Below are positions 1 through 64,000 of a DNA stretch of 64,000 nt, one piece after another (within the stretch, counting starts at the first letter, position 1; the number at the start of each line of letters is the position of its first letter). The notes beneath the pieces were generated by a model. That model was not told where the DNA came from. It ran no database searches and was given only the letters and a program-made list of their open reading frames with translations. The stretch lies in assembly GCA_052327205.1 (NCBI GenBank), contig CM126214.1, positions 141,918,001 to 141,982,000 of the forward strand, written 5' to 3'. A program made the position numbers and the translations under genes. This stretch comes from Somniosus microcephalus (taxonomy: Eukaryota).

Positions 1-135
<135 letters not shown>

Positions 136-297
136 TCAAAGCAAATATTTAGCACTGAAATGTTACATGTCTAGAATGTTTTAAGACTAGATTTGTGTAT
201 TATTTCCCTATTTCACAATCGCATTGTAAACTCTAATTTTATGTGTACAAATCTGTAGCACACCTCTGTGAGTGAACAATTGTAAAATATAATTTGA

Positions 298-303
298 AAT
301 AAA
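298..303 (+). terminator. Probable DPM1 polyadenylation signal (AATAAA)
   Basis: First AATAAA after the DPM1 stop, followed by T/GT-rich sequence. Confidence 0.55.
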
Positions 304-2214
304 TCATTCCAGTCTTTGAGTAAGTCTGCTGTTAAGTATTAATTTTGCTTGACTCATTTAATGCTAATATTTCTACTCCTTCCATAGATCATGTTGCTGT
401 AATATTTCAACCATTTTCTAACTAGTTAAAAACACAGGCGCAGCCTTACTATGATTTATCACTAACACAACTTGCCATTACCAATATTTAGCTTTTTAGT
501 TCCCAGTAAAACCAGAAAAATATGTGCTATGGTAACAGCTATTTAACACGTTCATCATATCAGATGGGATTTTAATCAAACTTCCTAAGTAATTTCCTTT
601 TAACAGATACACATCATTACCGTGGTATTTTGGTGTGTGCACATTTACATATGTAAATTGGGATATAATTGGCAATTCATTCTTCTGTTCTGAGAAACAA
701 TGTATAGAGGCAGGACATACTGAGTTACAAGGGTTTCTACGAACTTAATTTCCATATACAAAATTTCAAATTAACATAATATGTTGTATAACAATTTTGC
801 TCAAGTTTTCTGAAGGTTTCTCTCTTTTTCACTTCATTTATTCCATTTACATATGAGAGTTTGATTTACTTGGGACAATTTGTATATTATCATTCCTAGA
901 ATAACTGATCCTTCATTTTTCACAAAATTTAAATGTGCATATGTCCATGTAAACATCCATGCAAATGCAATTTCTTCTTCTATACTGTTACACCCAACAG
1001 GATCTAGGTTCATCTGTTTAATTTTAGTGTCCTTGAACACATTTATTGCCTCAATAATTCCAACCACCATATTTTTTCCCCTCTCAATCTCCTAGTGTCA
1101 TTCAGGGAACCTACTCTCAGGGCTGTCCCAGTGCCACCATAGAACTAACAGTAGGAGATGCTGTGTGTGTTTTTATTTGGTTTGTTACCTTATCCTCTAA
1201 CTGGTGAAGTTCCTGGACTCCATTTGGCACCTCCACCAATCTGGCCATGACCAGAATCTTGGCAGGAATAATAGATGGCATCACGAGTTAACAAATTTGT
1301 CAAAAATTGGTACGGGTTTTACTTTCAAGTGAGCACGCTTGGAACTCATGTATGCAGTCACTTTTTCATATTTTTCTAGTTAATTCTGTCTTCAAATAGG
1401 GTCCATAAATTTTAATCTTTCAATTTTGCATTGTTTCAGGTTATCATTGAAAACTGCACAGGTATGTTTACTGCATCGTCTCTTTGGAAAAGCAGATTGC
1501 ATGTTCACTTAACTGATCTGTGCTGTGGTTTTAAGTGGTGTTTGTGTATGCTGTAACTTAAATTCCTGACTTGTTTCGACCTCTGTTAGGTTGACCTGAA
1601 ACTTCCTTCATATTGAGTTCTGAGCTCCTTTTGATACAGGCTAAACCAAATGATTTTTTTATTCTTACCACATTTGGCCAGATACTGGTTGCCTATTGAA
1701 AATAAGCATTCTGGGACCTGTTAATATGCATTGACTGTGGGTGAGTAAACAAATTATTAACTCAACAGCTCACACATACAAAACTCTTTTGGATTTTTAC
1801 CAAACTTAATTCCTGACTATCATGATATTGCAGGTGCTTATGCAGAATGGCTACTCTAGGTACTGTCTTTGCACTGACCATGTGTCTGAAATGTGAAATG
1901 ACATTGTTGTTCCAGTGGGGTAAGTGAGCAATTATCGTATCAGCCAAGATAACCTCCACTTTCAGCCACAATGCTTGGCAGACTGCAGGCCACTTTAAAT
2001 CTTTCCAATAACCTCATTTTTGAAGACTATAAAAAGAGCACTGTTTATTTACAAGCTTCTATGTGAAGACTTCAAGAAATAGTGCTTTGTAATTTTACCC
2101 TAAATAAGGTTTTACTAATAGAGTGTAAATTTAATGAGAAGGCTGTGTGTTAGAACATGGGTTTGTGCCTGATATTCTCAATCTAGTGAGTTCACATCTC
2201 AAACACAAGCTTTA

Positions 2215-2645
2215 GAAAGAAAGAACTTGCATTTATATATCAGCTTTCACATCCTTGGGACATCATAAATCCGCATTACAAGCAATGGATTACTTTTGAA
2301 CTGCAGTCATTGTTGTTATGTAGACCAAAGTAGCAGGCAATTTATGCACAAATGACAAAATAAATGACTAGATAATCTCTTTTTGGTTGTGGTGTTTGAT
2401 GGTAGAATGTTGACCAGGACGGAGAACTCCCTGCTCTTTTTTGAATAGTGCCATAGGATATTTTACATGCATCTGAGGTGTCAGACGGGGCTTTGGTTTA
2501 ACGTCTCAGCAGAAGGATAGCACCTCTGACAATGCAACACTCGTTAGCTGTGCACTGAAGTGTCTGTATAGATTATATGCTTAAGTCCATACTGGGGCTT
2601 GAACCCATAACCTTCTGACTCAGAGAGACACGTGCTGAGTCTGAG
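2215..2645 (-). mobile_element. Deu-domain-type tRNA-derived SINE with L2-like tail (SacSINE1/AmnSINE-like), diverged
   Basis: Begins 'aaagaacttgcatttatatat' (tail on the minus strand). Core 'cagacggggctttggtttaacgtctca' aligns by eye with the copy at 40165-40553. Confidence 0.7.
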
Positions 2646-5600
2646 TTAGAAGTTTCCCACAGGGAGACAAGTGCATATGTCGTTGTGGTTAACTTGGCTG
2701 ACAAAGGTCTGGGACCAAGGCACCTGCTCACTCTTGACTGGAGAATTGCAGTGAGAGGCCAGGAAGCCCAATAAAAGGAACAAATGACTTGTATATAAAA
2801 AAGAATCTCTATTTAATTCATGTTTCATTTTTTAAACATGTCACCCAAATATACTTTGAGTTCAGCTCCAATCCCCAGAATTGCCTCAGTGCTCTTCTCC
2901 CGTTTATTATTGTTAGTACTGCACTCAGCATGTTCTTTGTGGTCTGGACAACATTACAGTAAACTAACAGAAGGTACATGTTAAAGTGGCAACGGTGACT
3001 TGCCTTCCAATTTTTCCTTCCTCCCTATAAAGTAGTACCCACTTAATGCTTAGAACCTCTTCAAATGAGATCGAGGAACTACATGTCCAAACCATCTTAA
3101 CATTTAATCGAGTGCACTGTGTTCTTAAAACAAAAAAATTACAGGAGGCCACGCTAGGGATATGATCACAAATATATCTGTATCAGAACACCTAGAGTTT
3201 CTGATCCACTGAAAATGAGACACCTGGTCATATTCTAAACAAAACTACAACACTACAGAGACTTTAAAATAGGAAATGGACAGGCTGGGTGGTGGTAAAG
3301 AATGTTGGAGTCCGAATGCAATGGCCATGAATGGTAGGCTGTGGATATATGTTTACGATCCTCCAAGCTGAGTTCCTAACCTTCCACTGTACTGTTGTGG
3401 GGAGGCATTCAACAAACTCAAAAACTTTCCAACAAAGAGCAATACAATGGTAATAGCCGTCTAAAGTCATACCTATGCACTGTTGGTGGAGCCAGAGTAG
3501 CCTGTAAGTTGCTTGTTCTCTCCAGAAGTATATGTGATGCCAACTAATAAAAGGTGATAGAGAATTTTTTGAGGCCTCACTTTTCTTCCCATTCTCTCCC
3601 CCCCCCTCTAAAAAAGCTAGGTTTGTCAAATAGTAAAACTCGTTTGCTCTGATTGTTGGTTAGCTCACTGAAATTATTACAGTTATAACAGTTACTTTAT
3701 AATCACTACTTGTGTCAACACTAGTGTAGTACAGTACTTTGTATTTTTTGTGTTCAAGTACAAATAGTATTTTGTTTACTGAAGCACTACAATGGCATGT
3801 ACAACCTTTGAGTATCTGAATTCTTATAGGCCAGTTATACCAGCACTTTTGCCTTGATGCAAAGCAGTTTGAGATGAGCATTGACACAAAATCCTTAATT
3901 TAGCTTGGGTGTCAGTCAGGTTGTAGATCTGACTGCAGACAAGGGTCCAGGAGGTGGTTTCACACCGGCTGCAGTCTATTTCCAGTCTATACTGGTCAAA
4001 ATGTATCATTTCATTGAGTCAAAAAATATCAAAAATCAAAAATGGTTTTGGCCTCATCATACTAGGGTTCAAAATGAAAACAGAAATACTTAAATGACAA
4101 TTGATGTATGCATAAAAACTAAGCAGTATTCTTGTGAGTTTTTCAAGTGACTTTTCACCACTTAAAAGTGAATGCTATAACTTATTTACATCAACTCTAT
4201 ACCAGGAGAAGAACTTGCAGACCGTGATGGTATGTATCGGGAGAAAGTTACCAGAATTAAAACCAACAGTTGTCAAATTTTGGAGATTTAAATAATCTTT
4301 AACCTGCTTTTGTTTTCTTAGACATGAATAAAACTAATCATCTGAGCCAACTCAACATGCTCTCCTCAGTTGGGTCATCTAAATGTAATTTGGAGGTAAA
4401 TTGGTATTTGATTGAGGAGGGACTGTTGAGCATTTGAAAAAAAAATTTCCTCTAGGTTAGTTTACAGTCAAAACTTCAGTGAAAACTAGAAGTGCCAATG
4501 TCTTTATTTTGATTCTTCCTTTAAGGGAAAGTTTTAATCAGATTTGGCATGTTACATATTGGGGCATAAGCAGGCATACCCACTGGGTACAAGTCTGCAC
4601 GTTTTTAAAAATAATATGCAGTGGCAGTTTGGCTATCCAAGGAATCTAGCCACAAGGCGACTGCAATCCCTGATTTTCTCACTGCTGATGCGAACTACAG
4701 TTTTGCTCCAAGGAGCGGAACTTGTGCTGTGGACTGCAAGTGGGAATTTCTGATCTTGTGATAGACCATTCTCACCTCCAGCATAGTGTCTGTTCCTGGA
4801 ACGAAGCAGTAACGTCAGGTAGAAGTTGCAGCTCCAGTGAGAAGACCACTAAGGGAGAGAGAAGGAGGGTGGGGAGAGGAGCCGAGGCATGAGGGGCTTC
4901 TGTGAAGGGAAGAGAAACTGTTCAAGTAGTTTTTGAGGAAGTGATGGTCTGGTTGGCAGTTGCATATGAATAAACCTAAATGTCACTTTTTACCCTTAAT
5001 GTTTAAGATTAAGAGTCTATCAATTGTGGTTAATTGTCTAAAAATTAGCCAGAGTCCACCATTTTAATGTACAAATACAAACATTTCTGGTGGAACATGT
5101 CCCTGGACTCCCTCGATGGAGTGGATGCAAGGGACACCATTTAGAAGGAGGGTGTACAATTCTAAGTTTGTTGCCTATGTTTTTCTTTCACATCACTTTG
5201 TTCTTAATCTTTGTATGAAAATTCCAACATTTTGAAATTATAGAGAATAAAATAAATTTCAGACTCTCAAAGCCACATAATATTGAAATTTTCACATAGG
5301 ATTTTAGAAGAGATCCTTATCATTTGAATTGAGGCATAACCTGACAACATTTATGAAACTCCCTTTTTAATGTAAATCACTTATTTTTCTTGGGATAATT
5401 TACAATTACTCAAGTATAGGTACTTCCTCAATGCACATGGTGAGTTCAGGCTGGAAGATAGACATCAAATACCAGTCAGTTTCTGCTAGTTTAGGACAAG
5501 TTCACATTATTGATGTATCCCATTTGTGTTCTCTTTAAAATATCATAAGCTAACATTAAAGACATTGCATGTTGACTTACAAATGCCATCATATTTTTAA

Positions 5601-6199
5601 ACAATTATTTCATACAACAGGTGGCACTGGTAGATTGTTATTGGTAAAGTTGTAATTTGTAGAAATCCTTTTACATTTTCAAAATTATCTCTTAACCACT
5701 GGTAGATGCATTCTACCAGTAAAAAGCTACGTGTCTCCCATAACCATTTTAAAGCAGATACAAAACATTTTCACCTACAGCTGTCATTGGAACCATTACA
5801 AAATCCACAATCCATTTAATTTCAGATAAGGTATTCTGAAATAGCTGGTACGGAAGAATCAGTGTTCTTTGTAAATAAAAAGTCTTGCGCAGGTTTTGTT
5901 ACAATTGCTTATGCTCAGCTTCCAGCTGCAAGAATATCTTCGTACTTTTGAAGGAATTGCATATTGATGTAATAAATGTCACATCACTTTCACCATGTAT
6001 CATATAATAGTGAATATGAGTCCATATTTCAGAGTGAAAAGGTTAAGTTAGTTAACACGGCTTTTTCATTGAAAACTATGCTATGTTAAAACTTGTGGTG
6101 TGGTGGTGAACCTCCATTACCTTGTCATTTGTATACATGATAACTTGAGACATTGACCATCAAAGGATAGCTTTAATAGCATATTACATGATTACATTT

Positions 6200-6338
6200 G
6201 CAAGATAAAGGAGTGAAGGTTTATGGGGAGCGGGCAGGGAACTGGCTTTGAGCCAAAGATCAGCCATGATCTTATTGAATGGCGGAGCAGGCTCGATGGG
6301 CCAAGTGGCCTATTCCTGCTCTTTCTTATGTTCTTATC
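6200..6338 (+). mobile_element. CR1 LINE 3' terminal fragment
   Basis: 'gatcagccatgatcttattgaatggcggagcaggctcga...cctgctctttcttatgttcttat' matches the 3' ends of the longer CR1 copies in this window. Confidence 0.85.
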
Positions 6339-6659
6339 CCTCACCATGTAACTGTTGGACAGTCTAATTTCTTACCATTCATAAGTGGCTACCATGCATT
6401 TCAAACTACTCAAACATTGGGCGTTCATGATGAGTTGAATGGTACAATGCTTCATCTTTCCATAGCTAACTGAAGATACTTAAGTTTGCAACTGTTTTTA
6501 GATCTATGTGACCCAATGACTTGCTTAAATAAGGCATATCACATGTCTAAAGTAGCTGCACCCCAAAGTTTGAACATTTGCATAATGGTCCTTGTTTGTC
6601 AAGTGCAACTTTCTGGTGTGACAAAATGGCTAACTTCCCACCAACATCTCAGAAAGTAG

Positions 6660-7480
6660 TGCTGGACCAGTCGTGAGGCGCAGTGATAGCCCAAATGCTG
6701 AATCAGGTGGTGTGCACATATGTGTGCTTCGGTCTGTGAGTGCACGCCGAGCAGATGGAGGCGCCAGATGCCCTAGTTCGCATCTGCGCAGTTGTGTGCC
6801 TCGCCAGCAACTAAAGGGCGGGTGATAGGTAGCGCCCCCTGTTGGAAGCTTAGGAGCCTCGTTTTCACACGCCTTGCTCCAATTCTCGCGAGAATACAGC
6901 AAGGGTGCTTATGCAACATGAACTATTCCTATTATTACACCAACTTTGCCCCTTTTAACCACTTTTAGCAGAAATGGGACTAACAATAGGGGGCAATAAC
7001 CTCGAAGTTTGGGGGAATTGCCCTCAAAGTAATGCTCAACTCTGCTCTCTATTGGACAATAGTCCCCTATGCAAATAAAGTGCACACGTCACTTCCGTTC
7101 TTTCTCGGACGCCATTTTGGCCAGGGAAGGCTCAGTGAATTATTGTCCGAAAGCAATTGAATTTTTCCCCCCTTTCTTCCCTTCGAGGTTTGCGCCTCCA
7201 AAAGTTTTCGATCAGAAAAAAAGTTTGCTCAGTCGGTTTAAGTTTTTTTTTAATCCAGAAGCCGTTCGTTCGGTGGCGTTCAGTTGTCTTTTCTTCCCCC
7301 CTCCTCTCTCTCAAAAAAGAGCTCCCTCTTTCAGTGAGCGCTGGAAGCACCGCCGCGGCCGCCGCTCGGGGTTGATGTGAGGAGATTGAAGCGGCAGCAG
7401 GAGGAGGAGGCCCTTTGTTTGCGGCTCGCGCTCTTCTCTCACTGCTGCCGGTTCGGCCGACCGGCTCGCGCTTAACTGAA
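6660..7480 (+). promoter_or_regulatory. CpG-island promoter of ADNP
   Basis: Marked CpG/GC enrichment against an AT-rich, CpG-poor background. Motifs: CTCF-like 6830-6845, TCTCGCGAGA 6884-6893, ATTGG 7051-7055, octamer ATGCAAAT 7069-7076, ETS CACTTCCG 7090-7097, YY1 CGCCATTTT 7110-7118. Confidence 0.85.
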
Positions 7481-7508
7481 CAATTAAAACAAAATAAGAA
7501 AACAAAAG
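7095..7508 (+). other. ADNP: Probable non-coding first exon of ADNP (start approximate)
   Basis: Runs from the ETS/YY1 core through the CpG island to a strong donor 'AAG|gtgaga' at 7508/7509. The TSS cannot be fixed from sequence alone. Confidence 0.65.
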
Positions 7509-8907
7509 GTGAGAACATTTTTTTAAATATATATATAAAGTCTATTACCGAGATCTGATCTTACGATTGCAAATAATTATTTAAAAAAAAAACAAACCGA
7601 TTGCATTTTGCAAAAAAAAATTTGGGTGGAAAAAAAACTGGAGCAATGTGTGTGATGCATGCAGGTAGTTCTCCTTTATCTTTGTCCAGATATAAAGTAC
7701 CGATTGCTAAAGATGCATCGACCTAAGGTACAGAGATCCATCTGCAACGATTGCTTTATCCTATTTGTATGTATGTTGCCTATTTGCATGATTAAAAAAT
7801 ACACACACACCAGGATTTTTGCTTAATTTGACAAATGCACAATTTGTTAGCAGAAATTAGTTGTACTAACCCAACATTTGTAATTGCAGTCGATCATTTG
7901 TGTTTATTGTATTTCAAAGCTAGGTGCGGGTTCAGATATTAGTATAATTTACTATGTATCGATTTGATGCATATGTGATGGGTCAAGTCACCCAATCGAT
8001 GCTAGTGTTACCTTTCCTAATCGCGGAATACAATATTACCTAAAAGTATGTCTCGAACTAGATGGATCGAGGCATTTTAGGGCTTTTTTCTAGAGGTTTT
8101 TAGGGTTGTTTGAGCCACCGGTAAATTAGTTCTGTTAATTTCGAGCTCCTTCGAAATCTTCGCTGTTTCGGATGCCTAAAATGTAAAATAGTAATTGTCA
8201 CCGGCTATTCTGTGTGTGCCATCGGTGGTGAATCTGATCGAACATTTGTTTACACATTTGCTCAATACCTTTTCTAGTGCTCTATGGTCTTTAGACAGCA
8301 TGCTCAACCAATCCAGACAGCAAGAAACGCCCTAGACAGAAGACGGGGTGGATGGAAACTGTGATTTAATTTATTTGTAATTTACATATAGGGATTCACG
8401 TGAGTTCACTCGGTGACAATTCTGGATATTTTATGATGCTGATAATATTAGGGATGGTATAAGTTGATGGCGATAATGTTAAAATGTGCACCTCTGGACC
8501 GGTTGCCGGCTGTGACGTTGCTGTAAAATGGCGCGAGTACTGCTCCACTGCAGACATGAATAGATTTAGGGATTCCCAGTTTTGTAATTGCTTAAGTAGA
8601 AATATTTGGCACGTGTTCTTTGAAGAAATCTTATCGGGACCCAACTGTTATCAGGTCCTTTATGTTGCAAACCACGGCACCGAAATGCAGGAAAATGCAT
8701 TTAGAAATGTTTTGCATCAAATGAAATAGTTTAATTTTTTCTAGACCTTGGGTTAGAAATTATTTTTTTAAATAAATTTAAGTTGGAATGGTGCTTATTT
8801 TCTATACAGTAAGCTAATGGCAAAACATTTTTCCACTTCTTGCGTGCACAGCCGCCCCCACCCATGTTGTAGTGCAGCCATGCAGAGAATGAAAATCAAT
8901 ATTCGGT

Positions 8908-9028
8908 GCAGCAGGAGGCGCTCTTCAGAGGCTGGTTTTGAGGCTTCAGATGCAGGATAAGGAGCTGTTAGTGAAAGAAGTGCTCCATTAGAAAATGCTG
9001 GCGCTCCCAGTACAGCGCCACCTGTAGC
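8908..9028. promoter_or_regulatory. Convergent pair of CTCF-like motifs in ADNP intron 1
   Basis: GCAGCAGGAGGCGCTC (8908-8923, +) and GCTACAGGTGGCGCTG (9013-9028, -) resemble the CCASYAGRKGGCRS consensus. Confidence 0.5.
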
Positions 9029-10524
9029 TTAGGCGCCGAATTCGGTGACTGAAAACTTAGGGTTACATACAAAACACAGGCTGACATAATGTATGCAATT
9101 ACTTTAATAAACCAAAATTTCACCAGATGTATGTTTCCATTGGTACTGTTTCAGGAATATGCAATGCAATGATTACTTCTGACTAAGCTGCATGTACAAA
9201 TTATCCATATTACTGAAACCCCAAGTCTTTGTGTAACTAGATGCTTAGTGATAACCAGTGCAAGGCAAAATGTGCATCAGTGAAAAATGATGGTAAATGA
9301 AATTAAGTGTATTTGGGCATTACTTAAAGAATGACTGAATCAAGTTGTGTTTGTAGTGACCAGCCAACTCAGCCAAGGAATTGGTTCTGGTTGATTAGAA
9401 CCAATCATCCAAGTAAAGCATATGTGACTTGTAGCATGATGGTTTGAGTTGGATGTTGCAAAAGGTGAGCATCAAAATTACTTGGCTTAGTGAGATATAG
9501 AAATTCCTGTTTAGTTATAATTGGCATAGTAATCAAACCTGTTGCTGTTTGCCATAAGGTTATTTTCTTAATGTGCAATCCTTAATTAGGGGGTACTGGG
9601 AAGTTGTTCTGATGGCACCCCTGTGCCACTCCATCAGCTTGAATAGAATAGGACAAATATCTCATGTCCTTTTAGCTGGGAATCATCTTTAGATTCAGGT
9701 ATTTAGTCACATTTTAGTTCTATTTGCTTAGGCAAATTTAAACTAGTTGGTCACTTTTTTCAAAAAAAACAATTTAGGTTGCTACATAGTCCACAATAGT
9801 TTACTGTACTTTTATAAAGAACTACAGGATAAGGCACACTAGATCTGATTTAACAAGATATATAACCTTTTGCACAGCAAGATGTGATTCAAATCAAAAG
9901 CCTTGAATCCAGTGTTGTAGCAATTTGTAATATTTCACATTGCTGTGGATGTAGGTTGCATTAATAGGAGAGAATGATATGCCAATCCTTTTGTAAATGT
10001 AAAGACTTACAATTTTAAGTTAAAGCTGTAGGTGGTATGGTTCCACTTGTTTTTTATTTTTATAATTCTTCATTGACATGGATCCCGTATTATGTTTGGG
10101 AAGCTTCACAAAGACAAAAAAGTGTAGATTTTGTTTCAGGTCAAATACGTTAGGATTTTGAAGTGAATCACAAGTACATACTAGTCACCATTTGCCTCCA
10201 GCACAAGTTCTGTTTTCAGTAGTGATGCGCACAATTTCTTTGTACTTTGTTATTTTCTTCCTTTCCTTCCTGTATGAATGCACAAGGTTTCATAATGCAT
10301 TGTGAGCTCTGTTTCAATTCTTGCAGTAGAGTTTATTGTAGAGGAAATTGTACTCTGAAAATGTACGAAGGAAGTGTACTATGGTTATATGGAGGGGGAC
10401 TTTATTTTACATGGCTTTTTAAATTATTGTACACATGCATCTGTTTTTATAAAACCTTTTCTCTATTTTTTGCCTTTTTTTGAAGATGCTGACTTGTGCT
10501 GAGGTATGATACTAGGTGGGTTGG

Positions 10525-10845
10525 CTGCCCTTTAGTATCTAGACCAAATGGTTATTTTTCACAATGAACTTTACAGGTTATTTGACTGGGGCTTCATAGC
10601 TAAGGCTGATCTTAGTGACACCTGATATGTGTACTTTCCAACAGGGATTACTGGGAAGTAGTCCGGAGTGGGAAGCTGGTGACTCTCTTTCCCCCCACAC
10701 ACACACAAGCTCGGAGTGAAATAATTGTAATAGTTCTACTAATGCCTGGCTGAGAATAGCTAACTTGGCACATATTTGTGGTCAAACCTGAGACACATCT
10801 AGCCTGTATAGCTCAGTCACGCTGCTTTACCAACTGAACCATTGC
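10525..10845 (-). mobile_element. LF-SINE-like element, diverged
   Basis: Reverse complement follows the LF-SINE layout ('ctgagctatacag...caggtttgacc...gttagctattctcagccagg...actacttcccagtaatccctgttggaaagt'). Similar to 24480-24815 and 58670-58965. Confidence 0.6.
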
Positions 10846-12957
10846 CGAAGAGCTAATTCTTAAATTCCATGTATGCATTATTTTTAACCATTGGGCTACT
10901 GGCAGCTCCAGGGAATTGCAAGGTTCCTGGTTACTTTGTTTGCCGATCGCACTTTGGTGGCAAAACAAATGCTAATGTATAGCAATATAAAGCAGCTGTT
11001 CTGGTGTCGGGATATATTTTACTGCTGTAATATTATCTTTATGCTGCTATAATCAGTTTTAAATATTTCTCAAATTCTTTACTTAGCCCATTTCCCCATA
11101 AATTCTTTTCAGCTTTATTTCTAATAAGTAGCATTTTATTTTTTCTAATTTAAGAATTGTTTTCCTGAGCTATTTTGGAGGGGTATATTTAAAATTGGGT
11201 TTTGGCTGCAAACCTACTAGAGATGGGCTAGAAAAACACAGTTGAGCACAGCAATTTAGGACTAACTTGCTGCTGCCATTGATGTGATACAGTTGACTTT
11301 TGATGAGTTCTTCAAGCATCAAATGAGTTCATGGCCTCAGCAGTGGAATTTCACCATGACGAGAGAACTCATTGTTAGTGCTCCAAGGGTTACACAGATG
11401 GGACTTATTGAAAACATATAGTTAACCTTATCTTTTTTAAGTCTTAAAATTAAAATTAAGCTCACAATCTAGCATCATGTTCCTTCATCTTGTAACTAGT
11501 TAATTTCTGCTTCTCAAGTAAGTTCTAATTTTCACCTTGGGCTCAGATAATTAAAAGAGTAGATTAAGTGCAGAGATAGTGTTTCATTAATAGTGGAAGG
11601 TCTGAATATTAACTTTGTTGCCATTCTAAGTAAAACATCCATTTCATTAAAAAGCTCTGATTATTGGAAGTTCTGTACTATGCTTGTGCTTCCAACATTC
11701 GAATACTGTATTGCGCAATCATCAAAAAATGATGCACCTTAAAAAGATGAGGTATTGCTGTGGTCGTTTCACTTGTGGCAGGGCGGGATTACTGTAATAG
11801 TACTTCCAGCATCATAGAAGGGGGAGTTCATGGGATGGATGTAAGATCTGATACCTTTGGCTTATGGAGATGTGTCTCTATATATGATTAGAGACTGCTG
11901 GTGGCAAGGGAATTACAGTTGATGCATTACTTACCTAGTAGCAGTATATGTCAAACTCCTTTTTAAGTGATTGTCTATAGTGATCTGTAAACTTCAGACT
12001 GATCTCTTTTGTAGTAGAATATAACTATTCTAGGACAACTTGGATTCATTGCACTGGCTGTACTGTTACAGATGAAAAAATAATTTCATAAATATAATCT
12101 AGCACCAAGTCCAGCAGTTTAAATGCATTTTAAGAACAAAGTGTTGGGTCTTGGAGCTTGAGAATTAATTAAATTAAGCTGAAAAATTGACAGGTTCTGG
12201 TCCCGAAAGTTAGAATGTGAATACTTTTTAATGTACAGTGGGAGTCTGCAATGTGTATGGGCTACAAATGACTGCTTTTCCATGTTCTCTATTGGGGAAA
12301 GTGGAAAATTTGCAGTGTTGGGGGAGGGGTGAGGTGGTTGTTCAGTTATAAACCTAACCAGGAGTGGTGGTAGTTAGAAAATGAAAGTTTTAAAAGTTGC
12401 TAGTAAAAACGAATTATTTTTGAAGTAGTTATGCAGGTGAAATGCATTAGTTGGTGTACATTGTTTGTTGCTATCTGACCACTCTGTAGTTTGCAGTCTG
12501 TGGTATAACTGAGCTTGGAAGCATTTAAAACCCTCTAAACAGTAAGGAGGAAGTAGAGATTTTATATAATATCTTCACATTTATGATTTGGTACAACTAG
12601 CAAACAGGAAATTTGCTTCATTGCTTTGTAAGTAGGTGTGTCTAAATGTGTTTAGCATTATGTCCTTATGCACCTTTTAAAATTATGTGCATTTGTGTGG
12701 TAGCATGCCATACTGGTTTTGCTCAGACTTGGAATGTGAAAGTTAGTTGCTTCAGGGGATGGGATGTGGTTAATGTACATTTACGTTCCCTCAGAGATTG
12801 AAAACCTACTAAGCTTAAACATAATGATTTGCAGTGACCAAATCAAGTGGGATGTAATGATAGGACAACTCTGCGCCAATGTGAATTTCTTCTATTGGAA
12901 CGAAAATCCCAGGTTTAATCCTTGCTTTGTAAAGTTAATCTCATCCGGTACAGCAAC

Positions 12958-13160
12958 GGGTGTCTTACAGTTGCCCTAACTGCTCTAGATAAGGGTAGGA
13001 AAATATTGGGCAGAGTTCCTGTCCCCGATCATTTTCCAGTAACTCCTTATTGGTTTGTGTGTGTGTATGCATGCACGCCTGGTGAGGATGAGATTGTACT
13101 TGGCTAATGTTCCTGCTCTTGATCACTATCCAGTGAACCCTAAAGGGAAGTGCCCGTATG
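12958..13160 (+). mobile_element. LF-SINE-like fragment with an internal duplicated segment, abutting a MITE
   Basis: 'gttcctgtccccgatcattttccagtaac' and 'gttcctgctcttgatcactatccagtgaac' are two copies of the same LF-SINE core segment. The sequence ends at the MITE's TA. Confidence 0.5.
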
Positions 13161-13162
13161 TA

Positions 13163-13491
13163 CAGGAAACTTCGCGATATCCGGCACCGACGTGATGCCG
13201 ATCTATGGAAACTTCCGGACCGACCAGTGCTAATGTTGAAGGATACGGAGGTTTTCATCTTCGTATCTGACAACAAACACTGTTGCTTAGCAACAGCTTG
13301 TAGACAGTCGGCCCGTACCTTGGAAGTGTCTCTGTAGCTTAACAACAGCTTCAGAGAGGCTTTCCAGAGACTGACTGACTTTAAAAAAAATGCTAGGAGA
13401 AGGAAAAAAAACCTAACAAAACGGCTGCTGATTTCTGCCGTTGGATCGAGGTTTCCAGACATACAACCTCCGGATAAACCAAAGTTTCCTG
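13163..13491. mobile_element. Tc1/mariner-pogo (Tigger-like) MITE, family A copy 1
   Basis: TA flanks at 13161-13162 and 13492-13493. TIRs CAGGAAACTTCGCGATATCCGG / CCGGATAAACCAAAGTTTCCTG. Homologous along its length to 17492-17825. Confidence 0.85.
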
Positions 13492-14798
13492 TAGAAGTTG
13501 GTGAGGTAAGATTAGCCTTGGCTGTAATGCTCCCATGGTGGATTCCTTGACCCATTGACTAGCCATGGTGCCCAAGAGTAAGTCTTGCAAGGCTCCTTAA
13601 TTTTTCTATCATTATGCTTTGGGGCAGTTAGAATATAAATTAGAGGAAACTGAGTGCATCTAATCTGTGTGGTATTGGGGAGAGAAAGAGGAAGAATGGC
13701 AGAAAGAAACTTGCAGTGACATCAAATGAATTGGAAATATACTGAGGGGGAGTATTGGAAAAAGTGGCAATAGCAATAAATGACATCCACTATGCATTGC
13801 AAATGGACATCTTTTACAAAATTACATAAACCTAATATCAAGATTACAAAAATAATAGAAGAAATTGATGAGGGTGGTGTAATAGCAATTGCAAACGGAC
13901 TGACAGTTCAAATACCCTGTACCTGCAACCTCTGGTTCATGATAAAATATATTGTTTAGAAGTTCAGTCATTATGCTCGCTCTTGAACTGAATTTAGTAT
14001 AGTGCTGTGGCCCCAAATCGGGGCATACGTTGGACGGTGTCTGACACGTACTTGTCTATGGAGCAGGAATTTAAATGAAGCGTTTATTCATTTCTTGTTC
14101 AAATTGCTGCTGGAATTGCCTACAGTGGGAATGAGACAGTTTGCAACTTGGAAGCAGCATAAGCCTATATGATTAAAAGCTCAGGTTTGGAAATATTATT
14201 GGTTTAGATATAGGGAATGGTGCCAGCACGTCCTGTTGACTTGGACTGTGGCAAATGTAAGTGTATACAGAGGCTTTTAATGGAACTACAGATTTAATTA
14301 TAAAAAGCCCTTTCCTTGGTAATTCAATAATGTACAAATAGTCATCGAGGTTGTCCCACGTATCTATTATTAACATGTTTGTATTCTCATTTAGTAAACC
14401 CCTCAAACAGTTTTTTTTTAATGTAACAGCTAAATGATTTTTCCACCGTCAAACAGTGTTATGCTGACTTTCAAAAAAGTTAGTCATACAAAGTAATTTT
14501 TATTTTATTATTAAAGTTCTATTAAACTGCATATATTTTAACAAATTTATGATTGTACTGACACTAAATTGAAAACCCAGTTTTGTTTCATTGATAGGAG
14601 CAATTATTGTGTGTCCTGGATTTTTTTTTGAAGTACCAGTACTTGGGGGAATTTTCATTTACCCCTGCAAATAGCAAAATAACTACAGTATTGGTGTTTG
14701 TTATTCTGCCTGCCCGTATATATTGACGTTAATTCTCGTGTCAAAATAAAGAAGATAAAATGACCCAATTGCCATATAACGAAAATATGTCTAAATTA

Positions 14799-15054
14799 CA
14801 GGTAGACTATCCTTTATCCAAAAACCTCGGGACCAGCCGTGTTTCGGTTTTCGGAGAATTTCGGAAGGTGGGTCCGCGGGGGGGTCGTGCGCACGACTTA
14901 CCCTTTATCCGAACTTCCGAACCCGGAACCCTCTAAAAACCAAAGGTTTTTTCGTTCAGCGTAAGTCGTGCGCACGACTTACGCTGAACGAAAAAACCAA
15001 AGGTTTTTAGGGGGTTTCGGTTTTCGGAAGTTCGGATAAAGGGTAGTCTACCTG
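14799..15054. mobile_element. Tc1/mariner-pogo (Tigger-like) MITE, family B, with nested palindrome
   Basis: TA flanks at 14797-14798 and 15055-15056. TIRs CAGGTAGACTATCCTTTATCC / GGATAAAGGGTAGTCTACCTG. Perfect 54-bp palindrome at 14945-14998. Confidence 0.85.
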
Positions 15055-17491
15055 TATTTGTTGGCTTGTTGTGCGGTTGAGATTGTCCCTAGTCTGATCA
15101 CTTTTGCAGACTTACAAGGTGGGACAGCGAGATCATGGATAGCAGACATAATCTAAGTTGATGTAAAAAATCAGCCAACTGAATGGCAAAACAAGTCTGA
15201 ATGAAAAGATAGGTTTAAGTTGAATTGTAATTTCAAAGCCACTGGGGAAAGCGTGAAAGGTGTCGAGTATCAGACAGCGGGTACTGTGAAAGGAGTTAAC
15301 TTTTCTGCATTTTGGACTTGGGTCACAGTTTAACCCTTTATATATTTGGAAAAAATGGCACTGTAATTAGCTAGTTCGATGTGCAATTCTAGACTAAAAT
15401 CCAATGATCAGAAATCTGACTTGGCAATCTGATCACAAACTTGATGACCATCAATGTTTTCATAGGAATGTTGATCTGAGCAATAATATGATAGAAACTG
15501 GGACAAAAATCTCTTGACAATTCCCCTTTCAATTTCAGAGTAGGTATCTAAACATTTTTCTGCAGGGGAGGGGGTGGAGCTTTTTTGTAATTTAGTGGAC
15601 TGATTTGATTGCAGATCACACATTAAAGCTGATATTTATGTACTTGTTAAATTTTTTGTTTCCAATTTATGCAAATAATCAACTTTTCATATTTTAAACA
15701 GGTTCTTTTTAGGGTGATTAATAATTGACATTTTCCCAATGTGTTACTGTTGCTTGCAGAGCCGATCCTTGAATTGCTCAACTTAAAAGATATATTTTAC
15801 ATCCAGTACATATAATACAAAATGATTTCAGTGAGAAATTGGATAGTGTGTCGGTATCTATAATTTTTCCTGAAATCTGCCATTGTCAGCAGAAAAGAAA
15901 CTCTGTGTGTGTATATATGGGCAAAATAATAAAGCAAAAGGACAACAGTTTGATCAATTAATGTCTAATTTGAGGGAAAACAATCTGCTTCCTTTCATGA
16001 GAAAATAATTTTTTTCTATTCTAAAAATGCCTCAACATGGTTATTATATGAGGCAGTATACAAGTTTCTAAAACTACCAAAAAAGTCTTTTCCAAAACCT
16101 CAAACTGCTTTGTTACCTGAGATAGGAATGTGTTGTAATTGCTCTGTTCTTGACTTTCACCCTCCTAAATATGAGGCTAATTTGAGATGGTTGTTATGGC
16201 CCCTTCAATCCTTTTAAAGCAAATGGAAAAGAAAGCTTTATGCATTGCTGGCTTGAGAACCCAAGGAATCATCCACAAAAATGCCTTGTGTGCAGACTGG
16301 AAAGTTGTGGGTGCAGCATAGCATCATGTGCATTGCATTGTTTGGGCCCCTTGGCTAAGGGTTTCAACTCCCTGAGAAGGCATTGGTGTGTGTATATAGC
16401 ATAAAAAGGAAGTATTAAGTGTTCCTAAATAAATCCTTAGTTATGTGGTTGTATTGTACACTCTCAAGTAAATAAACCAATAGGAAATTAAAGTTATAAT
16501 TTCTGTATTTCTCAATTGCAGACAGTGGTGCCAACATTAAACTTTTGGGAGACTTTAGTATTGTTTTGTGATCTAAATGTATATATTTTTTTATATGCAT
16601 ATATAATGACACAAAAAATTAAGGAGTCTTAGCTAGAACAGTTTGGCTAGTGTCTGCCACCATCATTTATTGGGCTGAATTCTGAAATTTGAGAAATGCT
16701 TTGCTTGAACAAAGTTTTCTAATAGACTTGTGCATTAGAATTTTAACAAAATTGTTTTGGGCTTAGGAATAGATTTATTCAAGTTTGACTATGCTAGCAA
16801 AATTACTTCAAATTATTTTCATTCATTCATTCATGTTATGTACGAATGGCTAAAAGATGAAAAATTGTAAAAAGGTCGTAAAACCACTTCTCATATATAA
16901 TTCTAAAATAGATGGGATCAGTACATTGAGCAAATATGTTGAGCATAAACCAGCAACTGTATGAAGAAGATTAATGCACACTGTATGTGAGGATTGTCAC
17001 TGCTGTGACAGCAGCTATATTGTGAAATGAAGGTTCTTGCAGTCCATCACACACTTTATTATGTGTCTATGATTATGCACACGATTGGGTCAGAACAATG
17101 CATTTTGGCAATTGGTTACAGTGATGTGGAATTTTGAGATTGGTGAAGGGATAACTTATGTTTCCAAACAAATATTGGTAATTTCAGCAGCTGCTTTTTG
17201 AGGGAAGCAAAAGGCACTTATTCAAGTCTTCACGTGATAGTTCTTTGTTCTGGTCTTTACACAACACTGTTGAGCTTGCAATTTTGCAAATCTTTTGTGA
17301 ACTATTGCAGTTCAAGATTCTCTGTATTTGCAACATGCCTACACTTCTGAAGATCGGTTTGAACTTCATGCTGGATGACATTGTGATTTGGTTTGCTTAG
17401 GAAAGGTATTGTGTACTTATACTCTTAAACGTTTGACTTGTGACCTCAGTTAGTTTAATCATTCTTGTAAATTACTTAATATTACCAGATA

Positions 17492-17825
17492 CAGGAAACT
17501 TTGTGATATCCGGCACCGACGGGACCGAGCTGTTGCCGTCCCATCAAAACTGCCGGACAAACCAGCGCTAATGTTAAAGCATACGGAAGCTTTTGAGCTC
17601 CGTATCTAGCAACAAACCCTGTTGCTCAACAGCTTCTAAACAGTCGGCCGTAGCTTGCAAGCGTCTCTGTAGCTAAGCAACAGCTTTAGCTAGACCTTGC
17701 AGAGCCTGACTGGTGGGGGAAAAAAAGCAACAAAAAGAAAAAAAACTTACTGAACCGACTCCTGAATTTTGCCGGTGGCTCGAGCATTCCGGACAGTTAA
17801 CCTCCGGATAAACCAAAGTTTCCTG
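17492..17825. mobile_element. Tc1/mariner-pogo (Tigger-like) MITE, family A copy 2
   Basis: TA flanks at 17490-17491 and 17826-17827. TIRs CAGGAAACTTTGTGATATCCGG / CCGGATAAACCAAAGTTTCCTG. Confidence 0.85.
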
Positions 17826-17866
17826 TATTAGGTTTGTTGTAATACATTGGCATGCTGGGAACAATG

Positions 17867-18800
17867 GCAACAACTTGCATACATTATGTAAATGCCATGT
17901 AGAAAAACATCTCAAGTTACTGCACAGAGGCATAAGGAAAACGGGTACCAAGCCAAAGAGATTAGGAAGGGTGACCAAAAGTTTGGTTGAAGAGGGGAGT
18001 TTGAAGAAGGATTCTTAAAGGTGGAGAGACAGAAAATTAGAGAGTGGGACTTAAGCAGCTAAAGACCCAAACTCAAATTTGGGGGTGGGGGGAGGTGTCG
18101 GTGGCTGGGGGTGGGGGTATGTTACACAAGATGTTGGTGTCGGAGGAATGGAGAGTATGGGCTGGGTAATTGTTGAGCAGAGGATGTTGGAGATAGTGAG
18201 GAGCAAGTCCATGGAGACATTTTAACAACAGGAAGAGATTTTTAAATTTAAGGAGTTGGGAGGATGGGAGCTAATGTATGCAAGATATGATAGGCGAGCG
18301 TGAATTGACGTGGGATATGATATGGGTAACAGTTTTCGATCAGCTGAAGTTTGTGGAGATGGAGGTTGGCTAAGAGAGCATTGGAGTAATTGAACCTGTA
18401 GGTGGCAAAGGCATGAATGAGGATTGGTTGGGGGCAGAGGTGAGCACTGTCACTGAGGTGGAAGTAAATGAGGATATCAGATCGGAAGCTCAGTTCTCAG
18501 TGTGAAAGCAAGGTGGCAAACAGTCTGGTTTGGTCTGAGATAGTGACTGGGGATAAGGGATAGAGTCAGTGACTATGGTAAGGAATTTGTGGCAGTGGCC
18601 AAAGACTGGCTTTGGTATTCTCACTGTTTAGCTGGAAGAATTTATGGTTCCTCCAAGGCTGGATGTTGGCAGTGGAGGAATTGAAAGGTGTTGGAGAGGT
18701 AGAGGTGAACACTTGCAAGCTGACACCACGCCTTTATTATGTCGCTAAGCACTAGCATGAAGAGGTGGAGGGGGTCAAGGCTGGATTCTTGAGGAAGTCT
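17867..18800 (-). mobile_element. Old L2-type LINE 3' portion
   Basis: L2-type tail 'caacttgcat...aaacatctcaag', G-rich on the + strand. A decayed PQGS-type RT motif (LPQESSLDPL) is on the minus strand near 18770-18800. Confidence 0.65.
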
Positions 18801-21800
18801 GACTTTTAAGATAACCCATTCAATTTCCACCATTTCAAAAATTGTCTGAACTGTACTAATTGGAATGCACGTTTATAAAAAAAAAGACATCTAAAGTAAC
18901 ACAAGCAGATTGTGCGCACAAAATTGCTGAAGCAGTTTGACTGGACTTGTGAAAACTGAGCTCTTTAGTGACACTACAGACCTGCTTGAACATGGGAAAT
19001 CTTTTGTTGCAGCAGTTTTGAATGGGTTTTTGAGTAGTATTTGTGACTCCTTTAGATTGAGTTTTAACAAAAATGTGATGTGTCTGACATATGCACATAA
19101 TATGAATTTTGATTTTTTTTTTAATGTTACTGTGCAGAATTGTCCCATCAATTCTACTGGTGGTTTTCCTCAGAATGAACCACTTCCTTGTACCCTTTCA
19201 AGCAACTATCTCATTTTTTAAATAGTTACCTCAACAAGGCAATGCTACTTTTAAACTTTTCTACATATCAGTTCTTAGTATTGAGGAAAGGCAGTGCAAA
19301 TTGTTGCCATTTGCTCCAGATTACACTGCAAGCCACTGTCCTACAAAGCAAGCAGTCCCAGCTGTAGTGGCAGTGGAAAGCTTTTCTCGTTTTGAGATAG
19401 ACGAGGTATTCTGGAATTAAACTGCGGGGAGGGGGAACTTCAATTCTTTGTTTTGGTGCACTCTGGTTCCATTACACTCTTCAATTTAAAAAAAAAAATG
19501 AGTTCACTAACTTTAATAATTTTGCCATTGAATATCATTAAAGAGTGCTTGTTTGTGCTTTTGACTAGACATTTTTAATCTTTGCTTGCAGTTCCCTTGC
19601 TGACCAGTGATGTCATTATTGAGCATGGTGAATTGCAAGCTAAAGTGCTAAGTTTGTGTTTTCTCCCTTCCACTAATTTTTCTTGCCCACACGTCACACA
19701 ATGGACAAGTGACTGCTCTGAGGCCTTATGTCATTTTGGGAGGTGAACAAGATCAGCTAGATATGACTTTTCTTGGACTCCTTCATTGGGGTGGCTAATA
19801 TCTGGAACTCAAGTAGGTGGAAGCCCACACTATTATGCTTCAGCATGTTCTACCTCGATATGCTATTTGCATTTACACAGCTTCTCTTGGGCATGCAGTT
19901 CTTTTACTAAGTTCCCCCACCTCTATCTTGTGGCATCAACTTTGTAATTGTGATGGTTTCTCTGCTTTAACTGTGAAGGAAGGATGTAAAATCCTACTTG
20001 CCAATCATCCATGGGCAAGTTACTTTATTGCTTTGGCAAGCTGAAAAACAAAGCAACTTCTTCATTTGCTAGTAACATTGGTGTATTTTTCACCTATAAT
20101 TTTCACACCCCAGGCCCTTGATACTGTAGTATTAATTCCAGTCATGATCCAAGCCTCTGGTATTTCACCCAAAAAGGTATTTGTTATCTGAGGGGAAGAG
20201 TTCCATCCCTCATAGCATCAATGCGAATGGAAATGTGGGAATAAGAGAAAAGAAAATGAAGTTGTCCCACGTTGCAGCAGGGAAAAGGAAATAGCAAAAA
20301 GATAAAAGTCTCGGAATAGGGCTGCCTAGAAGACGACTTGTGGGATTGGCCAAACTGTAATGAGTAACGGGATCAACGCAGTGTAGGTATTTAGCTTTTT
20401 TAGGATTTAAATTTGACTTTCAATTAAACCTGGTATGTAATTGTGCAATGATGCAGAGTTTTTAACCACAAAGGGTATTGCAACCAAGTCCTGTTCTCAT
20501 CCAGTGTCCACACATGAGTACATTGTTAAGGAGGGTGCTACTCAGAAAAGTGATTCTGTGCTTGGAGCACCATGTTATACAGCTAAGATTCTGAGACCAT
20601 TTTTAAGAAAAATGACAGCTGTCATCTTTAAAATATGAGATCAGGCAGAAGGTGGTACTGTTTTTTTGAAAATACCGCTTGTTCTGCAATCCTGATTAAT
20701 TTCAAAGATATAAGTTACTGGGTAAATGAGAGAATGGCTCATATAATGTTGACAACTTGAGGAATAAGCGATTTAATTGGTCAATGAATGCATAGGTTTT
20801 GTTGCATATTAAAAGTTTAAACTTGACTTGGTAGTGATAGTGCTGATTTGGTGTTGAGACACATTGAAGGTAACTGATGATAGGTGCTGACTGGGGTACC
20901 AGTATATCGTTTGGAACCTTTTTTTTTAATCAGTTGGCCATTCCAAAATTTCTTTAAAGTTGTGCTTGTATGTGACTAATTTCATAGCTTGGAAAATTAC
21001 ACATTAGTTAATCAATGACCATATGTATCATTTTCTTTAAGGAAAATGTGGTTTTTGGGCCTTGTACACAAGAATGTCATCAAGATGTGTATAGCATATT
21101 GGTACTAAGACCTGATGCAATAATCTGGGCATAGTATTTGAATACACTGGTTCTGATTTTGTACAGCAATTCTATTTATACCACTGAGCAGCTCCACTAG
21201 TACATCTAAATCTGCATGCTTATGTATGCATCTTCTAATGTGCACAAGTAGCTGTTTACAGATCTAAATCTGGCTCACCATTTTATACTGTTAAGTATTA
21301 GCATACATCCAAATTGGCCTAGTTTTGTGACCTGCCTTTGAGACAGATATTGTTTATGGCAGTGCAATTTTGCGAACCTGTTGCTATTTGTGGTGGCAAA
21401 TGGATTAGGTTGTATGATGAATTGGGCTTCAATTTGCCTCTAAATAGGACTTCCATATTATTTGCATTCTTGTTATGTGAAGTAATTCTTGTACATTCCA
21501 AATGTTTAGCTTTATCTGCAAAGAGAGAGTAACTTGGCCAAGGTGCTTTTAACTCCTTCCATGAATCCCAAAATAAATCTGCCTCTTTAAATGCTTCTTT
21601 TGGTGTAGTGTATGGCGGATTGCAAATGAAGGTTGCTAACTGTCCATTTCATCCAGTGTTTTTAAATTTCAATTTAATTTAAATTATGCTCATCATCCCA
21701 ACATTTCACCCTTCTCTGCATTATATTGTGAAATTGGTTCCCGAGTCTGAATTTACTAAGTTGGGCTTTATTGTGCAGCTTACATACCATTGTAAAAAAA

Positions 21801-23964
21801 AAAAAAAAAAAAAATTGCTCTTGTTACTAATCCAATTGTTCACTTTTTTTGGGCTAGGAATAATTATAAATTTCTGTCCATACTCTCATTTACTTGGCCT
21901 CCTTGGTTGGAAAAAGCTGATAAATGACATGGTACTGTTGCGGGTGAAGGAAAAGAGAAATTGTGCACTGCAGTAACAAATCTCTTGAAGGTGTACTCTG
22001 TGTATGAAATTGTCTTTGGTTATCCACATACAATGAATAAATTAATTGGGTAATCTACTTATTCATCTAGTTTCCCATGAGTAGATGTGTAGTATGGAAC
22101 CTTTGTTATGCTATAAACTGAGGTGCAGCAATGTGCTCTTCTCATGTTCTACTCTCTATTGCTAATAAATCATAATTGGTCTTGTGTTAGGGTATTGGGG
22201 CATTCCTTAGGCTATCTGAGATAGCTTACAACAGATTGATGCAATTTGCTTTTGCTACATTATACATTGATTACATTTTTAAAATGCTGAAGCATATAAT
22301 AATTATAGCATGCTTGGCTAAGTTACAATTTTATTTAAAAAATTTGGTCAGCCAAGTGTCTGACACGCATGGAAAGCTCTCGCCATGCTTAGAAATTCTC
22401 CAAACAAAGCTACTTGGAAATCCACAGAATTAGAATTTTCATTTGTCTGAGAGTACATATTCTCTTCACATAAGAACACATTGCACTTCAGTTAGGTTTG
22501 TAACACCCAAATGTTAGTAATTGGAGTTTAACTAAGACTATGTAACTTACCGGCACAGAAACTAGTAAGCTTCCTGCTGCTTGTTTAGGTCGGATCACTC
22601 TGCTCATTAAAATGTTGGCTTTCAGAATTATCTGGAGCTAAGTGGGAAGAATCCCAGCCCCCAATGGGAGCTCCAGTTGTATCCAGAAGCTGGCTAATCA
22701 ATCATGAAAGGTGCCCTGAGCTACTAAACTAGGTCCAGCAGAGACCACACTTCGTGCCCTACACCTTTAATAGGTTAGTCACTCTTTGATCATTACACAA
22801 CTGATGACCATGCTTTTGAGTCCTAGCTGGGATAGCAATTACCAGGAGCTCCTCCTGAGTGATATGAGCATCATAACTCATCACAAAATGTGAGTGCATT
22901 GTTACCCTAATGCATGTAATTTCCCATCGAGCGGTGATCAGATGGAGGGAGACTTCAGGAACAACTCCTTGTTTATCTAACCCAATGAAATTAGGCACTG
23001 AAACCTGAAATATGAGCAAACCCTGCCTCCAGTAACAATTTGCTGCATTTGTTGTCCCAAGCTTCAATTTCCATACCAGTTTTATGATATTCATCTGCCT
23101 TCAGAGTGCTAAAAGGATCTATGCAAGATAGATTGTTAGTCACCTTCATGTTTTTGGTGTCCAAATGCAGTGCTGTGTACTAGTCATCACAGGTCCAGGT
23201 CCTGTAGTAAGGGATTTGGTAAAGACATGCCTGTTGAGACAGACTGCACCTCTGAGGCCCTGTGATAGATTGGTGTAGGCTGGAGCGCTCTCTACCTGCA
23301 ACTAGAAACCTATTTTGCCACAACTTTACCTCAAGTGGGGTCCTGGAATCATTCATTTGGGACAAATGAAGCCATTGGTTACATCCCTCAGAGCTCTCAT
23401 GAAGGCAGATGCTCTGTGGAAGCACAATCCCAAAGAGCAGTGTTTAATTTAAGCTATAATTGACATCCACTAGAACTCCCATATACTCATGAATCAACAA
23501 TTGGACTAGATACTTATATCTTCTAGTTAATACCTTTTTGAAATCTCTTCTTCAGCCATATAGAATCATAGTACCACTGTGGATACCCATCATATCCCAC
23601 TTAAAATGGCAAGTGTAGCATACTAGATCCCAGGTGAATGCACCAAAAATGCATCTTTGAAAAGAGTGGAACAATTCTTTGACCTGTGAAGACATCCTTT
23701 ATGAATGTCCAACACATCATTGAGGACGATAGACAAATTTGCCTCCAATTAGTTTCACATGCCTGCAGTTTAGTGACTTTGTCGATCAGTGTTTCCTCTC
23801 TGACTGTAACTTTGATTTGTTATGGACTCATTTTAATTTCCCTAGTGGCTAAGGCATTGTAACTCTGATACTTTTTTTTTAAAAGCTTAGTGTGTTTCTC
23901 ATCTGTATTTTCATCTTTTTTAGTTTAATAGTATTAGTCAAAAGTTGTACTTTATTTCCTACAG

Positions 23965-24010
23965 AAATCCCCTCATCAGCAAACTGTTAAATCTGGGGAC
24001 AAAAGTTCAG
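23965..24010 (+). other. ADNP: Candidate 46-nt non-coding 5' UTR exon of ADNP
   Basis: Strong acceptor 'tttatttcctacag|' and strong donor 'CAG|gtgaga'. Contains no ATG and lies between exon 1 and the first coding exon. Mammalian ADNP has small non-coding 5' exons. Confidence 0.55.
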
Positions 24011-24479
24011 GTGAGATGTTTTATTTAATGTATATAAATATATTGCAGCATTAAATTTGGACTACATCTGTTGTTCCAAATATTACATTTTCTGGTGTGT
24101 GCGGCCTCCAGGGCATGCACACTGATTTCTAATAAGTACATTGTATATGTGGAAGAAGCTTCTATAACTTCCTAGCAGACAAATGTCTCTCCTAGCTGCA
24201 ATTTGGAACTTTTTTTGATTATGTGGACACTTCCCGTTAATCAGTAATTCAAATACGTTTCCTTCTCAGCTGAAAGCAATTGGCATTCAGGTTCCCCTTA
24301 AATTTGAGCCTCATTCCAGGAAACTTGTCCTGAATGTAAGACTCGAGTCTGCCGTATGCTTTTCACAAGATTTTAAAATTTGTGTAAAAACAAACTTCTG
24401 CTGCTGTCTATAACTGTCATAGAAGTATTGTTAAATATTTTCCAGTTTGTGCTCTGAACATGGTGTGGTATAGTTCCAG

Positions 24480-24815
24480 AAGCACTAGCAACCTCCAGTA
24501 CCTTGCCTAATGGTTGTTCTTCATGTGAGTGCCTGGGCAGTGAATGTCAGAAGACTATTTGAGTGTGGCGAGCATTTCATTGGAGCCTGAACCTGTCCTC
24601 ACGTTGTCCACATGTGTGCTTTCCAGCAACGGAAACTAATTGGAAACCCTGGCTGGCTTTTTTCCCCATCTTTCTTGCCTGGGACATTGAAGCTAATTAT
24701 AGTACCCACACTGCCCCAGCTGAAATCAGATAGCTCATCACAGACCAATGATCAAACCTGGGACCATTCTGGTCTGTATGTCAGCACATATCATTGCAGT
24801 GATTTTACCCATTAC
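24480..24815 (-). mobile_element. LF-SINE-like element, near full length
   Basis: Reverse complement reads 'catacagaccagaatggtcccaggtttgatcattggtctgtgatgagctatctgatttcagctgggg...gctggaaagcacacatgtggacaacgtgaggacagg...catgaagaac', the LF-SINE pattern. Confidence 0.7.
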
Positions 24816-25234
24816 AGATTCTCTTTTAAAAGTCTGATTATGAACTATGTACACCAGTGATTTTAATTAAAGGAAAATTTGACACTTTGAAATTTACAAA
24901 ATTTAATCATATGCTCGTAAGCCTACTTTATCTTGTGTTCAGAGAATATGTGCCATACATTTCCCCAGGAGGGAGGGGAACGTTGATCATATCACTTGCT
25001 CTGAGGCTTCTACATTTACTACTGTCTAACCTAGGGGTATTAATAACTATGGACGATCTTGGGCACAAACTCATTGTCTCTTACTATATCAATTTGATCC
25101 ACCCCTGGAATGTTTTGTAATATTTCTTTAAATAGACATGCTGTAATCCATTGTTCACACGCCCCCCTCCTGCCCCCAATAGTTTTTAATTATTCCCAAC
25201 TTTTCTCTGTCCTCCCCTCTCCTGAAAGTGCTGA

Positions 25235-25410
25235 CTCTTGGTTAGGTTTGGTTTCGTGGGTACTGTACTGCCTCACAAAAGTGACCATTCTTCATGTATG
25301 AATCTAGACAATGAATTTTGTCAGGTTGTTGGAGGCCACCACATACAGTACTAGGTCAATTTTATTCTGGCTAAACATCCATATATACACACACTTCGCA
25401 GCAGGGACAT
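25235..25410 (-). mobile_element. LF-SINE-like 3' fragment
   Basis: 'aagtgaccattcttcatgtatgaatctagaca...acacacttcgcagcaggga' is similar to the 3' half of 24480-24815. Confidence 0.45.
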
Positions 25411-27654
25411 TGTTGTCTCCGCTACCTCACCACAAACCAGAATCAAACCCATTCAGGTCTGAACAGCGTAATTCAATTTCCAACAGACATCTTGCGAAAA
25501 TGAATACATTTCAGTATTAACATCACACAACTGTTTAATGCAGGAGATTTAGAAGTACAGAACTGTAGAATATGTTGTACAGAAAAGCTGTACTTTGTAA
25601 AACACAATCCTCTCGAATTTGTAAATGTTTTCCTATTCAGTATATTGCTTTTTTAGTGCTGTCCTTAGTCGGTCAGATGTTCCCTTCCTCCCTAATCCAT
25701 GTGTGTTCAGGTGTCATTCTGTGTGTTAACACAGATATCCAAGTTTTTGTGGGCTCCACAAGTATGTACCACAAAGCCTCCGAGGCTGTATAAAATGTAA
25801 TGCCATGTTCCCTTTAATTTGCATATATTTCATGGTGCTTGTACTAGCCAGTCTTTTGAGGATTTATTCACCCATAAGGCAACAAGTGCTAAGAACTGCC
25901 ATTTCTAAACCTCAAAGTCCACAAAATTCAAAAGGGACAAACTAGGAAATAGAGAATTTAAACACAAATAGAACAGAGTTTCCTAGTTTTTGAGGGCTGG
26001 ATTTCGAAGATTTGAGTGCCATATGGAGCCCTAAGGTTGCAAGTTGAACAGTTGTGTGCTAAGGGAAACTAAACCAGGCACTCTGAATTACTTGGTAGTC
26101 AAGAGCTAATAAGGGAAAGGAAGGAAGAGGAAATAAAGCAATAATCAAAATTAGATTCAGAATATTTTGAATGCACCTAATTTAGTGTCTGGCTTATGTT
26201 AGTGTTTGTATTAAGTTTTATTTGCTATAACATTTTGTGACTTCACCTATTTACCCTTGGTTTGGTTATTTTAAAACACGGGTACATGGCTAGAATTGTA
26301 TTTTACTTTACAAGCCAGTACGGCAATTTTGTTAAAACTGACAGCAAGATTTAAATCTGACTCGTCTTTAATTTCCCTGATGCCTGCAATATTTTGCTTA
26401 CTTATAACTCTATTCAAGAAGCTGGACATTGAGGTTAATTAAATGCTGCATTGTGATTCTACCTGGTCACATCACTTGAAGTGTGTTCTCTGTTTTGCAA
26501 AGATAGCATTATTGATGAAAGGGTACATGAGAACATAAAGCATGGAACAAGAAAAGGCTATTTGGTCCATCAAGCTCGCTTGCTCCACAGACCATACACA
26601 ATCTACCTTATCATGGATTCTACCCCACACATTTAATCTCCTGAAGGAAAGCTCCGCATAAACATTCCCTCATTCCAAAAGGTAATCAAACAAAACTCCA
26701 GAATATTCATCCATCCATATATCTCCACCACTGAAATCAACAGCAGCTGAGCCACAGCAGCATTAGGAACCATTGTTTCCTGTGGAGTTGTTATTATTTC
26801 AGATTGTAGCTATTCCTATGGTCTCCAACCTCGATGTCTATCAGTTATTTACCCCATTCTTTTTGAATTGAGTTATTTGAAAACAAACTTGTTGCTGAGA
26901 ATCTGTTCCACAAATCTAATACTCTGTGTGCCACAACACAAGTGTGTTGGACAGTGTCGGAACCTACTCCAAGTCCTCTGCTAGTGCTGCTGTGAGCCAC
27001 CTGCTTAAGGTGTAGGAGAGCAGAGCAGTGATGACTTTCCTGGATTTTCCTCATGAGAAAGATGTTGGCCTCTGCTTAGCATTTCATTACAGCAATGCAG
27101 CTGAAATGGGAAAATTCGCCATGTAGTTGAATTGCAGGCATGGAACTCTGTCTCATCATTTTGTGTCACTAAGTATTGGTGGTCACTATCCTTCAGATGT
27201 ACCAAAAAGTGAAAAATGCATTCCATGACATGCCATTGTGTTATCATAGCTTGCTTCATCCTCAGTGAAATCCACAATGCCAGTGCATATCTGTTCTGTG
27301 CAGCTTTCTACTCCCAACCTGCCCACTTGCAACTGAATTTGATTGGTCAGTTTGCAACTGAACTGACCTGACACCAGTGTGCAGTTCAGCATTGTACTTG
27401 AATCAGTTAAATCTTAAAAAATTGAAAACAACTGATGTTGGAGTGGGGCAGTGGTCAGGAAATTGAAGAAAGCAGAAACAAATATAAAAAAAAAAAAAAA
27501 AGTTGCAAGTTACCTGAATATTACCTTTACCCATACAGTATTTTCACTTGCTTTTCATAATTAAGCATGCTCACTTAAGTCATATCACACTAATTGTATA
27601 TTGAAAATACTTCCATGGAGGCTTACCTGTGCCCTTTTGTCCCAAACAGAAACT

Positions 27655-27762
27655 ATGTACCAGCTTCCTGTCAACAACCTTGCAAATCTAAGAAAGGCTC
27701 GTAAAACAGTGAAAAAGATCCTTACAGATATTGGCTTGGATTATTGTAAAGATCATATAGAG
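27655..27762 (+). CDS. ADNP: ADNP coding exon 1 (exon begins at 27650)
   Basis: Acceptor 'aaacag|AAACTATG'. Translates [36 protein letters not shown], matching the ADNP N-terminus. Phase-0 donor 'GAG|gtaagt'. Confidence 0.97.
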
Positions 27763-28464
27763 GTAAGTAGAAATTTTTGTTTTTGGAGGAGGTGAAACTG
27801 GATTCAAATCCCATCCCCTCACATACTGATATAAAACTCCCTTTTGTTAGCTTTAAGAGTTTAAAAGGCAATGAGTTTGTGTAATTATTGGAGCCCTAAG
27901 TCCATAACACAATAATCTAGAACCTACCATTTCCACGTTGTAGACTTGCGCAGAGGAGCTACACAGGCAGCTGATGTGGGGAAAATGTTACATTGTTGCA
28001 ATAAAAGGTGCTCTTCTGAGTTCGATGTATCAGATTATTAGAGAGAGCTTTACTCTGCTTATGCTTGATGCTCCTTGTGTACATGGTTACAGAGGAAATT
28101 GCTTCTTGGGGTGCTGGTCAGAACGTCATGAGATTGTTTTCTTAGAGTTGTTTCTTAATGACTGTTGTCTGTATAATTCTAAGTAGATCAAGATTCTTGC
28201 TGTCTTGTCAGCAAACTACCGTGTACTCACATCTGAACATAAGAATATAAGAAATAGGAGCAGGAGTAGGCCAATCGGCCCCTCGAGCCTGCTCCGCCAT
28301 TCAATAAGATCATGGCTGATCTGATCCTAACCGCCAATCTACTATCACAGAACCATCTCCTGAATCTAACAGAATAAAACACACGAAATAGGAGCAGGAT
28401 CAGGCTACACGGCCCCTGGGCCCGCTGTGCTACCCACAGGGCCATGTCCGATCCAAACCTAGAC

Positions 28465-31419
28465 TCATGTCCAAATTCCTGCCCGCTCCCCGTAACCCTT
28501 AATTCCCTTTATTTCTAGGAAACTGTCTATTTCTGTTTTAAATTTATGTAATGATGTAGCTTCTACATCTTTTTGGGGCAGCATATTCCATGGACCTACC
28601 ACCCTCTTGAGTGAAGTAGTTCCTCCTCATCTCAGTTTTGAAAGAGCAGCCCCTTATTCTAAGACTATGCCCCCTAGTTCTAGTTTCACCCATCATCGGG
28701 AACATCCTCCCCGCATCCACCCGATCCAACCCCTTCACAATCTTATATGTTTCAATAAGATCGCCTCTCATTCTTCTGAACTCCAATGAATAGAGTCCCA
28801 ATCTACTCAACCTCTCCTCATCCCCGGGATTAACCGAGTGAACCTTCTTTGTACTGACTCGAGAGCAAGTATGTCTTTTCTTAAGTATGGACACCAAAAC
28901 TGTATGCAGTATTCCAGGTGCGGTCTCACCAATACCTTGTACAACTGAAGCAATACCTCCCTATTTTTATATTCTATCCCCCTAGCAATGAAAGCCAACA
29001 TTCCATTGGCCTTCTTAATCACTTGCTGCACCTGCATACTAACCTTTTGAGTTTCGTGCACCAGGACCCCCAGATCCCTTTATACTTCAGTACTTTCCAG
29101 TTTCTTGCCATTAAGATAATAACTTGCTCTACGATTTTTCCTGCCAAAGTGCATAACCTCACACTTTCCAGTATTGTATTCCATCTGCCAAATCTCTGCC
29201 CACTTACTTAGCCTATGTCCCCTTGCAGGTTTTTTATGTCCTCCTCACTCACTACTTTCCCTCCCATCTTAGTATCATCTGCAAACTTTGATATGTTACA
29301 CTCTGTCCCCTCCTCCAAATCGTTAATATAGATTGTAAAGAGTTGGGGACCCAGCACTGACCCCTGCGGAACACCACTAGTTACTGATTGCCAGTCTGAG
29401 AATGAACCATATATCCCAACTCTCTGCCTTCTGTTAGATAGCCAATCCTCTATCCATGCCAGAATATTACCCCTAATCCTGTGATTTTTTATCTTAAGCA
29501 ATAATCTTTTGTGTGGCACCTTGTCAAATGCCTTTTGGAAGTCTAAATACACTACATCCACTGGTTCCCCTTTATCCACCCTATATGTTACTTCCTCAAA
29601 GAACTCCAGCAAATTTGTCAGACTTCCCCTTCATAAAACCATGCTGACTTTGTCCTATTAAATTATGATTATCCAAATGTCCTGTTACTGTCTCCTTAAT
29701 AATGGACTCCAAAATTTTACCTACCGCAGATGTTAGGCTAACCGGTCTATAGTTTCCAGCCTTCTGTCTACTGCCCTTTTTAAATAAGGGTGTTACATTA
29801 GCAGTTTTCCAGTCTGCCGGGACCTTTGCTGAGTCCAGGGAGTTTTGGAAAATTATTACTAAAGCATCCACAATCCCTACCGCCACTTCCCTCAAGACCC
29901 TAGGATGTAAGCCATCAGGTCCAGGTGATTTAACCGCCTTGAGTCCCATTATTTTACCAAGTACCACTTCCTTAGTGATTTTGATCGTGTTTAGCTCCTC
30001 CCCCCCCCCATAGCCCCCTGTTTGTCCAGTGTTGGGATATTCTTAGTGTCCTCTACTGTAAAGACTGATACAAAATATTCATTCAGTGTTTTTGCCATCT
30101 CCATATTTCCCACCATTTCCCGGTCTCATCCTCTAAGGGACCAACATTTACTTTAGCCACCCTTTTTCTTTTTATATAACTATAAAAACTCTTACTATCT
30201 GCTTTTGTATTTTTTGCTAATTTACTTTCATAATCTATCTTCCCTTTCTTAATCAATCTTTTTGTTATTTTTTGCTGTCTTTTAAAGTTTTCCCAATCCT
30301 CTATCCTCCCACTAGATTTGGCTACCTTATATGCCCTTGTTTTTAGTCGAATACTATCCTTAATTTCTTTACTTAGCCACGGATGGCTGTCTTTTCTTTT
30401 ACACCCTTTTCTTCTCAGTGGAATATATATTTTTTGGAAGTTGTAAAATAACTCCTTAAATGTACACCACTGATCATGTATCGTCTTACCCTTTAATCTA
30501 TTTTCCCAATCCACTCTACTCAATTCCGCTCTCATACCTTCATAGTCTCCTTTATTCAAGCTTAGCATGCTTGTTTGAGATCCAACCTTCTCACCCTCTA
30601 ATTGAATATGGAATTCAACCATGTTATGGTCACTCATTCCAAGGGGATCCTTTACTAGGACATTTTTAATTAATCCTGTCTCATTACACAGGACCAGATC
30701 TAAGGTTGCTTGCCCCCTGGTCGGTTCAGTTACATACTGCTCAAGAAACCAATCCCTAATACACTCAATGAACGCATCCTCAAGGCAGCCCTGCCCAATT
30801 TGATTTGTCCAATTAATATGATAGTTAAAATCCCCCATAATTATAGATGTTCCCTTATTACAAGCCTCAACTATTTCCTGATTGATACTCCGTCCGACAG
30901 TGTTGCAACTGTTCAGAGGCCTATAGACTACGCCCACTAGTGTTTTTTTTCCCCTTATTATTCCATATCTCCACCCAAACTGTTTCATTGTCCTGATCTT
31001 TTGACCCAATATCATTTCTCTCTATTACAGTGATTCCTTCCTTTATTAACATAGCCTCCCCTTCCTTCCTGCCTGTCCTTCCTGATCGTTAAATAACCTG
31101 GTATGTTTAATTCCCAGGCATTGTCACCCTGCAGCCATGTTTCTGTAATGGCCACAAGATCATACCCATATGTAGTTATTTGTGCCATTAACTCGTCTAT
31201 TTTGTTACAAATGCTACGTGTTTTCAGATAGAGAACTTTCAAATATGTTTTGTGACACTTAGTTCCTGCTTTTGCCCTTTTTATTACTTTACCTTTTACT
31301 CCATACCTTCTGCCCCTTCCTGACACGCTCTGGTTTTTAATTTCCCCTCTGCTACCTAAGTCTATGACCTTCTCTGTTGTCATTTTTATTATTTGCTCTC
31401 TAGGAACCTCCCCCCCCAC
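28465..31419 (-). pseudogene. CR1 ORF2 (APE endonuclease-reverse transcriptase), multiple frameshifts
   Basis: Six consecutive ORF-track fragments carry EN and RT motifs in the expected order. Stop after ...RAGIWT. Confidence 0.92.
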
Positions 31420-31422
31420 TAG

Positions 31423-32376
31423 TTAGTTTAAAGCCCTCTCTACAGCCCTAGTTATATGATCCGCCAGGACTCTAGTCCCAGCACTGGCCAAGTGAAGCAT
31501 GTCCCAACGGAACAGCTCCCTCCTGCCCCAGTACTGGTGCCAGTGTCCGAGGAAGCAAAACCCATTTCTCTCACACCGGTCTTTGAGCCACGCATTTAAC
31601 TCTCTAATTTTATTTGTCCTAGCCAAATTCGTTCGTGGCTCAGGTAATAATCCAGAGATTATTACCCTTGAGGTTCTGTTTTTTAATTTGACCCCTAGCT
31701 GCTCATACTCCTTTAACAGAACCGGCTTCCTAGTCCTATCTACGTCGTTTGTACCAACATGGACCACGACAACTGGATCCACCCCCTCCCACCAAGTTTC
31801 TTTCCAGCCCAGAGGAGATGTCCTTAACCCTGGTACCGGGTAGGCAACACAGCCTTCGGGACTCTCGCTCTCGGCTGCAGAGAACTCTTATCTATCCCCC
31901 TAATAATACTATCCCCTACCACTACAACATTTCTATTTACTCCCCCCTCTTGAATGGCCCCCCCGTTCCACGGTGCTGTGGACAGGTTGCTCATCCTCCC
32001 TGCAGTCCCTGCTCCTGTCCCCACAGGGAGTAAGAACCTCGAACCTGTTGGACAAGAGCAAGGGCTGCGGCTCCTCCAGCTCTACCTCCTGGATCCCCAT
32101 ACCTGCCTCACTCGTAGTCACACCGTCCTGTCCCTGACCATGGGCTACATCTGAATTAATTAACTTCATAGGTGTGACCACCTCCTGATACACAGAGTCC
32201 AGGTACTTCTCCCCCTCCCTGATGTGTAGCAGTGTCTGAAGCTCAGACTCCAACTCATCAACACGGAGCTGGAGTTCCTGTAGCAGCAGACACTTGTCAC
32301 AGACGTAATCACCGTGAGCCTCAATGGGGTCCACCGGCTCCCACATCTCGCAACAGTAACACATCACCTGCTCCAT
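31423..32376 (-). pseudogene. CR1 ORF1 (Cys-rich/coiled-coil plus SGNH esterase), broken by frameshifts
   Basis: ORF-track pieces 31933-32376, 31824-32024 and 31423-31782 concatenate into one ORF1 ending RAVERALN*. Confidence 0.9.
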
Positions 32377-32587
32377 TCTATGTAATTAATTAAATTTTTT
32401 ATTGTTAGTTATGGACACCCTCTGTCCGATTTTAGATGCTGGTATCCCCTTTAATTAATTGGATTTAAATTAAATCAATCCCTCTAATTACACCAGTTAA
32501 ATGGTTTACCAACAGTCACTCTGCACCAGAAAGGCCTTATTAACTACAACCCACAGAGTTAAAGTTTGAAAAGAGCACCTAACACCC

Positions 32588-32897
32588 CACTTACCCAAAC
32601 TCACAGCACTCTCTGCTGACTCGCACTAGGACTGGTCTTTTTATACTGTTTGTTTGTTTACAGCCAAATGAGTCACCCCTGCTGATTGGTTAGAAAACTG
32701 GTTTCCACTGCCTGCTGTGCCAATTTACTCCTACTGCAGTGTAACCTTGTTTTACTCTTCTTAAACCAACAGAATCCCAAATATTTAACTTTTCCCCTTT
32801 ACTTAAACTGCTTAAGTAATCTTATCAAGAATGATTTAAAGAGAAATAACAATTAAAGAACTCTCGCACTTACCCAAACTCTCAGCACTCTCTGCTG
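32588..32897 (-). promoter_or_regulatory. Pol II promoter in the CR1 5' UTR, between two 31-bp direct repeats
   Basis: Minus strand: AACCAATCAGC (CCAAT 32689-32685), TGACTCA (32675-32669), GTAAACA (32661-32655), TATAAAAA (32645-32638), Inr-like TCAG at ~32617. Repeats 32588-32618 and 32867-32897 are 30/31 identical. Confidence 0.65.
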
Positions 32898-33951
32898 CAT
32901 TGTAGTGTGCAATGGCTTATTTGCTTTTGCATCTGTTAATTCTAGCTTATCTAAAAACAGGCCCAGTTACATTTGAAAATTTATTTTATTTTTGTATTGA
33001 AATTTAAGATTTTCAAGAAACCATACCCTCTCACGGATGTGTTGAATTCATAACTTTGTTTTTCTCAGAATAAGCTAAAGTGCTTTTCCCCAATAAATTT
33101 AGACACATATATAAATGTTTTTTTTAAATAATTTCCAGTACTGTTTTTATTGGTAAATTTTCACATTGCGATCTGTTTAGGGGTGTGTAGTTTGTGTGCT
33201 TGTTGCTGGTCTTTTTTTTTTAATCTCAAAAAATTGTGTTATTGCTAATTGCGCCTTGGCCAAGGATAACAATTTGGGAAAGTGGCGTGAGCACATAACC
33301 ACACAACTGAATTTGGTATCTGGTGAAAATATTCGTACCTCAACAGTTGATGGGGACTGCATTTGGCTCTTTTAGTTAAGAGTTTCGATCAGGATTTGAG
33401 AGTGAGGATAAATTTAACATAATGTATGTTTTTTCTCTGACCTCTATTTGACTGGGAGCCAAATTAAGCTCTGAGAATTCGTGCTAATTCTTATTTGAAA
33501 TCAATTCCTTTTATGCTCCCATTAATTTCAAACATAGGATGTTTTTTACTAACTTTGTGTGGAAGTTTTTTTTAAGGATAACCACACAATCAAGGATTTA
33601 AACTTTTAATTTTTGTCCTCTGAGCCAGAATAAGAAACTAGTTTTGAACTCAATCACTGCTGATTTGTACACACACTTGAAGGAATTTACTGACTATTGG
33701 AGAAGTTGCTACTCTGTAAAGCAATACTGCACGATATGAAGTTTATGTTGACATGTTGCTGCTTGGTCTGTTTGAAGTGATTGTAATTTATACTTTTTGC
33801 ATTCCCTTTGGGAGAGAAGAAAATTAAAATCTGTTGCTCTGATGCAAAGTTTCAGTGGAAGGTTTTTACTTAATGACAAAGAATAAAAAAAATAATGTAT
33901 TAAAAATCTTTTTTATATATTATTTATATACAACTAAAACTGTTCTTCCAG

Positions 33952-34044
33952 GATTTCAAACAGTTCGAACCAAATGACTTCTACCTGAAGAACACTACGT
34001 GGGACGATGTCTCGCTTTGGGACCCTTCTTCTACAAAGCTACAG
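33952..34044 (+). CDS. ADNP: ADNP coding exon 2
   Basis: Acceptor 'ttcttccag|'. Translates [31 protein letters not shown] (93 nt, phase 0/0). Donor 'CAG|gttagt'. Confidence 0.97.
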
Positions 34045-34993
34045 GTTAGTTTAATTTCTATACTGGAAGTGTTGATTCTTACATTATTGTATATTTCTTT
34101 AACGCTTCATTCAGAGTTATATCTAATTAGCAGGGTGGGCTTTATTGGTTAAAATATTTTTTTACTAATCCATTGTGCATGTCTGTTTTTAACTATTATA
34201 ATTAGTGATTTGATGAGTTGAAACTTGAGTCCATAGTTTAGTAAATCTACAGTGCTGGCAGATAAAAACATTGAGATTGTTTCTATGGTGGATTCCAGAT
34301 TTTATATAAACTTAAGGCAGGGAGTCAGCTGCTCTTCATAAGTTGTTAAAAGTACATTTAGTGATGGCATGAATTTTTTTTTCCCAACTATGGAATCTGA
34401 TTTTGAAGCAACATGTATTGTTCACAGGCTAAAGGCAACACCAGTTCAGAGGTGTACTGTCAACTTTCAATGTAATTAATTCACATTTAGGATAGGTACA
34501 AAACTTTGATATACCAAAAAAACAATTTTTTTATTGGCCATAAATATTTTGCATTTAAAAAAATCTTTGTACATCTGTACAGAAAGTGATCTCGTTTAAA
34601 CTAGAGTATTGTTACAGAATGTGACATACTTGGCATTCTAATGCCGATTCCTTTAATGTATAAATGAAACACGGTAAAATGTACCTGCAATAATTTTTCA
34701 GGTGTTTCCAGCCTTTTACACTAAGTGGAATATAAGCACAATTTGTCATTGTGAAAATAGTATCAGTCATATCTCAGTGTAGTGACTGTGTAATCTACTT
34801 TAGAGCAATCTTTTTAGTATATTTAAAATTCAGAAATATTCTTATCCATAGCATTTTTGGGTGAAGGAATATATGGCTGGCAGGCAATCTATGTGTACCT
34901 TTGTTTTAATCACAATGAAAACAAAATTGGACTAATTTAAATTGTACCTATGTAGACTGAACAATAATAACTGCTGCTGTTTTATATTTTCAG

Positions 34994-37900
34994 GATTATC
35001 GTACAAAACCATTTTGCTGCAGTGCTTGTCCTTTTGCATCCAAATTTTTTTCTGCCTACAAGAGCCACTTCAGAAATGTTCATAGTGAAGATTTTGAAAA
35101 CAAAATCCTGATAAATTGCCCTTATTGTCCATACAATGCTGACAGAAAGACCCTGGAGACCCATATCAAGATTTTTCATGTTCCTCTCTGGAAAGTACCC
35201 AGTGGAGGCAAGAATGCACACAATGAAAAGTCAAAGCAGGATGGCAATCTTAAACTGAAACATGCTGACAGCGTGGAGCAAGCAGTCTATTACTGTAAGA
35301 AGTGTACCTACCGAGATCCTCTGTATGATGTTGTCAGGAAACATATTTACAGGGAACATTTTCAACATGTGGCAGCGCCTTATGTGGCGAGAACAGGAGA
35401 CAAGTCGGTGAATGGCACATTTTCTGCCCCTAATGGACGAGATGATGGGACTGTACATTGCAAACGTTGTCTCTTCATACCCAAGACTTACGAGGCCTTG
35501 GTGCAGCATGTTATTGAAGACCATGAACGAATAGGATACCAAGTAACAGCAATGATAGGGCATACTAATGTGGTAGTACCAAGATCAAAGCCCTTGATGT
35601 TGATAGCACCAAAGCCACACGATAAGCCTTCTCTAGCTGCCGCAAATTATCAGAGTATTAAAACTTCAATGCAGCAGAATATGAATCGTGTATCCATGTC
35701 CAAAAGCGCACAGAATTCTGCAGTCAATCTTATGTCGAGTACTGGTCGTCTGCCACCAAAATATGCCATTTCATCAATGGCGCATAACTATTCTTTGGGG
35801 CAACAAATTAGACTCCCACTGCCAGGTGGTTTGCCAGTTTCCCTTCAGCAGCGATCACAAACAGTAAAACAGTTAATCTCCAGTGGCAATGGTAGGCAAT
35901 ATGGAGTTAGTGCTGGAGAACAGAGGCGGCCATCTCAGATGCAATATAATGTTCAGTCAGGAAGCTTGACCGGTAACAGTGCGTCCAGTCAATTGTCAAT
36001 GAAACAGTCGCAGTTCAGTATTTCTCAAGCACAAAGGATGCAAGGATTGTCCAGTTCAGCGGTAAAGTCATTAACTTCTCCAGCAGGCCTCACTAATTCT
36101 GCTACACAGAGCTCTGCATTGGCTGGTTCTGCTGCTCAGAAATGGAAGATCTGCACAATGTGTAATGAGCTTTTCCCAGAAAGTGTGTATAGCATACACT
36201 TTGAAAAGGAGCATAAAGCTGAAAAGATCCAGGCCGTAGCTAATTATATTCAGAAGATCAACAGTTTCACGAGCAAGTGTCTCTACTGCAACCGTTATTT
36301 ACCCAGTGAAACACTGCTTAACCATATGCTTATACATGGACTGTCGTGTCCCTACTGCCGTTCCACTTTCAATGATGTTGAAAAGATGGCTGAACATGTA
36401 AGAATCCTTCACATTGATGAAGAAGTGGGACCCAAGACTGAGTCAACATTAACTTTTGATTTGTCTACACAGAAGGGTAGTCGCAGTAATATACAACTCC
36501 TTGTAACTACATACAGTATTTCTGAGAGTCCCTCAATGGAGAATGCAAACTACCGACCCCAGAATCAGAACTTAACATTCAGAAAGCCAGAAGGGCAGTT
36601 GCAGCAGCCAAAACCACAGGTCAAATCTAAAATAAAGCCAGATTTGAATTCTATACCTCAAACCCAAATTCCCTATAAAAATGATGTTGGAAAAACCCTT
36701 TGCCCGTTGTGTTTCTCTATTTTGAAGGGCCCGATATCGGATGCTTTGGCTCACCATCTGAGGGAACGGCATCAGGTGATACAAACCATTCATCCAGTGG
36801 AGAAAAAACTCACCTATAAATGCATTCACTGTTTGGGAGTCTACACGAGTAACATGACCGCCTCTACTATAACATTGCATCTGGTACACTGTAGAGGTGT
36901 TGGAAAAGCACAAAATGGTCAAGATCGAAGTCTTGCTCATGCCAAGGTAACACACTCACCAAGTGTAATGCCCATGAAACGTGAATATGAGTATGAATAT
37001 GGGGACTTTGCTTTAATGAAAAAAAGGAAATTGGATGGTGAGGAGACTGTCCAGAGTTTTACCTTGGGAGAGGAAAAACTGGAGGAGCCAATAGTTTTGG
37101 CTATTGATCCAAAGGGCTATGAGGACGAGTCCTACGAGGCCAGAAAAATGTTTCTCACAAACTACTTTAACAAGCAACCCTACCCAAATCGAAGGGAAAT
37201 TGAAAAGTTGGCAGCTGGCTTATGGTTATGGAAATCGGACATTGCCTCACACTTCAGCAATAAGAGGAAGAAATGTGTTCGGGATTGTGAGAAGTACAGG
37301 CCCAAGGTATTGCTGGGATTTAACATGATGGAGTTGCGAAAGGTAAAGCACAATATGGACTTTGGGCCTACTTGGAATATGTTAAATAACAAAGAAGTAG
37401 GTGGCAAAGAATCCGCCAGTTCAAAACCAAACTCGGAGAAAGTGAATCGGAAGACCGAGAAAGAGAAAAGAGATTTGAATCTGGGATCAGAAAAGGTGGA
37501 GGCAAGTGTTTTGGATTTGAGCTCCCAAATGGAGGAAAATTCAAATCCAAACTCAGAAAAGGTAGAGGGAGGTGCTTCGAGCCAGAGCTCAGAAAAAATG
37601 GAGGGAAGTGCTTTAGATTTGAGCACTCAGATGGAAGAAAGTCCTTCAAACGTGAGCTCTGAGATGGTGGAGGGAACACCATTAGATTTGAGTGCTCAGA
37701 TGGTAGAGGAAACCCCTTCAATCAAGAGCGCTGAGATGGTGGAGGAAAGTCCTTCAAATGTGAGTTCTGACATGGCGGAGGGAACTGCTTTAGATTTGAG
37801 TTCTCAGATGGTGGAGGGAAGCCCTTCAATCAAGAGCGCTGAGATGGTGGAGGGAAGCCCTTCAAATATGAGCTCTGAGATGGTGGAGGGAAGCCCTTCA

Positions 37901-38644
37901 AATATGAGCTCTGAGATGGTAGAGGAAAATGCTTCAAATATGAGCTCTGAGATGGTGGAGGAAAATGCTTCAAATACTTGTGCAGGTGAAGATTTGCCAT
38001 CAACTGAAATGGGTAGAGAAGAAACTTCTGAAATGTTGAGTAATGAATTGCAAAAACCTGCATTGGCGCTGAAGGATGATGAATCAAATATGGAAGAGGA
38101 GCAATATCCTGAGCCAGCTTCAGAATCAAAAGATAAAGAATCAGAAAGTGAGGATTCTGAAGAATTCTCGGAATGTAAAGATGGTGTTTCTCCGACTGAG
38201 GATGGACTAGCATCTCCACAAGCATCTGATCAGGAGGATGTTTCATCTGAACTCAAACAAGAGTTTTGGATCAAACGACCGTGGACAGATGATGCATCCC
38301 AAAGTGAAGAGGAGCAGGAGCCCACACGGTCCTCTGAAACAAAAGCTGCATTAGAAAGTGATGAACAGAACTGGACAGAAGGTCCAGCTGAGTGGAGTGG
38401 AGAGCCTTTCCAAAATGAAGAAGAAAAGTGGGCCAAAGAACAGCCTGAATGGAAGAATGTTTCGCCAGAGAATGAGGAAAGTTTGTCTAATCCACTGTTG
38501 GAGTGGCAAGGTAACACAGCAGATAGTGAAGCTGAGGAGCTTGATCAGCTCCTCGATCAGTCAAATGATGGTCTTTCAGATAATGTGGCAGAACCGGTTT
38601 GTGGCTCATCATCTGGTGTTGGGCTAAGTAGTCAGCCTGCATAG
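34994..38644 (+). CDS. ADNP: ADNP coding exon 3: C2H2 zinc fingers, NLS, homeodomain, PxVxL motif, acidic tail
   Basis: Acceptor 'ttttcag|'. Begins [14 protein letters not shown], in frame with the 1123-aa ORF of the track. Contains [45 protein letters not shown], the homeodomain [29 protein letters not shown] and PKVLL (37301-37315), and ends LSSQPA*. Joined CDS is 3852 nt = 1283 aa. Confidence 0.98.
37430..37980 (+). repeat. Coding tandem repeat, ~33-36-bp units, in ADNP exon 3
   Basis: Unit like 'agctctgagatggtggagggaagcccttcaaatatg' ([12 protein letters not shown]), roughly 15 copies, most homogeneous at the 3' end. Confidence 0.9.
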
Positions 38645-39617
38645 AAGTTTGACTTGTTTTGGAGTCTCTCTTGCTGTGAAATGTGTGCAGAATCTTAAAA
38701 TGAAAGGAGCCAGTGTATAAAATTTGAAGGACTATTCAGAGGTACAGAATTACAGGCAGAGGAGGCGTTAAAATGCAGCAGGTTTAGTTGCATTCTGCCT
38801 TCGGGTTGCTTTACAGTTGTACAAAAGTGGCATATTGTAATTTACTTTCTAAATGTTTTCTCATTTACCTATGGTAGTGAAAGGCCAACATGTACTTATT
38901 GGTTAACAGTGTACTGTACTATAGATTTCAATAAGACCTTTAAGTTTGTTTTATTCATTTACTCGGTCTGCGTAGCTGGAATGTATATTTCTACAGTCTT
39001 TTAGAGCCATTATAAGTGAAGCTTATCGTATAGGTCTTGTGTACTTGTTCTAGATTTACTGTATGATTCACCTTTTTTTAGTGATACCCCTGCTGTTAAA
39101 TAAATGCAGCATTTAGTTCACTTGATAACTGCTTGAAGGAGGTTGTGCTGTAGTGTCTGTCAACATTATTATAAACTAGTTTTTATTGCACATATCCTTA
39201 TACAACTTTGGTAGCATTTGGCCAGTAGCTTACTGAACATAAAAACTGGCCTTACTGTAATATGGCAAATTGCTGTTTAATGTATCCTTTGCTCCAATAT
39301 TGATGGTTACTGGCATTTCAAATGTTAATGCATTTTTAAAGTCTCCCTTCAACCTAAATTACTTACAGAACTAGAAATGAAATTCATAATATGCTGATTT
39401 CACTAACTTATGTTTTGGATCAGCACACGTGGTGAATTGGGTAAAACATGGCAAATATTTAGAAATGCTGGGTTTTGCCTATTTCGAGGTTACATGTTAG
39501 GGATAAACACCACTGTGGTGTTTGTATACATTGTATCATCTATGTAATAGTGTCTGTAGTAAATTTCATTTTTGTGATCTTTATTTTCCTTTGTACTTTT
39601 CATTTACACTTCTGGAA

Positions 39618-39795
39618 AATAAAATGCTTTATCGTACTTAATTGTGTATGATATTTACATGCATTTTACGTTATGGACTTGAGATGGTGGGAAGTTTTAA
39701 AAATAAAAATGCAGTTCCCCTTAACAGATGTTTTCACAAAGATCCGTTAAATTTAATTAAACAGCATTTTTTCAACTTCACATCTTCAAAATAAA
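39618..39795 (+). terminator. Cluster of candidate ADNP polyadenylation signals
   Basis: AATAAA at 39618-39623, ~39701 and 39790-39795, at the end of a repeat-free ~1.1-kb stretch after the stop codon. Confidence 0.55.
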
Positions 39796-40164
39796 AGCTG
39801 TTTTCTCATCTCAAGTGTTAGACACTTTTTTTGGATATGCTTTATAATAAATTTACAAATTTAGCCATTTTAACGCAACAACAAATGGGCAGGAATGACA
39901 TTCTATTTGCTTATTTTTGATATTTTTTTTGCATCTTTAGTTCTGCATTCCTAGTCTGTATGAATTATAGAATTGTATACGTTCAAAGCACATGTGAGGG
40001 GTTTGGGTTATAATGTCTGTTCGTAGATAATTAGTTGTATGATTGAATGCTCCAGCGGATTTATTTTCTGTGAAGTTGGGTGCCGTGCATTCTAGCATGT
40101 ATAAATGCTGACACTTTCTTCATTTAATACTGAAAATAGGCACTAATTCCACTCTGATGGAAAA

Positions 40165-40553
40165 AAAGAGACTTGCATTTATATAGCGCCTTTCACGACC
40201 ACCAGAAGTCCCAAAGTGCTTTACCGCCAATGACGTACTTTTGAAGTGGAGTCACTGTTGTAATGTGAGAAACGTGGCAGCCAATTTGTGCACAGCAAGC
40301 TCCCACAAACAGCAATGTGATAATGACCAGATAATCTGTTTTTGTTATGTTGGTTGAGGGATAAATACTGGCCAGGACACCGAGGATAACTCCCCTGCTC
40401 TTCTTCAAAATAGTGCCATGGGATCTTTTACATCCACCTGAGAGAGCAGACGGGGCCTCGGTTTAACGTCTAATCCGAAAGACGGCACCTTAGGCAGTGC
40501 AGTACAGCACTGCACTGGAGTGTCAACCTAGCTTTTATCTGCTCAAGTCCCTG
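40165..40553 (-). mobile_element. Deu-domain-type SINE with L2-like tail (SacSINE1/AmnSINE-like), well preserved
   Basis: Tail 'acttgcatttatatagcgcctttcacgacc'. Core 'gggatcttttacatccacctgagagagcagacggggcctcggtttaacgtc'. Confidence 0.8.
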
Positions 40554-41521
40554 AATCTTCCCTTGTAATTTTTAGGTTCAGATCTTCTGGAACTAGGGAA
40601 TGCTGACCTGCAGCTTTGTTTCACACCATTGAGATCATGATTTATTTTCAGTTAACCCTTTCACTGGTACAAACTGATACTTTGGTTTGTATAAACTTTA
40701 CCATGCTTGATTCTTTTTGAACTGCAAGTTTTTGTTTGTGACGGATACATTTTATTAAGGATCTTGACAAAATTCACAGTTTAATGTCACGCCACTCGTG
40801 CATTATAATCAATGGGTTGAAACAACCTTAATTTTGGCCTAATTGGCATTTCTGGAATGCTGCATTCTATTGGGGGGGGGGGGTATATTTTTGAATAAAA
40901 TATTCATAAAAATGCAGATTACACTACATGAATGAATATGGTAGTTGCTGAGACCTGATTTCCAAAATTATGATTCTGGTAATATCAGAGCAATTTCAAA
41001 AACTACTAACCAAAGAGGAGGTACTTTTTTATTTTAAAAACAAATTGTTAAGTAATAACTAGTAATGTGTGGTTTTAGTGCTTTTAATGATGGTGTATAA
41101 TAGCTTACTGTAATTTGATGGGGACAGTATTTTTAAAAATTGATCACATTAACAATAGTGCTTACTGTACATAACTCTTTAAAAATTGCCTGTTCAACAT
41201 CAGATCTGCAAGTTCGGTCCTAAGAGTTTGTTTTCTCCCAAACTTTCTTGGTGACATTCATTTTAAGTGGCTTATACTTTGAGGCATAAAGTAACATGTT
41301 GGAGTACAAATGGAGTGCCTTGGTTATAAAACATTAAAACTGGAATATTTTGTGTTATTCTTGGCTTTTATATTAACTGCTCATTTTGACCAATACATCT
41401 GTAATGTTTGGTTTCTAACAAAGTCAGCAATGCTACTTGGAGAGCTGAAGCTTTGATGATGGCTGCCTACAGCTACCTTAGGAGATACGAATATGTATGA
41501 CTCCTAAGAAGTAGTGTCAAA

Positions 41522-41635
41522 AGTGTCAGTTAGGCTCAGTTGCTAACATTTTCCCTCTGATTCAGAAGGTTCTAGTTTCAAGTTTTACTTTAGGACTTCA
41601 ATATACAGTCCAGGTTGACACTCCAGTACAGTATG
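41522..41635 (+). mobile_element. 5' tRNA-like head of the same SINE family
   Basis: A-box-like 'taggctcagttgc', then 'tctgattcagaaggtt', then 'caggttgacactccagtacagta', which is complementary to 40510-40530. Confidence 0.55.
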
Positions 41636-42084
41636 TATAACTAATATAGAGGTGATGACAGGCTTAAGACACTGAACAGACTTGAAAAATACAGACACCC
41701 TTAACCTCAGAGCAGGCTACCATTTGATAACTATTCTATGGGCTGGCCTGAAACTTTAAAACACAGAGCTTTTAGTCAATGGGTTGCAGGATTGAACTTA
41801 ACTGTACACCTACACATGATGTGCACTATAATTCTGTATTTGGAGACTGGTCACCGAGCTCTTTGTCAGACAACCAGAGCTGATCAATGTCCCCTTTTCA
41901 AAAGTCTGGCACAGCTATCAGTCAAGCCCACTACTCCAGGCCAGGTTTGGTTTGTCAAAGTGGCTTGGGGCTACGCAAACGCACACAACACGACTTCCAG
42001 TGGAACATCTTGCAGCCTAATTAACTGAATAGAATGCCACTTTATGCAGCAAAATGTCATGAATTGGATATATACCTGAAAAGG

Positions 42085-42202
42085 AGAAATATGCAGTGCT
42101 ATGTAGAAAGAGCAGGGAGTGGGACTAATTGAATAGCTCTTCCAAAGAGCCGACACAGACATGATGGGCCGAATGGCCTCCTGTGCTGTATGATTCTATG
42201 AA
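42085..42202 (+). mobile_element. CR1-type 3' end fragment (different subfamily)
   Basis: 'atgggccgaatggcctcctgtgctgtatgattctatga' stem-loop plus octamer-type tail. Confidence 0.7.
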
Positions 42203-42499
42203 AGCGTTTGCGGAGCAGTGCATCTGAAATAATTCCTTGGTGCGTTAAACAGTATGTAACTTGACTGCATGCAAGTTTGTTATCTTGCAGAAAATAACTA
42301 GCCATACTTTGCTCTTGTGTGACCTATTTTAATTCCTTATGTGCTGATTCTAGCCATAAATTCAAATCAAAAATTGGAATTTGGACAGAAAGTAAATCTC
42401 ACATTGCATAGGTAGAGTGGTTCTGAAATGGATTTAAATATTGGCTGAAGCAGAGGAAGCTATACATGGTTGTATGTGGAGCTGGATCAGCATGGAACA

Positions 42500-43125
42500 A
42501 GGAAACTAGCAGGGTGCCTTGAGAATCAGTGCTGGGGCCATTGATGTTTATAATCTACATAAATGACTTGGAAGTGGAAACAAACAAAACTCCCCAAGTT
42601 TTCAGGTGTTGCCAACTGGGAACAGGCTAAACAAGTACAGGGCTGGAGTGATGAGTGACGGATGCTGTTTAATGTGGACATGTGCAAAGTCATGATATTG
42701 GGAAAGCTGGTAATGCAATGTAAGAGGAATGGTATCCGACAACACAACAGACAATTGGAGGGTCTGGTGTATAGATTGGTGAAGCCATCAGCACAGTGTG
42801 GCAGCAGTAAAGAGGGCAAAGAGGAAATAAAAACACAAAATGCTGCAAACACTCAGCAGGTCAGACATCATCTATGGAGAGAGAACAGTTAACGTTTCAG
42901 GTCAATGACTTCAGAGCAAATAGGATCTTGGGCTGCATAACCAGATGAATAGAGTACAAATATCAAGAGTTTGTAAAGAGCATGGGTCTGGACTCTGGAG
43001 TACTCTTCAATTCTGGTTACAATTATGAAAAAGACAGCAAGACATTGGAAAGGATTCAATGAAGAGCAGCTAAACTGATAGCTGGGGTATAGCTGTTGTG
43101 TTATGAGGAGGAAGTTTAAAGACAA
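42500..43125 (+). mobile_element. Old CR1 RT fragment, interrupted by a Penelope-like fragment
   Basis: 'gggtgccttgagaatcagtgctggggccattgatgtttataatctacataaatgacttg' (decayed [13 protein letters not shown]) and FNVDMCKVM. Confidence 0.65.
42826..42912 (-). mobile_element. Penelope-like terminal-repeat fragment with imperfect 13-bp TSD
   Basis: Homologous to 62710-62800. Flanks agggcaaagagga (42813-42825) and agagcaaatagga (42913-42925). Confidence 0.65.
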
Positions 43126-43132
43126 GACAAAC

Positions 43133-43815
43133 TGGCCAAGAGTTTCCACATTGAGTGTGATCTGGGCGCAAATTCTGCTAGTTTTAAGTTTTTTTTGCTT
43201 AAGTTTCCACTCAAACCAATTTACATATCGGCAAACATAAAATCTTCCATGAACCAGCACAATCGGCCAGCGTTAGAGGATAATTTTTATTCCTTGATAT
43301 ATTTGAGTGGTAACCTGCTGCAGTTTTATTTATACAGCTGAAAATGGATTTATCACAAAAAATAAGCATTTTTATAAGTGTCTAGTCACCACCTGTGAGT
43401 AACCTGATTTTAAATAACTGAAAAAGGCTTAAAAACTATACAGAACGATTTACTAGTTACATTGGTGTCCAGTTGTCAATTTTTTAGTAAATTAAAAAAA
43501 TATTTAAAGCTTTTAAAACATGCCTATTAGTGTTCTTGCACCTAAACAACAAGCTTAATTTTAAGAGCCTACTCCAAGACCCGCAAATGGGCGCAATTAA
43601 CAGAAAATCGTAATGGTGATTAATTCGATCTGGGTCGTGGCCAGTTTTGTGGGCGGGGCCGGCTTCTCGCGCAATGTTTTTTAAAACAGCGCAAAAGATC
43701 ACAGAACCTCAATTTGCGCTGAATGTAATTTGCACTTGAAATTGCTCAATCTTTTGTGCTGGTTTGGCTAATTTCTGGCAAATTGCACTGAAAAACCAGT
43801 GGAAAATCCTGCCCA
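43133..43815. mobile_element. Probable non-autonomous DNA transposon (Harbinger-like ends)
   Basis: Imperfect terminal inverted repeats ggccaagagtttccac / gtggaaaatcctgccc, repeated 'gcgcaaat'-like subterminal motifs, AT-rich centre. Sits between two CR1 pieces. Confidence 0.4.
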
Positions 43816-44049
43816 CTATGTTTAATGTAGTCACATTCTACAAGAAGCGCACATAAACTTTGAGGATGAAAAGACATTTCAATTTTATCTACAGAGATGG
43901 TAGTAAATGTATGGAATAGACTGCCAAGAGAGGGAGTGGGGGGCTCATTGTAAGAGAGTTGCCCAAGTACCTAGAGAAAAAAATGATGGGTGAATATGAG
44001 ATTTACTGGGACTGGCTAAGTGGATCATAATCTTTTCCAGTCCTGTATA

Positions 44050-44300
44050 TTCATTTGTACAGTACTGAGGGGTGCAGAATTGTCTGAAGTCCCATTCTTC
44101 AGATATGGTATTAAAACTGAAGCCTTGTCTGCCTGTTCAGGTGCATGTTCCCATGGCACTATGCGAAAAGGAGGGTGTTCTTACGTCCTCGCCAATATTC
44201 CTCCTCAACCAATAACAACATGCCTCCCTCAATCAACACAACCGAAAATAGATTAACTAGTCATTCATCTCATTGCTGTGTACAAAATAGCAGTTGTGGT
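44050..44300 (+). mobile_element. Deu-SINE-like fragment
   Basis: 'tacagtactgagggg...ttaaaactgaagccttgtctgcc...cccatggcacta...gccaatattcctcctcaaccaa' is the reverse complement of the 40165-40553 core. Confidence 0.6.
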
Positions 44301-45111
44301 TGGCCACAAACCCACTGCACCTCAAAAGGTAATGGGAATGATTAGCAACACTATGCAGCCACTAAATGGTTTCAGCCCCTCCATGATGTCACTTCTGGGG
44401 CCAGGCCTCTGGTGATGTCACTTGCTCCCATGCAGTTCAAACCTGCAAGTGCCTTTCTGTCTTTGTTTCTGCTTTTAAAGACCTGTGGTATCTATGCTTT
44501 TCTTTATTGCTACCACTAAAAATAGCTACTTTTGGTGAGTTTGCTTGTAATTTGTAGTGCTGCAATTAACTGATTAACTACTCCAGTTGTATAATTTTAC
44601 TGCTTTATAGGAGTAAGGCTATTCAGCCCCTCATGCCTGTTCCGCCACTCAGTGATGGTGAATTGGCAGCTCTTGTTACACTCCAGTCCCGCTTTTTTCT
44701 TTTCCATTGATTTCAATGGAACTGGAGCAGCAAGCTCTGATGCACCGGAATGTTCTTGCGGTCCATGAATGTTCCTTTGCCCAGTGCACTGAGCCGTTTC
44801 CCAATGTCATGTGGCATTAACTGAATAGGCTACACTGATACCTGTGAGGGCGGACACCTCAATTAGAGGCCAAGCAGGATTGGGCACGCAGCAGCTCTGG
44901 CTGAAGACGCTTGCATACATAATGCAGGGATCCATCCTGTTTCAGGGATTGGAGGATCATGGTGCCGCCTCCTCGTCACTTCAGTGTTCACCTTTCTCGA
45001 TGTGGCAGGGCCACAGAGCTTTGTTCTGATCCATTGGTTGTGAACCAGCTTAGTTCTGCTTCAAGCCTGTTGCATTTTGGTGTTTAGCATGCAGGCAGTC
45101 CTTTATGGTAA

Positions 45112-45206
45112 TAACAGAAAATGCTGGAAAAACTCAGCAGGTCAGGCAACATCCGTGGAGAGAAATTTGAGTTGACGTTTCGGGTTGGACCCTTTATGTA
45201 ACTTTA
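45112..45206 (-). mobile_element. Penelope-like terminal-repeat fragment with perfect 15-bp TSD
   Basis: TSD agtcctttatggtaa at 45097-45111 and 45207-45221. Insert is homologous to 62705-62795. Confidence 0.8.
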
Positions 45207-46849
45207 AGTCCTTTATGGTAACTTCACTAGTTTGTAGCCAATTCAAAGGTACACTTGCTGCTGCTCCAAGATGCTCTTCCACCATGCACATTGCATCAGG
45301 CTTAGTCTCCTGGCATGGTGATCCAAGAGTGGTCAGTGAGTGAGGACGAGGAGGGATAGCACACCACAGCCACAATGAGTTCCTCACAACTTGGAGATGA
45401 GGGGGTACAGTTTAAGGAAATGGTAGTGAAATAAAGTGGAGGGTTATCATTGATCTCCAGGATGTTTCTGGAGTAACAGGCACAAGAGCATGTGGCCTGA
45501 TAGTGCTTGATGTGGTACAGCCTGATGTGATGGCTGGTTACGCCTGTTGTGTGCCCTTGAACTTGAAGCAGTGAAGATGGGAGCCATTACCAGGATAAAT
45601 GAGCAGAATGTTTGTGGGAATGAGGGCATTAAAAGTGGAGGAGAGTGATTTACAGCTAATGGCTTGCTCGGCCAGTTAAGAGGGTGCAAGTCAACCACAT
45701 TGAGTAGGCTTGACTGAGTGTGGGTGGCCCACATGAGATTTTCCAACCAGCTCCTAACCTTTCAGCTCTTAACTTTGGGTGTCAGTTTAGGGAGCTGGGT
45801 CAGTAGTTCTTGGACAAGGGCCAGCAAAGGCAGTTGGCCAGAAATTAGGAACATGTACAGCCTTTGATGCATTGATAATTTGGGTACTGTGCCTGCTGGA
45901 GGTATCAGTTTGTCAGCTTTGTCTGTCAGGGCAAAATGTCAACTCTGATCAGAATTGGGGATTTCCTTGATTGGAAAATCCTGCTGCTATTAGACAGTAA
46001 CATCTCGATGCACAAGTCAGTTGGTTGTCCTTTGCATCCCTCACAGGTGCTTAATGTTTAGAGAAAGAAACATCTGAGCAGCCAGGATGCTTCCTGCACC
46101 TGATCCACCCATTCTGTCATAGCACCTTGTTTACTCAAGCAACAGCCTAGATACACCCCCTCAGGGAGGTTGTGTTACTGACTACTACTGGGTGGACCAC
46201 AGAGCAGGAGCAGCTGAGGTGCAACTTTCAAGAGACAGCTGTCATTCCCCGGAAGCGACATAAGCAACAGGCCAAGATTTCAGGGGTCCAGGCTGTTGTG
46301 ATTTAGGAGCATCAGTCTCTCCTCATAGCGCTGAAGATAGAACCATTGTAGTCCAGAAACCACATTTGCCGTGCGGGAGGTATATGACATGATATGAGGA
46401 AGACCCTGGCGACTCTTGTCAGCCCAGGAGATCAATGCAGTCCCTAGATATCAGGAGAAGGGTACAAGAGCTGTTGTACCTTTTGCAGTGACGAGAGTTA
46501 CTGCTTCCATAATAGAAGTCTCACAAAGTAGCCGTGACTGCTCAGAAACTGCAACATGACTCTGTCAAAACCATGGTGTAGGATCACAATTGTGTGTGCT
46601 TGCATTTAATTAGCCCCTATTTGATTTCAGTGGGTTGCAATGCCAGCTGAATGATCAAGGCATAGGAGGGAAATCATGGCAGAAATAAAGTTAGCCAATT
46701 TTGGAACGGAGCTTTGGCTGAGGTCCTTGTCCTAAGTAAAGCCTTTTCTCTCTTCCCATCCTGGTTGTTTCCCATGCTATGGCCCCATCTTTGCTTCCTC
46801 AACTGAGTGGTGCAGAATTGAGCTTATCCAGCAAACAACTGGTTTAGCC

Positions 46850-47600
46850 ATTCATTGCCAGATCTGGCTGGACCACATCAAGCACCATCAGGACTGACTC
46901 TCCCCTGCCAAAACCACTCCTGGATCTTCCTGGCAAACAAATAACTCCCATCTCCTTTCGTACACTACTAAACATCTCTTTGTACCCGTACCCATTCCAC
47001 CCTCGCCAACAAATGCAAGGAGCTCACTGGCATCTTTTGTCATGTAGATTAAGCCTCTGCTGCTGCCACTTGCCCATCAAGACAAACCTTCCCCTAAACA
47101 GCCTCCTGTCCTAGCTCTAAATGCATATCTTTCTCTAGTTTCTGTATCCCCTTCATGCTCTCGCCAACTCATCATGTCCATGAGACAAAGGATTTATCCT
47201 TGTCATCTCTTTCTCATCTACGTACTGCCCGTTGTTAACACATAGCTGCTGAAACCCTCATCCAAACCTTTGTGACCTCCAGACTTCACCCTTCCAATGT
47301 TAACCTGGCTGGCCTCCCCCTCTAAACTTCAACTCATTCTAAACTCTGCTGCCTGTATCTTATCCGGCACCAAGTCACCCCTGTCCTTGCTGACTTACAT
47401 TGACTCCAGCTCCCTCAATCCTGCCAATTATTAAAATTCTCCTCTGTGTTTAAATTGTTTCCTGGCAATGTCTCTCCCTATCTCTGCAAACTCCTCCTGC
47501 CCTGCCCCTAAACTCTGTTGCTATGACTCTGGCCTCTTGTGCATCCCCTTCCACTTTGCCCCTTATAAATCATCATTCCCCACCAGTTCCTCCCCAACCC
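46850..47600 (+). mobile_element. Old L2-type LINE fragments
   Basis: C/T-rich. 'gctgctgaaaccctcatccaaacctttgtgacctccagactt' (AETLI..FVTSRL) and 'cttgctgacttacattgactcc' are L2 ORF2 C-terminal signatures. Confidence 0.6.
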
Positions 47601-49259
47601 ATTCACAGCCATTTTTTTCACCCTCTTCCCACACTCTATATCATTAGGTCACTCCTGTCTTTGCATTCCTACCATAAAGCATTTAAACATAATATATCAG
47701 CTTCTTAAAATGAATGGATAGAAAATCACAGGCTTGGGTGTGCCAGAAGTGTGTATACAGTCTTTAATAAACATAAATCACCATAAATAAAAATTACCTC
47801 AAGTGCACAAAAGTTCATTATTGATGCAATTTCAATGTTTTATACAGAAGGAAGAATTTTTAACTGAATTTTCAACAGCAATCCATTCTGTTAAACAATC
47901 CATTTTGTTGAACGTTTAGAGAAAAAAAACAGAAACCATGATTACAGATGCTGCTGTTTGCAAATACTACTGTTGGAGTGTTTTTTTAAATCATATTTAT
48001 AAATTTAAATAAATGCCAGTCTTGCCTGAAATCACACTTTGACAATTCAATGTCTAGTTTCTTTCAAAGTCTTAGAACAAGCACTCAAATCCTCACACAC
48101 TTGAACTCATGTTGATACAGATTGCATTCTGCAAACAGCTCACTCAAAATGCGCAGATATAGTTGAAAGTATTGAACAAGTGCAATTAAGTAAAAAATAT
48201 CCAGCATTTTGAGTGATTTGATTGGCTCATCACCAGTGATGGCAACTATTTATATGGGGAAATTCAATTAGAACTGATTAAAAAGGAATATGAAAGGGTG
48301 TGGTATCAGCAGATGCTATATGGAAGTGCATTTTTGTTTTGAGACCTTGAATCTGGTGCTTGGAAATGATAATCGTGTAGGAGCAAAGGAAGGTACCCCT
48401 TTTTCTCTCCCTCCCCCCCGACCAAACCTAAAAAAGGCTTTTAGTAATCATTTAAAATATCTAATTTGTAATAATATATTCTTAATTGTGCCTGTCCAGA
48501 TATATCTTGTGGCAATTCACTAAGCTTTTTGTTAGTATTGTGCCAGCTGATCAGGATCAGTGTATCTCTGTTCGCTGTAATGGCAGCTGACCAGAGAAGG
48601 ACTCAAAATGGAGGTTTGTGAAAAGACACCTATTGAATTGGAACATACAAGAAAAAGCTTTCCCTGGGTAGGAAATATTAATGTTCCTGTTAAAAACAGT
48701 TTTAATTATTTATTGGTTAAAAAACACAGGGAACATTTTCTTAATCATGAAAGATGCTATTTGGAACAATGACATGGAGACCAAACCAAAGAGGTAATTT
48801 TCCTACTTTTGAGATTATGGTGGGAGCCTCATCTGCAAAGAACACATCTAAAATTCAGGCATTGCCACGCATGATTTTCTCACCATTATGGTTGGAAATT
48901 CTTGCGAAACTCCCAACTGGATTTCCAATGTGAGCTTCCATTGGACAAAGTTAGAACATTATCCCTCAGGTCACTGTTGGAGCAAGCTACAGTCCAAGAT
49001 TGAGAGAATTTTTCTGATTTACACCATATTATTCAAAGGTAAATGTTCATAGTAAATCTGATACCTATCTGTTTCAAAATAATAGTTCCTTAAATGCAAT
49101 GTTAATGATAGTAGCTGATTCTTGATCCAGTGCATTAAATTTCACTTTGCTAGTGTTCTGGCTTCATGCATGTCTTGTTCAACTCATTCTGTATTCTGAC
49201 TTACCTCCTTCAATTCCACTGCTTCTCCTAGTTTGGGAACATTTGCAAATTTGTATATT

Positions 49260-49740
49260 TGAATTCAGTTTCTAAATCAAATTATGTAAATTAAAAACAG
49301 TAGTCTTTGCAACACTGAGCACCCCCGTTCAGAACAGCCCACCCCACCATAACCTCTTACAAGTACCTGTTGTTTTCTACCCTTTAACCAGTTTCTTATC
49401 CATTCCCAAACTTACCCTGAATCTATATAGCTTTGTGCTTTACTAGTAGCTTTCCTTTTAGAACTTTGTCAAGTGCCTTTTGCATATCTAGGTACAGCAC
49501 ATCAGAGTTGTCACTTCTTCATAGCGACCGTAATATGATTGAGTTCAATGTTGTGTGAAATGCAAAACAGCTACTAAGATACTAGATTTAGGTAAGGCCG
49601 ACTTCAACGGGATGAAACTGGGCAAATCTGTTAATAGATAAAATGACAGAAGATCAGTGGGAGATGTTTAAAAAAGAATTTAATGTGATACAGAACCAGT
49701 TTATACCCCTGAGGGGCAAGAGCTCGACTGACCAAAAAGT
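49260..49740. mobile_element. Two short old CR1 fragments in opposite orientation
   Basis: Minus-strand RT piece (DVLYLDMQKALDKV near 49460-49503), then a plus-strand post-endonuclease piece (SD.NMIEF..KADFNGM..DQWEMFK, 49524-49740). Confidence 0.6.
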
Positions 49741-49743
49741 CAA

Positions 49744-51489
49744 AAGAAATAGGAGCAGGAGTAGGCCAATCGGCCCCTCGAGCCTGCTCCGCCATTCAAT
49801 AAGATCATGGCTGAGCTGATCCTAACCGCCAATCTACTATCGCAGAACCATCTCCTAAATCTAACAGAATTAGACACACGAAATAGGAGCAAGATCAGGC
49901 TACACGGCCCCTGGGCCCGCTCCGCTACCCACAGGGCCATGACCGATCCGAACCTAGACTCATGTCCAAATTCCTGCCCGCTCCCCGTAACCCTTAATTC
50001 CCTTTACTTCTAGGAAACTCTCTATTTCTGTTTTAAATTTATGTAATGATGTAGCTTCTACAGCTTTTTGGGGCAGCATATTCCATGGGCCTACCACCCT
50101 CTGAGTGAAGTAGTTCCTCCTCATCTCAGTTTTGAAAGAGCAGCCCCTTATTCTAAGACTATGCCCCCTAGTTCTAGTTTCACCCATCATCGGGAACATC
50201 TTCCCTGCATCCACCCGATCCAACCCCTTCACAATCTTATATATTTCAATAAGATCGCCTCTCATTCTTCTGAACTCCAATGAGTAGAGTCCCAATCTAC
50301 TCAACCTCTCCTCATATGTCCATCCCCGGGATTAACCGAGTGAACCTTCTTTGTACTGACTCGAGAGCAAGTATGTCCTTTCTTAAGTATGGACACCAAA
50401 ACTGTTCCCAGTATTCCAGGTGCGGTCTCACCAATACCTTGTACAACTGAAGCAATACCTCCCTATTTTTATATTCTATCCCCCTAGCAATGAAAGCCAA
50501 CATTCCATTGGCCTTCTTAATCACTTGCTGCACCTGCATACTAACCTTTTGAGTTTCGTGCACCAGGACCCCCAGATCCCTTTCTACTTCAGTACTTTCC
50601 AGTTTCTTGCCATTAAGATAATAACTTGCTCTACAATTTTTCCTGCCAAAGTGCATAACCTCACACTTTCCAGTATTGTATTCCATCTGCCAAATCTCTG
50701 CCCACTTACTTAGCCTGTCTATGTCCCCTTGAAGGTTTTTTATGTCCTCCTCACTCACTACTTTCCCCCCCATCTTAGTATCATCTGCAAACTTTGATAT
50801 GTTACACTCGGTCCCCTCCTCCAAATCGTTAATATAAATTGTAAAGAGTTGGGGACCCAGCACTGACCCCTGCGGAACACCACTAGTTACTGATTGCCAG
50901 TCTGAGAATGAACCATTTATCCCAACTCTCTGCCTTCTGTTAGATAGCCAATCCTCTATCCATGCCAAATATTACCCCCAATCCCGTGATTTTTTTATCT
51001 TAAGCAATAATCTTTTGTGTGGCACCTTGTCAAATGCCTTTTGGAAGTCTAAATACACTATGTCCACTAGTTCCCCTTTATCCACCCTATATGTTACTTC
51101 CTCAAAGAACGCCAGCAAATTTGTCAAACATGACTTCCCCTTCATAAAACCATGCTGACTTTGTCCTATTAAATTATGATTATCCAAATGTCCTGTTACT
51201 GTTTCCTTAATAATGGACTCCAAAATTTTACCTACCGCAGATGTTAGGCCTTCTGTCTACTGCCCTTTTTAAATAAGGGTGTTACATTAGCAGTTTTCCA
51301 GTCTGCCGGGACCTTTGCTGAGTCCAGGGAGTTTTGGAAAATTACCAATGCATCCACAATCCCTACCGCCACTTCCCTCAAGACCCTAGGATGTAAGCCA
51401 TCAGGTCCAGGTGATTTATCCGCCTTGAGTCCCATTATTTTACCGAGTACCACTTCCTTAGTGATTTTGATCCTGTTTAGCTCCTCCCC
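49744..51489 (-). mobile_element. CR1 LINE copy 2 (same young family as copy 1), 5'-truncated
   Basis: Near-identical to 28250-30003. RT motifs in ORFs 51244-51453, 50972-51223, 50312-50968 and 49960-50304. Confidence 0.95.
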
Positions 51490-51490
51490 A

Positions 51491-51585
51491 GAGTCAGAGA
51501 TGGACCATGTGAAGGTGAGGGAAGGGTGAATGAAATTGTCTAGTTCAGGGCGAGAGCAGGAAACGGCACCGATACAGTCATCAAT
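51491..51585 (-). mobile_element. Penelope-like element RT fragment
   Basis: Minus strand translates IDDCIGAVSCSRPELDNFIHPSLTFTWSISD, the (Y)IDD..HP.L.FT pattern of PLE reverse transcriptases. Confidence 0.75.
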
Positions 51586-51589
51586 AATC

Positions 51590-52925
51590 TGGTTAGCCTA
51601 ACATCTGTTGTTGGGAAATTATTAGTGTCTATAATAAGGATGGAGTGACTGAACACTTTAAATTTTCAGCTGATGAGAGAGAGAGCCAGCATGGATTTGT
51701 AGAAGGTGGGTCATGCCTGACAGACCTGATTGAGTTTTTTTTGAAGAGGTGACTATAGTAGTGGACAGGGGACTGTCTATGAATGTTATTTATATGGATT
51801 TCCATAAGGCATTCGATAAAGTTCCTTATAAGACAGTTGGCTAAAGTTGAAGCTCATGGAATTAAGGGCAAATTATTGACCTGGTTAGGAGATTAGCTGA
51901 GCGGCAGGAGACAGAGAGTAGGGATAATGGGCAAGTAGTCTAATTGGCAGGCTGTGACTAGTGGTGTCCCACAGGGATCTGTGTTAGGGCCTCAACTATT
52001 CACTGTATTTATTAATAACTTAGATGATGGGATAGAAAGTCATATATCCAAGTTTGCTGATGATAGACAGCATTGTAAGCAGTGTAGATGGAAGCAAAAC
52101 TTACAAAGATATTAATAGATTGGGCAAAACTGTGGCAAATGGAATTCAATATACATAAATGTGAGGTCATCCACTTTGGACCTAAAAAGGATAGATCAGA
52201 GTACTTTCTAAATGGTAAATAGCTAGAAACAGTGGAGTTCCAAAGAGACTTAGGGGTCCACATACATAGAGAATTAAAATGCCATGGACAGGTACAAAAA
52301 AAAAATCTAAAGGCTTGTGGAATGCTGGTCTTTATATCTAGAGGACTAGAATACAAGGGGTTAGAAGTTGTGCTGCAGCTATACAAAGCCCTGGTTAGAC
52401 CACACCTGGAGTACTGTATTCAGTTCTGGGCACCACACCTTGGGAAGGATATACTGGCCTTGGAGGGAGTGCAGCGTAGACTTACTAGAATGATACCTGG
52501 ACTCCAAGGGTTAAATTACGAGGAGCAATTACATAGTGTTCTATTCCCTGGAATTTAGAAGATTAAGGGGTGATTTGATTGAAGTTTAAGCTATTAAGGG
52601 GAACTGATGGGGAAGATAGTGAGAAATTATTTTTGCTGGTTGGGGAATCTAGGACTAGTGGACAGAGCCTAAAAATTAAAGCCAGGCCTTTCAGGAGTGA
52701 AGTTAGGAAATCACTCCTACACGCAGAGCAGGGTAGAAGTTTGGAACTCTCTTCAGCAAACGGCAGTTGGTGCTGGGTCAATTTTTGATTTTAAATCTAA
52801 GATTGATAGATTTCTGTTAACCAAAGGTATTAAGGAATATGAAGTTAGGTAACAGATCAGCCATGGTCTCATTGAATGGTGGAACAGGCTCGAGGGACTA
52901 AATGGCCTACTCCTGTTATGTTCAA
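51590..52925 (+). mobile_element. CR1 LINE, older subfamily, 5'-truncated and decayed
   Basis: RT motifs ([35 protein letters not shown]) with many indels. Single 3' module ending 'ggcctactcctgttatgtt'. Confidence 0.9.
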
Positions 52926-53605
52926 ATAGAAGTATAGGTTAGTCAGGCAGAATCTGTCCCTTCTGAAGCTACATTGACTGCTAGTTACTAAATTATTGTA
53001 TAGATAATCTTCAATTATTTTACATGAAATTGAGTTAGAGTCATCTCAGTTCAGGATTTTTGACCATTTTTCTATGGAAAGGATTCATATGATTTATGTT
53101 GAAGTGTTGCTTTTAAAGTACATTCAAAAAAATTAAAAACCCACCTTACAATAGCATGATAGAATTACTGGGACAATAAGGGGAGTTTCATGTTACTAAA
53201 CATCTATTGAAACTGTTATTCATGATTATTGGGGACAATTGGGAAATTGTTATCTCATCTCTGACTTTCCCACCTTAAGCAGTTGGAATATCCCTCCTGT
53301 TGAGCTTTAAATCTAATTTCAAAGGGGGAAATGGCATCAGCAGCATGAACACAGGTTGACTGACAGGTATCAAGATCCCAACAACCTGTGGAACAGAACT
53401 ACAGAACAAAGATCCACGTCAGACGGTGAAGTCTACTAAGAGAAAGGCAAGTAAGGTCCAAGCAGGTTACATTAATAAAACCAACCATGAAGTATTGTTG
53501 AACATCCTCCTTCCATTTATTTGTTTGTTATTCCCTCATTTCTTTGAATGTAGTCATTTTAAAGTTATACCTGGTCTCTGGTATATCTAAATCCCAGATC
53601 ATGTT

Positions 53606-53841
53606 AAACTTTAGTAGTCTGTGATGTCCCCCCTAGGGCTACACCATTTCCTTTCCGGTCCACTCCCATCTTTTCTGAACACTCTATACTCCTACATGTT
53701 CTTCATTTCCATCCTCTGGGCTTAACCATGTTGCTACTATGAAAATGAAGAACATGTAGGAGTATAGAGTGTTCAGAAAAGATGAAGTGGACCGGAAAGG
53801 AAATGGTGTAGCCCTAGGGGGGACATCACAGACTAAAGTTT
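53606..53841. repeat. Long inverted repeat (~100-bp arms, ~26-bp spacer)
   Basis: 53615-53712 is the reverse complement of 53739-53835, with a few mismatches or indels. Confidence 0.92.
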
Positions 53842-54505
53842 TTTGTACATTTGCCTCCTTTCATAGCCCCAGTGTTTGCCTTTTCCTGGCCTCTTGCATT
53901 CCATACAACTTGCAGAAACAAGTAGTGACTGACCTTAAACATGTGTTGTGGTCAACAAGAATCCAATCATTAATCTAACAGGAAAAAATGCTTCATTTTT
54001 GTCACAATGATGACTTAAGCAAGATATTGGAGAGCATTTGTAGAAGTGTACCCCTAGCAAGAAGTCAACACTTTCCAAAGCGGTGAGGAACGGGGGTGGA
54101 AATAGCAAACCTGGGACTTCAAAATATCTATCAACATTAAAGATTCACAGAAATCAAAGATTTTCTCTAATCCTAGTTATGCCACTTGCTGTTTTACTTT
54201 ATAAAGGCACTTACAAATGAGAGGAAGGGGAAATATTTGTTGACCACCCACAATCAATGTTCTGTAAATTTTGAGTGGTATTGCTGGAAATGAAGCAGAT
54301 ACTGCAGAATGCATAGAAATGGCCCAAAACAGCCTTATTCTAGAAATATACTATGGAGAGAATCTTGGAGATAGCTCTGCCTCAATATCATTCCATCCGA
54401 CACTAGCCTAGCACTACCTTAAATATTTCAAATTATTAGTTGGCCTTTTTGCTACATGAAATGTCCAACATGCCACCCACTAAAAAGTGGCTACCACTGG
54501 AATGT

Positions 54506-57500
54506 CATAACATAAGAAATAGGAGCAGGAGTAGGCCAATTGGCCCCTCGAGCCTGCTCCGCCATTCAATAAGATCATGGCTGATCTGATCCTAGCCGCC
54601 AATCCACTATGACAGGACTATCTCCTGAATCTAACAGAATTAGACACACGAAACAGGAGCAGGATCAGGCTACACGGCCCCTGGGCCCGCTCCGCTACCC
54701 ACAGGGCCATGACCGATCCGCACCTAAACTCATGTCCAAATTCCTGCCCGCTCCCCGTAACCCTTAATTCCCTTTTCTTCTAGGAAACTGTCTATTTCTG
54801 TTTTAAATTTATGCAATGATGTAGCTTCGACAGCTTTTTGGGGCAGCATATTCCATGGACCTACCACCCTCTGAGTGAAGTAGTTCCTCCTCATCTCAGT
54901 TTTGAAAGAGCAGCCCCTTATTCTAAGACTATGCCCCCTAGTTCTAGTTTCACCCATCATCTGGAACATCCTCCCCGCATCCACCCGATCCAACCCCTTC
55001 ACAATCTTATATGTTTCAATAAGATCGTCTCTCATTCTTCTGAACTCCAATGAGTAGAGTCCCAATCTACTCAACCTCTCCTCATATGTCCATCCCCTCG
55101 ATTAACTGAGTGAATCTTCTTTGTACTGACTCGAGAGCAAGTATGTCTTCTTAAGTATGGACACCAAAACTGTATGCAGTATTCCAGGTGCGGTCTCACC
55201 AATACCTTGTACAACTGAAGCAATACCTCCCTATTTTTATATTCTATCCCCCTAGCAATGAAAGCCAACATTCCATTGGCCTTCTTAATCACTTGCTGCA
55301 CCTGCATACTAACCTTTTGAGTTTCGTGCACCAGGACCCCCAGATCCCTTTCTACTTCAGTACTTTCCAGTTTCTTGCCATTAAGATAATAACTTGCTCT
55401 ACGATTTTTCCTGCCGAAGTGCATAACCTCACACTTTCCAGTATTGTATTCCATCTGCCAAGTCTCTGCCCACTTACTTAGCCTGTCTATGTCCCCTTGC
55501 AGGTTTTTTATGTCCTCCTCACTCACTACTTTCCCTCCCATCTTAGTATCATCTGCAAACTTTGATATGTTACACTCGGTCCCCTCCTCCAAATCGTTAA
55601 TATAGATTGTAAAGAGTTGGGGACCCAGCACTGACCCCTGCGGAACACCACTGGTTACTGATTGCCAGTCTGAGAATGAACCATTTATCCCAACTCTCTG
55701 CCTTCTGTTAGATAGCCAATCCTCTATTCATGCCAGAATATTACCCCCAATCCCGTGATTTTTTATCTTAAGCAATAATCTTTTGTGTGGCACCTTGTCA
55801 AATGCCTTTTGGAAGTCTAAATACACTACGTCCACTGGTTCACCTTTATCCACCCTGTATGTTACTTCCTCAAAGAACGCCAGCAAATTTGTCAAACATG
55901 ACTTCCCCTTCATAAAACCATGCTGACTTTGTCTTATTAAACTATGATTATCCAAATGTCCCGTTACTGTCTCCTTAATAATGGACTCCAAAATTTTACC
56001 TACCACAGATGTTAGGCTAACCGGTCCATAGTTTCCAGCCTTCTGTCTACTGCCCTTTTTAAATAAAGGTGTTACATTAGCAGTTTTCCAGTCTGCTGGG
56101 ACCTTTGCTGAGTCCAGGGAGTTTTGGAAGATTATTACCAATGCATCCACAATCCCTACCGCCACTTCCCTCAAGACCCTTGGATGTAAGCCATCAGGTC
56201 CAGGCGATTTATCCGCCTTGAGTCCCATTATTTTACCGAGTACCACTTCCTTAGTGATTTTGATCGTGTTTATCTCCTTCCCCCCCCCCCCCCCCCCCCA
56301 TAGCCCCCTGCTTGTCCAGCGTTGGGATATTCTTGGTGTCCTCTACTGTAAAGACTGATACAAAATATTCATTGTGTTTTTGCCATCTCCATATTTCCCA
56401 CCATTAATTTCCCAGTCTCATCCTCTAAGGGACCAACATTTACTTTAGCCACCCTTTTTCTTTTTATATAACTATAAAAACTCTTTATCTGTTTTTATAT
56501 TTTTTGCTAATTTACTTTCCTAATCAATCTTTTTGTTATTTTTTGCTGTCTTTTAAAGTTTTCCCAATCCTTTATCCTCCCACTAGATTTGGCTACCTTA
56601 TATGCCCTTGTTTTTAGTCGAATACTATCCTTAATTTCTTTACTTAGCCACGGATGGCTGTCTTTTCTTTTACACCCTTTTCTTCTCAGTGGAATATACT
56701 TTTTTTGGAAGTTGTAAAATAACTCCTTAAATGTACACCACTGATCATGTATCGTCTTACCCTTTAATCTATTTTCCCAATCCACTTTGCTCAATTCTGC
56801 TCTCATACCTTCATAGTCTCCTTTATTCAAGCTTAGCACGCTTGTTTGAGATACAACCTCCTCACCCTCTAATTGAACATGGAATTCAACCATGTTATGG
56901 TCACTCATTCCAAGGGGATCCTTTACTAGGACATTTTTAATTAATCCTGTCTCGTTACACAGGACCAGATCTAAGGTTGCTTGCCCCCTGGTCGGTTCAG
57001 TTACATACTGCTCAAGAAACCCATCCCTAATACACTCAATGAACTCATCCTCAAGGCAGCCCTGCCCAATTTGATTTGTCCAGTTAATATGATAGTTAAA
57101 ATCCCCCATAATTATAGATGTTCCCTTATTACAAGCCTCAACTATTTCCTGATTGATACTCCGTCCAACCGAGTTGCAACTGTTCGGAGGCCTATAGACT
57201 ACGCCCACTAGTGTTTTTTTCCCCTTATTATTCCTTATCTCCACCCAAACTGTTTCATTATCCTGACCTTTTGAGTCAATATCATTTCTCTGTATTAGTG
57301 ATTCCTTCCTTTATTAACATAGCCACCCCACCTCCCCTTCCTTCCTGCCTGTCCTTCCTGATCGTTAAATAACCTGGTATGTTTAATTCCCAGGCATTGT
57401 CACCCTGCAGCCATGTTTCTGTAATGGCCACAAGATCATACCCATATGTAGCTATTTGTGCCATTAACTCATCTATTTTGTTACGAATGCTGCGTGCATT

Positions 57501-58413
57501 CAGATAGAGAACTTTCAAATGTGTTTTTTGACACTTAGTTCCTGCTTTTGCCCTTTTTATTACTTTACCTTTTACTCCATACCTTCTGCCCCTTCCTGAC
57601 ACGCTCTGGTTTTTCATTTCCCCACTGCTACCTAAGTCTCTGACCTTCTCTGTTGTCATTTTTATTATTTGTTCTCTAGGAACCTCCCCCCACTAGTTAG
57701 TTTAAAGCCCTCTCTACAGCCCTAGTTATATGATCCGCCAGGACCCTAGTCCCAGCACTGGCCAAGTGAAGCCCGTCCCAACGGAACAGCTCCCTCCTGC
57801 CCCAGTACTGGTGCCAGTGTCCCAGGAAGCAAAACCCATTTCTCCCACACCAGTCTTTGAGCCACGCATTTAACTCTCTGATTTTATTTGTCCTAGCCAA
57901 ATTCGCTCGTGGCTCAGGATTATTACCCTTGAGGTTCTGTTTTTTAATTTGACCCCTAGCTGCTCATACTCCTTTAACAGAACCGGCTTCTTAGTCCTAT
58001 CTATGTCGTTTGTACCAACATGGACCACGACGACTGGATCCACCCCCTCTCACTGCAAGTTTCTTTCCAGCCCAGAGGAGATGTCCTTAACCCTGGCACC
58101 GGGTAGGCAACACAGCCTACGGGACTCTCGCTCTTGGCTGCAGAGAACTCTATCTATCCCCCTAATACTACTATCCCCTACCACTACAACATTTCTATTT
58201 ACTCCCCCCTCTTGAATGGCCCCCCGTTCCACGGTGCTGTGGCCAGGTTGCTCATCCTCCCTGCAGCCCCTGCTCCCGTCCCCACAGGGAGTAAGAACCT
58301 CGAACCTGTTGGTCAAGTGCAAGGGCTGCGGCTCCTCCAACACTACCTCCTGGTTCCCCGTACCTGCCTCACTCGTAGTCACACCGTCCTGACCCTGGCC
58401 ATGGGCTACATCT
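54506..58413 (-). mobile_element. CR1 LINE copy 3 (young family), truncated within ORF1
   Basis: Near-identical to 28238-32152. Has the ORF1 esterase part and the whole ORF2 region, with frameshifts. Confidence 0.95.
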
Positions 58414-58488
58414 ACATTTCATAACCCTCCCATATGTGTACAAAGGAAACCTGGAGGTTTGTACACATATGGGAGGGTTATGAAATGT
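58414..58488. repeat. Perfect 31-bp inverted repeat with 13-nt spacer at the 5' junction of CR1 copy 3
   Basis: acatttcataaccctcccatatgtgtacaaa (58414-58444) / tttgtacacatatgggagggttatgaaatgt (58458-58488). Confidence 0.95.
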
Positions 58489-58554
58489 GAAAGCCAATTG
58501 GTGCCATAATGATTGAAACAGATCCAATACATGAAGCCCAATAAAAAGAAATCA

Positions 58555-58965
58555 CTCAACAATTTGCATTTATATAGCTTTTTTAATATAGAAAACCATC
58601 CCAAGGTGCTTCAGACAAGTGTAAGCAGACAAAAATGGACACCAAACCAAAGGAGGAGATATTAGAAGCTGTGCTGCATTAACTGATTTCAGCTAGGGTG
58701 GTGGTAAGAGATCTAAAATTGGCCTTTACCCCCTCCTCCTCCTCTCCTAGTCCACAGGCAGAGAGCAATCAGTCAGGAATCCCACTCCTGATTACCATCC
58801 AGTGGTCCTTGCTGCAAAGTGTATCTGTTGGGGGAGAGGTATTCAGGCTCTGTTGTGATGCCCCACACAGTAAAATAGCTTGCTTACATTCACATCTAGG
58901 CTGATGCATAAAAATAACTACATCTGTGGAGTGGGCTGGCAGCCACAGAACCCCAGACCAGCAAG
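58555..58965. mobile_element. L2-type tail (minus, 58555-58668) joined to an LF-SINE-like body (plus, 58670-58965)
   Basis: 'caacaatttgcatttatatagc...catcccaaggtgctt', then 'tgtgctgcattaactgatttcagctaggg...ctcctgattaccatccagtg...tgtgatgccccacacagt'. Confidence 0.6.
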
Positions 58966-60752
58966 TGTTAGCAATAAAGAAAAAACTTTAAATAAATAAA
59001 ATCATTATTTTTCTCTTCAAGCTACAATGCCATACAAAACAGGTAGAGATCTGTGACAGCAGTGATCCAGAGAGGGGAAACATCATCTTTCCAAATAGGG
59101 AGAAATAGATCCACTGGACATTGGGTGGGTGGGTGGGGTGGTAACAGGAGATGTCAATTTTCTTTTTAAAAGAGCCTGAAGGGCACATTACTATACATTC
59201 TGCTTATAGCCTGCACTTTCAACTACTCTGGAAATCTATGCTTAATGGGCCTCACAATCTCTGCAAACCCATGCCTACATCTGCTGGGCCAGCATCCTGT
59301 TAAGGTGAGTCCCCACATGCAGTGCACCACAACTCTCAAGAAAATACATTTCTCTGCTCTGCAGACCCTCCCAAAACAAGCATGTGGGTGAAACAACTGT
59401 GGGATATATGCCAGTGAGCAATGCATGGACTCTGCCTGGAACTGGAAAGATGTATTGAGCTCTTTTCTGGCAGTCCATGACTCAGGCACCCATCCTCTAC
59501 ACCCAAGATCAGCATGGAACCACAAACTCCCAGCTCCCAAAGGACAATAACCCTACGCTGCAAGTAGACAGGACCTTTAATTATCCCTGACTCAGCCAAA
59601 CCGTAGGAACTCAAATTATGCCAATGCCAAACAATGTGTTGTTCCAATGTGCATACATCCGTAACAAGACAAAATATGCCAGTGTACTCTACCAAAATAT
59701 AATTTTACAAAAAATGTATCCTCAAAGAAAATTTTAAAAGGAGCCTGAAAAATATGCTTAGCCCAGAATTGCATACACCAGGCCAAAGGCAAAATGTCAT
59801 GAATTATGGTACCTGTAGTATCATTCTCACGTAAAAGGAGTGGCCATTGCAAGGCCACATCTCTTGGGCAGAATCCAATGTAGATGTAGCTTGTGAGAAG
59901 ACTGATGTCAGAAATAAATAAAGAATGACAGAGGGTACTTATACCTATCCCTTCTCCAGGTACAGATGTTTCTCTCAAATGTCCTTGTTTGAGAACACTA
60001 TTTTAATTGTCAATTGTGCTGTTAACAAGTGCCTCCTTAAGGAAGATTTAGAGCTTGAACTCTATCTCCTTGAAAGAACTATTGTCTGCTTAATTAATTT
60101 TGTCCTTGTCTACCTTGCTAAATCTTTGTTGTAAACAGATTAATGGAATCACCCAAAAGTGCCTTTTTCTTGCATGCAAATTTTAAGTTATTTGTCTATA
60201 GAGATGTTTGAATTGCTGTGGTGGAATTAAACTCAATGACCTTCAACAGAAGCTGTACCTTGGCATGCACTGTGTAAACTTTGTGCCATGCTGGAGCAAA
60301 AGCCTCCACTTCAAGTTTATTCCTGGCACCAGCCAACTTATAGGAACATACAGAGGAACTTTGCTCGGAGTACTGGGCAACTGACTAACAGATGTCAAAA
60401 GAACTCAATAAACTGGTCTCAGACTCAGGTCAAAGTCCTCATGTCTGAACCTACTTGAATAGGAGTACTTTTCGGTGAGAATAGTCACAAGATAGTTACA
60501 GATGAGGGAGGCCATTACACCCATCTTAGTTTATCCACCCAGAAAGTCCCAACTACAGCATCCAATTTGTTCTTAAATGGTTGTCCGGTCATCATCCTAT
60601 ACATCTCTTGTTGCTGAAAAGCCCTGGTTTCTTCAATATTTCATCATAACTCAAACCAATACCACTAGGGATCAGTCACGTGGCTTTTCAAGACTGCTTC
60701 TTGAATGTCTCCCTTGTATCTTGGCCAGAACCGGATACAATACTCAAGATAT

Positions 60753-63700
60753 ACTCAAAGTTCCAGGGTACTTGACGTTTCGAAAAGACAGGCAGAATGG
60801 AAAAGGAGGGAGTAGCCCTGATAATAAAGGATGACATAAGGACATTAAGGATCTCGGCTCGAAAGATCAGGAAGTAGAATCAGTATGGGTGGAGATAAGG
60901 AATAACTAGGGGCAGAAAACACTGGTAGGAGTAGTAAATAGGCCCCCCAACAGTAGCTATACCGTTGGACAGAATATTAATCAAGAAATAGTAGGAGCTT
61001 GCAACAAAGGTAATGCAATAATATTGGTGGACTTTAATCTTCATATAGGCTGGACAAAGCAAATTGGCAAAGGTAGTCTGGAGGACGAGTTCATGGAAAG
61101 CATTCAGGACAATTTCCTAGAACAATATGTCATGGAACCAACCAGGGAACAGGCTATTTTAGATCTTGTATTGTGTAATGAGACAGGGTTAATTAGCAAT
61201 CTCATAGTAAAGGATCCTCTGGGGCAGAGTGATCATAATATGATAGAATTTCACATTAATTTTGAGAGTGACTTGCCTAAGTCCTAAACTAGAGTCTTAA
61301 ACTTAATAAAGTCAATTACATAGGTATGAGGGGTGAGTTGGCTAAGGCAGATTGGAAAAATAGATTAAAAGCTATGGCGGTAGATAAGCAGTGGCTAGCA
61401 TTTAAAGAAATATTTCATAATTCTCAACAAAAATACATTCCATTGAGAAACAAAAACTCCACGGGAAAAGTGATCCAACCGTGGCTAACTAAAGAAGTTA
61501 AGGATAGCATTAGATTGAAAGAAGCAGCTTATAATGTTGCAAAGAATAATAATATACCTGAGGATTGGAAGAGTTTCAGAAACCAGCAAAGGTTGACCAA
61601 AAAAATTGATAAAAAAGGAAGAGAAAACTAGTGAGATATATAAAAGCAGATTGTAAGAGTTTCTACAAGTATGTAAAAAGGAAAAGAGTAGCAAAAGTAA
61701 ATGTTGGTCCGTTAGAGGCTGAGACAGGAGAAATTATTACAGGGAATAAGGAAATGGCACAAATGTTAAGCAAATATTTTGTTTCTGTCTTCACAGTAGA
61801 AGTCACAAAAAGCATACCAAAAATGGTATGGAACCAAGGGTCTAATGAGGGTGAGGAACTTAACGTAATTAATATAAGTAGAGAAAAAGTACTAGAGAAA
61901 CTAATGGGACTAAAAGCCGGCAAATCCCCTGGACCTGACGACCTACATCTTAGGGTTCTAAAAAAGAGGTGGCTGAAAAGATAGTGGATGCATTGGTTTT
62001 GATCTTCCAAAATTCCCTAGATTCTGGAATGGTCCCAGCGGATTGGAAGGTCACAAATGTAACACCGCTATTCAAGAAAGGAGGGAGAGGAAAAAACGGA
62101 ACTACAGGCCAGTTAGCCTGACATGAGTCGTTGGGAAAATGCTGGAATCCATTGTTAAGCAAGTGGTATCAAGTCACTTAGAAAATCATAACATGATTAG
62201 GCAGAGTCAACGTGGTTTTATGAAAGGGAAATCGTGTTTGACAAATTTATTAGTTTTTTGAGGATGTAACTAGCAGGGTAGATAAAGGGGAACCAGTGGA
62301 TGTACTATATTTGGATTTCCAAAAGACATTCGATAAGGTGCCACATAAAAGGTTATTACACAAGATTAGGGCTCATGGGGTTGGGATAATATAGTAGCAT
62401 GGATAGGACTCAATATCGAGTTCAACAATTTCAGATCATAACCCCATTACATTTTTACTTATATTTTTTATCCACCCCTTTGTTTTGGTATTTCCCCCCC
62501 CCCTTTCCTTTTTTTCTCTCTCTCTCCCACATGGCAGCTGTCTCTCTGCCAGAACATTTCACACCTAATCTGAGCCGTCTTTTGTCTCCACTAGTCCTAT
62601 CACCATCTCATCTCGTTTTGAATACCTCTTAACGTCTCTTCACTTCTTTTGTTCTCTCGCAGCCCTGCCTTTCGATCTATTTCATTTCCTTTCCAGTTTT
62701 GAAAAAAAGGGTTAGACCCGAAACGTCGACTCCAATTTCTCTCCACGGATGTTGCCTGGCCTGCTGAGTTTTTCCAGCATTTTCTGTTGTTATTTTGGAT
62801 TTCCAGCATCTGCAGTATTTTGCTATCGTAGCATGGATAGAGGATTGGTTAACGAACAGAAAACAGTAGGGATAAACAGATTTTTTCAGGTTGGCAGGCT
62901 GCAACTAGTGGGGTGCCGCAAGGATCAGTGTTGGGGTCTCAGCTATTTACAATCTATATTAATGACCTAGATGAAAGGACTGAGTAATGTATCCAAGTTT
63001 GCTGATGATACAAAGCTAGGTGGGACAGTAAGCTGTGAGGAGAACACAAAGAGTCTGCGAAGGGATGTAGATAGACTAAGTGAATGGGCAGTAAGGTGGC
63101 AGATGGAGAACAATGTAGGGAAATGTGTAGTTATTCACCTTGGTAGGAAGAATAGAAAACCAATATTTTTTTAAATGGTGAGTAACTTTCAAATGTTGGT
63201 GTTCAAAGAGATTCGGATGTCCTCGTGCAGGAAACACAGAAAGCTAACATGCAGGTACAGCAAGCAATAAGGCAGGCAAGTGGCATGTTGGCCTTTATTA
63301 CAAAGGGGTTGGAGTGTAAGAATAAGGAAGTCTTGCTACAATTGTACAGGGCCTTGGTGAGACCACACCTGGAGTACTGTGCACCATTTTGGTCTCCTTA
63401 TCTAAGAAAGGATATACTTGCCTTGGAGGCAGTGCAATGAAGGTTCACTAGATTGATTCCTGGGATGAGAGGGCTGTGCTATGATGAGAGATTGTGTAGA
63501 ATGGGCCTATACTCTGGAGTTTAGAAGAATGAGAGGTGATCTCATTGAAACAAGGGGATTGACGGGGTAGATGCTGAGAGGTTGTTTCCCCTGGCTGGAG
63601 TGTCTAGAACTAGGGGGCATAGTCTCAGGATAAGGGGTAGGCCATTTAAGACTGCGATGAGGAGGAATTTCTTCACTCAAAGGGTTGTGAATCTTTGGAA

Positions 63701-63908
63701 TTCTCTGCCCCAGAGGGCTGTGGATGCTGAGTCTTTGAGTATATTCAAGGCTCAGATAGATTTTTGGACTCTGGGTAATCAAGGGATATGGAGATCAGGC
63801 AGGAAAGTGGAGTTGAGGTCAATGATGAGCCATGATTTTATTGAATGGCGGAGCAGGCTCGAGGGGCCGTATGGCCTACTCCTGCTCTTATTTCTTATGT
63901 TCTTATCT
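60753..63908 (+). mobile_element. CR1 LINE, intermediate-age subfamily, ORF2 region and 3' end, interrupted by a Penelope-like insertion
   Basis: EN motifs (PGYLTFRKDR, DFNL, LDLVL, SDHN), RT motifs and tail 'cctactcctgctcttatttcttatgttcttat'. Many stops and frameshifts. Confidence 0.93.
62407..62827 (+). mobile_element. 5'-truncated Penelope-like element (ORF end plus terminal repeat) nested in CR1, 13-bp TSD
   Basis: TSD gtagcatggatag at 62394-62406 and 62828-62840. Begins (G)LNIEFNNFRS*, like the GLN-containing end of GIY-YIG PLE ORFs. Contains GGGT-TAG-ACCC-GAAAC-GTCGAC. Confidence 0.8.
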
Positions 63909-64000
63909 ATGGTATGACCAGAGCACTACAGTTTGATTCTGACTTACTCTACTTTTAGCTATATAGTTTCAACATTCTATTTACATTTTTCTGCTCTGCA

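Follow-up and report, generated by a model that had tools for sequence, protein, structure and literature searches.

A candidate TATA-type promoter between duplicated splice-donor cassettes in a CR1 leader of Somniosus microcephalus

A decayed CR1 retrotransposon in the genome of Somniosus microcephalus has a candidate TATA-type promoter in its 5′ leader, set between two copies of a 31-nt cassette that each end in a consensus splice donor. We interpret this leader as a 279-bp promoter monomer that is present in 1.11 copies and linked to ORF1 by a 210-nt tether, forming a monomer-tether system in which promoter units are lost and regained; we regard this as a serious possibility and put it forward tentatively. 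The analysis covered one stretch of 64,000 nt from contig CM126214.1 (referred to here as the window), in which a single copy of the leader was examined and no array with at least two whole monomers was present. The anatomy of the leader, its spacing and its purge of ATG triplets are directly observed. The textbook view is that LINEs depend on internal promoters, since whatever lies upstream of the start site does not survive copying.

The element and its host locus

The window contains the ADNP gene, whose last exon matches Pfam ADNP_N. The CR1 element lies antisense to ADNP, in the intron that separates its first coding exon from its second. The main features of the locus are as follows.

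27650..27762 (+), ADNP first coding exon, flanking the insertion
28235..32897 (-), decayed full-length CR1 non-LTR retrotransposon, ~4.66 kb (Pfam, tblastn and sister-copy alignment)
28235..28330 (-), conserved 3′ tail with short TTCTTAT-type repeats and without poly(A) (3′ junctions of three copies)
28400..31400 (-), limits approximate, ORF2 remnants (APE endonuclease and RT) with several stops and frameshifts
31423..32376 (-), ORF1 with one mid-ORF frameshift: CX2CX16CX2C zinc finger, leucine-rich heptads and SGNH esterase
33952..34044 (+), ADNP second coding exon, flanking the insertion
34994-38644 (+), ADNP last coding exon, with the ADNP_N match

The ORF1 profile matched the ORF1 protein of PDB entry 4c1b (E 3.8e-38). 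The closest ORF1 homologue, from the ray Hemitrygon akajei, matched at 72% over the first 147 residues and began at the same Met, which agrees with the ORF1 start at 32376 proposed in an earlier, sequence-only reading of this DNA. The remaining close named relatives of ORF1 came from sharks, rays and one chimaera. Pfam detected the esterase and the endonuclease (Exo_endo_phos_2) of the copy at 28235-32897 and RVT_1 in two sister copies; the RT of the former was traced by tblastn from a sister copy. A short-repeat 3′ tail in place of poly(A) is a feature of CR1, and the tail found here recurs at no fewer than five further 3′ ends in the window. Alignment with the copy at 54509-58413 gave 94.6% identity over 3951 columns. 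The two other family copies in the window, including the one just named, were 5′ truncated, starting at 58413 (inside ORF1) and at 51489 (inside ORF2), and substitution divergence among family copies was 2.4 to 3.3%.

According to excerpts of PMC4120745, CR1 subgroup 7 (ORF1 type IVB) combines a zinc finger/leucine zipper with an esterase. Judged by its ORF1 type and by C-terminal motifs, the shark element matches vertebrate CR1 subgroup 7, with which it shares the ORF1 architecture, an APE-RT ORF2, a microsatellite-like 3′ end and frequent 5′ truncation.

Members of more distant CR1 families were present at 60763-63906 (+) and 51591-52915 (+). They are 70% and 65% identical and have the same ~80-nt 3′ tail, and the former shows a ~420-bp alignment gap at 62406-62831. 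Directly at the 5′ junction of the CR1 copy truncated at 58413 lies a perfect inverted repeat (58414-58488; 31 bp, loop of 13 nt), possibly an integration fold-back or a small MITE.

Duplicated cassettes and a TATA-type promoter

The leader comprises the following features, all on the minus strand.

32867..32897 (-), cassette 1 (outer 31-mer): 24-nt exon and donor GTAAGTG (repeat comparison)
32619..32866 (-), monomer body, 248 nt, 36% GC, 2 CpG, no sense ATG, bearing the predicted promoter
32685..32689 (-), CCAAT box in strict RRCCAATSR context, 71 nt before cassette 2
32669..32675 (-), AP-1 consensus TGACTCA, 57 nt before cassette 2
32655..32661 (-), forkhead-like GTAAACA, of low information and inside an AAAC run, 43 nt before cassette 2
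32638..32645 (-), TATA box TATAAAAA, 27-28 nt before cassette 2
32588..32618 (-), cassette 2 (inner 31-mer): 24-nt exon and donor GTAAGTG; predicted start for the TATA promoter
32378..32587 (-), tether, or 3′ part of the putative intron, 210 nt, no ATG
32404..32409 (-), branch-point-like ACTAAC, its branch A 27 nt before the acceptor G
32378..32380 (-), putative 3′ splice site TAG, lacking a pyrimidine tract and separated by a single base from the ATG at 32376

The sequence-only reading had described the duplication of the 31-mer and had judged the sequences after the two copies to be unrelated by eye. Both observations held. The cassettes are identical at 30 of 31 positions, lie 279 bp apart and each end in G followed by GTAAGT; the longest direct repeat with one mismatch was 31 nt, compared with a maximum of 17 nt in 60 shuffles of the region. 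Cassette 1 and the monomer body together make the 279-bp unit. With 1.11 units present, the evidence for repetition is the 31-nt overlap, and Tandem Repeats Finder does not flag the unit. For the segments that follow the two cassettes, local and global alignment scores were matched by 62/500 and 70/500 shuffles, respectively. Since these flanking segments are unrelated, the identity of the cassettes is either recent or kept by turnover. The probability of at most one mismatch in 31 nt is 0.73 to 0.83 at the family divergence of 2.4 to 3.3% and 0.04 at 15%, and the cassettes were probably identical at the time of insertion.

Both cassettes sit at the 5′ end of the element, and no third copy was found in the window at up to three mismatches. 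Upstream of 32897 no further monomer remnant was detected (128/500 and 271/500 shuffles scored as well). Scans of GTDB gave 0 matches for the cassette and 53 pattern matches for the ORF1 profile, 0 of them confirmed, as expected for prokaryotic genomes, and tblastn of 214 proteins against the window revealed no further ORF1 start. The leader region gave no indication of a structured RNA (z of -1.08; no Rfam match at E<=5).

The CCAAT box, AP-1 site, forkhead-like site and TATA box proposed earlier were all recovered at 71, 57, 43 and 27 nt before cassette 2, and a weaker reverse copy of CCAAT lies at 32724-32720. A TATAWAWR motif 25 to 34 nt upstream is found for only 0.41% of window positions. 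Among the 64 TATA sites in the window, the one at 32645 is the only one with AP-1 nearby. Four of the 64 are accompanied by a strict CCAAT box; the other three represent one homologous spot in ORF2, so such clusters can arise by chance, though seldom at a site specified in advance. The Inr consensus is YYANWYY, and the start of cassette 2 fails it: the TCAG put forward as Inr-like reduces to a CA dinucleotide, the T being absent from the outer cassette. One E-box and three CpGs occur in the leader region. The unit body contains no YY1 core and does not resemble a promoter of the CpG-island/YY1 type.

The start of the repeat, the start predicted from the TATA box and the 5′ end base of the copy all agree. 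The last upstream ATG (32900-32898) directly abuts cassette 1. We infer that the first base of cassette 1 was the 5′ end of the RNA that made the copy at 28235-32897. The base preceding cassette 1 is G. An extra 5′ G can be cap-derived, as in L1, and this one could be too, which is a weak hint.

Absence of upstream ATGs and the origin of the outer unit

No sense ATG occurs in the 521 nt from 32897 to 32377. Dinucleotide shuffles of the same region contained 7.0 ATGs on average, and 0/5000 were free of them. Of the 64 trinucleotides, none is as depleted there as ATG; the antisense triplet occurs six times, and the 521 nt directly upstream of 32897 contain nine ATGs. Outside elements, 0/8554 control windows lacked ATG. 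None of the 2493 ATG-free gaps on the two strands of the window is longer than this region; a gap of 521 nt arose somewhere in 50/200 simulated windows, however, so the depletion carries weight only because the limits under test had been set in advance by the sequence-only reading. When the leader was divided, ATG-free shuffles numbered 14/5000 for the tether, 187/5000 for the outer unit and 358/5000 for the body without its cassette, the depletion thus being weak for the monomer body alone. Control windows of the size of the outer unit were ATG-free in 48/8796 cases.

Base composition was compared as well. The G:C skew of the body (55:35) is like that of the tether (45:27; p=0.87) and like that of ORF1. 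The body differed from pooled host intron (p=0.004) but not from the first 250 nt upstream (p=0.42); the skew change point is broad (32894-33140) and does not fix the boundary. No convincing target-site duplication was found at 32897 (score 3.5, reached by 116/300 random positions) or at 32618 (a degenerate match with a score of 5.5, reached by 23/300).

The lack of sense ATGs through 32897 would place the outer unit inside the element. On ATG absence and skew together, the outer 279 bp is probably element sequence, as the sequence-only reading had supposed. Selection against ATG acts only on sequence that is scanned by ribosomes, and purging of the putative introns suggests that the unspliced RNA is probably an mRNA. 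The unspliced RNA itself would then probably be translated, and splicing would probably not be needed to make ORF1 mRNA. Extrapolating from one copy, a leader with TATA box and putative intron is probably the design of the family.

A putative 5′-UTR intron

Consensus donors had been claimed for both repeats and are present, with their GTs at 32873 and 32594. GGTAAGT occurs nine times in 128 kb (both strands); two of these are the cassettes and one is a real ADNP donor. The putative intron would be 217 nt long from donor 2 and 496 nt from donor 1, and splicing from either donor would leave an identical leader of 25 nt, whose -3 position is a purine. The acceptor claimed before ORF1 was borne out in its position, with TAG ending at 32378, one base before the ATG, but not in its composition: its pyrimidine score of 0.47 equals the median of random YAG sites, compared with 0.59 to 0.76 at three ADNP acceptors (one read one base off). 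The branch-point consensus had escaped the sequence-only reading. No AG lies between the branch A and the acceptor, and AATAAA (32403-32398) follows immediately after ACTAAC. An acceptor with a branch point lies within 10 nt of 16/2492 window ATGs, and 7/4108 YAG sites have ACTAAC at the canonical distance together with an AG-free zone. Of the features of a U2-type intron, the donor, the branch point and the first AG were found and the polypyrimidine tract was lacking. Donor, branch point and first AG make an intron plausible, and, with the donor strong and the acceptor weak, splicing would be expected to be partial.

Poly(A) signals are also present in the leader, AATAAA at 32403 and ATTAAA at 32455, and the whole element contains seven AATAAA in the sense and one in the antisense orientation. 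U1 binding near the cap can protect RNA from early cleavage. With AATAAA directly after the branch point and seven sense copies overall, cap-proximal U1 binding could also protect the RNA of this element.

A zinc finger was found in 38/214 proteins, lying within 22 residues of the N-terminus in 35/38. Among the 214, no host-ORF1 fusion joined at the ORF1 Met was found. Three long proteins with host domains were considered as evidence for the acceptor and set aside: their ORF1 match starts mid-ORF and gives no support. P0109, P0125 and P0092 are predicted fusions of host domains (FNIP, DAO and anticodon-binding) to the C-terminal half of CR1 ORF1. In Pristis pectinata, a complete CR1 ORF1 (P0014) bears the name "40S ribosomal protein S24 isoform X2," which suggests either a transcript spliced between a host gene and CR1 or an error of annotation.

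A monomer-tether model and its alternatives

Under the proposed model, the leader would comprise one whole 279-bp monomer, the first 31 nt of a second and the 210-nt tether. The CCAAT, AP-1 and TATA elements of each monomer body would direct transcription to begin on the opening bases of the following cassette, and the copy at 28235-32897 would have been made from RNA begun at cassette 1 and driven by an extra monomer in its parent. The unspliced RNA would be both template and mRNA. Every round of retrotransposition would drop the outermost promoter unit; the promoter of this copy would itself give promoterless daughters, so persistence would need units to be regained, with unequal exchange and template switching at the 31-mers as possible routes. 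The cap-near donor would recruit U1, splicing to the weak acceptor would occur in part of the RNA only, and spliced RNA would give promoterless dead-end copies. Start sites, parent array, unit regeneration and splicing are the parts of the model that we infer from the anatomy of the leader. The sequence-only reading had left open how the outer unit is regenerated, and regain by unequal exchange or by cDNA re-annealing would supply an answer.

It is unlikely, in our estimation, that a LINE of sharks and rays carries its TATA promoter as a disposable unit in a retained intron that is rebuilt by 31-nt strand transfer. In that case cDNA at the RNA 5′ end would re-anneal to the inner cassette and copy another unit, in a manner resembling the use of the retroviral R region but lying wholly at the 5′ end. 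The cap-proximal intron would also give the transcript the appearance of a host-gene RNA and might evade HUSH-type surveillance of intronless RNA.

The repeat can also be accounted for without regeneration. Internal promoters are the norm for LINEs (PMC5860796, in part), and in a fixed two-start leader the outer cassette would be such a promoter, producing genomic RNA with help from the downstream CCAAT and AP-1 sites, while the TATA box would produce a shorter mRNA from cassette 2. This explanation does without an unobserved parent array. The 31-nt length also equals the span of a downstream core promoter. However, the cassette has no strict match to an Inr or a DPE (by eye, against consensus sequences), the leader region has just the one E-box and three CpGs, and near-identity over 31 nt exceeds what selection on a degenerate core promoter would keep. 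Internal initiation explains the cassette identity less well than the monomer-tether model does, and we hold the two-start leader to be doubtful. Another possibility is that the element begins at 32618, with 32897-32619 being host DNA or a single chimeric 5′ addition. Chimeric 5′ ends are known for L1 (excerpt of bioRxiv 10.1101/2025.02.02.635956), no second example was present in the window or in GTDB (prokaryotic genomes), and there is the target-site-like match at 32618, although 23/300 random positions reach its score. Such an origin would demand that a TATA box at the right spacing, with CCAAT and AP-1, had arisen by chance, that the outer unit lacked ATG by chance and that the 31-mer had been duplicated independently; we consider it very unlikely.

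Splicing itself allows two further readings. In the sequence-only reading, unspliced RNA was the template and spliced RNA the ORF1 mRNA, which presupposes that the intron is efficiently spliced. The perfect and scarce donors, the branch point with its first AG 1 nt before the ATG and the common 25-nt leader speak for this division of labour, and that part of the claim, plausible intron signals, stands. The division itself is weakened by the ATG-purged introns, as such a purge would be pointless if no ribosome met the intron; in addition, the acceptor has no pyrimidine tract, no host-ORF1 fusion at the ORF1 Met was found among the 214 proteins, and retrotransposed spliced L1 RNAs are dead ends in the available text of PMC5860796. 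We judge it quite improbable. Alternatively, the leader may not be spliced at all. The donors would then be U1 sites that boost transcription and mask poly(A) signals, or part of a factor site, and the AG before the ATG would be translation context only. Consistent with this, poly(A) signals lie in the leader and AATAAA recurs in the sense orientation, and the same source describes a human L1 donor that is kept as part of a RUNX3 site. The absence of splicing is compatible with the monomer-tether promoter model, yet a branch point at the canonical distance with an AG-free zone is uncommon among YAG sites, and we rate it as somewhat unlikely.

Comparison with described elements

The monomer-tether reading has its nearest counterpart in rodent L1, whose leaders consist of tandem monomers and a ~250-bp tether to ORF1 (excerpts of PMC5381506). 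In the portions of PMC6454616 available, rodent L1 5′ ends coincide with start sites, and monomer expansion is attributed to unequal crossing-over or to events during cDNA synthesis, with the mechanism called unclear. On the monomer-tether reading, the shark leader would share with L1Md A/Gf/Tf and rat L1Rn a tandem promoter unit of a few hundred bp, a tether of ~200 to 250 bp, a 5′ end that coincides with the start site and the requirement that lost units be regained. However, rodent monomers are CpG-rich with YY1 and AP-1 sites, whereas the shark unit is AT-rich and CpG-poor with TATA and CCAAT boxes; unlike rodent L1, the shark unit has a splice donor at +24, belongs to a different clade and is present here in 1.11 units only. 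By analogy, the leader would work like a rodent L1 monomer promoter without being a member of that type.

A promoter that overlaps a 5′-UTR intron kept on retrotransposition is described for Penelope and Chlamys PLEs in excerpts of PMC8557442. PLE pseudo-LTRs are, however, a tandem copy of the 3′ end, whereas the shark leader has no 3′-end homology and belongs to an APE-type LINE. A Penelope-like pseudo-LTR was rejected for this element on those grounds (leader against body and 3′ end gave 10-mers only, E>=1.7; the endonuclease is APE, not GIY-YIG), as was an LTR with R-U5 and U3-R ends (the cassette occurs twice, both times 5′, and there is no 3′ terminal repeat). Human L1 likewise has a donor and an acceptor in its leader, and its spliced RNAs yield dead-end SpIREs from which promoter elements have been removed (PMC5860796, in part). 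The promoter of human L1 is internal, and its splice sites appear to be incidental; the shark donor, in contrast, is perfect, duplicated and cap-proximal, and the shark acceptor sits at the start codon.

Within CR1, a paper on the chicken elements states that a 32-bp direct repeat occurs in the 5′ UTRs of their turtle and pufferfish counterparts (PMC2734521, an excerpt citing other papers), so CR1 leaders may have had short repeats for a long time. The descriptions of CR1 leaders available in part name E-box/C-EBP/Sp1 or Oct-1/AP-1 types and mention no TATA box, donor or intron. A TATA-type upstream promoter with cap-proximal splice signals is what the shark element would add to CR1; a full-text search, covering mainly papers outside subscription journals, found no report of either a TATA promoter or an intron in the leader of a CR1 element. 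Given the published rodent L1 and Penelope/Chlamys precedents, the earlier suggestion of an undescribed system was too strong.

If the arrangement holds for the family, a start site fixed to a base or two would make the regain of promoter units countable from genome copies, and every copy should start at a cassette with an integer number of units. A real cap-proximal LINE intron would also bear on escape from silencing of intronless RNA, an idea raised for L1 in the accessible part of bioRxiv 10.1101/2025.02.02.635956. CR1 is abundant in such genomes, as illustrated by the several fragments in the window, and leaders of this kind could add many antisense promoters and exon-trapping acceptors. 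At this locus the host gene concerned is ADNP.

The TATA promoter at 32645 (-) would drive antisense transcription through the ADNP intron toward 27762, where the first coding exon lies. The last ADNP exon contains a 36-nt (12-aa) tandem repeat of 9.6 copies at 37632-37976 (+), in the acidic C-terminal region, which is possibly lineage-specific. Two dispersed repeats of 340 to 400 bp, 71 to 77% identical, were also present in the window (2215-2588/40160-40550 and 13161-13493/17490-17827).

Follow-up and report, generated by a model that had tools for sequence, protein, structure and literature searches.

Four CtBP-type LDL motifs are conserved within a coding repeat array of elasmobranch ADNP

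The window (the whole 64,000-nucleotide stretch of Somniosus microcephalus DNA analysed here) contains an ADNP orthologue whose C-terminal tail is extended by a coding repeat array with four short motifs ending in LDLS. Parsimony counts over elasmobranch sequences show that the LDL cores of these motifs are under purifying constraint while the spacer units come and go. The array probably serves as a disordered arm with several docking sites for CtBP1/2, a corepressor, and was inserted C-terminal to the HP1-binding motif in the elasmobranch stem; the shark and ray array and a motif gained by acanthomorph fishes together suggest a partner, with CtBP as the candidate, that ADNP does not have in mammals. 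Much work has been done on ADNP as a neurodevelopmental gene. As the targeting subunit of ChAHP, it is described as highly conserved, with an unstructured and poorly conserved tail (PMC11293393).

An ADNP orthologue with a repeat-bearing tail

Three coding exons sum to a protein of 1283 aa (Table 1), the length that a first-pass annotation of this DNA had given. The gene is assigned to ADNP by its ADNP_N zinc-finger region (a Pfam profile match of 1190 bits), its homeodomain, its PxVxL motif, which in ADNP is an HP1-binding motif (PMC11293393), and its C-terminal extension; its closest named matches are ADNP. Relatives have full-length, spliced, motif-bearing ADNP proteins on contigs of 5.3-5.4 kb, against a genomic span of 11 kb in the window. 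Thus, ADNP with the motifs is transcribed in these relatives.

Table 1. Coordinates of the ADNP gene, its domains and its repeat array in the window
Feature	Position	Strand	Support or conservation
ADNP coding exon 1, 36 aa	27655..27762	+	agrees with N-terminus of spliced relatives
ADNP coding exon 2, 31 aa	33952..34044	+	AG/GT ends
ADNP last coding exon, 1216 aa plus stop: zinc fingers, homeodomain, PxVxL, array, acidic tail	34994..38644	+	
Homeodomain (PF00046)	37148..37273	+	Pfam E=1.5e-6; helices in AlphaFold2 model
PKVLL, PxVxL motif	37301..37315	+	sequence match
Acidic coding repeat array with 14 units (11-12 aa each) and predicted disorder	37496..37987	+	
Motif 1, VLDLS	37508..37522	+	V in 18/23 rows, I in 5/23; LDLS invariant
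Motif 2, ALDLS	37610..37624	+	ALDLS in 23/23 rows; sole motif common to chimaeras
Motif 3, PLDLS, canonical	37679..37693	+	PLDLS in 21/23 rows; PLDLR in Rhincodon and Stegostoma
Motif 4, ALDLS	37787..37801	+	A in 12/23 rows, V in 11/23
Extra PSIKS-type unit copy, specific to the window's lineage	37808..37843	+	
Acidic C-terminal tail, 3' of array	37988..38641	+	

The array lies C-terminal of PKVLL. The first-pass annotation had counted about 15 units, a fair description of 14 clear units and a degenerate extension reaching upstream to about 37454; all four motifs translate as it had read them, and the units are SP-rich as it had noted, with seven [ST]P sites in the array. TRF reports the array core (37632-37976) as a 36-nt period repeated 9.6 times with 78% matches. 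The units keep to a common 36-nt register; within it, the spacer reading PSNMS and the motif reading PLDLS are three single-base changes apart. Acidic residues occur in each unit, and the net charge over 159 aa is -29. The array is modelled as coil with pLDDT <50 (AlphaFold2, 26-sequence alignment, whole-model mean pLDDT 43.5); FoldIndex is near-equal for the array (-0.122) and the homeodomain region (-0.121) and does not separate them. Comparison of the array with PDB sequences gave no match, and a search for shorter proteins carrying it found none. When the 447-aa tail was shuffled 100,000 times, at least three LDL[ST] motifs never arose and one arose in 2.2%; because the motif copies were made by duplication, this shows no more than that the copies are not independent accidents.

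Distribution among cartilaginous fishes

The same four motifs are present in all 23 elasmobranch rows of the alignment (22 named species plus the window), and in 10/10 further skate-like rows, while chimaeras have one ALDLS together with spacer units. The array that the annotation attributed to "this lineage" is not private but extends to all elasmobranchs sampled. Unit number is 14-15 across the 23 rows, spacer units being gained and lost and the motif count holding at four; in the window the spacing of motifs 3 and 4 is 36 rather than 48, one spacer unit fewer. The tandem units fall within the 10-60 nt of a coding minisatellite, but high copy-number variation is not seen across species, so that a variable minisatellite is unsupported at this level. 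Judged from these counts, the array is ancient and its length has hardly changed among elasmobranchs; it is not hypervariable. In the sampled sharks and rays it would have been retained since a split dated to about 306 Ma (PMC3692497).

Exact PLDLS, ALDLS or VLDLS spellings make up 85 of the 92 motif copies in the 23 rows, and all four in the window. The other spellings are ILDLS (five rows), PLDLR (two rows) and, in one further row, FLDLS; no report of CtBP binding was found for these three.

Purifying constraint on the LDL cores

Better conservation of LDLS than of the rest of the unit had been set beforehand as a check. Fitch parsimony over the 23 elasmobranch rows bears this out: the LDLS positions underwent one change in 16 columns and the LDL positions none in 12, against 183 changes in the 146 other array columns (Fisher P=2.7e-5; permutation of random 4x4-mers, 1.8e-4). 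In the rest of the tail, the residues L, D and S show 0.70, 0.95 and 1.04 changes per column. At positions in the same register, the 11 spacer units together have 47 changes in 33 columns (P=4e-4); the strictest control, the eight closest spacer units, has 24 changes in 24 columns (P=0.015 for LDL, 0.04 for LDLS). A conservation island is thus centred on the LDL contact residues, at P=4e-4 to 0.015 relative to same-register positions. The whole array is constrained, and two of the eight closest spacer cores are invariant too. Each motif retains its own flanking residues across species; therefore, homogenisation among units does not account for the conservation.

An independent gain in acanthomorph teleosts

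Among acanthomorph ADNPb rows, 61/80 have a motif of this type (57 PLDLS, 3 PLNLS, 1 PPDLS) and 19/80 do not. In the tree, the motif-bearing teleost rows form one acanthomorph clade with support 1.0, and P0233, the only motif-bearing row with a non-acanthomorph label, nests among cods. A PLDLS-type motif is found in 0/45 other teleost rows, and shuffled tails yield PL[DN]LS in 0.07%. We reject one ancient origin for the motifs of sharks and teleosts, because the motif is absent from those 45 rows and from the rows of gar, bowfin, sturgeon, bichir, coelacanth, lungfish and tetrapods. These comparisons show a gain of PLDLS or a close variant in acanthomorph ADNPb independent of that in sharks, which is new here.

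LDL[ST] occurs in 0/118 other ADNP rows; the tetrapod rows have none, and tetrapod tails have no array (for example bear P0010, 1103 aa), as had been said of human ADNP. Among ADNP2-like and ADNPa-like representatives, PLDLS, ALDLS and VLDLS occur in 0/67 new rows, and PVNLS in one. The motif is present in the medaka row and missing from otophysan rows; zebrafish is not among the named teleost rows. Tail motifs reading ISIDSDS, IAIDSDS or IELSDDS, which we take to be SIM-like from the general SIM consensus, occur in ADNPa and ADNPb of teleosts and in one cyclostome-like row. The acanthomorph motif shows 2-10 changes per column, against 0-6 in the adjoining SIM-like EPIAIDSDS.

A putative docking arm for CtBP

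PLDLS (E1A), ALDLS (RAI2 and EBNA3A) and VLDLS (ZBTB18) are each reported to bind CtBP, in its PxDLS cleft. In RAI2, the central LDL is the only specific contact, made as a beta-strand at about 5 uM per site (PMC11187106), and mutation of LDL in ZBTB18 abolishes CtBP binding (PMC9684030). The restriction of 85/92 copies to these spellings and the invariance of LDL, RAI2's contact core, favour CtBP docking. All four motifs that the annotation called CtBP-binding-like are reported CtBP-binding sequences; against the strict P-phi-D-phi-S (PxDLS) form, motif 3 fits (21/23 rows) and motifs 1, 2 and 4, which lack the P, fail. No ADNP-CtBP interaction and no shark ADNP array was found among the literature matches listed.

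ADNP is a DNA-bound subunit of a repressor complex (ChAHP), and CtBP is a tetramer with four sites. ADNP on DNA with CHD4 and HP1 might hold or cross-link CtBP tetramers through two to four weak sites, which would bring CtBP-associated enzymes (HDAC, KDM1A) to ChAHP targets and could make these targets NAD(H)-sensitive. More speculatively, phosphorylation of SP and SQ/TQ serines between or beside the motifs may tune access.

The co-repressor arm proposed in the first-pass annotation agrees with the conserved LDLS and the CtBP-binding spellings, but co-repression is only one possible outcome of docking. In the other, possible though unlikely, the same docking would work as in RAI2: CtBP tetramers would be cross-linked into filaments or foci and so withdrawn from function, or a condensate would be nucleated at the sites of ADNP. 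Two ALDLS motifs of RAI2, whose starts are separated by 26 residues (15 in a shortened variant), polymerise CtBP and relieve repression (PMC11187106); motifs 2 and 3 of the array are 21-23 apart in 23/23 rows, between these two working distances, and four sites offer more valency than two. The lone motif of chimaeras and acanthomorphs, however, cannot cross-link from one chain. Because ADNP is DNA-bound whereas RAI2 has no folded domain, we estimate that recruitment for repression is roughly twice as likely as sequestration.

A broader scheme, which we regard as doubtful, has ADNP gaining a direct CtBP link twice, through a chondrichthyan-stem motif multiplied by repeats to four in elasmobranchs and through the acanthomorph motif. 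The motif would have been minted by point mutation in a minisatellite unit, and the tetravalent arm would nucleate CtBP polymers on ChAHP chromatin, producing an NAD(H)-sensitive, polymer-forming repressor or a CtBP sink absent from tetrapods.

Alternative readings of the array

The array could instead be above all an acidic module regulated by phosphorylation (SP, SQ/TQ), or a partner other than CtBP could bind its LDL cores; the resemblance to CtBP motifs would then be incidental. This is improbable: the SPS serines are largely invariant, SQ or TQ follows three of the window's four motifs, and binding of PxDLS to BMAL1/CLOCK is reported (PMC4231743), but the near-total restriction to three reported CtBP-binding spellings and the separate acanthomorph gain of a canonical PLDLS would be left unexplained.

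The main non-CtBP rival is a SUMO-binding array, in which the xLDLS units would be SUMO-interacting motifs that read SUMO chains in tandem, as in RNF4, with help from acidic, phosphorylatable spacers. The acidity of the array provides the flanks that SIMb cores of the VIDLT/VDLT type need (PMC3901395), V or I occupies the first position of motif 1, and the SIM-like tail motifs of teleost and cyclostome-like ADNP support a SUMO role for ADNP tails. Yet the cores have no beta-branched residue, A (motif 2) and P (motif 3) are fixed at the first position in 23/23 rows, and T occupies position 5 in 0/92 copies although a single base change turns S into T. The acanthomorph PLDLS, moreover, was added beside an existing SIM-like motif rather than replacing it. 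We consider this rival quite improbable.

Neutral expansion of repeats in a disordered tail, with motifs lingering because cartilaginous fishes evolve slowly (PMC3692497), is very unlikely. ADNP tails are poorly conserved and a repeat tail also occurs in one teleost ADNPa row (P0246), but the controls above come from the same tree and array, with one change observed where about 13-20 are expected, and the motif count stays at four despite gain and loss of spacer units.

That the array is an assembly artefact has a negligible chance, since the four motifs recur in 22/22 other named elasmobranchs and 10/10 skate-like rows and since run X2, from another sample of the same study, spans motifs 1-4 with no differences. 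Record 14 of that run covers the extra unit, again with no differences, and runs X13, X19 and X21 have a silent change at 37513 in motif 1; X13 and X21 are aligned out of register at 37768-37841, and their differences there were left out of the motif reading. Short-read contigs end within the last near-identical units, so they give no independent count of the units at 37844-37951. An 18-nt difference also lies beyond 38060.

If the CtBP-docking reading is true, the co-repressor to which ChAHP is wired differs between clades, having changed in sharks and rays and in the largest fish clade. Tetrapods, chimaeras or medaka, and sharks would form a natural series of zero, one and four motifs in which valency in CtBP recruitment could be set against RAI2-like polymerisation. 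The array would be a clear case of a short motif born and multiplied within a coding repeat, and, with medaka bearing the motif and otophysans not, fish models may differ in ADNP biology.

Comparison with known systems

The orthologous mammalian ADNP of ChAHP (PMC11293393, PMC10031977) has the zinc fingers, homeodomain and PxVxL in common with the shark protein; it differs in that tetrapod rows have no LDL[ST], and CtBP is unnamed in the available main text of both papers. ZBTB18, with VLDLS (PMC9684030), and E1A, CtIP and EBNA3C, with PLDLS (PMC11209466), are transcription regulators that bind CtBP through these motifs, but each has a single motif, and no repeat origin is described in the available text of these sources.

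Su(H)/Hairless (PMC6777938) resembles ADNP in a clade-limited CtBP-type motif that lies outside the conserved parts of an otherwise conserved transcription factor. That motif is validated by pull-down; it was ancestral and then lost, whereas the ADNP motif was gained twice and multiplied by repeats in one clade. The tandem SIMs of RNF4 (PMC3901395) are also four short hydrophobic motifs with DL[ST]-like core ends in an acidic region that is disordered, as is predicted for the array, but their cores are of the VDLT/VVIV type, while in the array position 5 is S and position 1 is A or P.

EBV EBNA3A (PMC4150796) combines ALDLS and VLDLS in one C-terminal region, 29 residues apart, but it is viral and, in the part of that source available, has two motifs and no PLDLS. 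RAI2 (PMC11187106) is like the array in its repeated ALDLS in a region that is disordered (predicted so for the array), its LDL core, its acidic residues upstream and its comparable spacing (26, against 21-23 between motifs 2 and 3). Unlike RAI2, which has two motifs and no folded domain, the array places four motifs, derived from a 36-nt coding repeat, in a DNA-binding subunit of ChAHP.

The ADNP gene and its coding array

Three coding exons in the window sum to an ADNP protein of 1283 aa with Pfam matches to ADNP_N and the homeodomain. Translation finds four xLDLS motifs where the first-pass annotation had placed them, in an array of fourteen units of 11-12 aa each, whose core has a 36-nt period in 9.6 copies (TRF) and which AlphaFold2, from a shallow alignment, models as low-confidence coil. 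The spacer PSNMS and the motif PLDLS share codons in register, three single-base changes apart; motif and spacer are thus variants of a single unit. The protein of the last exon shares 95% identity with its Pristiophorus and Heptranchias counterparts and clusters with that of Pristiophorus, suggesting a squalomorph shark. Elsewhere, a stop-free frame of 197 codons lies upstream of the first coding exon of ADNP, and broken LINE-type retroelement copies, presumably CR1-like, carry endonuclease- and reverse-transcriptase-like frames.

Coordinates of ADNP, its array and other features in the window
Feature	Position	Strand
ADNP first coding exon	27655-27762	+
ADNP second coding exon	33952-34044	+
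ADNP last coding exon, contains array	34994-38644	+
ADNP intron holding one LINE-type copy	27763-33951	
Array	37496-37987	
Motif 1, VLDLS	37508-37522	
Motif 2, ALDLS	37610-37624	
Motif 3, PLDLS	37679-37693	
Motif 4, ALDLS	37787-37801	
SQ or TQ directly after motif 1	37520-37528	
SQ or TQ directly after motif 2	37622-37630	
SQ or TQ directly after motif 4	37799-37807	
Extra PSIKS-type unit	37808-37843	
12 nt missing	38027-38034	
18 nt missing	38060	
Stop-free frame, 197 codons	12965-13558	-
LINE-type copies	28200-32400, 49700-52800, 54700-58400, 60800-62100	

Spread and stability in cartilaginous fishes

The array is a real, selected, elasmobranch-wide feature. Four LDL[S/R] motifs occur in the same order in the window and in all 22 named elasmobranch species (one isoform each, 9 further isoform or duplicate rows dropped) taken from the best 120 of 407 matches listed plus cluster members, and also in 10/10 skate-like rows checked separately. 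The array is not private to the species of the window. Chimaeras have a single ALDLS, at motif 2, and SP-rich units (4/4 rows). The four-motif state is older than the shark/ray split, dated to ~306 Ma, with the chimaera split at ~421 Ma, in the accessible part of PMC3692497.

Motif spacings in elasmobranch rows are 32-35, 21-23 and 48, the last being 36 in the window only; motif 4 of the window is followed by an additional PSIKS-type unit, and the array of batoids is one trailing unit shorter. Gains and losses of spacer units have thus left the count of four motifs unchanged. Run X2 derives from a different sample within the same study, which limits its independence. Its contigs read through motifs 1-4 and the rearranged unit with 0 differences, none spanning the whole array; with the motifs recurring in the 22 other species, an assembly artefact has a negligible chance of explaining the array. 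Full-length proteins of relatives, first exons included, lie on contigs of 5.3-5.4 kb versus a genomic span of 11 kb in the window, from which we infer spliced transcripts as their source.

Two in-frame gaps lie behind the array. The 18 nt are present in runs X2 (same study), X13 and X19, and may be an allele or assembly difference; the 12 nt are present in X13, X19 and X21, and X2 also lacks them.

Conservation of the LDL cores

The motifs had been chosen from sequence alone, without orthologues, and their conservation was hence a genuine prediction. Changes were counted by Fitch parsimony in 23 rows on a species tree from general knowledge; a gene tree gave the same picture, and excluding the window left the result unchanged. 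A single change, S>R in the third motif of Rhincodon and Stegostoma, falls in the 16 LDLS columns and none in the 12 LDL columns, versus 183 changes in 146 array columns outside LDLS (Fisher 2.7e-5; permutation 1.8e-4), while L, D and S of the tail outside the motifs show 0.70, 0.95 and 1.04 changes per column. Same-register controls gave 47 changes in 33 columns for all 11 spacer units (P=4e-4) and 24 changes in 24 columns, 14 of them invariant, for the 8 closest (P=0.015 for LDL; 0.04 for LDLS). Two spacer units have fully invariant cores, and constraint extends to the serines of the spacers. The predicted excess of conservation at LDLS is genuine, but more modest when measured against the closest control. 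Flanking residues remain specific to each motif, evidence against homogenisation; three runs carry a silent change in the leucine codon of motif 1.

SQ or TQ, the target type of ATM/ATR kinases, directly follows motifs 1, 2 and 4. The Q column is well kept, and three sharks have TP at motif 2.

A separate gain in acanthomorph teleosts

Among 80 teleost ADNPb rows, 57 carry PLDLS, 3 PLNLS and 1 PPDLS, immediately before a conserved EPIAIDSDS in acanthomorphs; the 19 motif-less rows include syngnathiforms, a dragonet, a goby, turbot and remora. No such motif occurs within the last 260 residues of other teleosts (0/45 rows, some assigned by likeness), LDL[ST] is absent from 118 rows (127,413 residues) outside chondrichthyans and the acanthomorph list, and PLDLS, ALDLS and VLDLS are absent from ADNP2-like and ADNPa-like representatives. 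A tree of 40 rows places the teleost carriers within a single acanthomorph clade (support 1.0), distant from chondrichthyans. PL[DN]LS arises in 0.07% of shuffled tails, and the motif shows 2-10 changes per column versus mostly 15-25 in the linker and 0-6 in the adjoining SIM-like (SUMO-interacting) motif. The acanthomorph motif is a second gain, independent of that in chondrichthyans.

Tails with PLDLS before the SIM-like EPIAIDSDS include protein rows P0086, P0180 and P0217. ISIDSDS occurs in ADNPa-like tails of teleosts, and IELSDDS in one cyclostome-like row (P0246, P0248, P0253, P0278, P0281, P0272), both of which we take to be SIM-like; fish ADNP tails may generally share a phospho-SIM-like motif that has gone undescribed. 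The ADNPa-like P0246 has its own repeat tail of VLLENENVDPNQ-type units, unrelated to the shark array; repeats seem to expand readily in ADNP tails. P0290 joins a divergent ADNP-like C-terminus to an N-terminus presumably resembling a THAP domain. The record P0233 bears the name Lepidogalaxias salamandroides, probably in error: it falls within the cods, at 89% identity to Gadus and Muraenolepis.

Proposed function and comparison with known systems

Exactly PLDLS, ALDLS or VLDLS is spelled by 85 of 92 motif copies, the remainder being 5 ILDLS and 2 PLDLR. In the accessible parts of the sources, PLDLS is the canonical motif for the corepressor CtBP (PMC11209466), EBNA3A is reported to bind CtBP1 via ALDLS and VLDLS 29 residues apart (PMC4150796), and ZBTB18 binds via VLDLS, abolished by LDL mutation (PMC9684030); the strict P-phi-D-phi-S consensus (PMC6777938, in part) fits motif 3 only. 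These resemblances suggest that the array probably docks CtBP through several weak sites. Standing behind the PxVxL that binds HP1 (PMC11293393, in part), these would hold CtBP and bring it, along with its enzymes, to the sites that ADNP targets; human ADNP is reported to co-purify with LSD1 and G9a/GLP complexes (bioRxiv 2025.03.06.641037, in part).

Docking might extend to polymerisation, a serious alternative, if a rather unlikely one: RAI2 is described as polymerising CtBP tetramers and relieving repression, even with a linker 11 residues shorter (PMC11187106, in part), and the spacing of motifs 2 and 3 falls between two RAI2 spacings that polymerise CtBP. A phospho-module or another binding partner (PMC4231743, in part) is improbable. 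Slightly more doubtful is a SUMO reader, which the acidic flanks of the array and the SIM-like motifs of teleost ADNP tails would suit; however, no copy ends in T, unlike RNF4 and PIAS SIMb (PMC3901395, in part), and position 1 is fixed as A and P in two motifs. Neutrality has a slim chance beside the column counts.

The available main texts of the ChAHP2 paper, an ADNP review, an ADNP interactome preprint and the ZMYM2 paper do not mention CtBP, which is also absent from the 11 supplementary files of the ChAHP2 paper; its proteomics table, of unconfirmed bait, lists Chd4, Cbx1 and Zmym2. In the accessible part of the TBR1 paper (PMC10117376), ADNP and CtBP appear solely as TBR1 candidates. 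Literature searches, with subscription journals mostly outside their coverage, turned up no paper describing the shark array or a link between ADNP and CtBP. Tandem non-canonical CtBP motifs are of an already known kind; their location in ADNP, coding-repeat origin and double gain appear to be undescribed. Each of the two ALDLS of RAI2 is reported to bind CtBP at ~5 uM, the central LDL making the sole specific contact (PMC11187106, in part), and the residues invariant in the shark array are this same LDL.
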